Under the pieces are notes generated by a model. It was given only the letters and a program-made list of their open reading frames with translations. It was not told the origin of the DNA and did no database searches. From an uncultured Nitrososphaerales archaeon (lineage in GTDB: Archaea; Thermoproteota; Nitrososphaeria; Nitrososphaerales; Nitrososphaeraceae), in the NCBI GenBank assembly GCA_963713605.1, contig CAVQMO010000003.1:1-64000 (forward strand): a stretch of 64,000 bases of DNA, given 5' to 3'. Within the stretch, counting starts at the first letter, position 1. Each line of letters starts with the position of its first letter. Positions 1-64,000 of the stretch are shown one piece after another. Both the position numbers and the translations under genes were made by a program.

Positions 1-488
1 GAAACTTTAAATTCATACACCCCTGATACCCTTTAGTTCATGAATCTCGACTCGCTATAACTAAATGTAATGAGGTAACGTGTAGGACTAGTAAGCCAAA
101 CGTATGGATCTTGTGCAGCAGCAACAACAACGAACTCGCAGCGACAACAAGAACAACAACAGCAAGGATATGGCCTTGGCACTAGAGGCGCAACTGGTAC
201 AAACTGTTGATGTACATAAGTAGGTAGTTATTCAATCGATTTTTCCTTTCACTTTTTGCAAAGTTGGACAGTCGATATACCGGTAGAATAGTCTTACAAA
301 CAAAACTTTAGAAATAGTCTAACTTATGTTCCAGTAATCGGAAAGGAGTAGACAACTCTTTCTGACCTTTTTCTAAGAAATGATGACAGTATCGGTAATA
401 GTTGATAGATAAAACTAAAAAGTCTAATTAATCATGAGTGGCCACACATTTACTCCGAGTGTAAAAGTAGAACATGTAATATCATTTA

Positions 489-872
489 GTGATGCATATT
501 AAGGGTTCGCACATCTCAATGGTTTATCTTAATCTTATATTTTTGCTCTTCATTACACTATTATCATTAACAACTTGTTTTATAATAAACTACTCATCGT
601 ACCAGATACCGTATATCATTTACTGGATAGTTGTAATTATGACAAGTACATTACTTGTGTTAATTTGGTGGTATGCCACAAAAGGGCATCGATTAGTAGA
701 CAAACACATGCATCCATTATTCATAAAGGGTACCTTCTTTGGTCTTGTATCTGTACCCATAATTTTTGGGGTTTCCATAATTATCTCGTTTATTAATCTA
801 GACGTTGCCCAATATTCCTGGTTAAGTATTATCCCAATTAATATCTGGATTAGACGCAAGTATAGACACTAA
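489..872 (+). CDS. Hypothetical membrane protein (about 4 TM segments)
   Basis: 127-aa ORF with hydrophobic stretches; T tract just downstream. Confidence 0.5.
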   Translation: MMHIKGSHISMVYLNLIFLLFITLLSLTTCFIINYSSYQIPYIIYWIVVIMTSTLLVLIWWYATKGHRLVDKHMHPLFIKGTFFGLVSVPIIFGVSIIISFINLDVAQYSWLSIIPINIWIRRKYRH

Positions 873-1087
873 GGATATGGTTCACTGCGGGTGCCGTTTT
901 TTATTTGTAACAGGCGAGCACATACTCGGCAAAACTAATCATGAGTATAAGATCGCTTGCACCATAGCTTATCATAGAACAAATGTGTCAAGATTATCAG
1001 CCTCTGAGAGCAGAATAACGAACGGTTCTCAGTTATAAATAGAGCACCGCGCGAAACCCATATCTGACATGTGCGTCATAGAATGTC

Positions 1088-1441
1088 ATGTCCAAAGCCG
1101 ATCTTCACCAGAGACTTAAGAGAGCATACGAGATAACACTTAGTGTTAAAGGTAGAAAGTCAGGTAGAGACATTCGTAGGCCAGTCTGGTTTGTGCATGA
1201 ACGTAACACTTTATATCTGCTTCCAGTTCAGGGCTCTGACACAAACTGGTATAAGAACCTACTAATCTATCCCACACTAAAGATTTCTATAAATGGTGTA
1301 GAAATATCTGAAAGTGGTAAACCAATAACGGACGGTAATAGTGTCGACGATATCGTGGGGAAATTCAGGTCTAAATATGGCGAAGGGGATGTGAAAAGGT
1401 ATTATCCAAAAACTGATGTAGCCGTTGAAGTTCCCCTCTAA
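1088..1441 (+). CDS. Deazaflavin(F420)-dependent nitroreductase-like split-barrel protein
   Basis: Motifs GRKSGRDIRRPVW and TNWYKNL resemble the GRxSG..R..P and W..NL motifs of the Ddn-like family. Confidence 0.75.
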   Translation: MSKADLHQRLKRAYEITLSVKGRKSGRDIRRPVWFVHERNTLYLLPVQGSDTNWYKNLLIYPTLKISINGVEISESGKPITDGNSVDDIVGKFRSKYGEGDVKRYYPKTDVAVEVPL

Positions 1442-1557
1442 CAGATCCCGCTGGGAACTAGCCACCCAATCTTAAAATAACAAAAAGCCTAGGATGTCTC
1501 TGCAGTTGTGGAACTAACTAGTATATGCCAGTCATGATTCTACTCATAGTAACAATA

Positions 1558-2267
1558 TTAATCCTGAAAGTCATTCCAGTATGTAGGTTCTGAGCGCACT
1601 AATGGTCACATGATTGAAGCAAGATCCGCTGCCGATCTATCTACGTAACCAGTTCCGTGAAACGGCAGGACAGTTGCGACCGGTCGATCAAAAGCTTAGC
1701 CATTGTCTCCGTAATTCAGCATCATCTACACTAGTATCTATCGGCGGCCTGATCAGACGTTCCATACCGGCTTTTGCCTGGTCGACCGAGGTGCCAGTTG
1801 CTGAATCGCCGGTAAGAATAAGTCCCCCGTTATTAGTTGAATACAACATGGTAGAGCCGGCTGTTTGACCGGGAAATAGCAATGCCTCAACACTGAATTC
1901 ATTTAGGACTCGATGACCTATAGGGTTCTCGAAATGTAAGCCTGAGGCCATTGCCTGCTGATGTCTGGCATCAATCGGATGAAGCAATAATGGAATATTG
2001 AATTCGGTCCCTACGTCACTTAAAGTATCTCCTAAACCTACAACGTGTCTATGTGTGATCACCAAGGCAGCTGGTGAAAACCCATTATCAGACAACTGTC
2101 GAACAAAAGGAAGTAGAGATGAAACATTCGTATCCACCAGCAGCAGGCGTCCAGCATTCAGCAGAGCATACGTATTTGTCGAAAGGTGGAGTCTCCTCTG
2201 CTCCAGGATCGCTATATTCGATCAAAACGATGTCAGGGCGTAGGTGAGTCATCTGTGGCTGGGACAT
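1558..2267 (-). pseudogene. MBL-fold metallo-hydrolase-like gene, interrupted
   Basis: Joined frames give LLLVDT..LVITHRH..PGQTAGS..LTGDS..LPFHG; frameshifts near 2170 and 1692 and an in-frame TGA near 1608. Confidence 0.65.
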
Positions 2268-2393
2268 ACCTCGAAATGATCTAGACACGCTAAAATGCAT
2301 AAGAACATGAGAATTATTTAAGTAATCGGCGATAATTGAAGTCTGAAGCAAATTTTCAATCTAAGTTAGTTGAGACGGATGAGCACGTAACCT

Positions 2394-2660
2394 TTATTTC
2401 AATCCTTCTAAACCCATTGCCATATTGTCAACGCATTGGTGTTGTTCTTCGGTCATGTTTTGCATTGTGGCTCCGCATTTGGCCATTCGACCTAATACCC
2501 CAGAATTTTGTGAATTTTCTATTATGTTCTGTATTGAACCTAGAGTCGAAACTGATTTGTTGTTTATCAGTGACCCGTTTGGTGCAGTCGAGGCTAGCAC
2601 ATTGGATAACGGAAGTAGCAGTAACATGCAAAGAATAAACCACATCATAGAACTATTCAT
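2394..2660 (-). CDS. Small secreted protein with LGRM-x2-CG...C motif
   Basis: Signal peptide ending VLA, two Cys in the mature part; motif shared with 7283..7612. Confidence 0.55.
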   Translation of the reverse strand: MNSSMMWFILCMLLLLPLSNVLASTAPNGSLINNKSVSTLGSIQNIIENSQNSGVLGRMAKCGATMQNMTEEQHQCVDNMAMGLEGLK

Positions 2661-3886
2661 TTCTAATAACTACCACTGCTCTGCAGCTCTGAAACATTAG
2701 TCTGACTCTGATTAAGTTCTTCTTCGATTTGAGGAGCATATTTCTCGCCTTTGCTCAAAGATTCAAGAATAAATAACCTCGTAGAATCTCTAAAGAGCTT
2801 TCCCTTTAACCCAAGACTTTTGAAGTTGGATCGACATATTGCATCAGGTGTGCGCTAATTATAATTAAATGATTAGGACCCAGGCAATAAGGGAACCATT
2901 AATATACACCTAAGACTAGGTAAGAAATGTTGCAATATCACTAGTGATTCATTCGTAAAAAAACTGTTACCAATGCAGCGCTATTATTATTCATCATCTT
3001 CCTCTAGTCAACAATTTTCTTTTCCAACCTATAAACACGCTTGTAAGTTCACTTATCCTATTAGTAGTTTCGTCTAAATAACTACCAATACCGTATCGTA
3101 CTGTGCCTGAATACGAGGTACTCTCAAAAGACTGCATTCGTGTTAGGCGTTTAGGTGTGGTCTGCTTTCACTACACACCTTACTCACCTATCTACTGATA
3201 TCTATCTTGTTATCGCTAAGAATGAAAATGAAGAGAACCAAGTTCCGGCTTTCCTTTATACTTCGTAGTTTCAGGTATACTACAACTAGCTTGAATGATA
3301 TGTAGGGCAGGTCCAGGTTCTTTACTATCTGTAGTTTTGTATTGACTCACATGGGTAAAACTAAGTTCAAGAGACTCGACTTAAGATCTCTTCAAGTTTG
3401 AAAGGGCGTAAACCCTGGAAATGTCAGTAATCGTCATATCCCACAGTCCACCTCGAAATCCTTTTGTTCGAATACCCTTTTTCATCTGGTCCAGCAATGC
3501 TAAAGCACGGTCAAGTTTGGTGTAGAGTATCTTGAAATATGCTAGTTCCTGTTGTTGTTATATGTATAAGTTATACTGCGATCACCCGGAGCAGTACAGA
3601 AGGGCAGTCATGCAAGCAGTTAAGAATACTGTAAGTGGTAACAGATCCGATCCGGAGCCGCCGCCAACGAAGGAGTTCACACTCCCCTAGAGTGTTCAGC
3701 GGTTATTAGAGGATGAATCAAGGGGGAATGCCACTAAAGAAAGCGGGGGGTGCTACTCATTCATACTAAACTCGGAGATCATTCTATCAAGACTTCGTAG
3801 CATAATTCTGTGATCATAAGTTCACTGGCTTACATTAAGTATTTATTAAATATCATGATACCGTTTACGCCGGAGTCGAAAATGCC

Positions 3887-4228
3887 ATGAAGGAAATACA
3901 AATATTTGTTCCGGATCAAGCGCTGAATGATGTAAATGACATTCTTAAGGAGTCACAAGTTGGAGGAATGAGTCATTATAGGATCCACGGCAGAGGAAGT
4001 GCAATATCAGAAGAAGTCGGTCTGCAGACCGGTACAATGAGGTATACACCTGAATACAATCCGAGAACAAAGATCGAAGTTGTCGTTAGAGATGACCAAG
4101 TTGATAGCCTGCTTCACAAGATTGTAGACAAACTACGTGCTAGTGATATTATTGGAAAGATATTTGTGATAGATGTTCCTATTGCAGTGGATATAAGATC
4201 AAACAAGACAGGAGAATCGGCACTTTAA
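3887..4228 (+). CDS. P-II family signalling protein (GlnB/GlnK-like, divergent)
   Basis: 113 aa; GRG, KIEVVV, GKIFV, IRSNKTGESAL. Confidence 0.9.
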   Translation: MKEIQIFVPDQALNDVNDILKESQVGGMSHYRIHGRGSAISEEVGLQTGTMRYTPEYNPRTKIEVVVRDDQVDSLLHKIVDKLRASDIIGKIFVIDVPIAVDIRSNKTGESAL

Positions 4229-4419
4229 GTTCGAGTTCTGCACCTCGATATAACTTGGATATGTTAGGTGAGAAACAACTAGTAGCCAGGTAACCTGTCT
4301 AAAGTCTAGAATTCAATCAATCGTAAAGACGAATGAAAGACTTGGACCATCCTTAGAATAAGGCAGGATACTTAGACCATTTTCAGATTATAAAGACAGA
4401 ATGCTAAGATGAAAATGTG

Positions 4420-4926
4420 TCATACTACTGGTTTATAGTCCTTTGCTGACTCCGGACGCGTTCCAGTGCTGCCTGCTTGTTGGCCTCGAGTCGAGCCCAA
4501 GGAATGATCCTCACTAAAATAGTCTTGCAAAGAAAGTCCTGAATAGGCAGGAAGCGCAACGTACATGTTACCTAGAGTTATAGTTAACTGATGCAATTCG
4601 CGTAGGCAGTCTTTCTGCAAATGACCATCAGTGGGATGATCATGATATATCTGCCAAAGGTCTCTTTGATATTTTCTCACTTCGTCTGCTCGATTAAAGA
4701 ACTCGGCGATGAAAGCAGTTCTGTGTTTTTGTAGATAAGCAAGTCTTGTTCCTACACTCTTCTTGATGTTCCTTTTAACTGTATAGAGATATGCCATCGA
4801 AATGTCTTGCTTCATTCTATCCTTGACGTACGCCTGGGTTTCTTCCATAGTAAACCGCTGTACTTCAGACTCTATTAGCAACTGTTTGATGTATTCTCTT
4901 TGACAGCGTGAGAACTTGCCAGTCAT
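4420..4926 (-). CDS. Hypothetical helical protein, possible N-terminal HTH
   Basis: 168-aa ORF with coding-like composition; no catalytic motif recognised. Confidence 0.55.
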   Translation of the reverse strand: MTGKFSRCQREYIKQLLIESEVQRFTMEETQAYVKDRMKQDISMAYLYTVKRNIKKSVGTRLAYLQKHRTAFIAEFFNRADEVRKYQRDLWQIYHDHPTDGHLQKDCLRELHQLTITLGNMYVALPAYSGLSLQDYFSEDHSLGSTRGQQAGSTGTRPESAKDYKPVV

Positions 4927-5150
4927 TTCCTCTCATTATTTGTACTTTCTGATGCTTATGTCTTACTGCTCCTACATGTGTCGTGTAGTATACTATCAGT
5001 TCGTCACGAGTCATTGTATATACTTTCTATACGGAAAGAGTATTCTGTTGTATATTTGATGTTCCTGCACTAGATTTGATGTTTCTGCATCAGTCGCAAA
5101 TGCTGGGGTGCAAGGTATACCATCACATTAGATGAAATCTGTCGATCGAT

Positions 5151-5792
5151 TTATTCGCCTTGCTTAACTTTTAATCTGATAGAAATCATTGTTTCATCAT
5201 ATTCTATCTCGTATTCTATGAAGTTTCGTAGACGTGTGAAAAATTGAGTGAACATTTTATTCCAAAAATAAGAGCAATTTTCTCCCAAGTTATGTCTAAT
5301 TAGAACCTGAAAAGTGTCCGATGTAGTAGTATTAACACCGCCTACACTACCATTACTATAATAAGGGATTGTACTCAATCCCTCCTTGCTTTCTTTAAAA
5401 CCAGCGTCTTTTGTAAAGTTACTAGTTGCCATAACCCTTGCGTCTGTGCCCATAAAGTATTTGGCTATCTTAACGATAACATCCAGCAAGGCTTGTAAAT
5501 TTAATTCGCCCCATAAAAGACGGGCACCATGCTCTAGTTCTATTGCCCAATGGTTTGTTAGTTCGTCTAAATCCTCCTTGCTGGTATATGAGAATAATGA
5601 ATGTAGAGCCTCCTTGGGTACAGCAACCGTTTGAGTAGAGGCTAATGGTATAAAAAACTCTGTCTGAGTGTTAATCACAGAACTAATGTACGCACTAACA
5701 CTCAAACCTTTGCTTTTCGCAAAACTCTCGACTATGTTAAAATCATTCTCGCTTATTCTTAAGGTTATGACTCTATCTTTTTTCTTGGGCAT
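5151..5792 (-). CDS. Ribbon-helix-helix regulator with C-terminal putative ligand-binding domain
   Basis: N-terminal VITLRISE..AKSKGLSVSAYI RHH pattern; C-terminal IRHNLGENCSYF. Confidence 0.7.
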   Translation of the reverse strand: MPKKKDRVITLRISENDFNIVESFAKSKGLSVSAYISSVINTQTEFFIPLASTQTVAVPKEALHSLFSYTSKEDLDELTNHWAIELEHGARLLWGELNLQALLDVIVKIAKYFMGTDARVMATSNFTKDAGFKESKEGLSTIPYYSNGSVGGVNTTTSDTFQVLIRHNLGENCSYFWNKMFTQFFTRLRNFIEYEIEYDETMISIRLKVKQGE

Positions 5793-5811
5793 GTATGATT
5801 AACCGTATTAA

Positions 5812-6267
5812 ATGTATTCATTGTATTCATTTTTAAGTTTTAGTTTCATTCTATTTTATAAATATGAACACGAAAAGGGTATTAATAACAAAAAATTGAA
5901 AACAGAAAACGTATCTATAGAAGATGTATACGAAGCGTTATCTGACAACAAGGCCCAGAATGGTAGATATTCTCTGACTCTATTAGGTAAGATGATTTAT
6001 GACACTCACATTGCGACATGTAGAATACTTAGTTACCACTGGAAACTCAAGGCAATAGAATCTATTCAAGCCTCTGCTCCTGGATGCGCTAGACTACCAG
6101 TAGAAGAGTTTTCTAAAGTGGTTGACACCTTGATAGATGATCCAAAAATAAAGAATTTCATAACGAAAACAATAGTCCTCCCCCCTCCATTGACAAACAG
6201 TGAGAAGCGTCCAAGACAACAACAGGAAGAAGTGCAAACAATCAACGTATTAGCAAGGATGGTATAA
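5812..6267 (+). pseudogene. wHTH regulator paralogue with in-frame deletion of the HTH core
   Basis: Aligns with 56765..57268 (LSDxKA, NGxYSxTxxGK, YHWKLKAIxS) but lacks about 44 intervening residues; true start probably downstream of 5812. Confidence 0.65.
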
Positions 6268-6979
6268 CCTACCTCCACGAGGGATAATAACAAACTCTTT
6301 TATGCTTACTTGCCTGAGATAGATGAACAGCCATATATGTAATACTGACAGTTTTGACCGTTGTTCTTTTTATTATGTTTGCGGCACTTATTGTGATTCA
6401 CTCGGCATTCGCAAGCGAAGCAAGAATTCGACTATCAGACGACTGCAATAAAAGGAACTTTTATTGCCAAGCACAAACAAATAGATATTTCCTTACATGC
6501 CGGTGTTCCTATACTTTCACTCGATGAGTAAGTTTACTGAAGATGATCTAAAGAAGAGTCAAGGAACCTAGAGATGAACTAGGCGTTAAGGTCCTCAATA
6601 CCTTTTATGATATATACTCTGGCACGATGTTTTGTTTACGCAAGTTAGCCTTTGGTATATTGGGTGGTATGTGGAAAAAGCAACAGATACTAACAGTCAT
6701 TAATACAAAGATAACTCTATTCCTGATAGAGAACAAGTCGTAGTATTTGACTTTGAAAAGGGTTTACAAAAAGTACAACCACTAATCTATGAAAAAATGC
6801 AAAAGGCAAAGACAAACTGAACGTCGTGAATTAGTAACACTGACTAATGGTTCTAATCAATTATAAGAATATGCTAGGAATAAGCATTGAAAACTTGGAA
6901 CATTAACCAATAACTATGGAGATCATATGAAATCCGCCAGATTTCTTTTAACCAATGAATGATCATAACTGTTATGTCA

Positions 6980-7234
6980 ATGAGTCGGGGACTGAGAAAT
7001 GTCCTAGACATTCTTGCGGAACTAGCGCACAATGACACTGAAGCAGACGTATTCGAAAGTAATTTAGTATCAAAAAGCGGGGTTCCGAAATCAGAGGTTC
7101 AAATCTACTTAAAACGAATTAGAGTCTCGGTGCCTCGCCGAGGAAGTACGACCTAGACCTAGCGGTGTAGACTTCAGGCTATGGAGGAAAAAGAAATAAG
7201 GGTTAGAGGCGTTAGAAAATCAGGACCTCAAATA
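6980..7234 (+). pseudogene. Small wHTH-like gene, frameshifted
   Basis: MSRGLRNVLDILAEL..SGVPKSEVQIYL continues in another frame as NELESRCLAEEV..FRLWR. Confidence 0.35.
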
Positions 7235-7282
7235 AGATACGCCTAATATATTCCAGCGATACCCGACATATAATGGTAGGAA

Positions 7283-7612
7283 ATGACTAAGGGAGACGAT
7301 CTAATCATTATTGGACTTATTAGCATGATTCTATTCCTAGGACTAAAGATACAACCGGCGTTTAGTCAGTCGCTTATAGAAAATGTTTCAAGCGGAAATA
7401 GCAGTTCCGTTAGTAATATTACAGGGGAATCATTAGCAGAGAAGGTTGTAGATCCAGAGTCACTAATACTCGGCACACCTGATCAAGCCGGAGAGAATGA
7501 CACACTAGGTCGAATGATTGGTGAATGCGGAATAATCGAGCCCAGTAGTGAGATGGAAGAAGGTGAAGAAATCGGTGAGTGTCAAGAAAGAATTCTTAAT
7601 ACGACGGACTGA
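7283..7612 (+). CDS. Small secreted acidic protein with LGRM-x3-CG...C motif
   Basis: Signal peptide (PAFS), several N-x-S/T sequons, two Cys. Confidence 0.6.
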   Translation: MTKGDDLIIIGLISMILFLGLKIQPAFSQSLIENVSSGNSSSVSNITGESLAEKVVDPESLILGTPDQAGENDTLGRMIGECGIIEPSSEMEEGEEIGECQERILNTTD

Positions 7613-8083
7613 CATCGCCACAAACAAAGAAGAAGGCTAACTATAGATATTTTGCACTTGCAACCCTCTGTAGTAATGGACATCTAAGACCACGTCGAGA
7701 AGAGGATAGATAGCCCAAGCATTACTTGGGTTTAGAGGTGTATTACGACGAAAAAGACACGAGTCATGATGCCTTATTTGATAGTCTTAGGATGTATTCG
7801 ATGTTCTGACAGTAGAGCCCGAATGTCTGACTCCGATAGAGCACGCCTCTATTTGCGTTTGAGTGTTTTCGAACCGGCCTTCATGTCTCAATCTATGGGG
7901 TTTGTCGTGGAGAAGCAAACCTCTTTCTTACCAATAATGCGACTATGGATGTACCTACGAAGGTGGCATTTAAGGAGTGACCTGAGAAGTAGCATTATCA
8001 TTAGGATAAGCAGGTTGATATCCATTTATTCGCTAGGATATACTATCCTTTTTAGTTAGTTCCTCGCTCGGAAATATATCAAA

Positions 8084-8185
8084 ATGGCTATCTGTAAACG
8101 ATGCGGCAGAAACCGACCGTGTTATCTTTCTTTTTGTTACTGCGAGTTGAAAGGTCAAATTGTTCCCGAAGGAGTCTTTGAGTAA
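8084..8185 (+). CDS. 33-aa Cys-rich microprotein MAICKRCGRNRPCYLSFCYCELKGQIVPEGVFE
   Basis: Translated by hand; stop overlaps the next start (TAATG); 5 Cys including CxxC. Confidence 0.45.
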   Translation: MAICKRCGRNRPCYLSFCYCELKGQIVPEGVFE

Positions 8186-8370
8186 TGACTGTCGCTATCG
8201 AGAATGAAGACAGAGGGGATAACAAGATTCCTTGTCCAACTTGTAAGCACCCAATGGATATTCATTATTTCACAAAGGACGGAGAAGAGAGGATAAGATG
8301 TCGAAGCATGGATTGTAAATGTGTCAGTTTGGTGGGTCATGATCCAGAAGGTATATTAGATGAACTCTAA
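8185..8370 (+). CDS. Small Zn-binding protein (CxxCxH...H...C-x4-CxC)
   Basis: CPTCKHPMDIH..CRSMDCKC. Confidence 0.55.
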   Translation: MTVAIENEDRGDNKIPCPTCKHPMDIHYFTKDGEERIRCRSMDCKCVSLVGHDPEGILDEL

Positions 8371-8456
8371 AAACTTCACATGATGACCTCTTCGATGCAT
8401 TTCGAATGAGCCTATTATTCTGGCATTAATCGAGTCAGTTTTACTTTCTTGTGAGA

Positions 8457-9127
8457 CTATTTAGCGATAATATACGTAAGGATGGCTCCATCTCGTACTC
8501 TTTCAAAACCCGTACCCGGTCCACAACCTAGGCCAAATGTATTTGTAGGCGGATCATAACCAAAAAGTTCGCATTCCCCTGCTCGAGGTCCTTGAGATAG
8601 CCCTGGAGGCGGAGGATTTACAAAAGAGGCCTCAATCGAAAAAGAAGGCGCCAACACAACCGGTGAGGTGTCGGGGTTGAACGGGATTCCCGGGGGTCTA
8701 GGAGCACCAGGATTCCATCCTGCTGCGTGTCCTTCTGCATCATCATGAAGAGTAACGATAGTCTGATGTGTATCACCTGGCGGTCCTTGCGGTCCTTGTA
8801 TTCCTTGAGGACCCTGTGGGCCTGCCGGTCCCTGTTCTCCAGGAGGACCTTGGGGACCAGGAGTTCCCCCATCATTACCATCATCATCAATATTTATCGT
8901 ACATCGATTACATATTATCTGTCCACGGTCATGCCCCTGTATACTCATACTCATACCCTCTATAGGAATATCAGAATGGTGTGAACTAGTATCTACCAAT
9001 GCGAATAATTGTTGTGGTATCGAGACAAAGAATGCACTACCGCTCAAGAGTACCTAACGTCAAGAGAAACATTAGGCCGACCGTGCATGATAGTACCAAT
9101 TACATCAGAATAGTATGCCAAAACCAT
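8457..9127 (-). CDS. Secreted collagen-like protein
   Basis: About 10 Gly-X-Y triplets ([30 protein letters not shown]); removing single extra bases beside GTAC at 9054 and 9097 restores an N-terminal hydrophobic leader from ATG 9127. Confidence 0.7.
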
Positions 9128-9225
9128 TTATTTCAATTAGGACAGATATTGATACCACTAATATCTTATTTATCTTCTATTTGTAGCATAGTAGCGTATT
9201 ATGAATACTGCAGTTCTGGCATTGA

Positions 9226-9696
9226 CTATATCGATTTAGACTCTGCTTTCGGCGCTACTTCTTTGTTTATGAAATTCTCAAAATCAGGAGGGAACCATCT
9301 TTCAGGTAGGTGTTGTTTCCATTGTTCAGCCAAAGTTCCATACTTAAAGCAGTTCCTCATCCACTGCAACCATCCTGTCCATTCATCATCATTGAGCACA
9401 TTTCTCTGACGCATCGAATATGCATGAGAACAAATAAACAAGATATAATAAGCAAATGCTACCTCATCTGATGGTTTTTCAAGTTTATAAATGACTCTTT
9501 GCATCGATGGTTTTTCAACTATGATTTCACACATTTTGCGAACCTTTTCATCCAAATCATTGAGAACCTTTGTTTGGATGTCTACAGAGAGACTCTGCAT
9601 TTGCTTTCTTGAAAAGTATAATATAACAAATAGAGTGGCCATAATTCCTATCGCTTGACCTATTCCGAATAGGCCTTCTAGACTCAACTCGGCCAT
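9226..9696 (-). CDS. Membrane-anchored helical protein (DUF4760/DUF6082-like)
   Basis: N-terminal TM, then AYSMRQRNVLNDDEWTGW..W..F.NFI pattern. Confidence 0.6.
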   Translation of the reverse strand: MAELSLEGLFGIGQAIGIMATLFVILYFSRKQMQSLSVDIQTKVLNDLDEKVRKMCEIIVEKPSMQRVIYKLEKPSDEVAFAYYILFICSHAYSMRQRNVLNDDEWTGWLQWMRNCFKYGTLAEQWKQHLPERWFPPDFENFINKEVAPKAESKSI

Positions 9697-10208
9697 GTCA
9701 TGTATGTCTGGGTTTTTGGATATCTGTATTTAGAAATATTGTTACGAGTTATTCTTAGTTGGAATAATTGCAAAGTGAATATACTAGTTTTTAGGATCTT
9801 CGACTATGATGATAAGATAGTGGGGAAGAAGTTACAATTATTGTCACTCGCCTGTCTCTCAGATAGACATGAGTATTGTATTCATAGATTTGCTGGTGGT
9901 ACTGGCTGCAAATGTAAGTGTAACTTTAAAAATAAAGTGAATTAAATTCATTTTAAATTGAGGATACTAAATTGGACTATTTTAGTATCCTACAAATCAT
10001 AACTTTTGTTACAAGAAGGACATGTATATCTGCTACCGCTGTTAACTATGAGAATCATTTCAAACTTACACTTAGGACAAATCATATCTTTGTTCTCTCT
10101 CTTACTACCCATTTAGGATCCCAAATTGAAATAGAAATTGAAAATTGATTCAATTTGTATTGAGTAAAAATTACTCAAATTATAATATTCTGAGTCAAAT
10201 TATCAGAG

Positions 10209-10290
10209 GGGGTTATTACTGGTCTACGAATGAAATTCTGTGCTAGGAAACATCCGCAGACCAGCAGTAGTGCCGTATAGTAATAACCCC
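10209..10290 (-). ncRNA. Candidate structured small RNA (two-helix hairpin)
   Basis: Perfect 12-bp terminal IR GGGGTTATTACT/AGTAATAACCCC plus an inner helix that pairs fully (with G-U) only on the minus strand; TTATTTA about 24 nt upstream. Confidence 0.45.
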
Positions 10291-10359
10291 GTATAGACAG
10301 GTGTGCATTAAACTAAATAAGCGGGCCAAATAGTTAGAGTAACTAACTAACTGCCTGGT

Positions 10360-10461
10360 ACTGACGACCTACTACCATCTGAAGAAGAGATAAATGAATG
10401 GACCCGAAAGTCAAGGAAGGAAGGAAGGCATATGCGGTATGGTAAATTGCTACAACAAGCA
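10360..10461 (+). repeat. Direct repeat, copy 1 (5' end of the Zn-finger gene at 12060)
   Basis: 10360-10440 identical to 12026-12106; similarity continues about 20 nt. Confidence 0.95.
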
Positions 10462-10534
10462 TTAGTCACATCATCTAACTTATGATCAGATATCAGCATA
10501 TTTTTAATCATCTTTTTGCCATAGGGTTTGTATC

Positions 10535-11833
10535 ATGACATCAGACCAAGAACTGTCAACTAAGATTGAAAATACGCTAGTTGAATTACTAAGATTTCCG
10601 CTAATGAAGGCTCTCGTCGGAAGACGATCGAGGAGATTTTGCATGGGTTCAGAGATCCCAGATGGTGTGCTCGCTTTCAAGTCTAAGTATAAACCTATGT
10701 CGTTAAGCGAATTAGAACAACTGCTTTTATTATCCACAATGGGCGGGGTTACTGGATGGCATTTTGCCATTATGCGTCACAAGAGATATGCCCCATACCT
10801 ATCTAACTACTGTAACAGTCCATCTGGTCGCACCTTTCCTTCTGCAGCGGGATTTTCTACCTCAGAGATCTTTTTTACAGATGACAATGGCACATATTTC
10901 TTTCCCACACGAGATTTTCATCCCCCGCAAGATATAACAGATGGAAAGGTTGATTTACAGGAATTTCTAACTGCTCATAAATCAAGAATACGAAAAATAT
11001 CTGACAAGAGACTATACACTCCAAAGGAGGAACCATTTATGGAAGGACATAACACCTGGATAGCAAACCATGAAGGGTCTACACTTGTTATTCCAGTGGG
11101 GGATCTAGCACAACACACACTTTCCGCTATCCTTTACTATACCGTGAATCATTTGCCTCTTTTTGATGATATAGCCAAGAAACAGATTCCTGGTATAGAC
11201 AAGTATGACAAAATAGTTGATACTAAGAATCCTATTCCACTAACCTACCTTGAACAGTATAACATCTCTGAATTAACAACAGAACTTTCGACATCTTGTT
11301 ACATAGGCATGTTGTTACTTCAAGCGATGGGTCTGGGTGGATGGTTGTACCATGGCATAGATAGGCATACAGTCTTAGGGGCAACTGGAGACCCCAACGT
11401 ACCAGGATTAGGATTTAGATATGATACTGATGATCGTTGGTCCATACCCAATCCCACAGGATTAACAGGAATCTTTGAGGCCTTCTGTCCTCCTCATTAC
11501 AGGAATATGCGAGAAGCAATCGACGCTCTTATAGAACGAAAGTTTGGTGAAGGCGGCGTATATAACATAGAAACACCTGGAGCGTGGAAGGACAGTGCAA
11601 AAGTAAGAGGCAGTGTTAACCCTATTTCTGAAGAGGTTAAAGATTGTGCAGCCTTACAGGCACAGTATATTTATGATACTTACGGTAAATTTCCAGCCAC
11701 GATTCCCAGTATCTTCTTGTTAACGTATTTGCAGGCACAACACATAGATCTAGATTTTTACGACCATTATTTCAAGGCTGGAGCATATCTATCCACACAT
11801 AAGAATCACATGATAAATTGGCATGGCAAATAA
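10535..11833 (+). CDS. Large nitroreductase-fold (FMN-binding) protein of unknown function
   Basis: RRSRRF, PSAAG and LLLQAMGLGGW resemble nitroreductase superfamily motifs; about twice the usual length. Confidence 0.6.
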   Translation: MTSDQELSTKIENTLVELLRFPLMKALVGRRSRRFCMGSEIPDGVLAFKSKYKPMSLSELEQLLLLSTMGGVTGWHFAIMRHKRYAPYLSNYCNSPSGRTFPSAAGFSTSEIFFTDDNGTYFFPTRDFHPPQDITDGKVDLQEFLTAHKSRIRKISDKRLYTPKEEPFMEGHNTWIANHEGSTLVIPVGDLAQHTLSAILYYTVNHLPLFDDIAKKQIPGIDKYDKIVDTKNPIPLTYLEQYNISELTTELSTSCYIGMLLLQAMGLGGWLYHGIDRHTVLGATGDPNVPGLGFRYDTDDRWSIPNPTGLTGIFEAFCPPHYRNMREAIDALIERKFGEGGVYNIETPGAWKDSAKVRGSVNPISEEVKDCAALQAQYIYDTYGKFPATIPSIFLLTYLQAQHIDLDFYDHYFKAGAYLSTHKNHMINWHGK

Positions 11834-12025
11834 GGCTGTCGATACAGTTCTGGCATTAAGTGCCACGACTACACTAGTTTTTAGGATCTCCACCTATTAC
11901 TATATCAAGTAAATAGGGCAATTATCATTAGGGTGCTTGACAAACAATCATAGAGCATGGAGCGATAACATTACATGTGAATGTCGCTGCCACTCTGTAA
12001 ATCGGCGATAAATAAGTTGTCCGGC

Positions 12026-12130
12026 ACTGACGACCTACTACCATCTGAAGAAGAGATAAATGAATGGACCCGAAAGTCAAGGAAGGAAGGAAGGCATATG
12101 CGGTATAGTAAATTGTTACCACAACAAGCA
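12026..12130 (+). repeat. Direct repeat, copy 2
   Basis: See 10360..10461. Confidence 0.95.
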
Positions 12131-12317
12131 AATCACTCAATGTAAAAAATGCACTAATTATTACTGTTCAGAACATTTTCCCTCGCACCTTGATTTATTA
12201 CCAGATGGCAACCTCGAATATTCTAGTTCAAATGAGGGTCTAGAGCGCTATATGGATGGTGAAATTGATGACTCAAACGATTCAAAGGAGGGTCTAGATG
12301 ATTATTATATGGATTGA
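12060..12317 (+). CDS. AN1/B-box-like Zn-finger protein with acidic tail
   Basis: C-x4-C..CKKC-x4-CSEH-x3-H. Confidence 0.6.
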   Translation: MNGPESQGRKEGICGIVNCYHNKQITQCKKCTNYYCSEHFPSHLDLLPDGNLEYSSSNEGLERYMDGEIDDSNDSKEGLDDYYMD

Positions 12318-12363
12318 CGTTACTAGTTAGTAATGCTTTCAGGATGTCTTTGCAGTATTGGCA

Positions 12364-12561
12364 TTAGCGGTTTTGTTCTTTAGAATCACGCATCTCTTCA
12401 CCTTGCTTAAGTAAACATGCTGGACACCATCTCTCATCAACAAGCCTGCCTTGAGCATCGGGATACTGGACTTTTACGAATGTATGTGTGGGCAGGTTAC
12501 ACGCATCACACTTTATCGTTGCCTTTTCTAATTCTTTATAATCATCAGATGATGACGGCAT
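12364..12561 (-). CDS. Small Zn-ribbon protein
   Basis: CDAC...CPAC. Confidence 0.55.
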   Translation of the reverse strand: MPSSSDDYKELEKATIKCDACNLPTHTFVKVQYPDAQGRLVDERWCPACLLKQGEEMRDSKEQNR

Positions 12562-12871
12562 AACAGACGATGTAACCAGTTACTAGTTAGAATGTATCGT
12601 TTTTTCACGAATGATATCGCTTGTGATATTGTAATTTTATCAGTCTGAAAGTGATTATAGTTAGTGTTTAACACGTATAAGATTAATTATGGTTGATAAT
12701 ATTTGTGAGTGTAGTCAGTGTAATTGTAAACTAAAATTTGACTGTTATGAGAGTGGTTGTTTCTGCTGTAGTACTTCGGTTTGTTATTTGGATTGGTACA
12801 AGGATTAAGTAGGGGGCTAGTCTTATGGTTGGTAGCAGCACATCAATCGAACATGACGTTAACGCTCAAAA

Positions 12872-13215
12872 TTGAAGTTTAAAAAGATAATTGAAGCATG
12901 CATCTACTCTACCGATTTGAAGGCTATGAAGGATTTTTATATGAATCGTTTGGGGCTTGATCTGGTCTCAGAGGAAGAGGGAAGACATGTATTCTTGAAA
13001 GCTGGAAAAAATATGCTTTATTCAATCCTGAAAATACTAGAGTTTCAAAAAATAACATCTTTCCAGCCCATGGTGCTATAACTCCTCCTTCATCTATTCA
13101 TTTTGCTTTAGAAATAGAGCATGTAGACTATGAAGCTGCAAGGAAAATTCTAATACAGAATAAAAAAATTCCTATTGAGAAAGAAATGAGTTGGGACATT
13201 GGAGGTACGACTTCT
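12872..13215 (+). pseudogene. VOC/glyoxalase family gene, frameshifted and truncated
   Basis: DL..MKDFY..LGL, then FNPEN..HG..HFALE in a second frame; the terminal F.DP.GN.xE strand is missing. Confidence 0.7.
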
Positions 13216-13357
13216 GTTCAACGCACTCAGAACAAATTCCAAATGTCAGTTTCTTTGCTATTACAATTTTTAGTGTTATTTCTGCTGAATTTCATTGTTC
13301 CTTAGTCCATATTTTTAATAGCATCAATCTTATTTCTTGTAGCTAATCGCTTTTATT

Positions 13358-14455
13358 TCAGTAACCTGTAAACTCTTCAACTTTGATTATATCTTTTGGA
13401 ATTTCTAATTCTTCTTGAAGCAGACTCTGCATAGCATTTAGCATCCCAGGTGGACCACAAATATAGAATATTGAATTTTTGAGTACCTCAGTGTCTAGGT
13501 ACTTCAAAATCATTGCTTTGTCTATCCTTCCATACTCTCCTTTCCAATTATTTGCGGTAATTTGTGATAATGATGAGGCTTGTCTAGATTGATCTTCTTC
13601 ACTAATAGTATAGATGACCTTCAGGTTTTTATTTATATTTGCCCAATCATCAAACTCTTGTTTGAACAAGATGTTATTACGATTCCTGTTGGAATCAAAC
13701 ATCATTATTTTCACTGGCAGCTGCTTGTCCGTGGCGTACTTTATCATAGTTCTAAATGGAGTAACACCTATGCCTCCAGAAAGAAATACAGCAGGCTTCG
13801 AATAATCCTGATGTAGTACAAATTGTCCCTCAGGACCTCTCACCTTAACTTTTGCCCCCTGCTCCAGAGTTGAAAGTCTCTTTTTATAGGGCGAATCTCT
13901 TATCCTGGTCCTGAACATTATAAAATTCTCAGTTGGAGAAGATGAAATAGTAAAATGTCTGATCGGACCTTTAGGATCATTATAAACTTCGCCTATATCA
14001 AAAAAGGCAAATTGACCTGCAGTATAATCCAATAATGTTTTGTCCTCTTTCTCTTTACTAAACTTAAAAGACATTACATCAGTACCTTCAACTTTGTCTT
14101 TTTCTATTAGGGTTAGCTCAAGTTGGGAAGGTTTATTCCTACCTTGTTTCTTAACTAGAACATTATTTCCATCTACTTTTACTTGATAGGTTGGTTCCGG
14201 CTCACTTGCAGGAGGGCTCGTTACCTCGCCTGTCCTTATATCAAATTTGGAGCCATGCCAAGGACATTCAACATCGTAGCCATCAAGTGTGCCATCGGCT
14301 AGAGGACCACCCTCATGCGTGCAAATACTGCCAATAGCGTAGTATTTTCCTTCAATGTTAACTACACAGATATTTTCACCGTCGACTTGAACCTCTTTCA
14401 TATGTGAAGGTTGAATATCCTTTGTATCGGCAACCTTAACAAAATCTTCACTCAT
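13358..14455 (-). CDS. Rieske [2Fe-2S] ferredoxin fused to FNR-like FAD/NAD(P) oxidoreductase
   Basis: CTH..CPWH; RHFTISS, GGIGVTP, CGPPGM, C-terminal EEF. Confidence 0.92.
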   Translation of the reverse strand: MSEDFVKVADTKDIQPSHMKEVQVDGENICVVNIEGKYYAIGSICTHEGGPLADGTLDGYDVECPWHGSKFDIRTGEVTSPPASEPEPTYQVKVDGNNVLVKKQGRNKPSQLELTLIEKDKVEGTDVMSFKFSKEKEDKTLLDYTAGQFAFFDIGEVYNDPKGPIRHFTISSSPTENFIMFRTRIRDSPYKKRLSTLEQGAKVKVRGPEGQFVLHQDYSKPAVFLSGGIGVTPFRTMIKYATDKQLPVKIMMFDSNRNRNNILFKQEFDDWANINKNLKVIYTISEEDQSRQASSLSQITANNWKGEYGRIDKAMILKYLDTEVLKNSIFYICGPPGMLNAMQSLLQEELEIPKDIIKVEEFTGY

Positions 14456-14596
14456 ATGAATCCCTTTAACTAGGAAGTACAGAGCCTATATGGTTTTCTA
14501 TTTGAAAATGTTTCTATTTGAAAAATTTATATTTTCGAGATAATCATAATTATACGTTTTGAGCAATTATTTCTCGTATAGTATGAAATGGTAGAA

Positions 14597-15866
14597 TTAG
14601 CTTAGTTTGACATCTTTTAGCATACGATTAGTTTTTAATTCTGCTTGCTTAATTGAAGTTTTTACTGTATCTATTGAAAAATCTGCATTCTCATAAAGAG
14701 ATGGAAATAGCTCATCCCGGGATATATAGTAAACTCCCTTAATTTCTGCACCATGTTGTTCTGATATTTTTTTATATCTAGTACGAATTTTTTCTAGCTT
14801 CTCTTTATTTTCTTCTTTTTTTGGAACATCAATCTCACTTTCGATCATATGATACAGCTCATCAATAAATCTAAGAAAATAAGTTATTGTTTTTGACATT
14901 TGTATACTATGCAAAGTTTTATCACTGAACATGATATCTCTGGCCCTGTGTTGAACTTCAAGCAAATGATCTGGTAAAATATCACATTTTTTGGGATAGT
15001 TTTCTACAAGAAAGACACGTTTATCATTAACTGGAGATGCATCTATGACCTCCCTTAATGGAGTATTGCTTAGTAAGCTACCATCCCAAGCATATACTCC
15101 TTTTTCTACTTCCACCCATCTAAAATAGTATGATGGATAACCGGTCGCAGCTAGTATATGCTTTGAAGTTATTTGTTGTTTGGTACTATCAAAAATTAGC
15201 GGTTCTGCAGTCAATACATTAACTGCAGTTATTATCAGACGCGAATTAGGTTTACCGCTGGGTTGCAATTTGTTATAATCAATATACTTTTCAGCTGTCT
15301 TTACTAGAGGTGAGTGGTCATATAGGTATGTCCATTTTGCAGGTGCAAAATACTGTGGATCCGTGAATGCGAATTCAGGCCTCCATCTGGGTACAAAGAC
15401 CTTATCATTTCCATAAAAAGCTGAATTATAAAAAGACATTAGCGATCTAAGTTGTGAAATGTGTATTGTTGCTGGATGGGCTGACGTTGGTGTTGATGCT
15501 GGTGTTACTGAATGAAGTAGTGATGGGGATGGGATTGGTATTGGTGTTGATAGTGGATATCCGGACAACCATTCTATAAAAGGAGTATTTAAGTTTGTAC
15601 TACCCTCAGCTAGTTCCAACCAATATTGTTCTAGTTCCCTTTCAGGATGATCTTCTTTACTGCCTGCGATGATAGGCAGCGTTTAGCCCACCAATTGATG
15701 TACCAGCAATTATGTCGATTTTTATATTGTTCTTTGCAAGTGCTTTATAAACTCCACAGCCAAAGGCACCTAAAGTGCCTCCACCCTGAAGAATTAACAC
15801 ATTCTCGATGATATCAGACATATTCGAATTTCTTACTTCCCCTAAGATGTCATTGCCTGCTATCAC
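14597..15866 (-). CDS. Patatin-like phospholipase (one frameshift, probably a sequencing error)
   Basis: GGGTLGAF, GTSIG, DGS; deleting one base at 15675 beside GCAGC joins the two ORFs. Confidence 0.85.
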
Positions 15867-17272
15867 TCTACATGATGATTGTGAATTAATTGATCATAGA
15901 ACCTAACTGATTTTATGTTAACAAATTCTAGCATACCATATCTTGACAACTCTCTACCAAAGCCACTCTTCTTGACACCTCCAAATGGGACTCTTGGATC
16001 AGAAACTACTACGTTATTGACGGATACTATGCCTGATTCCAGGCTATTTGAGAATCTCTCTGCCTTGTCAAGGTCTTGAGTCCAAATGCTTGCCCCAAGA
16101 CCATACTCAGAATCGTTAGCAAGCTCTATAGCTTCAACTTCATCACCGGCTACAATAATTGGAGCAACGGGTCCAAATACCTCCTCCTGTGCTATAGACA
16201 TTTTTGGATTAACATTCCCGAGAACCGTTGGTTTATAGAAATAACCTTTTTTCCCTATCTGTTCACCTCCTACGAGGACCTCAGCTCCTTCACTAACTGC
16301 CTCCTTAACTTGAGAATCTATTTTCTTTATGGCATTCGCATTTACAAGAGGTCCTATATCTGTATCATCTAATAGAGGATCTCCCAGCCTAAGTCCCTCT
16401 ACTTTTTGAACAAACTTTTCAATAAACTCTTCTGCAATATCTTTGACCACTACAAATCTCTTTGATGCTATGCAGCTCTGTCCACAATTAATAAATCGTC
16501 CCTTTATAGCACCAGCGGATGCTTTTTCGATATCGGCATCTTCACAGACTATAAAAGGATCGCTACCTCCCAACTCAAGCACAGTCTTCTTTACCTGTGA
16601 TGTAGCTCTCTGTGCAACTTTCGCACCTACTGGAACGCTTCCTGTAAATGTTACTGCGTTAACATCTGAATCAATCAGTGATTCAGCAATACTAGAATCA
16701 CCCACTAAAGTTTGAAACACTCCCTCTGGTAAGCCAGCTTTATTGAATGCCTTCTCTATTTCAATTCCACACTGTGTGGTAGCACTAGCTGGTTTCAATA
16801 TGATAGTATTGCCAATCACTAATGAAGGAGATGCAAATCTTAATGCTTGCCAATAAGGAAAATTCCAGGGCATTATGCTTCCTATTACTCCAATAGATTG
16901 AAATTTTATCACAGTTTTCCTAGCATCAGTATGGACAATTTCATCAGTTGAAAGGATCTGTCCATTATCAGCATAATATTCGATCACCCAAGCACATTTT
17001 TCAACTTCAGATCTAGCTTCTTTTATCACCTTTCCCATTTCAGTTGTGGCTGTCCTTGCAAGGTTCTCCTTACCTTTCCTTAGTTCATTAGCAAAATCAT
17101 GAAGGAGATCGGCTCTATTGCTTGCATCTTTTTTCCAATCTTGAAACGCATTTCGTGCTTTCTTTACTTTGTCATTTATCTGCTCTCTCGTCATTATTTC
17201 GTAGCGATTGATAATCTCTTCAGTTGCAGGATTTATTGTCTTTAATTCGGCTGCTGCTCCTTTTTCATTCAA
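15863..17272 (-). CDS. NAD(P)-dependent aldehyde dehydrogenase (SSADH-like)
   Basis: PWNFP, FTGS, LELGGSDP, GQSC, EEVFGP, PFGGVKKSGFGRE. Confidence 0.95.
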   Translation of the reverse strand: MNEKGAAAELKTINPATEEIINRYEIMTREQINDKVKKARNAFQDWKKDASNRADLLHDFANELRKGKENLARTATTEMGKVIKEARSEVEKCAWVIEYYADNGQILSTDEIVHTDARKTVIKFQSIGVIGSIMPWNFPYWQALRFASPSLVIGNTIILKPASATTQCGIEIEKAFNKAGLPEGVFQTLVGDSSIAESLIDSDVNAVTFTGSVPVGAKVAQRATSQVKKTVLELGGSDPFIVCEDADIEKASAGAIKGRFINCGQSCIASKRFVVVKDIAEEFIEKFVQKVEGLRLGDPLLDDTDIGPLVNANAIKKIDSQVKEAVSEGAEVLVGGEQIGKKGYFYKPTVLGNVNPKMSIAQEEVFGPVAPIIVAGDEVEAIELANDSEYGLGASIWTQDLDKAERFSNSLESGIVSVNNVVVSDPRVPFGGVKKSGFGRELSRYGMLEFVNIKSVRFYDQLIHNHHVE

Positions 17273-17571
17273 GGAATTATTACACCTCTACCAAGAATTT
17301 TACCATTTTTTAAGATTGTCAATGCCTCTGTTGACTGATCTAGCTTGAATCGATCTGAAACAACTGGTCTTATTACTCCCCTGTTTGCTAATGATACGAG
17401 CTCAATTAAGTCTGAGATGCTTCCGGTATACGACCCACCTTCGTATAGGTGAATGTCACTATGACAGAAGCCTGCTGCCGATTGGACTTTGATAAGGACT
17501 TGTGAACCTTTTGGTTTTGGGAGCTTAGGACCTAGTGGTTCTATTGGTTTAACAATTCTTGCAGCTTTCAG
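17269..17571 (-). pseudogene. Zn-dependent alcohol dehydrogenase remnant with large in-frame internal deletion
   Basis: LKAARIVKP..VLIKV..GFCHSDIHLYEGG fused directly to SYTGS..DLIELVSLA..GKILGRGVIIP; only 100 codons. Confidence 0.85.
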
Positions 17572-17808
17572 ATCAAATGTACCTCTTTGTAGTCGTCCCA
17601 GAGAGAGGAACTATTTTCCTAGATAATTCCATTATTTATTGAATGAAACCTATGACATAAAGGGATTGCTCTGAAATATCGACAGAAAGCTGGTGAAATT
17701 TCCCTCTAAGTATTATTTTCTAAATGGCATCATAAATTGCCCTGCGAGATATTATATAGCATATCGTAGAAGTAACCAAAGAGGATTGTTATCATTTAAG
17801 AAATTTAG

Positions 17809-18335
17809 ATGAATATGGAATAGTATTGCTGTGCGCATGTTTTACTATCGTAGATATCGTATCAGTATTTAGTAGGCCTGATGCAAATGCCTTGATCAAG
17901 TTTGTGAATGGTACAAAAGCTGTTGAATTTTCAAAGAATGTGGGAAATCTGAGGACAGAAAAAGATAGATACAATCACATATAAGATAAAGATAGTTTGA
18001 TTGGAAACAGCATTGCCATCATTGCAGCAGTATAATGAAAAGAGGGACTGTATATTTCGGTAGTTGTGGCTGAAAGTTTTGCGCGTATCTTTTATAGGAA
18101 TGCCTTTACGATTGGATTACCCGCACTTGAAAAACCAGAAATAGAAGGTAAAATAGATCAAAAAGACGAGCTTAAGGTTGTCATGACTAATTATACTGTA
18201 GAAAATATTAGAACAAAAGAGACTTTGCATGCCAGAAAAGTCCTAGAATTCAAGCAGCAGATGTTGTGGAAGGGGGATTGGTTGAATATTACAAAAAATA
18301 TAAACAATTTCCATGGATTCAAAGATAGAACTTAG
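17809..18335 (+). pseudogene. LeuD/HacB-like dehydratase small-subunit remnant
   Basis: VVAESFARIFYRNAFTIGLP signature; upstream part broken by stops. Confidence 0.75.
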
Positions 18336-18509
18336 AGACTTTGAGTCCCTTCATTATTTGATTGGATTAGGATGCTTTCATGCACCTGGTCTTTCCATCA
18401 TTGGCAGACCGATCTTAGACCTCTTGGCATTGAAGTCAATACCATCTCGTTCCAAGTCCTGACTATGTACAAAAAACAATATAACTCAATCCGTTCAACG
18501 TAAACCGAC

Positions 18510-18981
18510 GTGGATTCATTTTTAACATATGTGCCATTAATTTCTGTTGCAATAGTTACAGGACTCTTCGTTATGGCACTGATGAATTTTTCAACCATAA
18601 GGAAAAATATGCAGATGCAGATTGAGCAACAAATGAAAACTTTGAAAGCGCAAAGTGAGCAGCAGATATATTCTAGAATAATGGACGCTAGACTTAAACT
18701 TGAGAGTACTGAGACATTTACAAAAATGGCGGAGGAGAGTCCAATTTTTGCAGAGCGATTTACCGTGGTAGATAGTCCTGATGAATATTATATCATAGTG
18801 GCGTTTCTTATTTGAATTTTTATTTCGCCTTAACACAAGAGATATGATAGATATTGAAATTTGGTCTCGCTGGAAACGCCTTGCCGAGACGATAATGACA
18901 ATACCGAAATTTAAGAGAGTACGGGAGAAGACGAGAGATGTTCATTCTCATGAGTGCAGAAATTTTATTGATTCACTCTAA
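18510..18981 (+). pseudogene. Membrane-anchored DUF4760-like protein, frameshifted near 18810
   Basis: Second frame FEFLFRL..IWSRW..F....EK..NFIDSL; same architecture as 9226..9696. Confidence 0.55.
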
Positions 18982-19992
18982 CACGTATGTTTGTAGGGTG
19001 AGAAGGAACGAAATGCCCCTGCAACCACACAAGATTTACTATTCATTGGTAACATGCCAAGATGATTAGTTTTACATATGGACACATGCAGTATCTACGA
19101 ATCCTTTGCTTTGTAGTCTTTCTGCTTCTTAGATTTCTTTTGCTTGAAATAGTCTGCTAAGTACATAAGGTATATTTTAAATCCAAACATTGGATACAAT
19201 TCGTATCCCTTACTAATAACCATAGTTTGATTTTGAGTTGTTCGTGCATGAAAATTTACAGTAGGCTATTGAGTAATTGTATTATAATAAGAACTGCGTT
19301 ATGAGAATAGTACTCTTATATAACGAGGAGAATATGAGGCTCTATTCTCAAATCATCGGCTTTTATTTCTACAGCCGATCGAATTGCACTATGCTAGGGG
19401 TAAGACTATTGATGACCAAGTTTGCTTCTATCCTGGTGAGGCAGAAAATACCGATTAAAGGTGAAAATGTAAATGGTCCATATACTCATCTCCTCCCTCA
19501 CATCATCCGCAATAACATCAATTTTCCAATACTAATAGAAAATAGTCTTTGTTCAATAATTTAATTAGAGCCATTTGGTTCAATTGTGGATGGCGATGGC
19601 AAATATTATGATGGGGCAGGTTTTGGGAAAGATCCATTTCAATCTCTTTTGAAAGAGCATAGTAACGATAACCATATTCAGAACAAGTGGTTTCTTAGAG
19701 ACAAAATACTACACCTATTGGACAGAAAGGATAACCAGTCAATAATCGATGAGTATTCTGATACACGAAGTCAGGATATTTCGAGTAACTATTGCTCAAA
19801 TAGCCTGCAATAAAGAATATGCTACAGAAATTAGGAAAAATGCACTTTCTCTTCTTAGTACTCTCAGAGCGATAAATTCATACGGTCTAGGAGAGTGGGC
19901 CCGCTCTCAATTTCCGGAACTTTTAATTAGAAATCATATATTTACAGTTGCTAATTCTTCATATATCGTCTTTCATTCTTTGTATTCATCCA

Positions 19993-20730
19993 TTATATTG
20001 TGCTGAGCTTGGTAGCCCTAGTTTCATGGGGTTTAACTACATCCCAGAACGAGCCTAACAGAATACCCAACATCCCCCAAAATATACCCATCGTTATAGT
20101 AGTTACAATTCTGAAATTCATTAGCAATTCAGAGGATATTGTGATCTCATCGGGATTTGCAGGTAATACTACAAAGGCCAAAGCAATAATCACCGTATAG
20201 ATTGCTGGCACTACGATCATTCTCGATTCATTATGTTTTTGACCTAACTTTCTATAAAGTAACGCAACGCCAAAAGCAGTAAATCCAGAAATGACCAGCA
20301 TGCCGATATACAAACTTTCTCTGAATTCTATAGTTTCAGGGTCTCCAACCGCTGGAGGATTTGCAGGATACTTTAAAGCAGGAATCAAAAATAATACGAA
20401 AAACATAATTCCAGCGAGGATTAGTCCTTTCTTCTTGTTGTTGGATCCTGGAAGAGAGTCCCTAGAGTAGGCATAGACTATTCCAAATAACGCAGATATT
20501 GAAGTACCTAAAATTGTTCCTGCAACAATCTCCCCTCCTTTCTGCCATGAGCGATATTGTACAAGTTCGTCGAGATCTACTGGCTCACCAGATGCCACAG
20601 TATTTTGTACTTCAATCTCAATGGCCTGATCTATATATGGTTCGACCAATAGCTGATTGATTAAACCAAGTATTGTTCCAGCTATCGCTCCAGAAAGCAG
20701 TGTTATTATAATAAAAGCAATGGTTCTCAT
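19993..20730 (-). CDS. cbtA: Cobalt transporter subunit CbtA
   Basis: PALKYPANPPAVG..TI..R, multiple TM segments, directly downstream of cbtB. Confidence 0.9.
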   Translation of the reverse strand: MRTIAFIIITLLSGAIAGTILGLINQLLVEPYIDQAIEIEVQNTVASGEPVDLDELVQYRSWQKGGEIVAGTILGTSISALFGIVYAYSRDSLPGSNNKKKGLILAGIMFFVLFLIPALKYPANPPAVGDPETIEFRESLYIGMLVISGFTAFGVALLYRKLGQKHNESRMIVVPAIYTVIIALAFVVLPANPDEITISSELLMNFRIVTTITMGIFWGMLGILLGSFWDVVKPHETRATKLSTI

Positions 20731-20763
20731 TTTTAATCAATTTAAGGTTAAATATAGGACAGC

Positions 20764-20982
20764 TTAATGACAAGGGAAGCCTGCTGCATGTCTTAAATCG
20801 TGGTAAAATTCATGCATCCATAAATCATCGTATGCCTGTTGCCCTTGAGTTAGGCTAAATAACTGTCCCTGATCATATCCTACAATGAATATGCCAAATA
20901 ATAATATAGCAAGCAATACACCTATTGCAATCTTTGGTAACCCAGATGATTCTTTTGCTATCTGTGTATTGATGGTGGACAT
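20764..20982 (-). CDS. cbtB: Cobalt transporter subunit CbtB
   Basis: One TM segment plus HEFYHDLRHAAGFPCH. Confidence 0.93.
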   Translation of the reverse strand: MSTINTQIAKESSGLPKIAIGVLLAILLFGIFIVGYDQGQLFSLTQGQQAYDDLWMHEFYHDLRHAAGFPCH

Positions 20983-21021
20983 TGAATTAGAATCTAGCGC
21001 TGTAATCTTACATATAAACTA

Positions 21022-21038
21022 TTGTCTGGTTTATCCAA
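21022..21038 (-). promoter_or_regulatory. Operator TTGGAT-N5-AGACAA at the cbtBA promoter
   Basis: 3 nt upstream of TTTATA (21018-21013). Confidence 0.7.
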
Positions 21039-21083
21039 CATGACGCTGATTTAACACAAAAAAATTAAAGTTATAACTCCCAG

Positions 21084-21100
21084 TTGGATAAACCATCCTA
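21084..21100 (+). promoter_or_regulatory. Operator TTGGAT-N5-ATCCTA at the divergent promoter
   Basis: 3 nt upstream of TTTAAA (21104-21109). Confidence 0.7.
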
Positions 21101-21314
21101 TGGTTTAAATATATCACAAAATGTTATTGACGGATCAGTGACTGCGAAATCAAATGACTTTTATGAAATACCTTGAAGTATCAAAACCAAAGAAATCTAA
21201 AAGCTTAGCAATTCCATTTGTAAATAACTCGTTATCACCACATGCTTTTACATCTAAATGTAGTAGATTTCGTATAATTTAGAGAAGACTAGTAATTGTA
21301 ATGCATGTAGGTTA

Positions 21315-21584
21315 ATGAATAATGGTTACAGAGAACTATCTAAGATTGCAAGATATGTCAACTCCGATAAGGATGCATTTGAGTTAATTGCTAAAGCATA
21401 CGGATCTGTGCCTGTATTTTTTCACTTATTACAGGCGCAACGTCTTAAACTCGAAGATTATGCGAAATCATACATAGCTGCAGGCCACTATATACAAGGT
21501 ATATTCTTGTTGTTTATCGCGAAGAGTGCTAAAAAATACAGTACAGGATTCAAAGAAGAGTATGTGAGCATGTTATCTGCATGA
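21315..21584 (+). CDS. Hypothetical protein
   Basis: 89-aa ORF; no motif recognised. Confidence 0.35.
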   Translation: MNNGYRELSKIARYVNSDKDAFELIAKAYGSVPVFFHLLQAQRLKLEDYAKSYIAAGHYIQGIFLLFIAKSAKKYSTGFKEEYVSMLSA

Positions 21585-21585
21585 A

Positions 21586-21876
21586 ATGCTGTACAATATC
21601 AAAGGTGAATACTGCTGCTGCTCTTTGAAGGTTGATATTCCTATGCAATACAAGAATAGGAGTGTTGTAGGTTCAAATCTTTATCTTCATCTTCGGTTTC
21701 TGGTTTACAAATCATGCTATTGGTGTGCATCACTAATCCGAAATAATTATTACCTTTCAAAAATGAACTGTCCTTCTTGCAGTATAGAAAAATTGCATGC
21801 TTTGTCCATAATGCCTGAAAGAGTTTCTAAGTCAGGTGGTGGGATTGTACTATTGAAAGAATTAATGATGCTCTAA
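21586..21876 (+). CDS. Degenerate Zn-ribbon protein
   Basis: SCYWCAS..CPSC. Confidence 0.35.
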   Translation: MLYNIKGEYCCCSLKVDIPMQYKNRSVVGSNLYLHLRFLVYKSCYWCASLIRNNYYLSKMNCPSCSIEKLHALSIMPERVSKSGGGIVLLKELMML

Positions 21877-21939
21877 TATTGCATGAATTGATAGGAAAAT
21901 TCAGTTGTTCTAATCATCAAGTACAAATAATGGAAAAAT

Positions 21940-22616
21940 GATGGAAAGGCTACTTTGCACTATCGGGCATTAATTGCTTACTCGAGTGGAGTGTTATGGT
22001 TAAGGAGAAACCCGATGTCAATATTTCTTTCTACTGAGTCCATTTTCTTTATTGTTTATCTTATTTGTAATAAGTGATGGAGAATATGTTGGAATTGCAG
22101 TTGCAGGAAGCCTTGTAATGACCATGGTAGCATTTGGACTGGCTCGTGGCGAAGACATTGCATACTATAAATTGGAACACAAGGTCCAGGATATGTTCAT
22201 TTCCTCTCCGGTTTCTCAAATGAGCTATATGATCGGATTAGGACTATTTGAGCTACTATTTGGTCTTCCAGCCATAGTATTATTAATAGTATTAACAATC
22301 TACCTTGGGACTTCTGTCACTCTTACAGACCTGGATCCTCAATTGGCAACCCATCTAAAGCATACAAGAAACGTAAAAAGCTCTCATCGGTTCTAACACT
22401 AATTATAGCTATTTTTCAGCCAGTTTTTTATTCGGTAGAATTGCGTTATATAGCTTATGCAGTGCCTACAACTAATGCGTCTCTCGATACAAAATTCGAT
22501 GGGTCTTCAAACTCCATGGGAATGGTCAGTAAGTTTTGCCATAGTCGTATTGGTTGCATATGCTTTGACATTCATTACCTTGGTTAGAGCAAAGTCCGTT
22601 TGGAGAGAAAATGAAT
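21940..22616 (+). pseudogene. ABC-2 type transporter permease remnant
   Basis: LRRNP.., DMFISSPVS..Y..GL, PVF..VE, P; several breaks. Confidence 0.65.
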
Positions 22617-22686
22617 AGCTCTAGCCGTATAAAGAGAATTAGTCCTTGTCAATAATATAGACCTTTCAAAATTGTTAACTATGATG

Positions 22687-22703
22687 TTGGCCAGATCATC
22701 CAA
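22687..22703 (+). promoter_or_regulatory. Operator TTGGCC-N5-ATCCAA
   Basis: Upstream of an AT-rich box and of ATG 22739. Confidence 0.55.
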
Positions 22704-22738
22704 TATACTATTAAGTGAGAAAACACGTATTAAGCTAA

Positions 22739-23183
22739 ATGGCATCTATAATAAATAATCAGTCCAGTACTACCTTTGAAGATTTCGTAAATGATATACT
22801 CGCTCTTGATAATGTCATGTTCTCTGTAAGAAGCCCTGGTGCTGTATGCGAAGTACTGTACTGATGGGAATTTGCCCTTACGCATTAATGAGCAATATGC
22901 TACTTTAGGTGACGAAACCAGACCCTGGCACATTCATGTAAATCTCAACGAAACCATAGAAGCACGGTTTGTAATAGAGAATATAAAAGGCGACCGAAAC
23001 AGCTATAGTATAAGATTTTTTGATTCTAAAGGGAATCTAACATTACGTGCTAACTTTATCAAAATGTATGACAGTTCAAATACCCTTATTCGGGAAAGAG
23101 TATCAAAATATGAACGACTATTCTCAAAATACGGTAAACGGTACAGCTTACCACTAAAGCAGGAAATCAATAGTAAGAATTAG
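22739..23183 (+). CDS. HutX/ChuX-like tetrapyrrole-binding protein (one frameshift, probably a sequencing error)
   Basis: VRSPGAVCEV|RTDG..WHIHVN..SYSIRFFDSKG; extra T at 22857 beside GTAC. Confidence 0.7.
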
Positions 23184-23231
23184 TCGCATCTCTTCAGTCT
23201 TTGGAACATTGTAGATTACTCGAACCTAAAG

Positions 23232-23558
23232 CTATGATGGAAAGAAATAGATCACTACTAGATCTTGATTGTCCACAATAAATCTGTGACGAGTATTTGC
23301 AGAAACAAAGATGAAATCCGCACTTTTAACTGGCTTTATCCTGTCTTCTATTTCTATAGACCCGTTGCCTTCGACTACGAAGTAAGCCTCGTCCACCGAA
23401 TGTGGAAGCTGAGTATCTTTCTCTCCAACCCTTACTCTAAGGATTCCGATATCTAAGCCTTTATTTCGAAAGACATTCAAAAAATAATTACCCGTATTAT
23501 TCAGCTCAGCAATCACATCATCCAGATTAACAAGGCTAGCGTCTTCTTTACTTTCCAT
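23232..23558 (-). CDS. Cupin domain protein
   Basis: PHSVDEAYFVVEG..FIFVSANTRHRF. Confidence 0.85.
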   Translation of the reverse strand: MESKEDASLVNLDDVIAELNNTGNYFLNVFRNKGLDIGILRVRVGEKDTQLPHSVDEAYFVVEGNGSIEIEDRIKPVKSADFIFVSANTRHRFIVDNQDLVVIYFFPS

Positions 23559-23675
23559 TGATTCTACTAAAGACGTTGCTAAATTCTTGGATATAATTCT
23601 AATTACCTACAAAATACGATAGGTCCAAAAATAGATGACGACTTGCAATAAATTCATATAAGTACTATTCATAAC

Positions 23676-24338
23676 ATGTCACATCCAATAGAAATGCATA
23701 CTTATGTAAAAGTACTCCAGGAAACCTCAGGTAGATATGCTCCGAGCAGAATCCTTTCCTTTGACATTGCTCACGTGTTCAAAGCATTTCAGCTAATTGA
23801 AAGTAATGGTCACATAAGCAGAGATTTATTATGTCAAGAACTCAATCTTGGAGAGGGATCGATCAAGACTTTAATAAAGCATTTAAAGATGCAGGGCCTG
23901 ATTGATACCAGCAATGCTGGAACAAAGATGTCAGATAAAGGCAGTAGAATATTTTCTCGTATATCATCATCCATTCCAAGAGAATGCACTATCCCTAAAT
24001 GTTCTGTTGCATTAAGTAGGTATAATTATGCAGTTCTATTGAAACAACTTAGTTTCGCAATAAAGTCTGGAATAGACCAAAGGGATGCTGCTATAAAGAT
24101 GGGGGCCATAGGTGCTACAACATTAATCTATATTAATAGCAAATTTATCATACCTGGAACTAGATATGATGCGCTAAAGCGAGAACCTCAGATTGAACGG
24201 CTACTACTAGATAAACTAATACCAGAACACATGGATGTTATAATAATCGGAAGTGATGATACTGATCAAAGGATTGCTGAGCTTGCCTCAAAGAATGCGG
24301 CGTTGTTGACTGTTATGAATCATGATAAACATATTTAA
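23676..24338 (+). CDS. wHTH transcriptional regulator with DUF4443-like C-terminal domain
   Basis: ISRDLLCQELNLGEGSIKTLIKHL; GIDQRDAAIKMGAIGATTL. Confidence 0.8.
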   Translation: MSHPIEMHTYVKVLQETSGRYAPSRILSFDIAHVFKAFQLIESNGHISRDLLCQELNLGEGSIKTLIKHLKMQGLIDTSNAGTKMSDKGSRIFSRISSSIPRECTIPKCSVALSRYNYAVLLKQLSFAIKSGIDQRDAAIKMGAIGATTLIYINSKFIIPGTRYDALKREPQIERLLLDKLIPEHMDVIIIGSDDTDQRIAELASKNAALLTVMNHDKHI

Positions 24339-24423
24339 TTTTGACTCTCATGTGATTTGCTGCTAAGTTTGCTAGCTGCTTTTACATCATTTATTAAATG
24401 CCATTATCAAAAAAAAACATATG

Positions 24424-24440
24424 TTGGATAATCAATCCAA
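24424..24440 (+). promoter_or_regulatory. Perfect operator TTGGAT-N5-ATCCAA (extends to TGTTGGAT/ATCCAACA)
   Basis: 3 nt upstream of TTTATA (24444-24449). Confidence 0.75.
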
Positions 24441-24711
24441 CAATTTATATAACCAGATTAACTAATAAAAAAGGTATGGATTGAATGAACGTCGTCGGAA
24501 AACTAACTCGATTGTACGCATCGATATGTCTCTGGCTACGTCCATCCTTTGGATCTCTTCTTCCGGTTCGGTTGTTTTTATGGTTGTTGTTGATTCTGCG
24601 GTTCTCATCAGTCAACTAAACTATTGGAATGCTCTGCAACCAGAGCACCACAAATTTCAGACATAGGAGGGACAATGGACAATGACTTATAAAAAAGATA
24701 ATGGACGTGAC

Positions 24712-25785
24712 TTATTGTGTTGTTGTTATAATTAGTTGAATTGGTTCATTCTCTTCTAGCATATCCATTATGGCTGACGGAACCTTTTCCACGTTTCCTT
24801 CAACAATAGGTTTAATAAAGTTTAACCCTTGTTTTTCAAGTATATTTTCACCATTTGTTGATAAGATAAATGTAGCAAAGGAGGTTGCTCCTGCTAGATT
24901 CTTGACCGTGACAGGTATTGTAAATGAGAAATATATCGGTTCTCCCAATACTGTTTGACCCTTACCATTCTCTAAAGTGTATGAGACTGTCTTATAGAAA
25001 TTAGAAAATGTAGGATCAGCTAAATTGATTTGCGGTGGTAATGTAATGTATGGAAGCCCTCTAGCCACGGCTTCATGTTTGTATGCTGCTACTGCATCAA
25101 GTTGACCTTGTTCCAGAATGGTCTTGAGTGTTTCTTCAGGAAAGATCTGTATTGGGTTTCGATCTTCTCCCAGTATTCTTTGTTTTATTCCTGAATCATT
25201 GTAATATTTGTTGGCAAGCTCCGCAGCTATGATCATGTAATACCCTTTCGGATCAAGCTCAGGATCAGTTCTTCCAAACTTAAGATCTGGATTAGACAGA
25301 ACTTGATACCATGGAATCTCCCCCGTACTAACTCTTTCTAAGTCATTGAAGAAACGACTATCAGGAGAATAAGCTATTACCATTTCTGCAGCGCCAAATT
25401 TTACTAACCAATCAGCCAGAGGATCTGTAGCATTCATTAACTTCATTATTGGAATAGTACCTGCACTTACAAGCACATCAGGTCTTCTTAAACCATCAAG
25501 TATCATGTTTGCTATTTGTACTGATCCACGGGCTTCTCCTTGATAGGAATACCCAGTGTCGGCTTGAAATGCCGGTCCTAAACTATCTTCAAATGTCTTG
25601 ATAAGGGAAGCAGCGTACATTACAGAGACAGGATCCTGTTGAGCAGGAGACGCCTGCGTGTCATTAGTTGTTGCAATAACAACAATCCGGCTATCTGATA
25701 ATGTATAAAAGGCCACAGCAGAAAGAACTATCAGAGCAAGAACAATAACTAGTCGAGCATTCTTGGTATTGAATTTAATATACAA
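24712..25785 (-). CDS. Tungstate/molybdate ABC substrate-binding protein (WtpA/ModA-like)
   Basis: YAASL, EARGSV, GRTDPELDPKGY, AYKHEA, LPPQINL; N-terminal anchor. Confidence 0.85.
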   Translation of the reverse strand: MYIKFNTKNARLVIVLALIVLSAVAFYTLSDSRIVVIATTNDTQASPAQQDPVSVMYAASLIKTFEDSLGPAFQADTGYSYQGEARGSVQIANMILDGLRRPDVLVSAGTIPIMKLMNATDPLADWLVKFGAAEMVIAYSPDSRFFNDLERVSTGEIPWYQVLSNPDLKFGRTDPELDPKGYYMIIAAELANKYYNDSGIKQRILGEDRNPIQIFPEETLKTILEQGQLDAVAAYKHEAVARGLPYITLPPQINLADPTFSNFYKTVSYTLENGKGQTVLGEPIYFSFTIPVTVKNLAGATSFATFILSTNGENILEKQGLNFIKPIVEGNVEKVPSAIMDMLEENEPIQLIITTTQ

Positions 25786-26197
25786 TCATTAGACCTCCCA
25801 ACAAAAAATGAAAATCAGTCAATAGTTATTTTCAATAATCCGTTTCCTATTAAACTTATACGCTGGAAATAGGTAGTCTATTCTTTCTTGTCCCTTTTTT
25901 GTAATCGTGTCTCCAATCCCTATTACTCAGATTTTAATCATTGATATTAATATCGAACAAATTAGAGATTAATGGTTTCTCTAACCAAGGAAAAATCTAA
26001 AGGAATGTTATTAACTATTACAGAAGAAAATTTGGAGGAGAGGAGAGGCACAGCACTAGTATTATGAAAGTAAAAAAGTAAATGGAGATTTCTTTGTTAT
26101 TTATGAGGATGCAGAAGTCTCAATAGTTTATCTAGATTTGGACATTGTTAAATAGATTTGCCAATATCCACCAATAGCACGCCAGCTACTGATACCC

Positions 26198-26362
26198 ATG
26201 AGAAAACTTATCGCTCTATTAACTGCATTTGTAATTGGCGGAATAAGTGTGGCATCAGTATCTGGTAGTCAAGCAGTGAATGCTGCACTATCTACAAATT
26301 CGAAACGGACTGGAAAGAAAAGGATAGGACGACCAGGAAGTAGAAGTAACCTGGGAAACTGA
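26198..26362 (+). CDS. Short signal-peptide-dominated ORF (MRKLIALLTAFVIGGISVASVSGSQAVNA-ALSTN...)
   Basis: Translated by hand, 54 aa; clear n/h/c signal regions. Confidence 0.45.
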   Translation: MRKLIALLTAFVIGGISVASVSGSQAVNAALSTNSKRTGKKRIGRPGSRSNLGN

Positions 26363-26416
26363 CTTACTGGATAAGTGTTACATTGTTTATTAAGTTGTTT
26401 ATGTTGACTTTGCCAT

Positions 26417-26677
26417 TTGAATTGTCAGAACCCACGCCATAAACAGCACCTAAAGAGATTCCTAAAGAAATATCCAACGACTGATAAGAATGGAGAGTTT
26501 CCAATTATAACAGTAAATCCAGAGGATTGGGCTATTGACTTAGAAGATCCAAAGAAGAATACAGTCCAATGCTGTCAAATGTGTAGTATACAAGAAGATA
26601 TCAAGAGAGTGACTAGTCCTGGGTGGACAGGTCAACCTGCTAGTTTTAACCCTTACGAATGGAAGATGAGATATTAA
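26417..26677 (+). CDS. Hypothetical Cys/His protein (C-x4-H...CCxxC), intact copy
   Basis: Near-identical paralogue at 32872..33135. Confidence 0.7.
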   Translation: MNCQNPRHKQHLKRFLKKYPTTDKNGEFPIITVNPEDWAIDLEDPKKNTVQCCQMCSIQEDIKRVTSPGWTGQPASFNPYEWKMRY

Positions 26678-27040
26678 TGATAATACGAGTTGGCGAGAGG
26701 AACTATCGAATTAGTAATAATCTAGTAAAAATAAGACGTCTAGTGGTTCAGTTCCATGCGGTTGCTTGGCCTACTTCAGAATCAGCAGGTAATGTTATCA
26801 TTCTTAGACCCCCAGTCACAAGTCCTACTATTATTGCAATTATTCTATGCATACTCGTACTCTCCATATGGTGTCATAATACTACTTCTTGTCATGATGA
26901 CTCAAACCTAAGGTACTAACTTGAAAGTTCAAGCAGCGATAATAAAAAAAAGACAGGACGACCAGGGCATTGAACAACTCATGTTCATAACAGGTTTGCT
27001 TAATGTTTCTTTCAAAGAGAATGTAATATGGATTATGGTT

Positions 27041-27174
27041 CATTCGTAGAATGTTCTAACAAAAAGGGCCATATGCACTCAGTTACCCAGATCATAAGTA
27101 TGTGATTTCTCAGTGTATAAGAATGCTATTCCTACGGTTAGATACGACATTTTCGGAAGTTCATTCGTCGAATG
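27041..27174 (+). promoter_or_regulatory. Two CATTC-N3-GAATG palindromes
   Basis: 27041-27053 and 27162-27174, both within GTTCATTCGTMGAATGT, upstream of the 27216 TATA box. Confidence 0.55.
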
Positions 27175-27215
27175 TACCATAAAGCTTAATTAAAAGTGAC
27201 ATAGATCAAAGTTCT

Positions 27216-27833
27216 ATGCAAAAATTGAATACGAAATTTCTTTTTCTTGGATTTATAATTGCTGGGCTGATGGGGTTGGGCACAAATGGACTAGATAGCA
27301 CAATGCAACAGACACTTGCCCAAGGAGGCGAAAATATGACCGGAATTAGCGAAATGTCAGAAGCACCTGAAACGCATGCAGCGAATATGTCTGCACATGG
27401 TACTGTGGTTCGTGATTCAGTAGCAAAGCTTCTAGAAGGTGCAAGTATTCCTGGTGGACAGTTTATTCATTTGTATGATAGCACGCCCTATATGATAATG
27501 AACGGACATGTTGCAGTGAATGTTCCTTGCGAAGATAATTCAACTGCTAGTGTCCAAGTTCTGCTGGGACAAGCTCCTAATTTCACTGCAGCTGAATTAG
27601 AAAATCTACCAGAATTGTCGACGCCAGGAGAAATGTGTCTTTATCATGTTGATATAGCCACACATGAAGAAGTAATTACAGATATAGCTATTGCAAACCC
27701 TGGTGAAGAAGATTTAGAATTTACTCCTGGAAGTACTGCCGTTATAGGTGTTAATGAAATTGCTCCAGGTGCAGAAGTAGGGGAGCATGGGCATGGGGCA
27801 GAGACAGAGGCAACAAACAGTACAGCGGCGTAG
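27216..27833 (+). CDS. Secreted His/Met/Cys-containing protein
   Basis: Signal peptide; HLYDSTPY..GHVAVNVPC..MCLYHVD; HGHG tail. Confidence 0.75.
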   Translation: MQKLNTKFLFLGFIIAGLMGLGTNGLDSTMQQTLAQGGENMTGISEMSEAPETHAANMSAHGTVVRDSVAKLLEGASIPGGQFIHLYDSTPYMIMNGHVAVNVPCEDNSTASVQVLLGQAPNFTAAELENLPELSTPGEMCLYHVDIATHEEVITDIAIANPGEEDLEFTPGSTAVIGVNEIAPGAEVGEHGHGAETEATNSTAA

Positions 27834-27848
27834 ACAATAACTGATCTT

Positions 27849-27895
27849 GAAGAAGGAGGCAGGATAGAGGCTTCTCTTCCAAAACTACTTTTATT
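27849..27895 (+). terminator. Hairpin plus T tract after 27216..27833
   Basis: GAAGAAGGAGGC...GCTTCTCTTC followed by CTTTTT. Confidence 0.35.
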
Positions 27896-27965
27896 TGAAT
27901 GCATAAGGTTACGAATAGTATAAATTGGATGGAATTAATTTGGACTTAAACATATAAGTGTAAAA

Positions 27966-28400
27966 ATGCTAAGAAAACATGTGTACTTTATTCGAAGACC
28001 ACTTCGAATTATTGATAACCTTATCTCCGATAAACCTAAGCTTTTCATTGTTGTTTCGATAATCGTAGTTTCAGTCCTAGCCATTCCATTAATTATTCCC
28101 TACGTGAGTCACCCACAACACATTTACCATATCACACTTCACATTGCAAGTCTCATACTATCGATCTTCTTGTGCATCGTTTCGATGTCATCGTATTTTA
28201 GAAATGGCGATTCGAGATTGTTGTTTATGTCATCAGGATTCGTTTCTCTTGTAGTAGTTGAGGTCCTACTTCTCTTCTATGCTGCTAGAGGTATTCAAGA
28301 TATAGTTATTCCAGTGGTCAATATTGAATTACCGCACATTATTCTGTTTACCATGCTCGCATTATTTGGGTTAGGCGTTGTGAAGGTGAATTCAAGATAA
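27966..28400 (+). CDS. Four-TM membrane protein with His-rich first loop
   Basis: SHPQHIYHITLH; stop overlaps the next start. Confidence 0.7.
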   Translation: MLRKHVYFIRRPLRIIDNLISDKPKLFIVVSIIVVSVLAIPLIIPYVSHPQHIYHITLHIASLILSIFLCIVSMSSYFRNGDSRLLFMSSGFVSLVVVEVLLLFYAARGIQDIVIPVVNIELPHIILFTMLALFGLGVVKVNSR

Positions 28401-28982
28401 TGTCGGATTCAGATAATAATAATATTAAAAATAATAGTAACCGTTTAACTTCTGGTCAGTATCTTGTACCCGGCTCAGGTGATATACAAAGAGACATCTA
28501 TTATTACATATGTAAAAATCCTGGAATAAGATATAGAGAGTTGATAAGGTTATCCGGAATAACAAACGGCGTTCTATCTTATCATTTGGGCAAACTCGAA
28601 AAAACTGGAGAAATTAGAGTGGAAAGGCAGAGCAACAATAGAGTATCAAGATACTTTATCGCTAATATACCGAAAGAGGACTCGGACGTTATAGGATGGT
28701 TTAGAAGCAAAGTAACCAGAAGCATTGTATTTTTTTGTACTTAAGAATGAATTTTGTACTTTTAATGAAATTGTTGATCAGGTTGGAAAAGCTCCTTCTA
28801 CTATCTCTTGGCATGTTAAAAGGTTAAGAGAAGCTGGAATTCTTAGCACTAACAACGGAAATGACCGTTTACTCTATAATATCATAGATAAAGTAATGAT
28901 TAATCGGATACTTGTAGAGTATAAAGAGACTTTCACCGACCGCATTATAGAGAATTATACAGATATTATTGACAGGCTATAA
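28400..28982 (+). CDS. Double wHTH regulator (COG3398-like; one frameshift, probably a sequencing error)
   Basis: NPGIRYREL..GVLSYHL and STISWHVKRL; extra T near 28736 beside GTAC. Confidence 0.85.
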
Positions 28983-29530
28983 TAGAAGGTTTGTATAGCT
29001 AACTCTTGTTACATAATAATTAGGCTATTCATAGTACATTCGCCTTCGGCTTTATCCGCTGTAGTCCACATCTCCAACAAGATACTATCAGACCATGCAA
29101 TGCCTTGGTATATTCGAATGGTAATTCCTTATCGAGAAAATATTTAATACGTTCCTGGACTTGGAAACGTAAGTAAGCGACATCATTTGAAATCGTGTAT
29201 TAGGGTATTTTCAATATTTCGCTGATTTGTACTTGCCTTAACTCTCTATTTGCCAGGCCAAAGACACGCGATTCCAGGCTACAATCCTATTACTACTACC
29301 GTTCCCTCAAAACTAATTAGCAGCTCTTCTAAATAACATAACAGAAAAAACGACGCAGAGATAATACCATAAGATTATATCACTGAGTTAACAAGATTTA
29401 CGTACAGCAAACGATCTCTTAATAGTATCTGGAACCTGTAGACGCCTATGGCTGTAACTGGTGTAGATATACCTTCTATGTTGATATAAATTCTTACTGT
29501 TTCTTTATCTCTAATATATTTATATGAGAA

Positions 29531-29776
29531 ATGTATATTAATATTATGGTAAAGCTTTCTCTTTGGCGTTCCGTCCGCGTGGCAATTAAGTTGGCTATAT
29601 TGGTATCAATCGTTGCAGTCAGTACACTTGCCTTAACAGACAACATAGATGCAAGGACAGGAGGAAGTGACAGTGTAGCGGCTGGGTCCTCTAGTGGTGA
29701 AAGTGTAGGAGCTGGATTCAAAACCGCCGTGTGTGGTCCAGATGCGGCACATGCATGCCAAACGTCTGCTGGATAA
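29531..29776 (+). CDS. Small secreted Gly/Ser/Ala-rich peptide with a Cys pair
   Basis: Signal peptide ending IDA; CGPDAAHAC. Confidence 0.45.
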   Translation: MYINIMVKLSLWRSVRVAIKLAILVSIVAVSTLALTDNIDARTGGSDSVAAGSSSGESVGAGFKTAVCGPDAAHACQTSAG

Positions 29777-30071
29777 TAGCATCATATATTAGGTGAATAA
29801 CAAACCTCACGCTTCTTTTTTTAGTGCTAATACTGAAGTGACATTCTAAACGCATCAAAGACATCGTCATGACTAGTAACGGGGTTCTAATAATTAGAAA
29901 CGATAGACTTTTCTCCTTTGATAATGAATTTATCTGGTATTATTATTGAAAGTTAGTTTACCGTATGCTCCTAGTTAGCTCGACTCTTCGTGTCCACTCA
30001 ATTAATAATTCACTTATTTTGACCTGTACCGATAGAAATGTATTTAATATCTTACTGATTTCATCCGGATA

Positions 30072-30440
30072 TTGATCCATTACATAAAGAGGACTAAAAG
30101 CATTATGGGCTGGAGCATGAAATCGACATCTAAGAATAGTTATCTTAAACTTTCACTAATACTTGTACTAATTGCGACAGCTACCTCTGTATCTGGGAAC
30201 TTATTAGTTGTGCATGCAGGAGCCCCTGAGCGGGACTATGATGAAAGGTACGAAGATATCCCAGGCACAAATGAATGTTGGTATGACGGTTATGCTGATG
30301 GACAGGAATACCCATTTAATCACGATAGAAATGAAGAATGTAAAGCTAAAGGCAATCAGTATTATCGTGCTTTCATAGAGGGTTATAAGGCAGTAGAGGG
30401 TAACACAGAAGATACCTGGGAAAGGGCAACGGATAATTAA
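30072..30440 (+). CDS. Secreted hypothetical protein
   Basis: Signal peptide (VHA); CWYDGYADG..C..YYRAFIEG; start probably 30117. Confidence 0.6.
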   Translation: MIHYIKRTKSIMGWSMKSTSKNSYLKLSLILVLIATATSVSGNLLVVHAGAPERDYDERYEDIPGTNECWYDGYADGQEYPFNHDRNEECKAKGNQYYRAFIEGYKAVEGNTEDTWERATDN

Positions 30441-30702
30441 TCCTTGAGTTTGGTAGTGTATCGATTTGACTGAAGTTTTTAGGTACATTGTCTGCGAATG
30501 TCAAGAAATGCAATTATCATTAGCATGCTTAACGAAGAGACATAGTCCACTGGTTGCGAATGTAACTATCACAAGCTTGACTCCGTTTTATAGACAAACT
30601 TCCAGCAGATCAGGAGCTTGTTGATCACTAACTTCAAGTTAGGTGGATACTCGGAGGAGCATCACAACCAAAGCTAATAAAAAAAGACAGTCCTAGTTCG
30701 AG

Positions 30703-31173
30703 TTATTTACTATTAAAATCAATCATTGCTTCCTCCACTTCCTCTTGAGCCAGAGTGCCATTTGTGCTAAGATACATTAAAGGTCCAAATGTAAGTCCAT
30801 TGTCTACACTAGCTCTAAAAACTGGTTCATCACTTGTTTGATTTTTTCCCACCATGTGACAATTACCTCGTCTCCATCAGCAGTCTACTATCTCTGTATT
30901 GAACGAATCTGAAACAGTAGTATTACTTAGATTAATTTTGTCCCCAAATGTAGAACCACTATCAGTTGAAGCTCTGAAAAAAACCTCTGAGTTATTATTG
31001 GGCATATTCTTATCTGTGGTCCAAACAATATACACATTTTCTCCAGAGATTGCAATAGGTGCAGCATGGAGAACGTTTCGTATTGGCTTAACTGAGCCTT
31101 CAATCTGTGACGTTTGTGCCTGTAATGAAGAGTATGCCATTAGGATAGCTGCAATAGCAGGAATTACCACCAC
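30703..31173 (-). pseudogene. BNR/Asp-box repeat protein, frameshifted near 30880
   Basis: VYIVW..FRASTDSGSTFG and VTWWE..RASVDNGLTFG. Confidence 0.65.
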
Positions 31174-31470
31174 CTACCCACAAATTACTTGGAAAGGAAT
31201 TTACCAAGAAATTTCATTTAAAAATGCCTCTGCTAAAATACTTAAAAACTCTACTTAACTTTGTTAAGTCATCTTCTTGTTGCCGATTAATATAATGTTA
31301 TATCATAAATGAAAGGATGGAAGAAATTATATCCAGAACGTAAAGTATTCTCAAGTGGTCTACTACACGCTATGATGCAGATCCAAATGGAGGTTACTAT
31401 ATTAATTCAGAATGCACTTTCCAGCATCTGATCAAAATGATTGGCCTAGTTAAATGAAATTATTATTACT

Positions 31471-32748
31471 ATGAAAATAAATCCTTTTAGAAAAAGCTCA
31501 GGAAATACAAAAAAGGTCACGCCAGAAGGTGAGCCTCTTGAAGAGACTGGTACAGGTGGCGAATTTCCAGGGGGGAGAAGAGGGAGTTTCTTTAGCCGAG
31601 GGTCGAGAAGGGAAGGAATATCCAATCCTTTTATTAAAATCATTATTCTAGCTATAGTCGGAATTATTGTTGTGACTATTGTTATAATAGGTAGTGTAAG
31701 AATCGTGGATGCAGGATATAGAGGAGTACTTTTGATATTTGGTGCTGTAGATACAACCAGATCCCTTAATGAAGGAATTCACTTCGTCGTTCCTGTCCGC
31801 GATAACGTCTGTACAAATGGAGGTAAGGACGAATAAGATAACAGAAGATGCCGCTTCTGCCTCCAAAGACCTTCAAGATGTAAGAACACAGGTAGCTTTG
31901 AACTATCATATAGATCCTGATAATGCACAATTAGTTTACAAACAAATAGGCTTAGATTACGCTAACAGAATAATTATACCGGCAATCCAAGAATCGGTTA
32001 AACAAGTAACTGCTAGATTCAATGCAGAAGAGCTAATTACGAAAAGAGAAACAGTAAAAGATCAAATTGATGAACAGATTACAGCAAGGCTTGCCGCCTA
32101 TAATATCGTTGTAGATGGCATATCGATTACTGAATTCCAATTTTCACCGGAGTTCGTTAGAGCAGTAGAAGCAAAGGTAGCAGCCCAACAGAGAGCATTG
32201 CAAGCTCAGAATGAACTACGAAGAATAGAGATAGAGGCACAGCAAGCAGAAGCAAGAGCAGTAGGAGAGCAACAAGCAAACATAGCTAGAGCAGAAGGAG
32301 TCAGACAGGCAAACTGTACTACAGGCACAGGGAGAAGCACAAGCCATAACAACAATAGACGAACAGTTAAGACATAGTCCGAGCTATTTAGAGTGGCTCA
32401 AATCCCAGAAATGGAATGGTCAGTTACCATTAGTGGTTGGGGGAGAAGCAACCGGGCCTGGAGGTCGATTCTGTGACTCCATTCATCGAGATTCCGACTA
32501 GTAGGAATGAATTCAACGCTACACAAGGAGGGGATGGTGATGGTGAAACCACTGGAAATGCAACATCAGCTAGCATTGGCGGAGGAGGAGGTAGTTCTGT
32601 TCAGAACGTATTAAACAACACAGGTACTAACCAACGCGACAAGATCGGGCATGCAGTAACGCCAGTTGATTATAGGGGTCATTATGTATTGAAAAAACGA
32701 CTACGAGGCATTAAGTATACGACCTGCAAAGCTAAAACATTTGTGTAA
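31471..32748 (+). CDS. Prohibitin/SPFH (band 7) protein (three frameshifts)
   Basis: GYRGV, EGIHF, SKDLQ, AVEAKVAAQQ, KWNGQLP; extra bases at 31810 and 32315 abut GTAC; third break near 32465. Confidence 0.88.
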
Positions 32749-32871
32749 AATATTTAGTAGTATTAGAAGTACAAGTGATCATACTAACAAATTTATTATT
32801 CTTTGTAGACATGCTCAATGCTCTGGTCCTAGTTCTTCGAGTTGCCCATGTAACTGTCATCCTGCCAGACT

Positions 32872-33135
32872 TTGAAGTGTGAGAACCCACGCCATAAACA
32901 GCACTTAAAGAGATTCCTAAAGAAATATCCAACGGCTGATAAGTAAGGAGAGTTTGCGATTATAATAACAGTAAACCCCGAGGATTGGGCTATCGATTTG
33001 GAGCATCCTGAGAAGAATACCGTAAAGTGTTGTCAGATGTGTAGCATCCAAGAGTATATAAAACGAGTAACTAGTCCTGAATGGAAGGACCAACCTGCTA
33101 GTTACAACCCTTACGAATGGAAGATAAGTTATTAA
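32872..33135 (+). pseudogene. Second copy of 26417..26677 with in-frame TAA at 32944
   Basis: Codon-by-codon alignment. Confidence 0.85.
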
Positions 33136-33167
33136 TAATAATACGGAGTTGGCTAACCAACCAAAAA

Positions 33168-33820
33168 GGCAGACGACCAGGAAAGTGAGGACTGACGGGA
33201 TCGCCTACCCGTACCATTTCAGATTGGTATTCATTTTATGGTCATTCCAACTAAAAGTCTTTTTGGTAATTTTACAAGATTTACGAAGTGAAAAGAGGTA
33301 GTGCGGCCGAGAATTTGTCATAACTGGCCGTCGCTACCCAAGCCATGCTGATTTACGATATGCTCATATTTTATAATTATTTTTTTATAATAGGCATTAT
33401 GGAACTTGGTTATTTGTTCTTCCAAATTTTTAAAATCTGATAGAGAAGTAGACGACCAATAAACGACATGTCAGACGCATTGATCGCCTACTGCCAGTTG
33501 GTTCTTTAAGAGTGATTTAAAGGCCTCAACTGCCAGCGAGTATTTGTACAACAAAGTATAAAAGTAGATAGAGAAGGACAGCCTACGTACAAGAATTTAG
33601 GAAGGGTGTAGGCGCCCTTCTCCCTTGCTAACCTTACTGCTTGGATTTAATAACTCTTGATTAACTTCGTCAAGTGACAATTTCATGAAATGAAAAATAG
33701 TTCGTAGAAAAAGAAAGGAAGGAAGGTTATTGATTATCTATTTTATGAAACTGCAGAAGAGTCTGATTTGATAAAAGGTAGGAAGGAACATTCCGAAGGC
33801 CTACGAGTGTCCTTCCTACC
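33168..33820 (-). ncRNA. Array of five candidate hairpin small-RNA cassettes
   Basis: Stems at 33168-33209, 33297-33338, 33447-33492, 33571-33622, 33777-33820; TATA-like box about 24 nt upstream in four; pyrimidine/T tracts downstream. Confidence 0.6.
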
Positions 33821-34082
33821 CACAGCATTGACTCATTTATTCCTTAAATAAGGGGTGCTTATAGGTTTTTTACCTAATTCTGTAAAAACTGAGAAAACTA
33901 ACAATTTCATGTAATATTGATACTTGGCCGTGTTACCCGATCGTGTCACCCCCCTGTCATATATTAAAAAGTAGATAAATTTCCACTCATGAGATATATC
34001 GCGAACGTTCGAATGGCAAATCAAGTCATTACTGGCGTATTGTTGTCGGTATTGTCTCCTTACGTTAATCGTTCTTACACCA

Positions 34083-34456
34083 GTGATGACTACTTTTGTC
34101 CAGGGGCAAACAACGACACCATTGCCATCTCCAGAATTACCACAATTTCCTTCTAACTTTTTTCAACCAACCTTAACGTTATGTGCATTCATGTATCTGG
34201 TTTCATTCCTTGGCAGTCAATGGCATCGTCACCAACACAATCCCCACAACGGGAATATATACCCGTAGTAATGATCGACAACCAGAATAACTTTATGAAT
34301 ACAATGTTTTCAGGTAACAATCTAATGCAACCTGTTGGTCAACAACAACAGCAACAACAACAGTTACCACAAGGACAAAATCTATGTGTTTACCATTATG
34401 ATCCTGCTATAATGCATCAAACACATCTGAGTGACTGGTCCGACCATTCAAAATAG
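34083..34456 (+). pseudogene. Fragmented Pro/Gln-rich secreted protein
   Basis: Two overlapping ORFs, poly-Q tract, hydrophobic leader upstream. Confidence 0.35.
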
Positions 34457-34468
34457 TCTGCCTCATCA

Positions 34469-35083
34469 ATGAACGACACAGAAACATTTTCCAATGATCT
34501 AAAAGACTTGGTCTTAAAACTTGGAAAGGCCTCTATGGTCACGTCATTAATAGGAAGTGTTAGCTTTGGTGATACTATAAACTTAAGCAATAATACGGGA
34601 GATTCAATAAGGCCTGAATTTAGTATATCTACTCCGTACGTATTCGTAGTCTGGCAAAATCAGAAAGGGTGACGATATATTCTTCAAAAGAAGGTACTGA
34701 TGATGGGGCTAGTTTTGGTGATACGATTAATGTAAGCAATAGTAGAGGCAATTCCATGAATCCTGAAACTAGTGTCACTAACACATCAAGCGTATTCATT
34801 ATATGGCAGGATCAGGTCAGCAATAGTAAGCTAAATGATATCTTATCAAGAAATAGTACAGATGGTGGAGCTAGCTTTTGGTGATACTATAAACTTAAGC
34901 AACCCCAATGACAATTCTACCGACTCAGATATTACTTCTTCGAATGACGGCAGAGTATTTGCAGTATGGTCAAATGATGCAAATGGTAAAACAAGTATTC
35001 TTCACATCACTGATGTAAGCTTTTGTAAGAATTGGTTTAATCCTTATGAAGATCTCTTTATTACATTTAGTATCACTATTTGA
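34469..35083 (+). pseudogene. BNR/Asp-box repeat gene in three frames
   Basis: Three repeats of SFGDTIN(L/V)SN..S..VF.VW. Confidence 0.7.
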
Positions 35084-35155
35084 CTTGGCGACCAGAGCAT
35101 AACACTCTAAAGTCGATGTATTCGAATAAGCATGGAGACTACTCTGTGGAATCAA

Positions 35156-35240
35156 TGATAAGTAATTTTCAATTTGTAGTTCTAAAACCCCTCTAACCTG
35201 ATTTTTCACATGCTTCCTTACATATATAATATATGTACGA
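35156..35240 (-). repeat. Dispersed repeat (promoter plus gene start), copy 1
   Basis: Matches 43308-43404 apart from an indel; both encode RGVLELQIENYLSL. Confidence 0.85.
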
Positions 35241-35808
35241 CTAGTGGGCTGCTAACTGCCCACAAATGCGGATATTCTGGATTGATTAATAATGCGGCCT
35301 ATGGTACCATGAATTACACTCCTTTGCTAATTGCGAGCAAGCGGATAATATTCTTCGTTAGGATTATGACGAGGTTTCAGAGAACGTAGAAATGGTATTA
35401 AAGATGGATGATAAACAGATGCTCTCTACTCGTTTACCTCATTCGCCCCACCTACATTGACCAAATCTTCGCCGAATGGATTTAGAATCATACAATACTT
35501 GTTATCAACCTGAGTGGTAGATATCATACAAGCCACGTCGTTGTCATGTTAAACCTGTCCAATGACATATGATAATTGCTGAAGCGTAAGAAAATCACCC
35601 TCAATTGAGGGAGCTGAATCTTCAACTACAGTTGAACCGTCCAATATTCCTATTCTTAATAGGTGTCTAAATCTGTCTCTTCGAAAGAACCATATGTTAT
35701 ATCCATCTCAACTTAGAATTACTAACCAGCGTTATGTATAATATCTTAGATAAAGAGAAATCTGTATAAATATTATAGCGGTAGGAAACCATTTTTCACA
35801 TAATTTCG

Positions 35809-37035
35809 TTACACTTTGGTTTTCAGTACCTCAGGCTTTACTTGTGATAATTGAGGATTTTGTTGTATCATGACCATGATCTGATTGAATCTCTGGTTGG
35901 TTTCTTCTCTTATAGATTCTATTTCAGATTCATACTTCTCTTTCATATCATGTAATTCTCTATCTTTTTCTCTAGGTTTGGCTTCAATACCTTTTTCCTC
36001 TTGCTTCAAGCGTCGTGTAATCTAGGAATGTCAAGTATTTCATACATTCCGTAGTATAAACCTCCATTCTATCAATCTCTAATATAATATGGGGATTTTG
36101 CGTGCCCCAAAAACCATTCGCTGTAATCTTGCCCTACTTGGTCACTTATCACTGTTTTTACAAAACGTCTAAACGAGTGTAAAGTTATCTTTCTTCGTCT
36201 TCCTAAGACCGTCTTCCTTTCTTTCATCCATTCCTGCCACAGATAATAACTTCTCAAATTCATGTATGATTCTAAAATAGATATTTTTTGGATTAGCCTT
36301 GTTTTTGACTCTGTATGCACTGAATACCAAATCATCAGATTTCAGTTTTTAAGTCCAATCATAGTCTTTGTTTTTATATTTCCAGTTAATCCAGTCTTTA
36401 AGAAATCTTGTGGCTTCATCTGAGATGTAAACATCCCGTGAAACTCTTGTCATTGAATATTCTTTTCTTACACGAATCTTTGTAGGGCTGGATGAAAAAT
36501 CAATATCCTTAAGCCGAATAGCAAATGCTTCTACTGCTCTGAAACCGCCACTGGCCAGGACCATAATATAGGCCTTCAATCTCCTATTAGTACATACAAG
36601 CAGGATGTTTTTAATACCTTGGACATCTAAAGCTTCTTCATCGTTTCGATATATTTTTGGCATCTTTACTTTTCTCTTAAATTTTGAAGGCACCGCATCA
36701 ATATTATAATATGCAAAATACGATCGCAAACCAGCCATATACAATTTGATACTAGGTGCTAAAAGATTTAGTGAACTAAGGAATGAAACGAATCTATCTA
36801 ATAATTCATACAGATTAATTTCTTGTCTTAATAAAGGTGATACGATTGTTTCTACGGAATAGTAGTTCAGCTTGTCGTCATGGAATAGAAATTGCTGAAA
36901 CTTATGTAGCCCCTATACTTTCTCTGATGCTGCACTATTTCTGCGAATGCTGTCCAAAAATGTTTTGACTCTAGGTAATTGTGCTATTTCATTTCTTGGG
37001 ACTGATTGGGTTGTGATCTTATCTCACTAGTTCAT
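35809..37035 (-). pseudogene. Tyrosine recombinase/integrase, fragmented
   Basis: SGGFRAVE, LHSFRRF, FLGH..YY over at least 4 frames; coiled-coil tail. Confidence 0.85.
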
Positions 37036-37065
37036 AGTAAATTATATTGTTATATTGACTTTTTT

Positions 37066-37872
37066 TTAACTAATATAACCTGTGTTAACTGGTTTGCGTA
37101 ACACACCGGGGGGTTGCTGATTCTCCAATACTTTCTCAGCGGCCTGTTGTTGGATTGTTTGGATTAATGCCTCAGTATCTCGTGCTTTATTTTCAAGGTT
37201 ATCCATATTCACCGTTAGTCCAAGTATTGAAAGTAGGCTTTCTAGAATAATCTTGGAAGCTTTGGCGTCAACTACATAACCTGATGTTTCTACTAATAAA
37301 CAAGTACCTTGCAATCCACGAAGTTTTCCAACACCAATAATCAGGCCATTCATTCCTGCAATAGTGCCACTATCCATGGTCAGGATATTTTTTTCCTTAA
37401 ATGTACTCACTATATTCGAATCGGTAGCTGTTCCGAAGATCCTGGGCTTATCCACAAATGTTCCAGTAACGTATGCTGCCAAAGTGATGATCCTTTTTGT
37501 ATTAAACTTTGTAGCAATATCTATGATTTGGTCAGATAAAAAATATGCAGAATTAGGATTCTCTGGTTGTGAGTCTCCGGTCAATAAGAGCATATCATAA
37601 TTGGAACCAGGGGTAGTAGACGCCTTTGAATAAAAAATTGTGTTTTTCATAAGCTCTGCGATGCCGTCGCTTCTAATCATAATCTGTGGAGGAAACGAAC
37701 TCGAGTAAATATCAGCAAGATGACTTGCATTTAGTTCCTGAATCAAATGGTCGATTGCAATCTTTCCGACATATCCACTTCCAGGGAAGCCGCAGATCAA
37801 AAGCGGCGAGTGCAATTGTGGCATGTTGGCAGAGGAGTACACTACTTCATTTTTCTGTAAAGAAGATGACAT
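37066..37872 (-). CDS. PAC2 family proteasome assembly chaperone-like protein
   Basis: GFPGSGYVGKIA, GDSQP, GMNGL, C-terminal GYIS. Confidence 0.9.
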   Translation of the reverse strand: MSSSLQKNEVVYSSANMPQLHSPLLICGFPGSGYVGKIAIDHLIQELNASHLADIYSSSFPPQIMIRSDGIAELMKNTIFYSKASTTPGSNYDMLLLTGDSQPENPNSAYFLSDQIIDIATKFNTKRIITLAAYVTGTFVDKPRIFGTATDSNIVSTFKEKNILTMDSGTIAGMNGLIIGVGKLRGLQGTCLLVETSGYVVDAKASKIILESLLSILGLTVNMDNLENKARDTEALIQTIQQQAAEKVLENQQPPGVLRKPVNTGYIS

Positions 37873-38126
37873 CTATTTATATAATCATTGATTGATTTTA
37901 AAGTGTTGCATATGGATCTCTCGTAACAATATTGAAAACTAAACATTCAAGGCGGCATATTAAATAAGACTTGAGAAAAGAATGTGTTTCACGGTGGATA
38001 AGCAGAAATAGATAAGCAATCACAAGAGTAGCCACATTTTTTATCTCCTTCTTTGAACTAGACGAAGGAAAACTAACCTACAAGGGGCACCATTACAAAT
38101 ATTTTAATTCGTGCTCACGCGATCAT

Positions 38127-39080
38127 TTAATTGCATTTGCCATCATAAATCCAGTCTTTATTGTTAGTAACTAAAAGTACATTTGAATAATTAGGATTAC
38201 GATAGATGCAATTGCTGCACGGGATAGTGATAAGCCATGCGTAAACAATTCGCTTTCCAATACCCCATCTAACCGCCGAAAGCCTTCTTGTTGAACCAAC
38301 CACCATGATGGCGCCTAAGATGGCTTGGGTAGTACTTACTGGGATTCCTAGTCCAGCCATTGCCGCAAGGATTACACCTCCCCCAGTTTCAGCGCAAAAA
38401 CCTCGATAGGGATTGAGCTCGGTAATGCGAAATGCCATAGTTTTTACTATTCGCCATCCCCCCAAGAATGTTCCAGCTGATATTGCTGCAGCAGCACATG
38501 ATAGCCCACGTGGGAACTACAAATTCATCTGGGCTCATAAACCCTCCAGCGATAAGTAACGCTGTTATAACTCCCATAGTCTTTTGCCCAGCATTCGCTC
38601 CATGCGCTAATGAAAAGAACGCACTTGAGACGATCTGAAGCTTCCCAAAGACTTGGTTGATGAATAGTGGCATTGAACCTTTAAGGAAAATATAAAATTA
38701 TCATAGCTAGAACAAATGCTATCACAAATCCTGCCACAGGTGATAGAATCATAAATATTAGGACTTTCTCAACACCAGGAACTATTATTGCGTCCCAAGT
38801 TCGAACTATCAATGCGGATCCAACTAGGCCTCCCATAAGTGCATGACTGCTGGAAGAGGGAAGACCAAAATACCATGTGACCAAATCCCAGATTATGGCA
38901 CCTATTCGACCAGCAAGGATTATATCTACAGTCGAGAACTCAGGTTAGGGTTCTGTTGTTGCTATTGCTGTTCCAAAGTTTGTAAATGCGGCTATAATGA
39001 CTGCGTGAAGCGGCTTGAGAACCCGAGTTCCTACCAATTATTATCTTGTCATTACCACGAATCCATGAAAACCAGGTTAT
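38127..39080 (-). pseudogene. PiT inorganic phosphate transporter, decayed
   Basis: GLPSSSSHAL, HGANAGQKTMG, GIPVSTTQ; N-terminal deletions, a stop and frameshifts. Confidence 0.88.
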
Positions 39081-39237
39081 AAAAACCAACAATTAAGATC
39101 GAGATTGGTACCGTATTAAATTTTCCTTGGACCTTTTAAAACATTGGATCCTTTAAACTATGATGCAGGGTATTATCACATAAATGTTCAACAAAGAATA
39201 TATTCATTGATAAATTTAGACTACTTACTCGTATTGC

Positions 39238-40080
39238 TCAATTATCAATTAGTATTTTCGAGAGATTGGTGGCCGGTTTGGGAAATTTCGGCTTCATTCT
39301 TTCAAGTGTATCAACTATAATCAGGCCTACCGCAAGGTTTCTAAACCATTTTTTATTCGCAGGGATGATGTACCAAGGTGCCCATAAATTACTACATCTT
39401 CTGATGATGTCTTGATATGCAGCAGTATAACTACTCCAGAATTTTCGGTCTTTTATATCTCTTTCAGAAACCTTCCATTGTTTTGAGGGATCAGTCATTC
39501 TTTCCTCGAGTCTTTTTCTTTGCTCCTCCTTACTAATATGTAAAAAGAATTTGATGATCTTTGTGCTATCGTCTAAGAGACATCTCTCGAATGCATTGAT
39601 ATGTTCGTATCTTTGGGACCAAATTGATTTGTGAATTGTTTTATGAACTCTCGGTTGTATAATATCTTCATAATGAGAACGATTGAATACGGCTATCTCT
39701 CCCTTTGCAGGGGCACTCTTGTGAATACGCCAAAGAAAATCGTGCGATAAATCTTCTGCCGTTGGTTCTTTGAATGCTTTTACTGTACAGCCTTGTGGGT
39801 TGAATGCACTGATAACGTGTCTTATTGTGCTGTCCTTTCCAGAAGTGTCAACACCCTGAACGACAATCAGCAAGGTCTTTTTTCTTTCTGCATAGAGTCT
39901 GTACTGCAAATCGGACATTCGTTTCTTGAGATTCTGCTCAAGTACATGTTCAGCTTTTTTCTCGTCGATATTAAAATCGTAATCTGGATTCAACTTTTGT
40001 AGATTTATTTTTTTACCTTCAGCTACCATAAGCTGGTTGATAATATCGTTAACCTTTATCTCAAAGGAAGACATCAGCAC
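39238..40080 (-). CDS. ppk2: Polyphosphate kinase 2 family protein
   Basis: QGVDTSGKDSTI, FKEPT, HDFLWR, FNRSHYED, APWYIIPA. Confidence 0.93.
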   Translation of the reverse strand: MLMSSFEIKVNDIINQLMVAEGKKINLQKLNPDYDFNIDEKKAEHVLEQNLKKRMSDLQYRLYAERKKTLLIVVQGVDTSGKDSTIRHVISAFNPQGCTVKAFKEPTAEDLSHDFLWRIHKSAPAKGEIAVFNRSHYEDIIQPRVHKTIHKSIWSQRYEHINAFERCLLDDSTKIIKFFLHISKEEQRKRLEERMTDPSKQWKVSERDIKDRKFWSSYTAAYQDIIRRCSNLWAPWYIIPANKKWFRNLAVGLIIVDTLERMKPKFPKPATNLSKILIDN

Positions 40081-40571
40081 TAGCTTTTCTATACTTTATG
40101 AGTATAATTTATAGGTCACAATTATACTTTGAGACTACTGTGAAAGCAAGATCTTTTATTGGTATAGTGGCCTTGCTAAGTCCGATTTTAATTATTGTCG
40201 TTTAGTGTACCGATGAGAAAGATGTCTAGTAGACATGATTTTTACTTTCGATACCTAATAATCCTCATTCAAGAAGTTGGTGTTCAGGTTGGTTTTGAGA
40301 TTGTTTAATTAAGTCGCTTAGTGGCCCTTTTATTTCTTTAACTCTCATTTTAGGCAGAACCGCTTCTTCTCTTCGTCTTTCCTTTTTCTGGTAGAAAAGA
40401 TGTTTTACTAGGGTCGATCTTAAATTTTTCAGCATTTCAGTGAACTGTTTCTCACTCTCCGCCCCAGTGACTGGGTGCACACCGACAGTTAGCAGGAAAG
40501 TAATCAAGAATACTGAAAAATAAGTAATGGCTATAGATTAACTTTATCTTTATGATTTAGTCATAAGAGTT

Positions 40572-40949
40572 GTGAAGGAATTAAGTATCTATCTTTTTAC
40601 TGAAGCTGTTCCCACAGCGACCGAAATTCTTCGCAAGCATGGTATCGGAGGTCTGGCCTTTTATGAATTATATTGTGCTGGTCGTACAAGACGGCATGAG
40701 ATACCTGAGATGGTCTTTCGGGGTGCACGTGCCTATCAGACAGGTAGAAGAATCACTCCAGAATTTGAAAAGAGATCCAAGATTGAGACCTTCGTACCCG
40801 ACTCGTCTGCAAAAGAAATTGTTGATGAACTTATTAGCAGCTTCGGCTCAGAGTCTGAGCCGAGCGGTATGGTCTTTGTTAAAGAGGTTTCTGAGGCCTA
40901 CGAGATCGGCTCTAAACAGAGCGGTGAGGCAATTTTAACTGCCAAATAG
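40572..40949 (+). CDS. Divergent P-II-like protein
   Basis: GIGGL..AGRT..long T-loop..KIETFV..GMVFV..IGSKQSGE. Confidence 0.75.
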   Translation: MKELSIYLFTEAVPTATEILRKHGIGGLAFYELYCAGRTRRHEIPEMVFRGARAYQTGRRITPEFEKRSKIETFVPDSSAKEIVDELISSFGSESEPSGMVFVKEVSEAYEIGSKQSGEAILTAK

Positions 40950-42463
40950 ATAGCTTACGGAATATCTTTTTGTTGTTAGACCATTGGTTTTAGCTTGATC
41001 TGTATTGCCGTTAACATAAGATTATCCTTTAGCTTTTACCGTTGTGTATTTCGTACTAATCGGTATCAAGTGAGGGCGTTGGTACCAATAGGGCTGCCGC
41101 CTCTGTCAACGTCATATATCGCTCACTCAATATCAGCATCAACTCAGGAGGCTTGAGTGCAACAGTTCCACTTGGTGGTTTGGGAGGTTTGGGAGATTTG
41201 ACTAGATATGGACGGAGGATAGCCCGAACATTGAGTATTACGAAAAGCGCTGCGTGAATCTACCATCTTACTCTATAAAGCATTTTGAGGACAAGATAGA
41301 CGAAGCAGTGAAAGACAGGGACTCAGACAAAGCCAAACATATAGAGCAAGACAGTGTCATTAAAGAAGAACCAATCTATTTTCTCAGTTCATTTTAGATA
41401 AGTTCCAGAGCGAGAGTATACACTTGCCATCGAACTACCAAAGGAATACTTTGCAGACAAATTTCATGTCCTTCCAGAAAAGACCAAAGAATTATTCTTA
41501 TACTATACAAAGGCTGCTGACAAAGCAGTCAAGCCAACAGACGGCGCAATAACCAGAGCTAGAGAACTGGGAACCAACAGACGATGAGATAGATAACGGG
41601 GAGAGGTCTAGGCCAGACGTGGGATGGGTTAAACATAATCATGTCGCGGTATATATCAAATGACGGAGATTGGAGAAATGAAAATCAGTGCTTCGAAAGT
41701 GAGTGTCTGGGTATGATTCATTTCTAACCAATCACGAAATTTTTCTCTTATAAATGAATGATAATGCCATCAAAATTCAATATAATAGAGTATTGGGTGG
41801 GACAAAGTCGTCGTGATACTACAATGCTTATATTATTTATTTGATATACAAATCCAACTTTTGCATTGACGTACTCCAACAAGTGGGTTGACAGGCTTGC
41901 CCATTCCATTATCCACCCGCTGGTCATAGTTATGCTAGCCGATAGTTTTCATGACCAACTAGTCAGTTCTAATATTTTCATTTACAAAGCTTGTAAGAAT
42001 AGCAACTGGTTATTTTGATTTAAAACTTAAAGATAGGAAGAAAACCAAGAAGACCAGAACTTGGTCTCTTGCTTCCTACATATAGGGTTTGCCAGAATCG
42101 TCCCTTTTTGTGGTTGGTATTGCAGTATTACTGCTTGCACAAAAAATTATAAAAACGATCTATCTGTAGCAAATTTAAGATCCTTCTAATTTTCTTTCTT
42201 AGTTTTAGTGTCGTCTAGAATTTTTTGAAATATTGGTTTTAATTGAGATGGAATGGCATCAAGATGTCTTTCGAGCACAGCCAATACAACCCAATGCCCA
42301 GGCATCATTTGATTCCATGATAAAACCTGTATGTTATCCACTTAGCTCTATGCGACACTTAGAAAGAAGAATAAGGGCGGTGATACTAACGACAGATAAT
42401 TAGAAATGTAATAAATGCCCGAATGAGGCATGTTTAGTTAAACCTTTCTGGCCGTTCCTTTAC

Positions 42464-42760
42464 TCATGAATTGCATTCCCTCATGCACCACTGAACTCCG
42501 TCTGTAGTTAACATTATTTCACGTCCGTTCTCTCGTTTAACATATTCATTTAGTATTGCATCTTCAACCAGGTTGTCTGTAGCTTCTTGTTCAACACCAC
42601 TGAAAGAGCCAATATCCATCTCTTTGAATACCTTATCAGCAGCTACTGGTTTATCCATAAGTCCGTTTGCTAACTTATAGAGCGCACATAAAAACCGACG
42701 TCTGTACATATTAAGTTCAGAAGGGGTCAATAAAGTCATATTCTCGGGTACTAAATGCAT
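42464..42760 (-). CDS. Small wHTH-like hypothetical protein
   Basis: FLCALYKL..EYVK..IMLTTDG wing pattern. Confidence 0.5.
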   Translation of the reverse strand: MHLVPENMTLLTPSELNMYRRRFLCALYKLANGLMDKPVAADKVFKEMDIGSFSGVEQEATDNLVEDAILNEYVKRENGREIMLTTDGVQWCMRECNS

Positions 42761-43307
42761 ATATTTATGGTTTTTCTGTGAATTTAATTTTTCTTTCTTT
42801 TGTTACTAGATATAGAGTACAAAGTCCTGAACATGACGATAGTTTGTTATAGTACATTTATCAGACTCAGGGCATCATTGTTGAGAGAAAAGTAGGCACT
42901 TCGGTTGTAGCCTAATCCGGACCCTGTTAATTGTGTCCAACGTTAGCATCGTTGAATGTTTCTTGATATTATACCAATGATTCTTTCTGTAAACCTTAGG
43001 TCCGGCGAACGATCTATTTTTAGAACCTTTACCAGCTGGTAACCATGATGTAAGTCTCCAAGTAAGCGTGTGCTAAATACTATCCGATCAAGCTATAACT
43101 ATATTGCAGACTGGACATATCACCTAAACATAGTTCCCTGAAACTCTATTATGTGTCAGACTAGATGGAGAACCTCGAGCTGAGTCAAAGCAGGAGCGAA
43201 GGAGGTGATAATACATCCCAAGACATAACCGAATACTGCGTCGTCAGACTCCTTAACGTGCATTTCGCTTTGCTTATCGCGAAACATTATTACATACTGT
43301 GGTCTCA

Positions 43308-43404
43308 ATGATAAGTAATTTTCAATTTGTAGTTCTAAAACTCCTCTCGGCGCTGAGTGGCATGAGTTTTTCACATGCTTCCTTACATATATAATATGTG
43401 TACG
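43308..43404 (-). repeat. Dispersed repeat, copy 2 (start of truncated ORF 43156..43374)
   Basis: See 35156..35240. Confidence 0.85.
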
Positions 43405-43723
43405 ATTTTACATAAAGCAAACCGGTTTATCATATTATCATAATTTTATAATCCATAATTGTCACGTTGGCAGGAACATGGTCCATTGGGTTCATTTCTC
43501 CGGCTGAATTCGGGTTTTGGATTGTAAAGTCGGTATTGTAACATGTCTTTTACATTCTAGATTTTAGAAGACAGAAATTAGGATATTATGAATGAATTGT
43601 AAAGGAAATCTGTCATTAATATACTCTGTTTTACTCTCTCGATTGCATGATAAAGAATCTTTTATGATTTTAGTATTGAATTGATTGGAGGAATATCCTG
43701 CTCGAAATATCCCGCTCAATGAA

Positions 43724-45007
43724 CTACTCTGTCCTTCCATGTATATCACGCAAGGCTTGGCCAGTTAGTTTCGAACTAACCACAACGCCTAGAATGCCTG
43801 CAGCCATTGATGAGACAACCAATAGAGGATATATCTCATCAATCATTTCAAAGTATATTGAAGCGGTAACACTTGGCCATACTGGTTGCGGATTAATAGA
43901 AACTTCATTGTATGTATGAGTAATTAAAGGAAAGTATAGCATAAAGAACGTTAGTCCCAATACGATTCCTACTAATACATTCACGATCTTTTTTCGTGTT
44001 TGTGAAAGTGACATTGATGATGATATTCCTAAAGCTGGTAATGAAAGTAACGAGTCAATAACTACGATAGGAATCACATTTAATAAGTAAAATGGAATAG
44101 TAGGTACAAGGTTTTCATTCGGAAGTATTGTCGTAACTAGATTGATAAAAATAAAGATCATTCCAGTAGCGGATAGCACACCAAACTTCTTTGTTATTTC
44201 CCATGAAGTGAATAATATAAAAGATACAAGAAATGGAAAACATAGAGTTGCAATCAATCCAGCTAAAATAGGATTTGGATTAAATTTGAAAAAATCAGTA
44301 TCGGAAAATGGAAGGGAAACCATATGAATTATGCCAGAAACCGTAATCCAAATTGCTGTAATTGAAATTATTACGTACAACGAAGATCCTTTATTATACG
44401 TAATAGTATTGTTAGAACTTGTGTTTTTCAATTCAACCATAGAATACCTATCTTCATTATTCATTGTCTCTATGTCTGTCTTCGTTCTCAATTTGCCATC
44501 GTAGTTATTTTTTGAAATCAATCCAAGGAAGGCACCGATACTACATAAAACCATTCCTATTGTAAGCACTGCGTGTGGTGGACTCAACAAACCATCAAGA
44601 CCAAAAGCTGTATGCCAAGCAAAATCTAATGGACCCGCCAAAATCAACATAACAATTCCTACGAGTACTAGTCTTAAGTAAGTCGGAAAAGATTTTCTAT
44701 TATTATTGTCAGGTATTTTACTACTATGTCGGTGATACCGATATGTCATCAATGATCCAAATAAGATCAATACTACACCAGAGTATAGCCCAGCATGAGG
44801 TGGAGAGAAAAATGTTTCAGGTCTATTCAAAAGGTGGTTAGTGATGTCCCAACTGCCTGAACTTGCAGTCAATAAAATGCCCAAACTCACAATGGTTAGG
44901 GGAATTGCAGGATCCGTTTCAATGCTATTTCTGAAACGACCTATGGATAATGATATGAAGACATTATTATTATCCCTGCCAAATGGAGATCTAAATGTTT
45001 TAGCCAT
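43724..45007 (-). CDS. Polytopic membrane protein with two D-x3-H-x12-H motifs
   Basis: WDITNHLLNRPETFFSPPH and LDFAWHTAFGLDGLLSPPH. Confidence 0.8.
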   Translation of the reverse strand: MAKTFRSPFGRDNNNVFISLSIGRFRNSIETDPAIPLTIVSLGILLTASSGSWDITNHLLNRPETFFSPPHAGLYSGVVLILFGSLMTYRYHRHSSKIPDNNNRKSFPTYLRLVLVGIVMLILAGPLDFAWHTAFGLDGLLSPPHAVLTIGMVLCSIGAFLGLISKNNYDGKLRTKTDIETMNNEDRYSMVELKNTSSNNTITYNKGSSLYVIISITAIWITVSGIIHMVSLPFSDTDFFKFNPNPILAGLIATLCFPFLVSFILFTSWEITKKFGVLSATGMIFIFINLVTTILPNENLVPTIPFYLLNVIPIVVIDSLLSLPALGISSSMSLSQTRKKIVNVLVGIVLGLTFFMLYFPLITHTYNEVSINPQPVWPSVTASIYFEMIDEIYPLLVVSSMAAGILGVVVSSKLTGQALRDIHGRTE

Positions 45008-45194
45008 TATTAGTCGTTTTACCCCATAATAATCAAGAATTTGGACTACTTATATTCATCTATTTCGAATAGTTTAAGTTTGGATTTCAAGACCTATCCT
45101 ATAAGTCAGATAATTCTTATACCCAAGGTATGCATCAACAGAAAGCTATCATATCACATTTATATTCGTCAATTACAGATATCTACATTTCGCC

Positions 45195-45581
45195 TTATTT
45201 ATGTTCAATCATTTGTTGAATATCCTCTTTAAATCTCTTTATTAACGTGGATAACGACTTTTGAATTTCTTTTAGTCTGTGTTCTGTAGCTCTTTCTATT
45301 ATATCGATACTCGTTGCCCGATAGGTATGATATTGACCACCGCTTCTTAAGTTTCTACTTTCTTTCACGCAAAAACTGATACTAACCAACTTTTGTAATG
45401 ATCTAAATATCGTTCCTTTGTCCTTTCCTAACTGCTTAGAAATTATTTCTAATGTGAGAGGTTCTTTAGATCTAAGCAATGCAACCAATATATCCAAATC
45501 TGAAGGTGATAAATTATAAAGACATTCTAACAAGTTTTTGCATGTACAATCAGTATCCATAAAGAGATTAATAGATCTCAT
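45195..45581 (-). CDS. TrmB-like HTH regulator (COG3355-like) with N-terminal Cys residues
   Basis: CTC..ECLYNLS..LGKDKGTIFRSLQKLV..GGQYHTY. Confidence 0.8.
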   Translation of the reverse strand: MRSINLFMDTDCTCKNLLECLYNLSPSDLDILVALLRSKEPLTLEIISKQLGKDKGTIFRSLQKLVSISFCVKESRNLRSGGQYHTYRATSIDIIERATEHRLKEIQKSLSTLIKRFKEDIQQMIEHK

Positions 45582-45640
45582 TTATACATCCCATTCCATT
45601 ACCATGATTCACATAATTGTTAGTAAAAGTGTAATAAAAG

Positions 45641-45665
45641 GGTTTTGTACATATTTGGCAAAACC
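45641..45665. promoter_or_regulatory. Inverted repeat GGTTTTG-N11-CAAAACC between divergent genes
   Basis: Perfect 7-bp arms flanked by AT-rich boxes. Confidence 0.5.
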
Positions 45666-45703
45666 GTAATACTTAATAACCGGATTCAAGTTATATTTTA
45701 TGG

Positions 45704-46225
45704 GTGAATATTCGGATCATGAGATATTTTAGTAATAGTATTAGTGACAGAACTAGTGGACATGATGAAGAACTAGAAAGGATAATCCAACGAAAGATGA
45801 ATGAATTCTCTCTTCGAACAAAGAAAAATGATAACATCGAGGGTAATCAGTCAACCACCACTACTCCCATTACTTTAACAGATCAAAATTTCAATGAGAT
45901 GGTTGGTAGGTACCCTTTGCTAATTGTTGACTTCTGGGCTCCATGGTGTGGACCATGCAAAATGGTCTCTCCTGTAATAACGGAACTCTCTCAGGAACTT
46001 GCTGGAAAAGCGGTATTTGGCAAACTTAACGTAGATGAGAATCCAGTGATAGCAAGTACATTTGGTATACAAAGCATTCCTACGATTGCAATATTTAGGA
46101 ATGGAAAAGCAGTAGACGGGATTATAGGAGCTGCTTCTAAATCACATATTATGTCCAAGCTCTCCACGCATATAAATAACAATTCTTCAACTGACATCAA
46201 CTCTTCAAGTTCTGGGATATATTAG
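45704..46225 (+). CDS. trxA: Thioredoxin with archaeal N-terminal extension
   Basis: VDFWAPWCGPC, IQSIPT, DEELERI. Confidence 0.93.
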   Translation: MNIRIMRYFSNSISDRTSGHDEELERIIQRKMNEFSLRTKKNDNIEGNQSTTTTPITLTDQNFNEMVGRYPLLIVDFWAPWCGPCKMVSPVITELSQELAGKAVFGKLNVDENPVIASTFGIQSIPTIAIFRNGKAVDGIIGAASKSHIMSKLSTHINNNSSTDINSSSSGIY

Positions 46226-46301
46226 GTATGTATATCCCCAACTTCTTTCCACTTTCCTTTGATTTTATTGTCGTGGCATGTAACTACGATATATGACTTG
46301 T

Positions 46302-47256
46302 TCAGGATCTGTGTTTATGTAGATGTTCACCTTCATGAATATGAGGATGCGAATGTCTGATAAATTTTTCATGTGAATGTGTTTGATACAACCTACGAAT
46401 AAATGCATATAGTGAACTCCCACCGAACGCAGCAGTTCCGAATAATACTATTGTAGCACCCGATGCAGAATCAAGGAAATAACTAGAGTACATACCTAGA
46501 AATGCAGTCAAAATCCCTATAATAGTCGAGGCAACAACCATTTTCATAAAGTTATTCGTAAGCATCCTAGCAGAAATGGCAGGAGCAACAATAGCAGCAG
46601 CTATCAAAGTTACTCCTACGCTACTCATCGATGCTATCACAACGGCCGCAAGAATTAGTGAGAAGATCAATTCTACTAAGTCTGTTCGGTACTCCATATA
46701 CTTTGGCTGTTTCCTTATCGAATAAAGTAAAAAGCAACCTTTTCTGATAGAAGAATATAAAGAATGCAGTTACACATGTTACTAGCACGATAACAGCTAG
46801 GTCCTGATCTGTTATTCCAAGGATATTGCCAAATAAAAGTGCTTCAAAATTCCTAGTATAGCTTCTTGTCATGCTAATCAATAGTACACCAATTGCAAAC
46901 CCTGCAGTTGTGACTACCCCTATTGCTGCATCTGCCTTTATCTTATTTCTTTTGGTTATCTCATTGATCAGATATGCAGAAACAAAACCCCAAACTGCGG
47001 CTCCCAGATAGAAATTAAAACCAGCAATATAGCTAACAACTGCCCCACCAAATACCGCATGAGACATTCCATGACCTATGTAACTCATTCCTCTCAATAC
47101 TATGTACACACCCATTAATCCGCACACTCCTCCTACCAGAATAGACACTAGTATTGCATTCGTAAAGAATTCGTAGGTGAATGGCTCAAGAAGCGATTCT
47201 AAAAATAGTAATATTGTTGTGTGAAATGGCAATACCGACAATAATAATGGAATCAA
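46302..47256 (-). CDS. Zn/Mn ABC transporter permease (one frameshift, probably a sequencing error)
   Basis: LRGMSYIGHGMSH, LLFGNIL, His-rich tail; extra base at 46688 beside GTAC. Confidence 0.9.
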
Positions 47257-47319
47257 ATTATTGAATCTCTCCCTCTTGACATTTTTTATCCACTTTTTCC
47301 TTCTCCTCTACCTATTGAT

Positions 47320-48237
47320 TCAAATTTCATCATCATCATTTTTTATTTTCAAACGGTCTCGGGTAGGAGGAACGTGTTCAGTAGAAATTGTGAAGGAATC
47401 AGTGTTATCAGTGTTACCAGTGTTACCATTAGAAATATTGTCATTAGAAATAATACTATCATTGTAATCTGCTAAACCATATGTTCTCAATAAGTTATCT
47501 TTAGTCAATATCTTTAAGGGATCACCTTCTGCGATTACTTTTTTATTCAAACATATGACCCAAGGGAGCCGTTTTCCAATCCCGCCGAGATCATGAGTAG
47601 TCATTATTATTGTCATGTCTAGGTCATGATTTAATGAACGCAAGATCTCCATTATCTTTTCCCGAGTATTATAATCGACTCCAGAGATGGGTTCATCTAA
47701 TACCAATATGGTAGGTTTTCGAATCAATGCTCTTGCAAGAAAAACCCTTTGCTGCTCTCCTCCAGAAAGCTCTCGAATCTGTCTATTCTTGAACTCTGAA
47801 TCATATATGCCGAGATCGTCTAATATTATTCCCACCATTACATCGACGTCCTTTGAGAACCACGGTGCAACACCTGATCTATTCCAGATTCCCATCCCAA
47901 TAACTTCTTTCACAGTAACAGGAAAGTTCCAATCAATACTTTCTACTTGTGGAACAAAGCCTATACTCTTTGAAGAATATACATATGAATCGGTGCTATT
48001 ATTACCCAAAAATCTTATCGTTCCCTTCCATGGTTTCTGTAAACCAATAATTATTTTCAGAAGGGTGGACTTTCCAGAACCACTAGGTCCAAGCAGGCCT
48101 ACGAACCTTCCTTTCGGAATCTTAATACTTACGTTTTCTAATACTGGTTTGTGTGGTACATATCCAAATGTGACGTCATTTACTTCGAGTAGATTACCTA
48201 AGGCTGTGTCGCTACTATCAGTCTTGATTTTGTTCAT
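47320..48237 (-). CDS. Zn/Mn ABC transporter ATPase
   Basis: GPSGSGKST, LSGGEQQR, LDEP, THDL. Confidence 0.93.
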   Translation of the reverse strand: MNKIKTDSSDTALGNLLEVNDVTFGYVPHKPVLENVSIKIPKGRFVGLLGPSGSGKSTLLKIIIGLQKPWKGTIRFLGNNSTDSYVYSSKSIGFVPQVESIDWNFPVTVKEVIGMGIWNRSGVAPWFSKDVDVMVGIILDDLGIYDSEFKNRQIRELSGGEQQRVFLARALIRKPTILVLDEPISGVDYNTREKIMEILRSLNHDLDMTIIMTTHDLGGIGKRLPWVICLNKKVIAEGDPLKILTKDNLLRTYGLADYNDSIISNDNISNGNTGNTDNTDSFTISTEHVPPTRDRLKIKNDDDEI

Positions 48238-48748
48238 ATTTATATAATACTATAGTTTTTGCGAGATTGCTGACGCGTCGTCGTAAGTCTGATTCTGAAC
48301 CTTTCTTTCGTTGTCTACTAAACATACCTCTGTTCCTGTTGTCCGTGCTCTTATTTTTCTTCCCTCCTTCCATATTATCGCATAAATATTCCTCGTACTC
48401 ATAGTCCCACCATTCTTCAAGCATCTCTATGGTTGAGTCAGTACGTAATTTCTGAGCAGTTGAATGAGAATTGTCAAATACTTCCACGGCGAACTTGATA
48501 GAGTTCTCGATCAAAATCCATGATCTGTTTATAAAAGAAGAGACATAGAAGTTCTTGTACCTATGCATTATCTTTCTTTCTAATGGGGCAGTTTGAATTC
48601 CCCACGATAAGTAACGGTAGAAATCATTGCGCATTTTCGTATTTTGGATTTCTGAACGTATAATGTGTCTCGCCGATATCGATGACTTCTGTTTATTTTT
48701 GCTCAGATCATTGTCATCTAAAAAAAAGATCCGAGTTATGTCAATCAT
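48218..48748 (-). CDS. Hypothetical protein inside the metal ABC operon
   Basis: 176-aa ORF overlapping the ATPase start. Confidence 0.55.
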   Translation of the reverse strand: MIDITRIFFLDDNDLSKNKQKSSISARHIIRSEIQNTKMRNDFYRYLSWGIQTAPLERKIMHRYKNFYVSSFINRSWILIENSIKFAVEVFDNSHSTAQKLRTDSTIEMLEEWWDYEYEEYLCDNMEGGKKNKSTDNRNRGMFSRQRKKGSESDLRRRVSNLAKTIVLYKYEQNQD

Positions 48749-48789
48749 CTCTATGCTATTCTATCTCCATCCATCTAATTCCCTTGTAG

Positions 48790-49902
48790 TCATCTTTCTA
48801 TATCGCTATTAGTTAGTGAGTAGGTATCGTCAGGAGTGATACTTGATAGTGCACTTACATTACCACCTAGTGGCACTAGCATATTCTTCATATTCTCCAA
48901 CATCATTCCAACATAGGAATTTTGAAGGTCGCCTGGATCGCCTGGTAAGTTATCATCACTAAGTGTACCAACTATCTGTACATTGGCTTCATTTGCAATT
49001 TGATCGACTACCTCAGCCGGGAATACCTCAGAACCAAATATCGCTGGTAGATTTTCGGCTTTTATTTGATCAATCAAATTAGCTACTTCTCTAGGTGTAG
49101 GTTGACCAAAGTCTGAAGGTTGAACTGCCCCTATGACTGCCATGCCATATCTAGGTGCAAAGTAAGCCCATGAATCATGATAAGTAAGAAGTTTTCGGTT
49201 TTGTTCCGGTACCGACTGTACAGCCTGCATTATTCCTTCATCGAGGTGCTTCAATTTTGCAATGTATCGATCTGTATTTCCTTTATAGTAATCTGCATTT
49301 GTGGGATCCTTTTCAATCAGCTTATCTCGAGTAAGATTGGCGAATTTCATCGCGTAGGGCACATTAAGCCATAAGTGGGGATTGGGATCACCTGCTTCCT
49401 TGGGGAAGCTAAAATCAAATACGTATTGATTAGGAGTAATAGTATTGTCTCCTAATTTCAAGATTTGAAGATTTGGTTTTGTATTGTGAGCTTCGTCAAC
49501 TACGTCTTCTATATTGGTCTCTAAGCCAAGTCCATTGATGATTACAAGATTTGCATCATTTACCTTAACAACATCTGATGGCACAATCTCAAATGTATGC
49601 GAATTGACACCCTCTGGAACTAGTCCAGTCAATTCTATCTTCTCCCCTCCCACATTTTTCACTATATTGGTTATCGGAGAAACAGAAGTGACAACATTTA
49701 ATTTCTTTGTTAAAGTTGCGGCCGTGGTATTTGTGCTATTGTTTGCAGCTACTCCTGCTGCTCCAGATTGATTTGTACCACCTGTGACGTTCATGGTACC
49801 AGTAGCAATCGCCTTTTGCACACCTAAAGATGCAGTGAAGACCGAACCTACAAGCATACTAACTATAAACAGAATTGGTACTGCAAATTTAAGATAGATC
49901 AT
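48790..49902 (-). CDS. Zn/Mn ABC substrate-binding protein (TroA/ZnuA family)
   Basis: NSHTFE, NPHLWL, YHDSWAYF, LSDD. Confidence 0.93.
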   Translation of the reverse strand: MIYLKFAVPILFIVSMLVGSVFTASLGVQKAIATGTMNVTGGTNQSGAAGVAANNSTNTTAATLTKKLNVVTSVSPITNIVKNVGGEKIELTGLVPEGVNSHTFEIVPSDVVKVNDANLVIINGLGLETNIEDVVDEAHNTKPNLQILKLGDNTITPNQYVFDFSFPKEAGDPNPHLWLNVPYAMKFANLTRDKLIEKDPTNADYYKGNTDRYIAKLKHLDEGIMQAVQSVPEQNRKLLTYHDSWAYFAPRYGMAVIGAVQPSDFGQPTPREVANLIDQIKAENLPAIFGSEVFPAEVVDQIANEANVQIVGTLSDDNLPGDPGDLQNSYVGMMLENMKNMLVPLGGNVSALSSITPDDTYSLTNSDIER

Positions 49903-49939
49903 TGAAGGAGGAAATGAAGATGAGGTATTAAAACTTTGT

Positions 49940-49952
49940 TTAGATCTCCTAA
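49940..49952. promoter_or_regulatory. DtxR/MntR-like box TTAGA-TCT-CCTAA
   Basis: Near-palindrome just upstream of the TATA box of the metal ABC operon. Confidence 0.5.
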
Positions 49953-50372
49953 CTTGTCATATTATTTTTTAAATTAGTCATATTTACTGTTGATGTAGGC
50001 TAGGTTTGATCTAATTTCGACTGACATTGATAAACCTAGTGATCAATACAAAAAATAAGGTATTTGGAAATAACGATGTAGATTATATTAATCGAGTAAT
50101 AAAAGTCTTCGACTTAGTCGGATGAATGTATTACAAGAATAGTAGGAAGTAATACAAAACCTGTCCTGCAGGTTGGGATCTCAGTAACTTAGAACATATC
50201 TGTATTTTGTTCGATCGTTAAGGTGGAAAAAATAAGGAAAAGTTACGGCTCATTTCACTATCGATAGTCGCTAGAAATTTAGCTGTTAATGATGTGTGAC
50301 CGTGACTTCCAGGCAGCAGAAATGGCATTTTATCTCAGCAGTTATAATTAATCTGTATCTTCTTTCCACCCG

Positions 50373-50413
50373 TTGGGGGAGGAATCCAAAGAGAAATCTT
50401 TGATTCCCCCCTA
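50373..50413 (+). ncRNA. Strong GAAA-loop hairpin, candidate small RNA
   Basis: GGGGGAGGAATCCAAAGA-GAAA-TCTTTGATTCCCCCC; TTATAATT ends 24 nt upstream. Confidence 0.4.
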
Positions 50414-50554
50414 ATATTATGCTTGATGTTTATTCAATCCAAAGTGTTCAGATGACCAAGGTTTATGAAACGCCCGATGCATTCCTGACTATAATTAGTG
50501 GGTTCTTCCATAAATATTAAAGCTAGAAGGTATCGATAAACAGATCAAAGCGCA

Positions 50555-52247
50555 ATGAAAGCATTATCCAAAACTTTCCTATGGGGTGTATCAACTTCTT
50601 CTTATCAAGTGGAAGGGGACATCATAAATAATGACTGGGATTTTTTTACACGATCACAACAAATTAACAAGAGAATCTCCACCATCTCAAAACCAAGTAT
50701 ATTCTATAAAGGAGGTATTCAGGTTGATTTACAGCCAGCAGGCGGAGCTGCTAAATTCTGGGATGTTAAATACTATAAAAGAGATTTTGATCTTGCGAGA
50801 AGTTTAGGGCTAAATGCTTTCAGAATAAGCATAGAGTGGGCACGTATCGAACCCGAGAAAGATCATTGGGATCAAGAGGCTATTGATCATTATAAGGAGA
50901 TGTTGGTAGCCATGAAAGAAAGAAATCTAATGCCAGTGGTTTCATTAAATCATGCCACACTCCCTTTATGGGTTCTGACTCCTCCCCAACAATTTCTAAG
51001 ACGAATGGGTCAAAATTTGCTGCCACACCCACTAAAGGATCTTCCACTCGGAGATCCCTCGCCGTCTGATCCTTATTGGAAATCTCTTAGAGGTTGGGAA
51101 AATGACGAAACTGTTGAAAGGTTCATCAGATACGTTGAACGAATAGTTTTAGAATTTAGTGAGCTAGTTGACTATTGGATAACAATAGGTGAACCTGTAG
51201 CCACATTAATTGGAGGCGGGTATATCTCTGGATTATGGCCACCTGGTTTTTTCCTTAAAGGGAAAAAAGCAAGGGTTGTATTGCACAATCTCATCGAAGC
51301 CCATGTTCAAGCATATAACAAGATCACTGCCCTTGACAATATCGACGCAGACAGAGATGGTTTTACAAATAAAGTTGGTTTTACTCATCTAATGATGGAA
51401 GTCATTCCAGCTGAACAAAGTAAGATATTCGGTATAACAATGAAAGATAATATTGAAGCTGCAAAGAATTTCAGTTATTTCGCAAATGATTACTTTATAA
51501 ACGCTGTCATTAAAGGGGAGGAAGATCTAAACTATCTGAACACACTTCAAAGAAGCAATAAGAATAGCGATGAATTTATTGTACATGAGGACTGGAAAAA
51601 CAAAGCTGACTTCATTGGTCTTGATTACTATCGCAGGCTTTATGTTTATTCTAATAAAATCGTCTCTTTAACCTCTGCAAAGTTTGTGGGGGGAGTTCCC
51701 CTAAACGATCTAAGTATGGCAAACAAACAGCCTCATAACATACTAAATACTCTCGGGTGGGAAATCTATCCCAAAGGATTGTATAATGTGATTATGAGAA
51801 TCGAAAATCAATGGAATGGCATACCGATTTTTATAACTGAGAATGGTATCGCTGATAAACATGATGGATATCGTGCTCCATTCATTGTGTCACATCTTCA
51901 ACAAGTTAGAAGAGCAATGGACGATGGTGCTCATATTATGGGTTATCTACATTGGTCTTTCATGGATAACTATGAATGGCTTGATAATTATAGACCTGAA
52001 GGAAAGTTTGGATTGTTTAGCATAGACTTTGAGGAGCAACATCATGGAGTTTTAGATCTTATGAGACAAAAAACTAAAGGTGCAGAAGCACTCGAAGAGA
52101 TCATCAAAGAATCATTTTCCCATAGCAAAGATGGAGTAATATCTGATTCTGCAATAGCTGGCAGCTCAGAATAAGTTTGGAACATTTACTGAAGACGGCT
52201 CACGAATAATTTATCCTTGGATGATAAAACGGAACAATGGACAATAG
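50555..52247 (+). CDS. Glycoside hydrolase family 1
   Basis: WGVSTSSYQVEG, RISIEWARI, TIGEP, ITENG, DNYEW; extra G at 52160 beside GCAGC shifts the last 30 or so codons. Confidence 0.92.
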
Positions 52248-53679
52248 CTGATAAGTTACACATAAAGAACCCGACATCGTTCTGAATTTAACTCTGAATG
52301 CAACGATGCAGCACTCTTTATTTCCTCTCTATGAATGCGAAATTATTGAATGAAAGAGTTCCTGAATCAATTTATATTCACTCATAGTTAAATATTAAAG
52401 CAATTTATGTTGGATCACTTGCAGGTGTTATGACATCTACCACGTCTACCAATATTTCCTCTGCAGGAATGCGGTACATGGTCCAAATTCCATCAGTCGC
52501 CGCTGCCTGAAATATGTCCTAAACTCGATAGCCTTATCTATAGTCTTGGTACATTTCATTAATGCATCCTTTGATGGACAACTGTATTCTATCTTTAGTT
52601 TCGTTCTACCTTACAACAACCGCTGACTTCTTTATGGTATGTTAGGCGAAAAAATTGTTGAGGTAAAGAGTCATAGGTCAGAGGGTAGTGGACGCTGAAA
52701 CCCCCGATATGGAAACAATCCTGCCGCAGAGTGGTAACATTAGGGGAATCCAGATAAATGAAATGGTGTCCTATGATGGAAGGCCTTGAGCCGTTTGCAA
52801 TTTCAAGTATCCATTTTGTGAATTCGGGGCTCTTAACTTAGTTCTGAAACGACCACTGACAGCTCCTTTTAGGTTATCACCGTGTTTAGGAGTTTCTACA
52901 GGTGGTGTAGATTTTGGGTGTCGACCAAATGCCCTGCGATAACGATCAAGTCCTGAAGAAAATATCTGTCTTAATATTTGTTTATCATGTTGACTGTGGG
53001 AAATGAAAACAGATGCTCTATCAAGACCATCTAGATCTTTCCTTTGCATATTCCCGCCCAATCTCAAAGGCATCTATAATAGCTTTTTTAAAGCGTGGCT
53101 GGGTCATATGTTCTTGGCTTTTTGCTTGAGAAAGCTGTCCACACATCTAGAACGTATCGCTCAGAAATTATCACTCCCATAGCTAGAACATTGGGTGCCT
53201 AATCCACCTATTTGATCCATGACTATGTACAGATTTGGCTTGTTGAATAGTCATGTTTGTAGGTATATAATTTGTTTGTATATAATGTACTATCCCCTGC
53301 TAGCATCACACGAACGCTAGAAATCGCTATGGCTTGTCCTATAAGTAAAATAGCAAGGAAAATTAGAATTATCCTCCCAGTACGTCTCCAATGATGCCAT
53401 CTAAACCTCCACCTTCGCCTTTACCTTGTTGACTGCCACCTCCACCACCCATAAAACCAGCCAGTAGAGATTGTATTCCTTGTGGATTACTTCTGGATTG
53501 TTCATCTAGCAAGTTTACCCCTTGTTGGGTATACTGCCTGGCTTGTTCTGGATCACAACCCGGTGACTGCTTCAGTGGCTAGGAAGAACTAGGATCACAA
53601 GGTAAATAATTGCATGCAAACTAGACTAATACCGATAAAGGAAAATGAAAAAAGGGAAATAAGAATTTGATATTTGGTG

Positions 53680-54159
53680 TTACTTGTTTTTGAGCTCTTT
53701 TGCTATACTATCTAGCCGTGCTTCAGTTGTCTGTTTGATACCATCCTTCGCAATCCCCTGACCGATGACAGGAATTCCTGACAAATCCATCTGCCAGATT
53801 ACATTGGCCATGGTTGTTCCACTGGCTTCTTCAGTCGGGCTCAAAGTAAGCAATTGTGTGCCTGTAAAAGGTCCTTTTGTAATATTTGTCAGTACTTCAA
53901 ACTGCTCTGGATTTACAGTTACAAATTGATGAGTTTTCTTGTCTCCTTGCGAGCCCGCGGTAATTGTAACCTCCTATTTGTTGTATTATCTGTCACGTTA
54001 ATGTTCTTGATAGCTTTAAATGTAGGCCAGTATGTTGTAGTCTATATCCTAAACAATATTCCAAACCGTATCTATAGGAGCAAATATTTCTCGATCGACC
54101 TTAACTTCTTCTAAAGTTTTGCCTTTTACCAGAGGTGTTTGCCATATTACTTCTGCCAT
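53680..54159 (-). pseudogene. SRPBCC/START family gene, decayed
   Basis: REIFAPIDTVWNIV*DID..KGPFTG..W; stop and frameshifts. Confidence 0.65.
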
Positions 54160-54425
54160 AAGAACCGTAGTCATCATTATCGATACTTATAAAATGGCTA
54201 CTATTCTGATCTCATATGTTTTTGTATTAGTAACATTCTTCATTGTACGGAAAAAGGGTTCGTTTTTCTTTATAATGCTTATTTACTTATGATACGTAAT
54301 TTAGTTACCTGTAGTATCTAGGAGCTCAGTAACGGAAAAACAACTGCCTAAGATATCAGTAGCTGGTCCATCATCACTTTCAGCATATTGAAAAACGGGT
54401 CTCGAAAATAATTATGCAGTAACAC

Positions 54426-55185
54426 CTACAATACTGTCTTTTCTGATCCATTCCAAACATAACCAAAGAGGTCCTGACACCACTTACGAAAAGAAATGCT
54501 GCCTACTTATAAAACCACTGTTGAAATCGAGATTACCTTTTAGATCAGGCAGAAGTACACCAGCTACTTTTTCATTTATTGCAATTCCTGCTATGATCTG
54601 CTGTGAAAATCCAATCTCAATTCTTGCGTGCACATTTTTAGCAACAGAACGAAGGCCTTCCCAATCAATTTTACTACCTGTTGAAAATATTATTCGCCAT
54701 GTTAGGCGTCTATTTCTATTTCTTTCTGTATCAAAGACATCGATAAGAGAATGATCAGACATTAGCCAAACAAATTTGTCTGCTTCACGAATAACTTGGT
54801 GTGTAAAAGATAAGACTGAGCCAACCTTCGCATTGTATTGATGTTCTTGCAGTTCTCCTATTCTTTCAATGAATTCCTCGGGAAGTGAGGAAATATCATG
54901 CGTAAGGAGGTATTCCTTATTCTCTGATAAAAATTCTATTGAGGGAAGTAGCCTGGTAATAAGCTTACCAAGTGTGGTAAGTGTATAATATCCATTAGAT
55001 GGATCCTTCTCTATAAAGTTCTGCTCTCTTAGCCTGACTACATGTTTTGAGGCCTCTTGCATTGAAGAATCCAATTTTTGGGCAATATCAGTCAATCGAT
55101 ACTCCTTTTCTTCTCTCAAACAGGATAACACTTGTAATCTATCTGTGCTAGCCAGAACAAAAAGCAATTCTGCAAGGGATTCCAA
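54426..55185 (-). CDS. ArsR-like wHTH regulator with FilR1/DUF1724-like C-terminal region
   Basis: ELLFVLASTDRL, YYTLTTLG, THDISSLPEEFIERIGEL; removing the base at 54503 beside GCTGC gives FRKWCQDLFGYVW. Confidence 0.8.
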
Positions 55186-55195
55186 CTTTAAACCC

Positions 55196-55230
55196 TCAAC
55201 GCCTACGTTGATATTTAACGATTGTGTTGA
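55196..55230. promoter_or_regulatory. Tandem TYAAC-N6-GTTGA palindromes
   Basis: 55196-55211 and 55215-55230, between divergent genes. Confidence 0.5.
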
Positions 55231-55287
55231 GAAGGCAATATTAAATATCTTTCATATTGGTGTTTATGAAAAAATTGGAATCAAGGT

Positions 55288-55907
55288 ATGAAGGAAACGT
55301 TGGTGCGACTAGTAAAACTGTGGCAACTGCGAGCTTTGATGATGTTAGTGTCTATAACAATGGTATCGCTATACTCGGCATCAAACATCATCATTCCAGA
55401 TACAGCATCTCAATTAGTAGTAGCTATAGAAGCTCAGCCGAGCGTGAATAGTATGGACGAAATAAATTTCAGCTCACCATTTAGTAATTCGTTTAGTCTA
55501 GGGACTCCTTTTTTAGTTGAATACGATAACACAACAAGTCTAAAGGCCATAGAAAATGCGGGTCCAAAAGCTTTAATGTTACATTCGAAGGTTATGGAAC
55601 TGTTAATGGTTTAAGGTACATGGATAACGGAACAGGAATTTTCCTTACCAATCCAATTGACGGGAGCATTTATCAAAAGGGAGTTATTGAACTAAAAACA
55701 GATAGTGACACTATTCAAACTACATACGAATCCATCAGTAAAAAAGGTGATAATGGCATTGTCTTAGATAACGGTATAATGATCTTCAATGCGTCGTCAT
55801 CCAAAGGTGGAGAGTTATCATTTCTGAACAATACAGTTGCTGCATATAAGGATATACTTGATCTTAGAAGAGGCAATTTAACTACTATTGCATGGGAATG
55901 GAAATAG
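55288..55907 (+). CDS. Secreted beta-rich protein (one frameshift near 55572)
   Basis: Signal region; frames join as AFNVTFEGYGTVNG..GELSFLNN..AWEWK. Confidence 0.6.
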
Positions 55908-56764
55908 GACTATATTCTATCCCAGTAATAATTGCCTTGTATAATATATTATGAAACACTAGAGCTGAAGGGTATCAGTAAGAACTAGAGTGAAGTTATT
56001 CAGTTTCTGGTCGTTAGGCACACGTCCACTCCTTGAAGGCTGCCAGAGCCCAGTTGTATCTAGGATTTTCTGTTGACGTAAGAATTAACACTGATCAAAT
56101 CGTCTCTATCACAAGTATAGAACCTAATAGGTAAGGCTTTGACAAACGGTTCTAAACGTGTTATTCTATTCTTTTGTTGGCTTTCATTGTTACTTCATAG
56201 GTTCCATTTGGGTTCTGCCTTATCCACCCTATATCTCAAAAATCTAAGACCTCTCAAACTAGTTTTTCATTTAATCAAGCGCTTTAGCCATACTTTCAAT
56301 ACCGTCGTGGTCCTTTACAAGCCTTGAAAGAAGATATTTTATTATCTCCACCCACCCCTGTTAGTTCATTAGTAGTGACTATTTGGTGGTCTTTCAAGTC
56401 ACCTTTGATACCCCCTCATGTCCCATGACTAATAGATATTATGTGGTATCTTATACTCATTCTTAAATTTCCCTATGCAAAATCGAAATAAGTCACTTAT
56501 TTATTGTGATATGTCAAGGATATAACCAACATGAGCATAGATGGTCACTCACATATTTAATGACCAGCCTCATATCTTGACAATAACGATGCGTTATCTA
56601 CCTCATTGTATGGAAAGATAATGGGATTCCGCTGTTTTGGGAAACATAACATGAATATGTAAAGAATTCAAACCCAATTCATTTTTTAGTAAAAAGAACG
56701 CATTTAGCTTATTGGAGTAAAAACCACGATACAGTGTCTAGTAAGTATTAACTCCCTTTTTCAC

Positions 56765-57268
56765 ATGAATGTGAATGTAATGGAACGATCAGTGACGGTG
56801 GAAAAATCTCTAAAAGTACTCTCCGATGATAAAGCGTTGATGTTGTTTGAGACAATAGCTCATCAAGATCTGGATCCTCATAACGTCTTGACAAGGTTAG
56901 GATTAACTAAACGACAGTATTATTCTAGAATGTTTAGTATGCTAGATGCAGGACTAATAAAGAGAAAGAACGGAACTTATAGTGTGACTTCATTTGGAAA
57001 GGTTGTGTACAAGGCACAGACATTAATAGGGCAAGGTGTAAGTTATCACTGGAAGCTTAAGGCAATCGACTCTCTGGAAATGAATTCTTCCCCTATTGTA
57101 CAAGAAGAACATTTTAAGATTATGGACTTGCTCATAGATAATCAGGAAATTAGAGAGATCCTTTCTCAGCTTTCTAAAGATAAACTGAATGGAGCAGCAG
57201 CCCCTACTTCAAAAATAAATAGGAAGGAACTAAGTACTTCAGTCACTCCATATGTTCAAGGTAGATAG
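56765..57268 (+). CDS. wHTH regulator
   Basis: LTKRQYYSRM..L..AGLI..YSVTSFGK. Confidence 0.75.
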   Translation: MNVNVMERSVTVEKSLKVLSDDKALMLFETIAHQDLDPHNVLTRLGLTKRQYYSRMFSMLDAGLIKRKNGTYSVTSFGKVVYKAQTLIGQGVSYHWKLKAIDSLEMNSSPIVQEEHFKIMDLLIDNQEIREILSQLSKDKLNGAAAPTSKINRKELSTSVTPYVQGR

Positions 57269-57975
57269 GAGAATAAACTAGTAATATCTATTCTCGTACT
57301 TGCATCAAAATTCTGACAGTACCTGTTCAGATGAATCAAACTGGCTTCCTTCGATCTGTCCTCTCTGCTGACTTTGAACCCTTGGACCTTGACTAGTCCG
57401 AAAACTATCAATCATATCTTGAGCTAAAGATAATTCGTCAGGGTATGATTCTATACCTGCATAATATTGTATGTAAAAAGCGCTTCTAGGGAGCTAGACA
57501 TTGGTGTAAAAAATATCCACTGGTGAAGATAACCATGAAAACGGTGCTGATAGACTAGATGAATTCTCAGAACCCGTCAATAAGCGCAACGGCAAAGGAA
57601 GACAATGCATCAGGAAATTCGGAAATCTTGTATATTAAATCTGCTGATGGACGGGAATCGAACTACAGAAAGTGTCAGCATTGATAGCGCTGTTCCGGGA
57701 ATTGCAGCATTAGATAGCAATGTATTTGGGCTGATTTTATGCCCGGGGATAGTGGTGTCCTTTTTAGATCTACAACCAGTGGAGAAACATTTGATCCCTC
57801 ACCTGCACCTGAGTAACTCCGGAAATGGTCCTGTAGAGTCAAAACAAATGATGCAGATTTTATAGAATTTGGAAACATTATGGTAGGAATAGCACGTTAC
57901 CTAGGTTTGCTACCTGGTCTGGATTCGACTCATGATAGTGATTACGAGCCCTTTGAAGAAGAAGGAATGGTAGTT

Positions 57976-58175
57976 ATTTACAGAAATCTTCAACGTTGGA
58001 TCGACTAGCAGGTTCTTGTACCAGTTGGTGTCAGAGCCCTGAACTGGTAGCAAATAAAGTGTTCATGCACAAACCATACTGGCCTAGAAATATCTCTGCC
58101 AGATTTTCTACCTTTAACGCTGAGTCTTATCTCATATACTCTATCCAGTCTCTGGTGAAGATCATCTTTTGACAT
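57976..58175 (-). pseudogene. Truncated, frameshifted paralogue of 1088..1441
   Basis: MSKDDLHQRLDRVYEIRLSVKGRKSGRDISRPVWFVHE, a 5-nt deletion, then LLPVQGSDTNWYKNL; upstream region also conserved. Confidence 0.9.
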
Positions 58176-58359
58176 GACATTCTATTCTGCATATTTCAGA
58201 TATGGTTTTCGCGTGTTGCTCTATATCTGAATGCTGTAAGCCAGAGTCAATCTACTCTAACTAACTTTTCCATATAGATAACTGAATGAGAATACGTAAA
58301 TAAATATAACTAGCAGACAGGTTTACTCATGGTAATACCTAATCTTCAAAAACCTATAC

Positions 58360-58995
58360 ATGAGCACGAAAATGTCTACCATCATTTTGATAGTAATAAT
58401 TTCAGTTTTATTAGCAGTATTTTTTACCTTTTCTTTGTATTTCTTTCCACATCAATATTTGTCTACAAGACAGGTTTCACAAGCCTTACCAAAGATTATC
58501 AATGTCAATATAAATACTTCATCGTTATCTGACATGGGAAATTTGCACTTAGGTGAATCCTTTGTTGTGAGTATAACAATTGCCAATCTCGGAGATACTG
58601 CAGACTTTCAAATCGCTTCAGTGTCATTTCCTAATATTACTGATAAGATTCCCGACAACATTGCAAATAGAATTGTAATCATATTACATCATAACTTTAC
58701 TCAAAGTCCGGTCTTTATACAAGCGGGTGATGAAATTGGATCAGAATATGCAGGACTAACTAAAACAACAATTGCAAGATATCCGTCTATCGAATTTTAC
58801 AATAGTCCATGGGCTACCAACACCTTTTATGAAGCCCAGCTGCAAGTAAAGCCAGTTTCTGAGGGAGATTTTGTTGTATTTGTTAAAGTTGTAGCATTAC
58901 CCCATACAACTGATCTATCACATTATCCTACTATAGGAATTATAGACCAGCAGCAAGAATTTGTCAATTTATATCATATAACCGTGGTAAAATAG
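58360..58995 (+). CDS. Membrane-anchored extracellular hypothetical protein
   Basis: N-terminal TM, beta-rich domain. Confidence 0.65.
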   Translation: MSTKMSTIILIVIISVLLAVFFTFSLYFFPHQYLSTRQVSQALPKIINVNINTSSLSDMGNLHLGESFVVSITIANLGDTADFQIASVSFPNITDKIPDNIANRIVIILHHNFTQSPVFIQAGDEIGSEYAGLTKTTIARYPSIEFYNSPWATNTFYEAQLQVKPVSEGDFVVFVKVVALPHTTDLSHYPTIGIIDQQQEFVNLYHITVVK

Positions 58996-59772
58996 AACTG
59001 TAAAAATTGAACCAATCTCTAAAGATGTAGTCTAAATGGCGTAGACAAGAGCAGGAAAGAAAAATTTGACTAACCTGAGGAACAGGCCATTACACACCTA
59101 TAAAATCAATTGCATATAGGAGTTTTTATCTGCAGACTTCGGCTCGGTAGACGGATATGAACGTCACATCGCAACTAGGCACCCAAACTTACCCGGTTAT
59201 CCTGGACCCTGCTCATGTCAAGTACTACTGTTGAAAGACAAGATATGTACTGGGACCGTGAAATAAAAGCAGATTTTGAACGGAAATAGCTATTCATTAT
59301 TTTGATACAGTCCTATTACGCATTTAAATGTGGACAAGAGAAATATTGAGATAGACATCACCCATGACCATAAAGAACTAAATGAATGGTTGAGCGGGTA
59401 GGTAAGACTGCTAATGAGATAAGTGATGATCCAGATTATACTCGCATAAAGCTGAATGGACCACATACAGGTTTCATCATCGAATGGGGCATTGGGCTGT
59501 CTTGGATGGGCTATCGAGCGATCCATAAATGACATACCTCTACGATATTGATTTGAGGATGTATGCTATAACAATTATTTGATTTCTGTATTCTATTGTT
59601 TTCTCTTAACTACTACTAATTAGCCAGGTAGACTAGTAATAGACTCGGTGAAGAAGGGTATGATCTTTATCCTAGTGTAAGAACAACTCTATGACTTTAG
59701 ACGATCTTGACTGTCAGTTGGCCTCTCTAAGTAAGAGATATAACTAAAAGATTGTTCTAATTCACAAAATAG

Positions 59773-59952
59773 ATGACTTCAACTTCAAGAAAAGCAAAAT
59801 TAGAGATCGAAATTGAGATTGATATACCAGTAGACATTATTAATGACAAACAGCGGTTTAGTCTAGTTGAGGATGGAATAGTTAGAAGTATTTCCAAAGG
59901 TCTCTACGAGCAAGGAGTATCGTTTAGAATCATACGATCAAACCTGAGTTGA
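59773..59952 (+). CDS. 59-aa hypothetical protein
   Basis: Translated by hand: MTSTSRKAKLEIEIEIDIPVDII..SISKGLYEQGVSF.. Confidence 0.55.
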   Translation: MTSTSRKAKLEIEIEIDIPVDIINDKQRFSLVEDGIVRSISKGLYEQGVSFRIIRSNLS

Positions 59953-60343
59953 ATGTTTGAAACCCACGAACCCGTGAACTTCGTTCCTCAGCGATGGTGT
60001 AAGTTCAATTAGAATTTTGCTCACTTTTACATTTCCGTGACTTTATTCACAAATAAAGTGCACTCGAGACCTTTCCTGAAATTTAACGCAAAGCATTTGT
60101 ACTGTGGTCAAACTCACAGACAGAAAGATTGAATGAATATAGGCCATAAAGGACTTTCAGCCCATCTGTGGTTATCGCTAGTGATACATGATTATACTTC
60201 TATATCTGAGCAAATCGTAGGGCAGCATTTTTTAAAGCGATTTTAGCCGACGAGGGACATTTATAATGTAGAATTTGAGAGAAGATTATTCCCGATAACT
60301 ATCTATATTGTAAAAGGAAAGTTTAATATCGATCAATTTTTTA

Positions 60344-60691
60344 GTGTATTTGAGCTTGAAACAGGTAGCCAGTGTAGAAAGTATAATTAATGCATTATCT
60401 GAGCTTGAGGATGACCTAGACAATATTAGCAACAAAACGGATGAAATGAAGAGGCGCCTAATCAACCTCTCTCACGAACAAATTGAACATCTCAAAGAGA
60501 AGATTATAAACTTGGCAAATGGCGAAGCAAAAAAAATTATTGATACAGCTAGGCAGGAAGCTGAAAAAGAGTCATCAACCATTCTCAAAGATTCGGAAAA
60601 CGAACTCGCAAAAATTAAAAAGAATATAGAGTCTTCTTATGACAAAGCAATTGAGATTGCAGTAAAAATTATTTTATGGGGAAAACCCTAA
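60344..60691 (+). CDS. A/V-type ATP synthase subunit H/G-like coiled-coil protein
   Basis: EAKKIIDTARQEAEKE..DKAIEIAVKIIL. Confidence 0.65.
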   Translation: MYLSLKQVASVESIINALSELEDDLDNISNKTDEMKRRLINLSHEQIEHLKEKIINLANGEAKKIIDTARQEAEKESSTILKDSENELAKIKKNIESSYDKAIEIAVKIILWGKP

Positions 60692-60787
60692 TTTACATTC
60701 GCATCATTTATGTAAACTTTGACTTAAATTGTTGTACCTTCCTGTAATGATTGAAACCGTAGGTAGCATTATACTGCAGAAAATGTA

Positions 60788-61495
60788 GTGGCAGTATCCA
60801 TTTTTCCCATAAAGTTTAATAATAAATTTTGTCCAAGATTCTGCGATGAAACGCCCCTGAACAAGGAGCTGTTACAGCATAAAGTCACCGTTGCTACTGT
60901 TTATGGTCGTTCTTATTTTAGAATTATTAATGCGTTAAAGCTTATGAATCTTGCCTTTGAGTCGCTTTCGCCCCAAGAAGCGGCAGAAACAAATACAAAG
61001 TTAGTTATAACTACAAGAAGAGAAGCTAAATTTTTGAATAAGAAGGAAATCATTTTGGATACCGATCTTCCAGAAAATCCCGTGTTGTCCAAAGCAAGAA
61101 TATTTAGAAGTATTATGAGAGGATATCAAGACGATCATTTGATAATCGGAATTGATCCGGGTAACCGCATTGGAATTTCTATAATATATCTACAAAATGA
61201 AATTGAAAGTCTAGTCGTATCATCCCCTAAATCTGCTATAGATTTAGTTATAGCATTCTTAGAAGGAATTCAATCTAAAAATAGGATTGTTAGAATTGGT
61301 GATGGTGACATGGGTATGTCACAATATATTGCTCGCATGATCAAATTGAAATTCAAGAACGCTGTCAAAATAGAAATTGTAGATGAATATGGTACTTCTT
61401 TACCGAGGAACACTGGGGTGAATAGACGCGGAATTCGAGATAAGCTTTCTGCTAAGACAATTGCGCTCAGAAGTGGGAGGCAGTTTCTACATTGA
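60788..61495 (+). CDS. Conserved protein with RNase H-like domain
   Basis: IIGIDPG..IGI, VRIGDG, IVDE.GTS. Confidence 0.7.
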   Translation: MAVSIFPIKFNNKFCPRFCDETPLNKELLQHKVTVATVYGRSYFRIINALKLMNLAFESLSPQEAAETNTKLVITTRREAKFLNKKEIILDTDLPENPVLSKARIFRSIMRGYQDDHLIIGIDPGNRIGISIIYLQNEIESLVVSSPKSAIDLVIAFLEGIQSKNRIVRIGDGDMGMSQYIARMIKLKFKNAVKIEIVDEYGTSLPRNTGVNRRGIRDKLSAKTIALRSGRQFLH

Positions 61496-61697
61496 CATGC
61501 GATGAGAAGCCTGCACGTACAACTTATGTGAAGCTTCTTTGTAGATTATTTGCTTGTTGCCGTTCGAGCGTTAATAATCTTTTGAATTTTTCATATTGCA
61601 ACTACTTCACTATATAATTTTTGCATAAATTTAAATACTATGTATTACTTTATTGTATTAGGTAGATTAGGTTTTACTTAGGAATAGATGAATTGGA

Positions 61698-61943
61698 ATG
61701 ACTTGTAAAGGTATATGTGGTAGACATAGGGCCCAAAAACCAGTTGGATCTGGTCGTTATGCTAGTGGACAAAGACGTTGCCAGATATGTGAGATATTCA
61801 TCAAGTGGGAAGGATTATGGTGCCCATGTTGTGGCTATAGGTTAAGAACAAAACCCAGAAATCTGAAATATAAGGCAAGATTGAGAGCACGTAAAAAATT
61901 GCAAGAGGTTTATCCTGAGAAACCTATTCAAGTTCAGGTCTGA
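61698..61943 (+). CDS. Basic Cys-rich Zn-binding protein
   Basis: CKGIC..CQIC..CPCC..LRTKPR. Confidence 0.8.
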   Translation: MTCKGICGRHRAQKPVGSGRYASGQRRCQICEIFIKWEGLWCPCCGYRLRTKPRNLKYKARLRARKKLQEVYPEKPIQVQV

Positions 61944-61995
61944 CTGTAGATCGTAAAAGGACGATTAAGGTCATTAGATGAAAGTAGACTAAGGG

Positions 61996-62319
61996 ATGGT
62001 CGATAAAGCTCTAAAGTCTCAAAGCGGAAGAGATTTCGTCATCAAATACGTACCTGTCTCTAACGGATGCATTATTTTGATATCAGAAGATTCCGACCAA
62101 ATAGGAGCTATCTCAGTTTCCATTTCATCGTCCAATAGAAGTAATACTGCCAAGGTTATTCCAAGTAAATATGATTCAGTATTCCTAAATACTATTACTG
62201 AGATGGTATCCAGAATGAAAAATGGAATATGCATAACCTCACTGTACAGCACCAAACAGCTGACATTGGATGATATGAAAACTATTATGGATCAGATACG
62301 AGATCTTATTGGAACCTAA
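61996..62319 (+). CDS. PAC4-like hypothetical protein
   Basis: 107-aa ORF; family call recalled from similar archaeal proteins, not verified. Confidence 0.5.
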   Translation: MVDKALKSQSGRDFVIKYVPVSNGCIILISEDSDQIGAISVSISSSNRSNTAKVIPSKYDSVFLNTITEMVSRMKNGICITSLYSTKQLTLDDMKTIMDQIRDLIGT

Positions 62320-62367
62320 GCATAAAAATAATATGTGCTTATATGAGCCTGGTATTCTTTAAATCAT

Positions 62368-63306
62368 ATGAATATTACTTTTATTTATGAAGATAATCCT
62401 CCATTTGACAGAAAAATCGAAAATGTCACTTCAGGTCTAAAACCAATCTGTAAGAAAATTCTGCAGAGTATCAAAAAAAATGCCGTAATTATTGCTGATT
62501 ATATCACTTCGATGCAAGCAGAGATCAATCCTTCAGATCATTATAAGAAGAATGTAATCTTGCTTTTGTGCAGATTCTCTCAAAGCAATAAAGATAAGCC
62601 ATTACAAAAGATAATACGATAAGACGTAGTAGCTTTTCTAGACCGTCTTAGAAAACCTGAATCAGCTGATCCCTTGCACAAATGGATTGGCACTTACAAT
62701 TTGTATGGAATCTACTTTCTACGTTTCTTTAAATGGTTGTATTATCCTGATGTTGAACCAAGTAAAAGAGCAAAACCGCAGGTTGTAGATAATATCCCAC
62801 AGTTAAAAAGAAAAGAACAATTCATATACAAACCCTCAGATCTCTGGTCGCAAGAAGATGATCTTCTCTTCTTGAGATATTGCCCATCCAAGAGAACGAA
62901 ATGCTATCATGCCATGTCTAGGGACACTGGTTGTAGGCCACACGAACTATTAAAGTTAAGAATTAAAGATATTGTATTCAAGAACGCAGGAGGTAAGCAA
63001 TATGCAGAAGTTCTGCTAACAGGTAAGACATGTTCCAGGCAAATATCTCAAATAGACTCTCTGCCTTACATTAAAGACTATTTAGACCATGAACACCCGC
63101 AACCAACCAATTTTAATGCACCATTATTTGCAGGAACGAGAAAGAGTCTTGGTAGAAGATAGGTGTTACCCGTCTTCATAGGATCTATGACAACTATAAG
63201 AAAATCTATTTCCCAAACTGCTTCAGAATCCTGTAAGTGTTCGCCAAGAGTATAAACAAAAGATAAAGGAATTATTGAAGAAGCCTTATAGAACTTTAGA
63301 ACAATG
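62368..63306 (+). pseudogene. Tyrosine recombinase/integrase, interrupted and C-terminally truncated
   Basis: RFFKWL, DTGCRPHELLKLRIKDI, GKT..R; stop at 62620, frameshift near 63160; later catalytic residues absent. Confidence 0.85.
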
Positions 63307-63348
63307 ACGGAATATTGAATTTAATAAAAATAGAAGAGAATAGTATCT

Positions 63349-64000
63349 CTATATTACGCGAAGGTCTGTTTGTTCAAAACTTGACTGATAGCTATCTTTA
63401 CCAACTTCAATCTCTGTGTCGTAAGTTCCTATATCAGAGTTTGGTCCTAGTTGTACTGTAAATGTCGCATGTCCATTACTATTGGTATACATTGTTTGAG
63501 TTGTTTTATCATCATTATCTATTGTATAATCCTGATTAGAGGATATACTTCCTCCTGCTGCTGTAGCTGCAGCAGCTGCAAACGCCGTATTATCCCTTAA
63601 TGAAGATGATGTGTCATCAACAGCTAATTTTACAAATGCATCCGAGATTGGGTTGCCAGTGTTTCTATCCTTAACGGTTATTGTAAGATACGTCTTCTCT
63701 CCTATTTTTACAGGATTCTTTGTATATGAATACTCTACCAAGAATTGGTTTGATATTTGTGAATTATCATTATTACCGCAGCCGACAATTCCTTCAAATA
63801 AGGATGAAAACTTTCCTCCTGCAATGTCATTTGTAATACCACAGAAGCTATCACCATCTGTAGCTATGCTCTCTTCACCATCAAATGCAGCTGCTCTACC
63901 ATCTCCTTCAGCGTCAACGTCAACAGCAGCAATCAAATTGTGAGTTTGAATCGATGACACTGACAGAAATGATAATAACAACAGCAAAGAGAAACATGTC
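63349..64000 (-). CDS. Secreted protein with Ig-like domain (may start beyond the window)
   Basis: Hydrophobic leader; LTITVKD..GNPISDA.V, TNSNGHATF; frame open to the edge. Confidence 0.65.
   Translation of the reverse strand, partial: TCFSLLLLLSFLSVSSIQTHNLIAAVDVDAEGDGRAAAFDGEESIATDGDSFCGITNDIAGGKFSSLFEGIVGCGNNDNSQISNQFLVEYSYTKNPVKIGEKTYLTITVKDRNTGNPISDAFVKLAVDDTSSSLRDNTAFAAAAATAAGGSISSNQDYTIDNDDKTTQTMYTNSNGHATFTVQLGPNSDIGTYDTEIEVGKDSYQSSFEQTDLRVI

What the first reader, a model, noticed from the sequence alone, without database searches (positions are those of the whole stretch)
33168..33851. Tandem array of TATA-hairpin-terminator cassettes: candidate small-RNA system
Seen: five GC-rich stems in about 650 nt of AT-rich DNA without a long ORF. 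Read on the minus strand: A GGTAGGAAGGACACTC/GAATGTTCCTTCCTACC (33820-33777); B GAGAAGGGCGCCTAC/GTAGGCTGTCCTTCTC (33622-33571); C AGTAGGCGATCAAT/ATTGGTCGTCTACT (33492-33447); D GGTAGCGACGGCC/GGCCGCACTACC (33338-33297); E GGTAGGCGATC/GGTCGTCTGCC (33209-33168). Loops are 11-21 nt and all different. C and E share the stem GTAGGCGATC..GGTCGTCT, and their stems close with G-U pairs only on the minus strand. A TATA-like box lies 24-25 nt upstream of A (TTATTTAA), B (TTATTAAA), C (TTTAAA) and E (ATAAAA), and about 31 nt upstream of D. Pyrimidine/T tracts follow the stems. Established: this spacing matches archaeal TATA-to-start geometry, and oligo-T terminates archaeal transcription. Inference: a battery of separately transcribed 45-55-nt RNAs with a related scaffold and variable loops (guide, antisense, decoy or antitoxin RNAs). 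It is not CRISPR, as there are no identical repeats and no cas genes.
Basis: partly seen in the sequence, partly recalled or inferred. Interest (0 to 1): 0.88.

Follow-up and report, generated by a model that had tools for sequence, protein, structure and literature searches.

The report
Tandem hairpin small-RNA gene array
A soil ammonia-oxidising archaeon carries a row of five short hairpin-forming units, each with promoter-like and terminator-like signals; they belong to repeat families found only in its genus and are most likely undescribed small RNA genes, though no transcript has been seen.

Summary
All five GC-rich hairpins exist at the stated places on the minus strand (z -2.5 to -4.8), and C and E lose their stems on the plus strand. 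This is the densest non-coding hairpin cluster in the 4.1-Mb genome.

The array is not one family with free loops. It is a mosaic of at least four unit types that recur elsewhere in the genome and genus:
- A and B are paralogous.
- C is a two-hairpin unit.
- D has about a 25-nt leader.
- E shares C's stem.

The C/E hairpin is a real conserved family. It is 94% paired, 5 of 12 pairs show double changes, and it has a near-invariant G-U. The own genome holds 15 copies. Matches occurred in 6 of 7 other sampled genomes of the genus and in 0 of 73 genomes of 17 other genera. It often forms same-strand arrays about 110 nt apart. Loops fall into recurrent, mostly pyrimidine-rich groups conserved across species.

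TATA-like boxes start 29-30 nt before stems A, B, C and E, close to the spacing at this genome's tRNA genes.

No Rfam match, cas1, Y1 transposase or tnpB was found, and no viral link. No RNA data cover the hairpins.

Best reading (0.55): a battery of sibling small-RNA genes of unknown function.

The parts
33904..33915 (-). Unit A: palindrome-like element ATTACATGAAAT upstream of the TATA box; paralogue of the B-unit element
   Evidence: the repeat finder D3 and I17; sequence
33844..33851 (-). Unit A: TATA-like box TTATTTAA, starting 30 nt before the first paired base
   Evidence: spacing compared with tRNA promoters
33773..33821 (-). Hairpin A plus T4 run (33773-33776). Single copy: no paralogue by BLAST and no match to model R1
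33680..33691 (-). Unit B: palindrome ATTTCATGAAAT
33646..33653 (-). Unit B: TATA-like box TTATTAAA, starting 30 nt before the stem
33570..33623 (-). Hairpin B (16 pairs, one bulge). Five other own-genome copies seen (C10, C12 x2, C5, C15); C-G to U-A double change in the C15 copy
33556..33563 (-). Unit C: upstream TATA-like box P1 (TTTTATAC; family consensus TTTTATAAYATGT), 31 nt before the CAGT of hp1. It overlaps the T-run that follows hairpin B
33489..33537 (-). Unit C: hp1, a conserved imperfect palindrome with invariant apical TCACTC.
   Evidence: covariation not above controls
33432..33492 (-). Hairpin C (hp2 type, 33447-33492), pyrimidine tract, then T4 (33432-33435)
   Evidence: 63 bits, E 1e-14
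33383..33404 (-). Unit D: degenerate TTCCGGAA-type palindrome (TTCCATAA here) followed by the genus-conserved TATA region (TATTATAAAA)
33291..33339 (-). Hairpin D with conserved loop core GACAAATTCTC, plus T4 (33291-33294)
33232..33263 (-). Unit E: near-palindrome AAAAGACTTTT (33253-33263) and TATA-like ATAAAATG (33232-33239, 29 nt before the stem). The spacer module recurs after hp2 hairpins in other arrays
33163..33210 (-). Hairpin E (hp2 type) plus T5 (33163-33167)
   Evidence: 39.8 bits. In a related strain, 33175 G>A on the plus strand turns a G-C pair into G-U

Best explanation
The stretch is a tandem battery of five separate small-RNA genes on the minus strand of a soil ammonia-oxidising archaeon (Nitrososphaeraceae). 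Each unit has an AT-rich TATA-type promoter, in several units preceded by a short palindrome that could bind a regulator. A stable GC-rich hairpin begins at or a few bases after the expected transcription start (about 25 nt after it in D), and a short oligo-T stop signal follows. The products would be hairpin RNAs of about 55-80 nt; unit C may give about 115 nt with two hairpins.

The units belong to several genus-specific sibling families that have been duplicated and reshuffled. The best-defined family (C and E) keeps a fixed stem with a near-invariant G-U wobble and carries loops of a few recurrent, mostly pyrimidine-rich types.

Inferred, not shown: the stem with its U-tail gives stability and a common protein-binding handle, and the loops are the working surface, either pairing with purine-rich mRNA sites or being recognised by a protein. 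The hairpins would then act as co-regulated sibling regulatory RNAs.
For: Shown here:
- The hairpins are real and strand-specific.
- The C/E hairpin family on a 22-sequence alignment is 93.6% paired. Five of 12 pairs have double changes, and G-U is invariant at one position in 22 of 22 sequences; 0 of 500 shuffles reach the paired fraction or the covariation score.
- On 70 distinct model-aligned rows it is 94.6% paired, with 26 double-changed cells against 6.4 expected (this alignment is fitted to the model).
- Read on the other strand, pairing would fall to 78%. Sense folds are better in 18 of 22 sequences (mean -20.7 against -14.8 kcal/mol).
- In a related strain the only stem change in E is G-C to G-U.
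- The family has 15 copies in the own genome. It was found in 6 of 7 other sampled genomes of the genus and in 0 of 73 genomes of 17 other genera.
- Same-strand arrays with 108-118 nt spacing occur in several genomes and metagenome contigs.
- In five species one unit sits at an orthologous place and is as conserved (0.60-0.77 column identity) as the protein gene beside it, while the upstream flank does not align.
- Loops form recurrent groups shared between species.
- TATA boxes start 29-30 nt before stems A, B, C and E, against 32-36 nt before mature tRNA 5' ends in this genome (my reading of six upstream regions).
- A and B share a diverged upstream module that includes an ATTTCATGAAAT palindrome.
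- There are no conserved ORFs through the units and no recurrent protein neighbour among 43 flanking ORFs.
Against: - No transcript evidence. No RNA run holds the stretch, and the metatranscriptome contigs laid on it cover only flanking genes.
- hp1 of unit C shows no covariation above controls: 77% paired, and 101 of 500 shuffles do as well. It could be a DNA palindrome around a promoter rather than RNA.
- TATA-like words are common in this AT-rich DNA. A P1-type pattern occurs 61 times against roughly 87 expected by composition, so a box alone is weak evidence.
- The T-runs are short (T4-T5). For B and C they lie 7-13 nt after the stem.
- The locus is a patchwork of duplicated fragments with decayed genes. 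Some family copies are broken or truncated: the own C12 copy, L014, L017, L020 and L021. Individual units here may therefore be relics.
- A has no relatives at all.
- No loop has a match elsewhere in the genome above chance or an exact match in viral contigs.
- The aligned sequences are related, so the shuffle controls overstate support.
Confidence: 0.55

Rival explanations
1. Cis-acting leaders or attenuators plus duplicated debris. The ancestral unit is a 5' regulatory leader (hairpin plus T-run as a premature stop) in front of a small zinc-finger protein gene. The arrays in large genomes, including this window, are non-functional duplicated pieces of such regulatory DNA.
For: - In five species the C-type unit lies about 45 nt upstream of, and in the same direction as, a conserved small Cys-rich ORF, and the two are conserved as one block.
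- The window locus is a mosaic of 80-95% identical fragments with broken genes.
- Several copies are truncated.
Against: - Most copies, and whole arrays in several species, have no such gene downstream; flanking genes are unrelated.
- Stems keep pairing and the G-U across 70 distinct copies, which is not expected of decaying debris.
- Inter-hairpin modules are conserved between species.
- A conserved AT-rich stretch lies between the T-run and the ORF and could be that gene's own promoter.
Confidence: 0.2
2. A DNA-level or single-stranded-DNA repeat element, REP-like or MITE-like, spread by a transposase or by recombination. The hairpins would be recognition structures and the AT-rich flanks incidental.
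For: - The units are multi-copy and dispersed, with mosaic junctions.
- Many copies sit at contig ends in fragmented assemblies.
- Stems carry GTAG at their foot. My recollection, from no call, is that REP elements recognised by RAYT transposases carry a GTAG head.
- Copy number ranges from 1 to 15 between species, which suggests expansion.
Against: - Only about 15 copies per genome.
- No Y1 (RAYT/IS200) transposase and no tnpB were found in the own genome, which is 87% complete.
- No transposase or integrase lies next to other arrays.
- No terminal inverted repeats or target duplications were seen at junctions (read; not searched systematically).
- One unit is syntenic and vertically conserved in five species.
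- The G-U pattern and the T-run on one strand fit RNA better.
- No viral-contig occurrences.
Confidence: 0.12
3. One long non-coding transcript, or a precursor that is cut into hairpin RNAs, driven from a single upstream promoter. The internal AT-rich boxes would not be promoters.
For: All units lie on one strand and close together. The order B-C-D recurs as a block in three places, W (the window copy), C10a (C10:107300-108100) and C12a (C12:96250-97050), and C-D in a fourth.
Against: - A T4-T5 run follows every hairpin.
- Unit order and content differ between arrays.
- Each unit type has its own conserved upstream module at a fixed distance.
Confidence: 0.08

Closest known systems
Archaeal intergenic small RNAs with their own TATA promoter and oligo-U terminator (Haloferax, Methanosarcina, Sulfolobus; review PMC4152357, one passage read)
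   Same: Short non-coding units in intergenic DNA with promoter-like geometry, a stable hairpin and a T-run.
   Different: There is no sequence or Rfam relation. The units are multi-copy and tandem. The 2014 review states that no small-RNA study had been done in Thaumarchaeota.
Bacterial sibling small-RNA clusters such as LhrC1-5 of Listeria, Qrr or PrrF1/F2 (recalled, not checked in any call)
   Same: It may work like these: several homologous small RNAs in tandem, each with its own promoter and terminator hairpin. LhrC has C/U-rich loops that pair with ribosome-binding sites. The period of about 110 nt is similar.
   Different: Archaeal promoters, no homology, and targets and a chaperone are unknown. 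Shine-Dalgarno use in this genome looks limited. No membership is claimed.
REP/BIME elements with RAYT transposases
   Same: Dispersed and clustered imperfect palindromes in extragenic DNA, with a GTAG word at the stem foot.
   Different: About 15 rather than hundreds of copies, no Y1 transposase found, conserved promoter-like flanks, and loops in conserved groups.
CRISPR arrays
   Same: A row of hairpin-forming units with differing inner parts.
   Different: There are no identical direct repeats and no regular repeat-spacer layout. No cas1 was found in the genome. Each unit has its own upstream module.
Two tandem hairpin small-RNA genes noted earlier in Nitrosotalea (scan note e1-5198467)
   Same: Another ammonia-oxidising archaeon with adjacent hairpin units read as small-RNA genes with a TATA box and oligo-U.
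   Different: Different genus and sequence, and only two units. That note is unchecked and is not independent evidence.

Membership tests
Any Rfam 15 family | Match to a covariance model at its gathering score | tested here: not met
   0 matches in the whole window. With E up to 10 on 32800-34100 there were only three chance-level hits, the best at E 0.16.
CRISPR array | Near-identical direct repeats at regular spacing with unique spacers | tested here: not met
   The repeat finder gives no such family in 32000-35500. Hairpin spacings are 198, 130, 154 and 129 nt and the stems differ.
CRISPR array | cas genes in the genome | tested here: not met
   Cas1 (PF01867) gave no match in the own genome, which is 87% complete.
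REP/BIME (RAYT-associated) | Cognate Y1 (RAYT) transposase gene | tested here: not met
   PF01797 gave no match in the own genome; the control search hit 6 of 14 control genomes.
REP/BIME (RAYT-associated) | High copy number, tens to hundreds of near-identical palindromes | tested here: not met
   15 model matches at E<=0.01 in the own genome (150 of 1383 candidates were scored).
MITE | Terminal inverted repeats, target-site duplication and a related autonomous element | tested here: inconclusive
   None were seen at paralogue junctions and no transposase lies nearby. No systematic comparison of empty and filled sites was made.
Integron attC cassette array | attC core sites (GTTRRRY-type, recalled) next to an integron integrase, with cassettes carrying ORFs | tested here: not met
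   The 3' arms end in CTACC or CTGCC. The only integrase-like ORF is a 131-aa fragment 2.5 kb away. The units hold no ORFs.
Archaeal promoter-driven small RNA gene | TATA box at promoter distance from the RNA start | tested here: met
   The box starts 29-30 nt before stems A, B, C and E, against 32-36 nt before mature tRNA 5' ends. This is geometry only; TATA-like words are frequent.
Archaeal promoter-driven small RNA gene | Conserved secondary structure with compensatory change | tested here: met
   Met for the C/E hairpin. Stem differences with kept pairing were read by eye for D and B. Not met for hp1. A has no homologues.
Archaeal promoter-driven small RNA gene | A discrete transcript | not testable with these tools
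   No RNA holder was listed and the contigs laid do not cover the hairpins.
Type III toxin-antitoxin RNA repeats (ToxI-like) | Tandem identical short repeats directly upstream of a toxin gene | tested here: not met
   No identical tandem repeats and no conserved downstream protein gene across arrays.

The most novel reading that the evidence does not exclude
The hp2 hairpins are a programmable scaffold-plus-loop system. A dedicated protein recognises the fixed stem (invariant G-U, bulged U), and the exchangeable loops direct it to different nucleic-acid or protein targets. Arrays would serve as a library of specificities, making this an RNA-guided regulatory or defence system unrelated to CRISPR and confined to one lineage of soil ammonia oxidisers.
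Probability: 0.1. Interest if true: 0.85.

Novelty: new variant of a known kind. Interest (0 to 1): 0.55.

Why it matters
Ammonia-oxidising archaea drive soil nitrification, yet my four literature searches found no study of their small RNAs. A 2014 review says none existed for Thaumarchaeota.

If these units are expressed, they would be among the first candidate sibling small-RNA families in this phylum. They have conserved promoter modules that point to common regulation, and copy number varies widely between species (1 to 15).

The fixed stem with an invariant wobble pair gives a concrete handle for finding a partner protein. The conserved loop groups can be tested as seeds.

Tried and rejected
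- Expression: the look-up of sequencing runs listed no RNA holder. Read laying of three metatranscriptome-labelled runs (contigs) covered only 32000-32650 and 34433-35209, none of the hairpins. This says nothing about expression.
- Rfam: no match.
- Loop targets: blastn-short of the A-E and hp1 loops against the genome gave only paralogues and chance-level hits. The best was a 15-nt match to the D loop at E 0.023.
- Viral contigs: exact searches with loops A, B and E gave 0 hits. The hp1 motif gave 0. The hp2 pattern gave 1 hit, in coding DNA of an unrelated 47% GC contig, judged chance.
- Conserved peptide: an ORF through hairpin D (MAWVATAS...) is not kept in paralogues, which have frame-changing loop indels and an early stop (read).
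- Recurrent neighbour gene: none among 43 flanking ORFs.
- P1 as a family-specific promoter word: rejected; it is a generic TATA-like pattern.
- Anti-Shine-Dalgarno idea: exact GGAGG is only modestly enriched upstream of approximate starts (18 and 27 against about 6 per bin among 2146 ORFs). The 16S 3' end was not found with my pattern. This is left as speculation.
- scan_promoters_terminators is built for bacterial signals and short loops and missed all five hairpins.
- Technical failures: one script timed out and one had an indexing error; both were rewritten. A too-loose motif scan for D flooded the output and was replaced.
- Earlier scan notes: place and sequence look-ups found nothing for this stretch.

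Full report
**Organism and setting.** The window is the first 64 kb of contig C3 of a 4.09-Mb, 15-contig assembly with about 38% GC. The genome encodes archaeal AmoA. A conserved motif from the finding occurs, outside this genome, in 8 Nitrososphaerales/Nitrososphaeraceae records out of 9 matching loci; the ninth is a chance hit in a Lachnospiraceae MAG. This is therefore a soil-type ammonia-oxidising archaeon, as two earlier scan notes on other parts of the genome also said. Archaeal promoter logic applies. Around the finding, long ORFs are sparse and several are fragments: an SPFH-domain piece and a 131-aa integrase piece.

**The observation.** All five hairpins exist where stated on the minus strand.
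- RNA folding gives -18.7 to -25.0 kcal/mol, with z-scores of -2.5 to -4.8 against dinucleotide shuffles.
- C and E fold to only about -10 kcal/mol on the plus strand (z -1.5 and +0.1), so their G-U pairs mark the minus strand. A, B and D fold about equally on both strands.
- A genome-wide scan for hairpins with at least 11 contiguous pairs (G-U allowed), energy at or below -17 kcal/mol and loop at most 34 nt found 449 on both strands. That is about 0.036 per 650 nt of one strand.
- Four of the five hairpins qualify, and this is the largest non-coding cluster. The larger clusters are GCTGC-repeat coding sequence.

**The locus is a mosaic of dispersed unit types.**
- BLAST of the region against its own genome shows that 33227-33690 recurs at 78-94% identity at about ten other places, in different combinations. 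Adjacent stretches are also duplicated elsewhere.
- Reading the paralogues side by side shows that the order B-C-D recurs in three places and C-D in a fourth. B is followed by a C-type promoter region with a different second hairpin in two further copies, and B stands alone in one.
- A has no relative by BLAST or by the hairpin model. Its upstream region is nevertheless a 71%-identical paralogue of B's, including an ATTTCATGAAAT-type palindrome.

**Unit C.** Across the own genome and the other genomes of the genus the unit reads as follows:
- a TATA-like box (consensus TTTTATAAYATGT) 31 nt before CAGT;
- an imperfect palindrome, hp1, with an invariant apical TCACTC;
- a linker (AATCAAGGGTTAC in many copies);
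- a T-rich tail.

hp1 adopts the same three-helix shape in 23 of 25 sequences but is only modestly stable. On my alignment its pairing (77%) and covariation do not exceed the shuffle control (101 of 500 and 115 of 500 shuffles as high). Whether transcription starts before hp1, giving an RNA of about 115 nt, or at the inner box 29 nt before hp2, giving about 60 nt, stays open.

**The hp2 hairpin (C and E) is a well-supported conserved structure.**
- On 22 sequences, 12 stem pairs are 93.6% paired. Five pairs show changes on both sides.
- One position is G-U in 22 of 22 sequences.
- No shuffle of 500 reaches the observed pairing, covariation score or count of double-changed cells. Slid controls drop to 28-61% paired.
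- Wobble pairs make up 41 of 264 cells, so the opposite strand would be only 78% paired. Sense folds are better in 18 of 22 sequences.
- A covariance model built from this alignment finds 15 copies in the own genome at E<=0.01.
- In a sample of 81 genomes of the family it finds matches only in the window's genus: the own genome plus 6 of 7 others, with 1-15 copies each. It finds none in 73 genomes of 17 other genera, at E<=1e-4 under stricter filters. One of the six positive genomes, G021, is unpublished; no alignment uses its sequence.
- With 18 added metagenome loci the model-aligned set has 70 distinct rows: 94.6% paired, 26 double-changed cells against 6.4 in shuffles, and G-U at the key position in 54 rows. 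This alignment is fitted to the model and includes a few weaker antisense hits.
- A related strain's DNA contigs cover the array. The single stem difference in E turns G-C into G-U on the minus strand.

**Arrays are the rule in this genus.** Same-strand hp2 hairpins spaced 108-118 nt apart occur in several genomes and metagenome contigs. A second array in the own genome (C10, about 135.7-136.4 kb) holds C, D and three or four further hairpins. The spacers carry conserved modules shared between species. Directly after a stem comes TTTTTATTATACCAAAAARACTTTTA..., which contains the near-palindrome AAAAGNCTTTT, followed by an AT-rich box about 26-34 nt before the next stem. The same module precedes E in the window.

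**Unit D.** D-type hairpins were found in the own genome and in four other genomes of the genus. They share the loop core GACAAATTCTC and differ in stem sequence while keeping complementarity (read by eye, not formally counted). They keep a TATA region about 50-55 nt upstream, preceded by a TTCCGGAA palindrome; in the window this is degenerate (TTCCATAA).

**Promoter and terminator geometry.** Upstream of this genome's tRNA genes, TATA-like 8-mers start 32-36 nt before the mature 5' end in the six cases I measured out of 25 listed. The boxes before A, B, C (inner box) and E start 30, 30, 29 and 29 nt before the first paired base. Transcription would then begin at or just before each stem. This is geometry only. 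AT-rich words are frequent: a P1-type pattern occurs 61 times against roughly 87 expected by composition. T4-T5 runs follow A, D and E at once, and follow B and C after 7-13 nt. Among the 70 family rows, 46 have TTT within 8 nt of the stem.

**Loops.** Within the hp2 family the loops fall into recurrent groups shared by different species. Examples are ATGCGYCTGACA..GCTTAT (about 20 rows)..TCTTGTCT....GCGATTCTTC....GGCTTCACAA....YATTCTGG.. and ..GGTYAACCTCC. They are pyrimidine-rich on average (0.58, antisense rows included). Loop sequence therefore seems constrained, which fits a working surface. No target was found: genome matches are at chance level, and loops A, B and E have no exact viral-contig match. 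An anti-Shine-Dalgarno role is only a thought, because GGAGG is modestly enriched before approximate starts in a small share of genes.

**Context and mobility.**
- Flanking genes of 18 loci are unrelated housekeeping types: hydrolases, transporters, TFB and others. None is a transposase, integrase or cas gene.
- The own genome, 87% complete, shows no Y1 transposase, no TnpB-type domain and no Cas1.
- In five species with one copy each, the C-type unit lies upstream of the same small Cys-rich ORF. It is conserved at 0.60-0.77 column identity, like the ORF, while DNA further upstream does not align. This argues for vertical inheritance and constraint, and it keeps a cis-regulatory reading alive for that ancestral copy.

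**Verdict.** The most economical reading is a battery of independently promoted sibling small-RNA genes from several genus-specific families. The C/E scaffold is the best supported. Expression is not shown and function is unknown, and some units in this patchwork locus may be relics. The rival readings are leader or attenuator plus debris, a REP- or MITE-like DNA element, and a single precursor transcript. Each is less well supported but not excluded.

**Literature.** Four searches found no work on small RNAs of ammonia-oxidising archaea. Another search found nothing on intergenic repeats in Nitrosocosmicus. Of the review PMC4152357 I read one passage, which says that no small-RNA study existed for Thaumarchaeota in 2014. 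The comparisons with LhrC, Qrr and PrrF, and with REP GTAG heads, are recalled and not checked.

Noticed in passing
window 32871-33135 (+): Remnant of a small Cys-rich protein gene (...CCQMCSIQE.IKRV...EWK..Y*). Intact 86-92-aa paralogues lie at C3:26417-26677 and C12:138394-138672. Its stop lies 33 nt from hairpin E, convergent with the array. Only a 45-aa ORF is open here.
   Followed up: partly
window 36349-36744 (-): A 131-aa ORF matching only part of the Phage_integrase domain (E 5.5e-9), probably a fragment. The region 30-37 kb has few long ORFs and several multi-copy pieces, which suggests a decayed or rearranged island.
   Followed up: no
window 34561-35049 (+): A 96%-identical copy at C3:167536-168030, with internal ~150-nt tandem repeats (TAGCTTTGGTGATAC...). 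Short overlapping ORFs suggest a frameshifted repeat-protein gene. Metatranscriptome-labelled contigs cover 34433-35209.
   Followed up: no
window 31769-32377 (+) and 32000-32513: An SPFH/Band-7 domain ORF (202 aa) with four 78-82% identical DNA copies elsewhere in the genome (C5 x2, C10, C15).
   Followed up: no
window 33147-33162 (-): Small hairpin GGTTGGTTAGCCAACT right after the T5 of hairpin E. A similar GGGTTGGTTGTTGATACCC.CCAACC element lies upstream of C-type units in L006 and own C12:145.7 kb.
   Followed up: no
window 33704-33744: A related strain's contig (run X4) lacks 39 nt here, between units A and B, so the spacer can vary in length.
   Followed up: no
L004-L007 and L012, about 45 nt downstream of the C-type unit: A conserved small Cys-rich (zinc-ribbon-like) ORF of about 89 aa with a weak Transp_Tc5_C match, linked to the single-copy unit in five species. 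L004 has a 1-nt indel that shortens it.
   Followed up: partly
own genome C12:98508-98572, C12:138920-138984, C2:69877-69940: A different three-copy hairpin family (TAGGATAGGTAAGGG...CCCTTACCTATCCTG, about -25 kcal/mol), one copy near the small Cys-rich gene paralogue.
   Followed up: no
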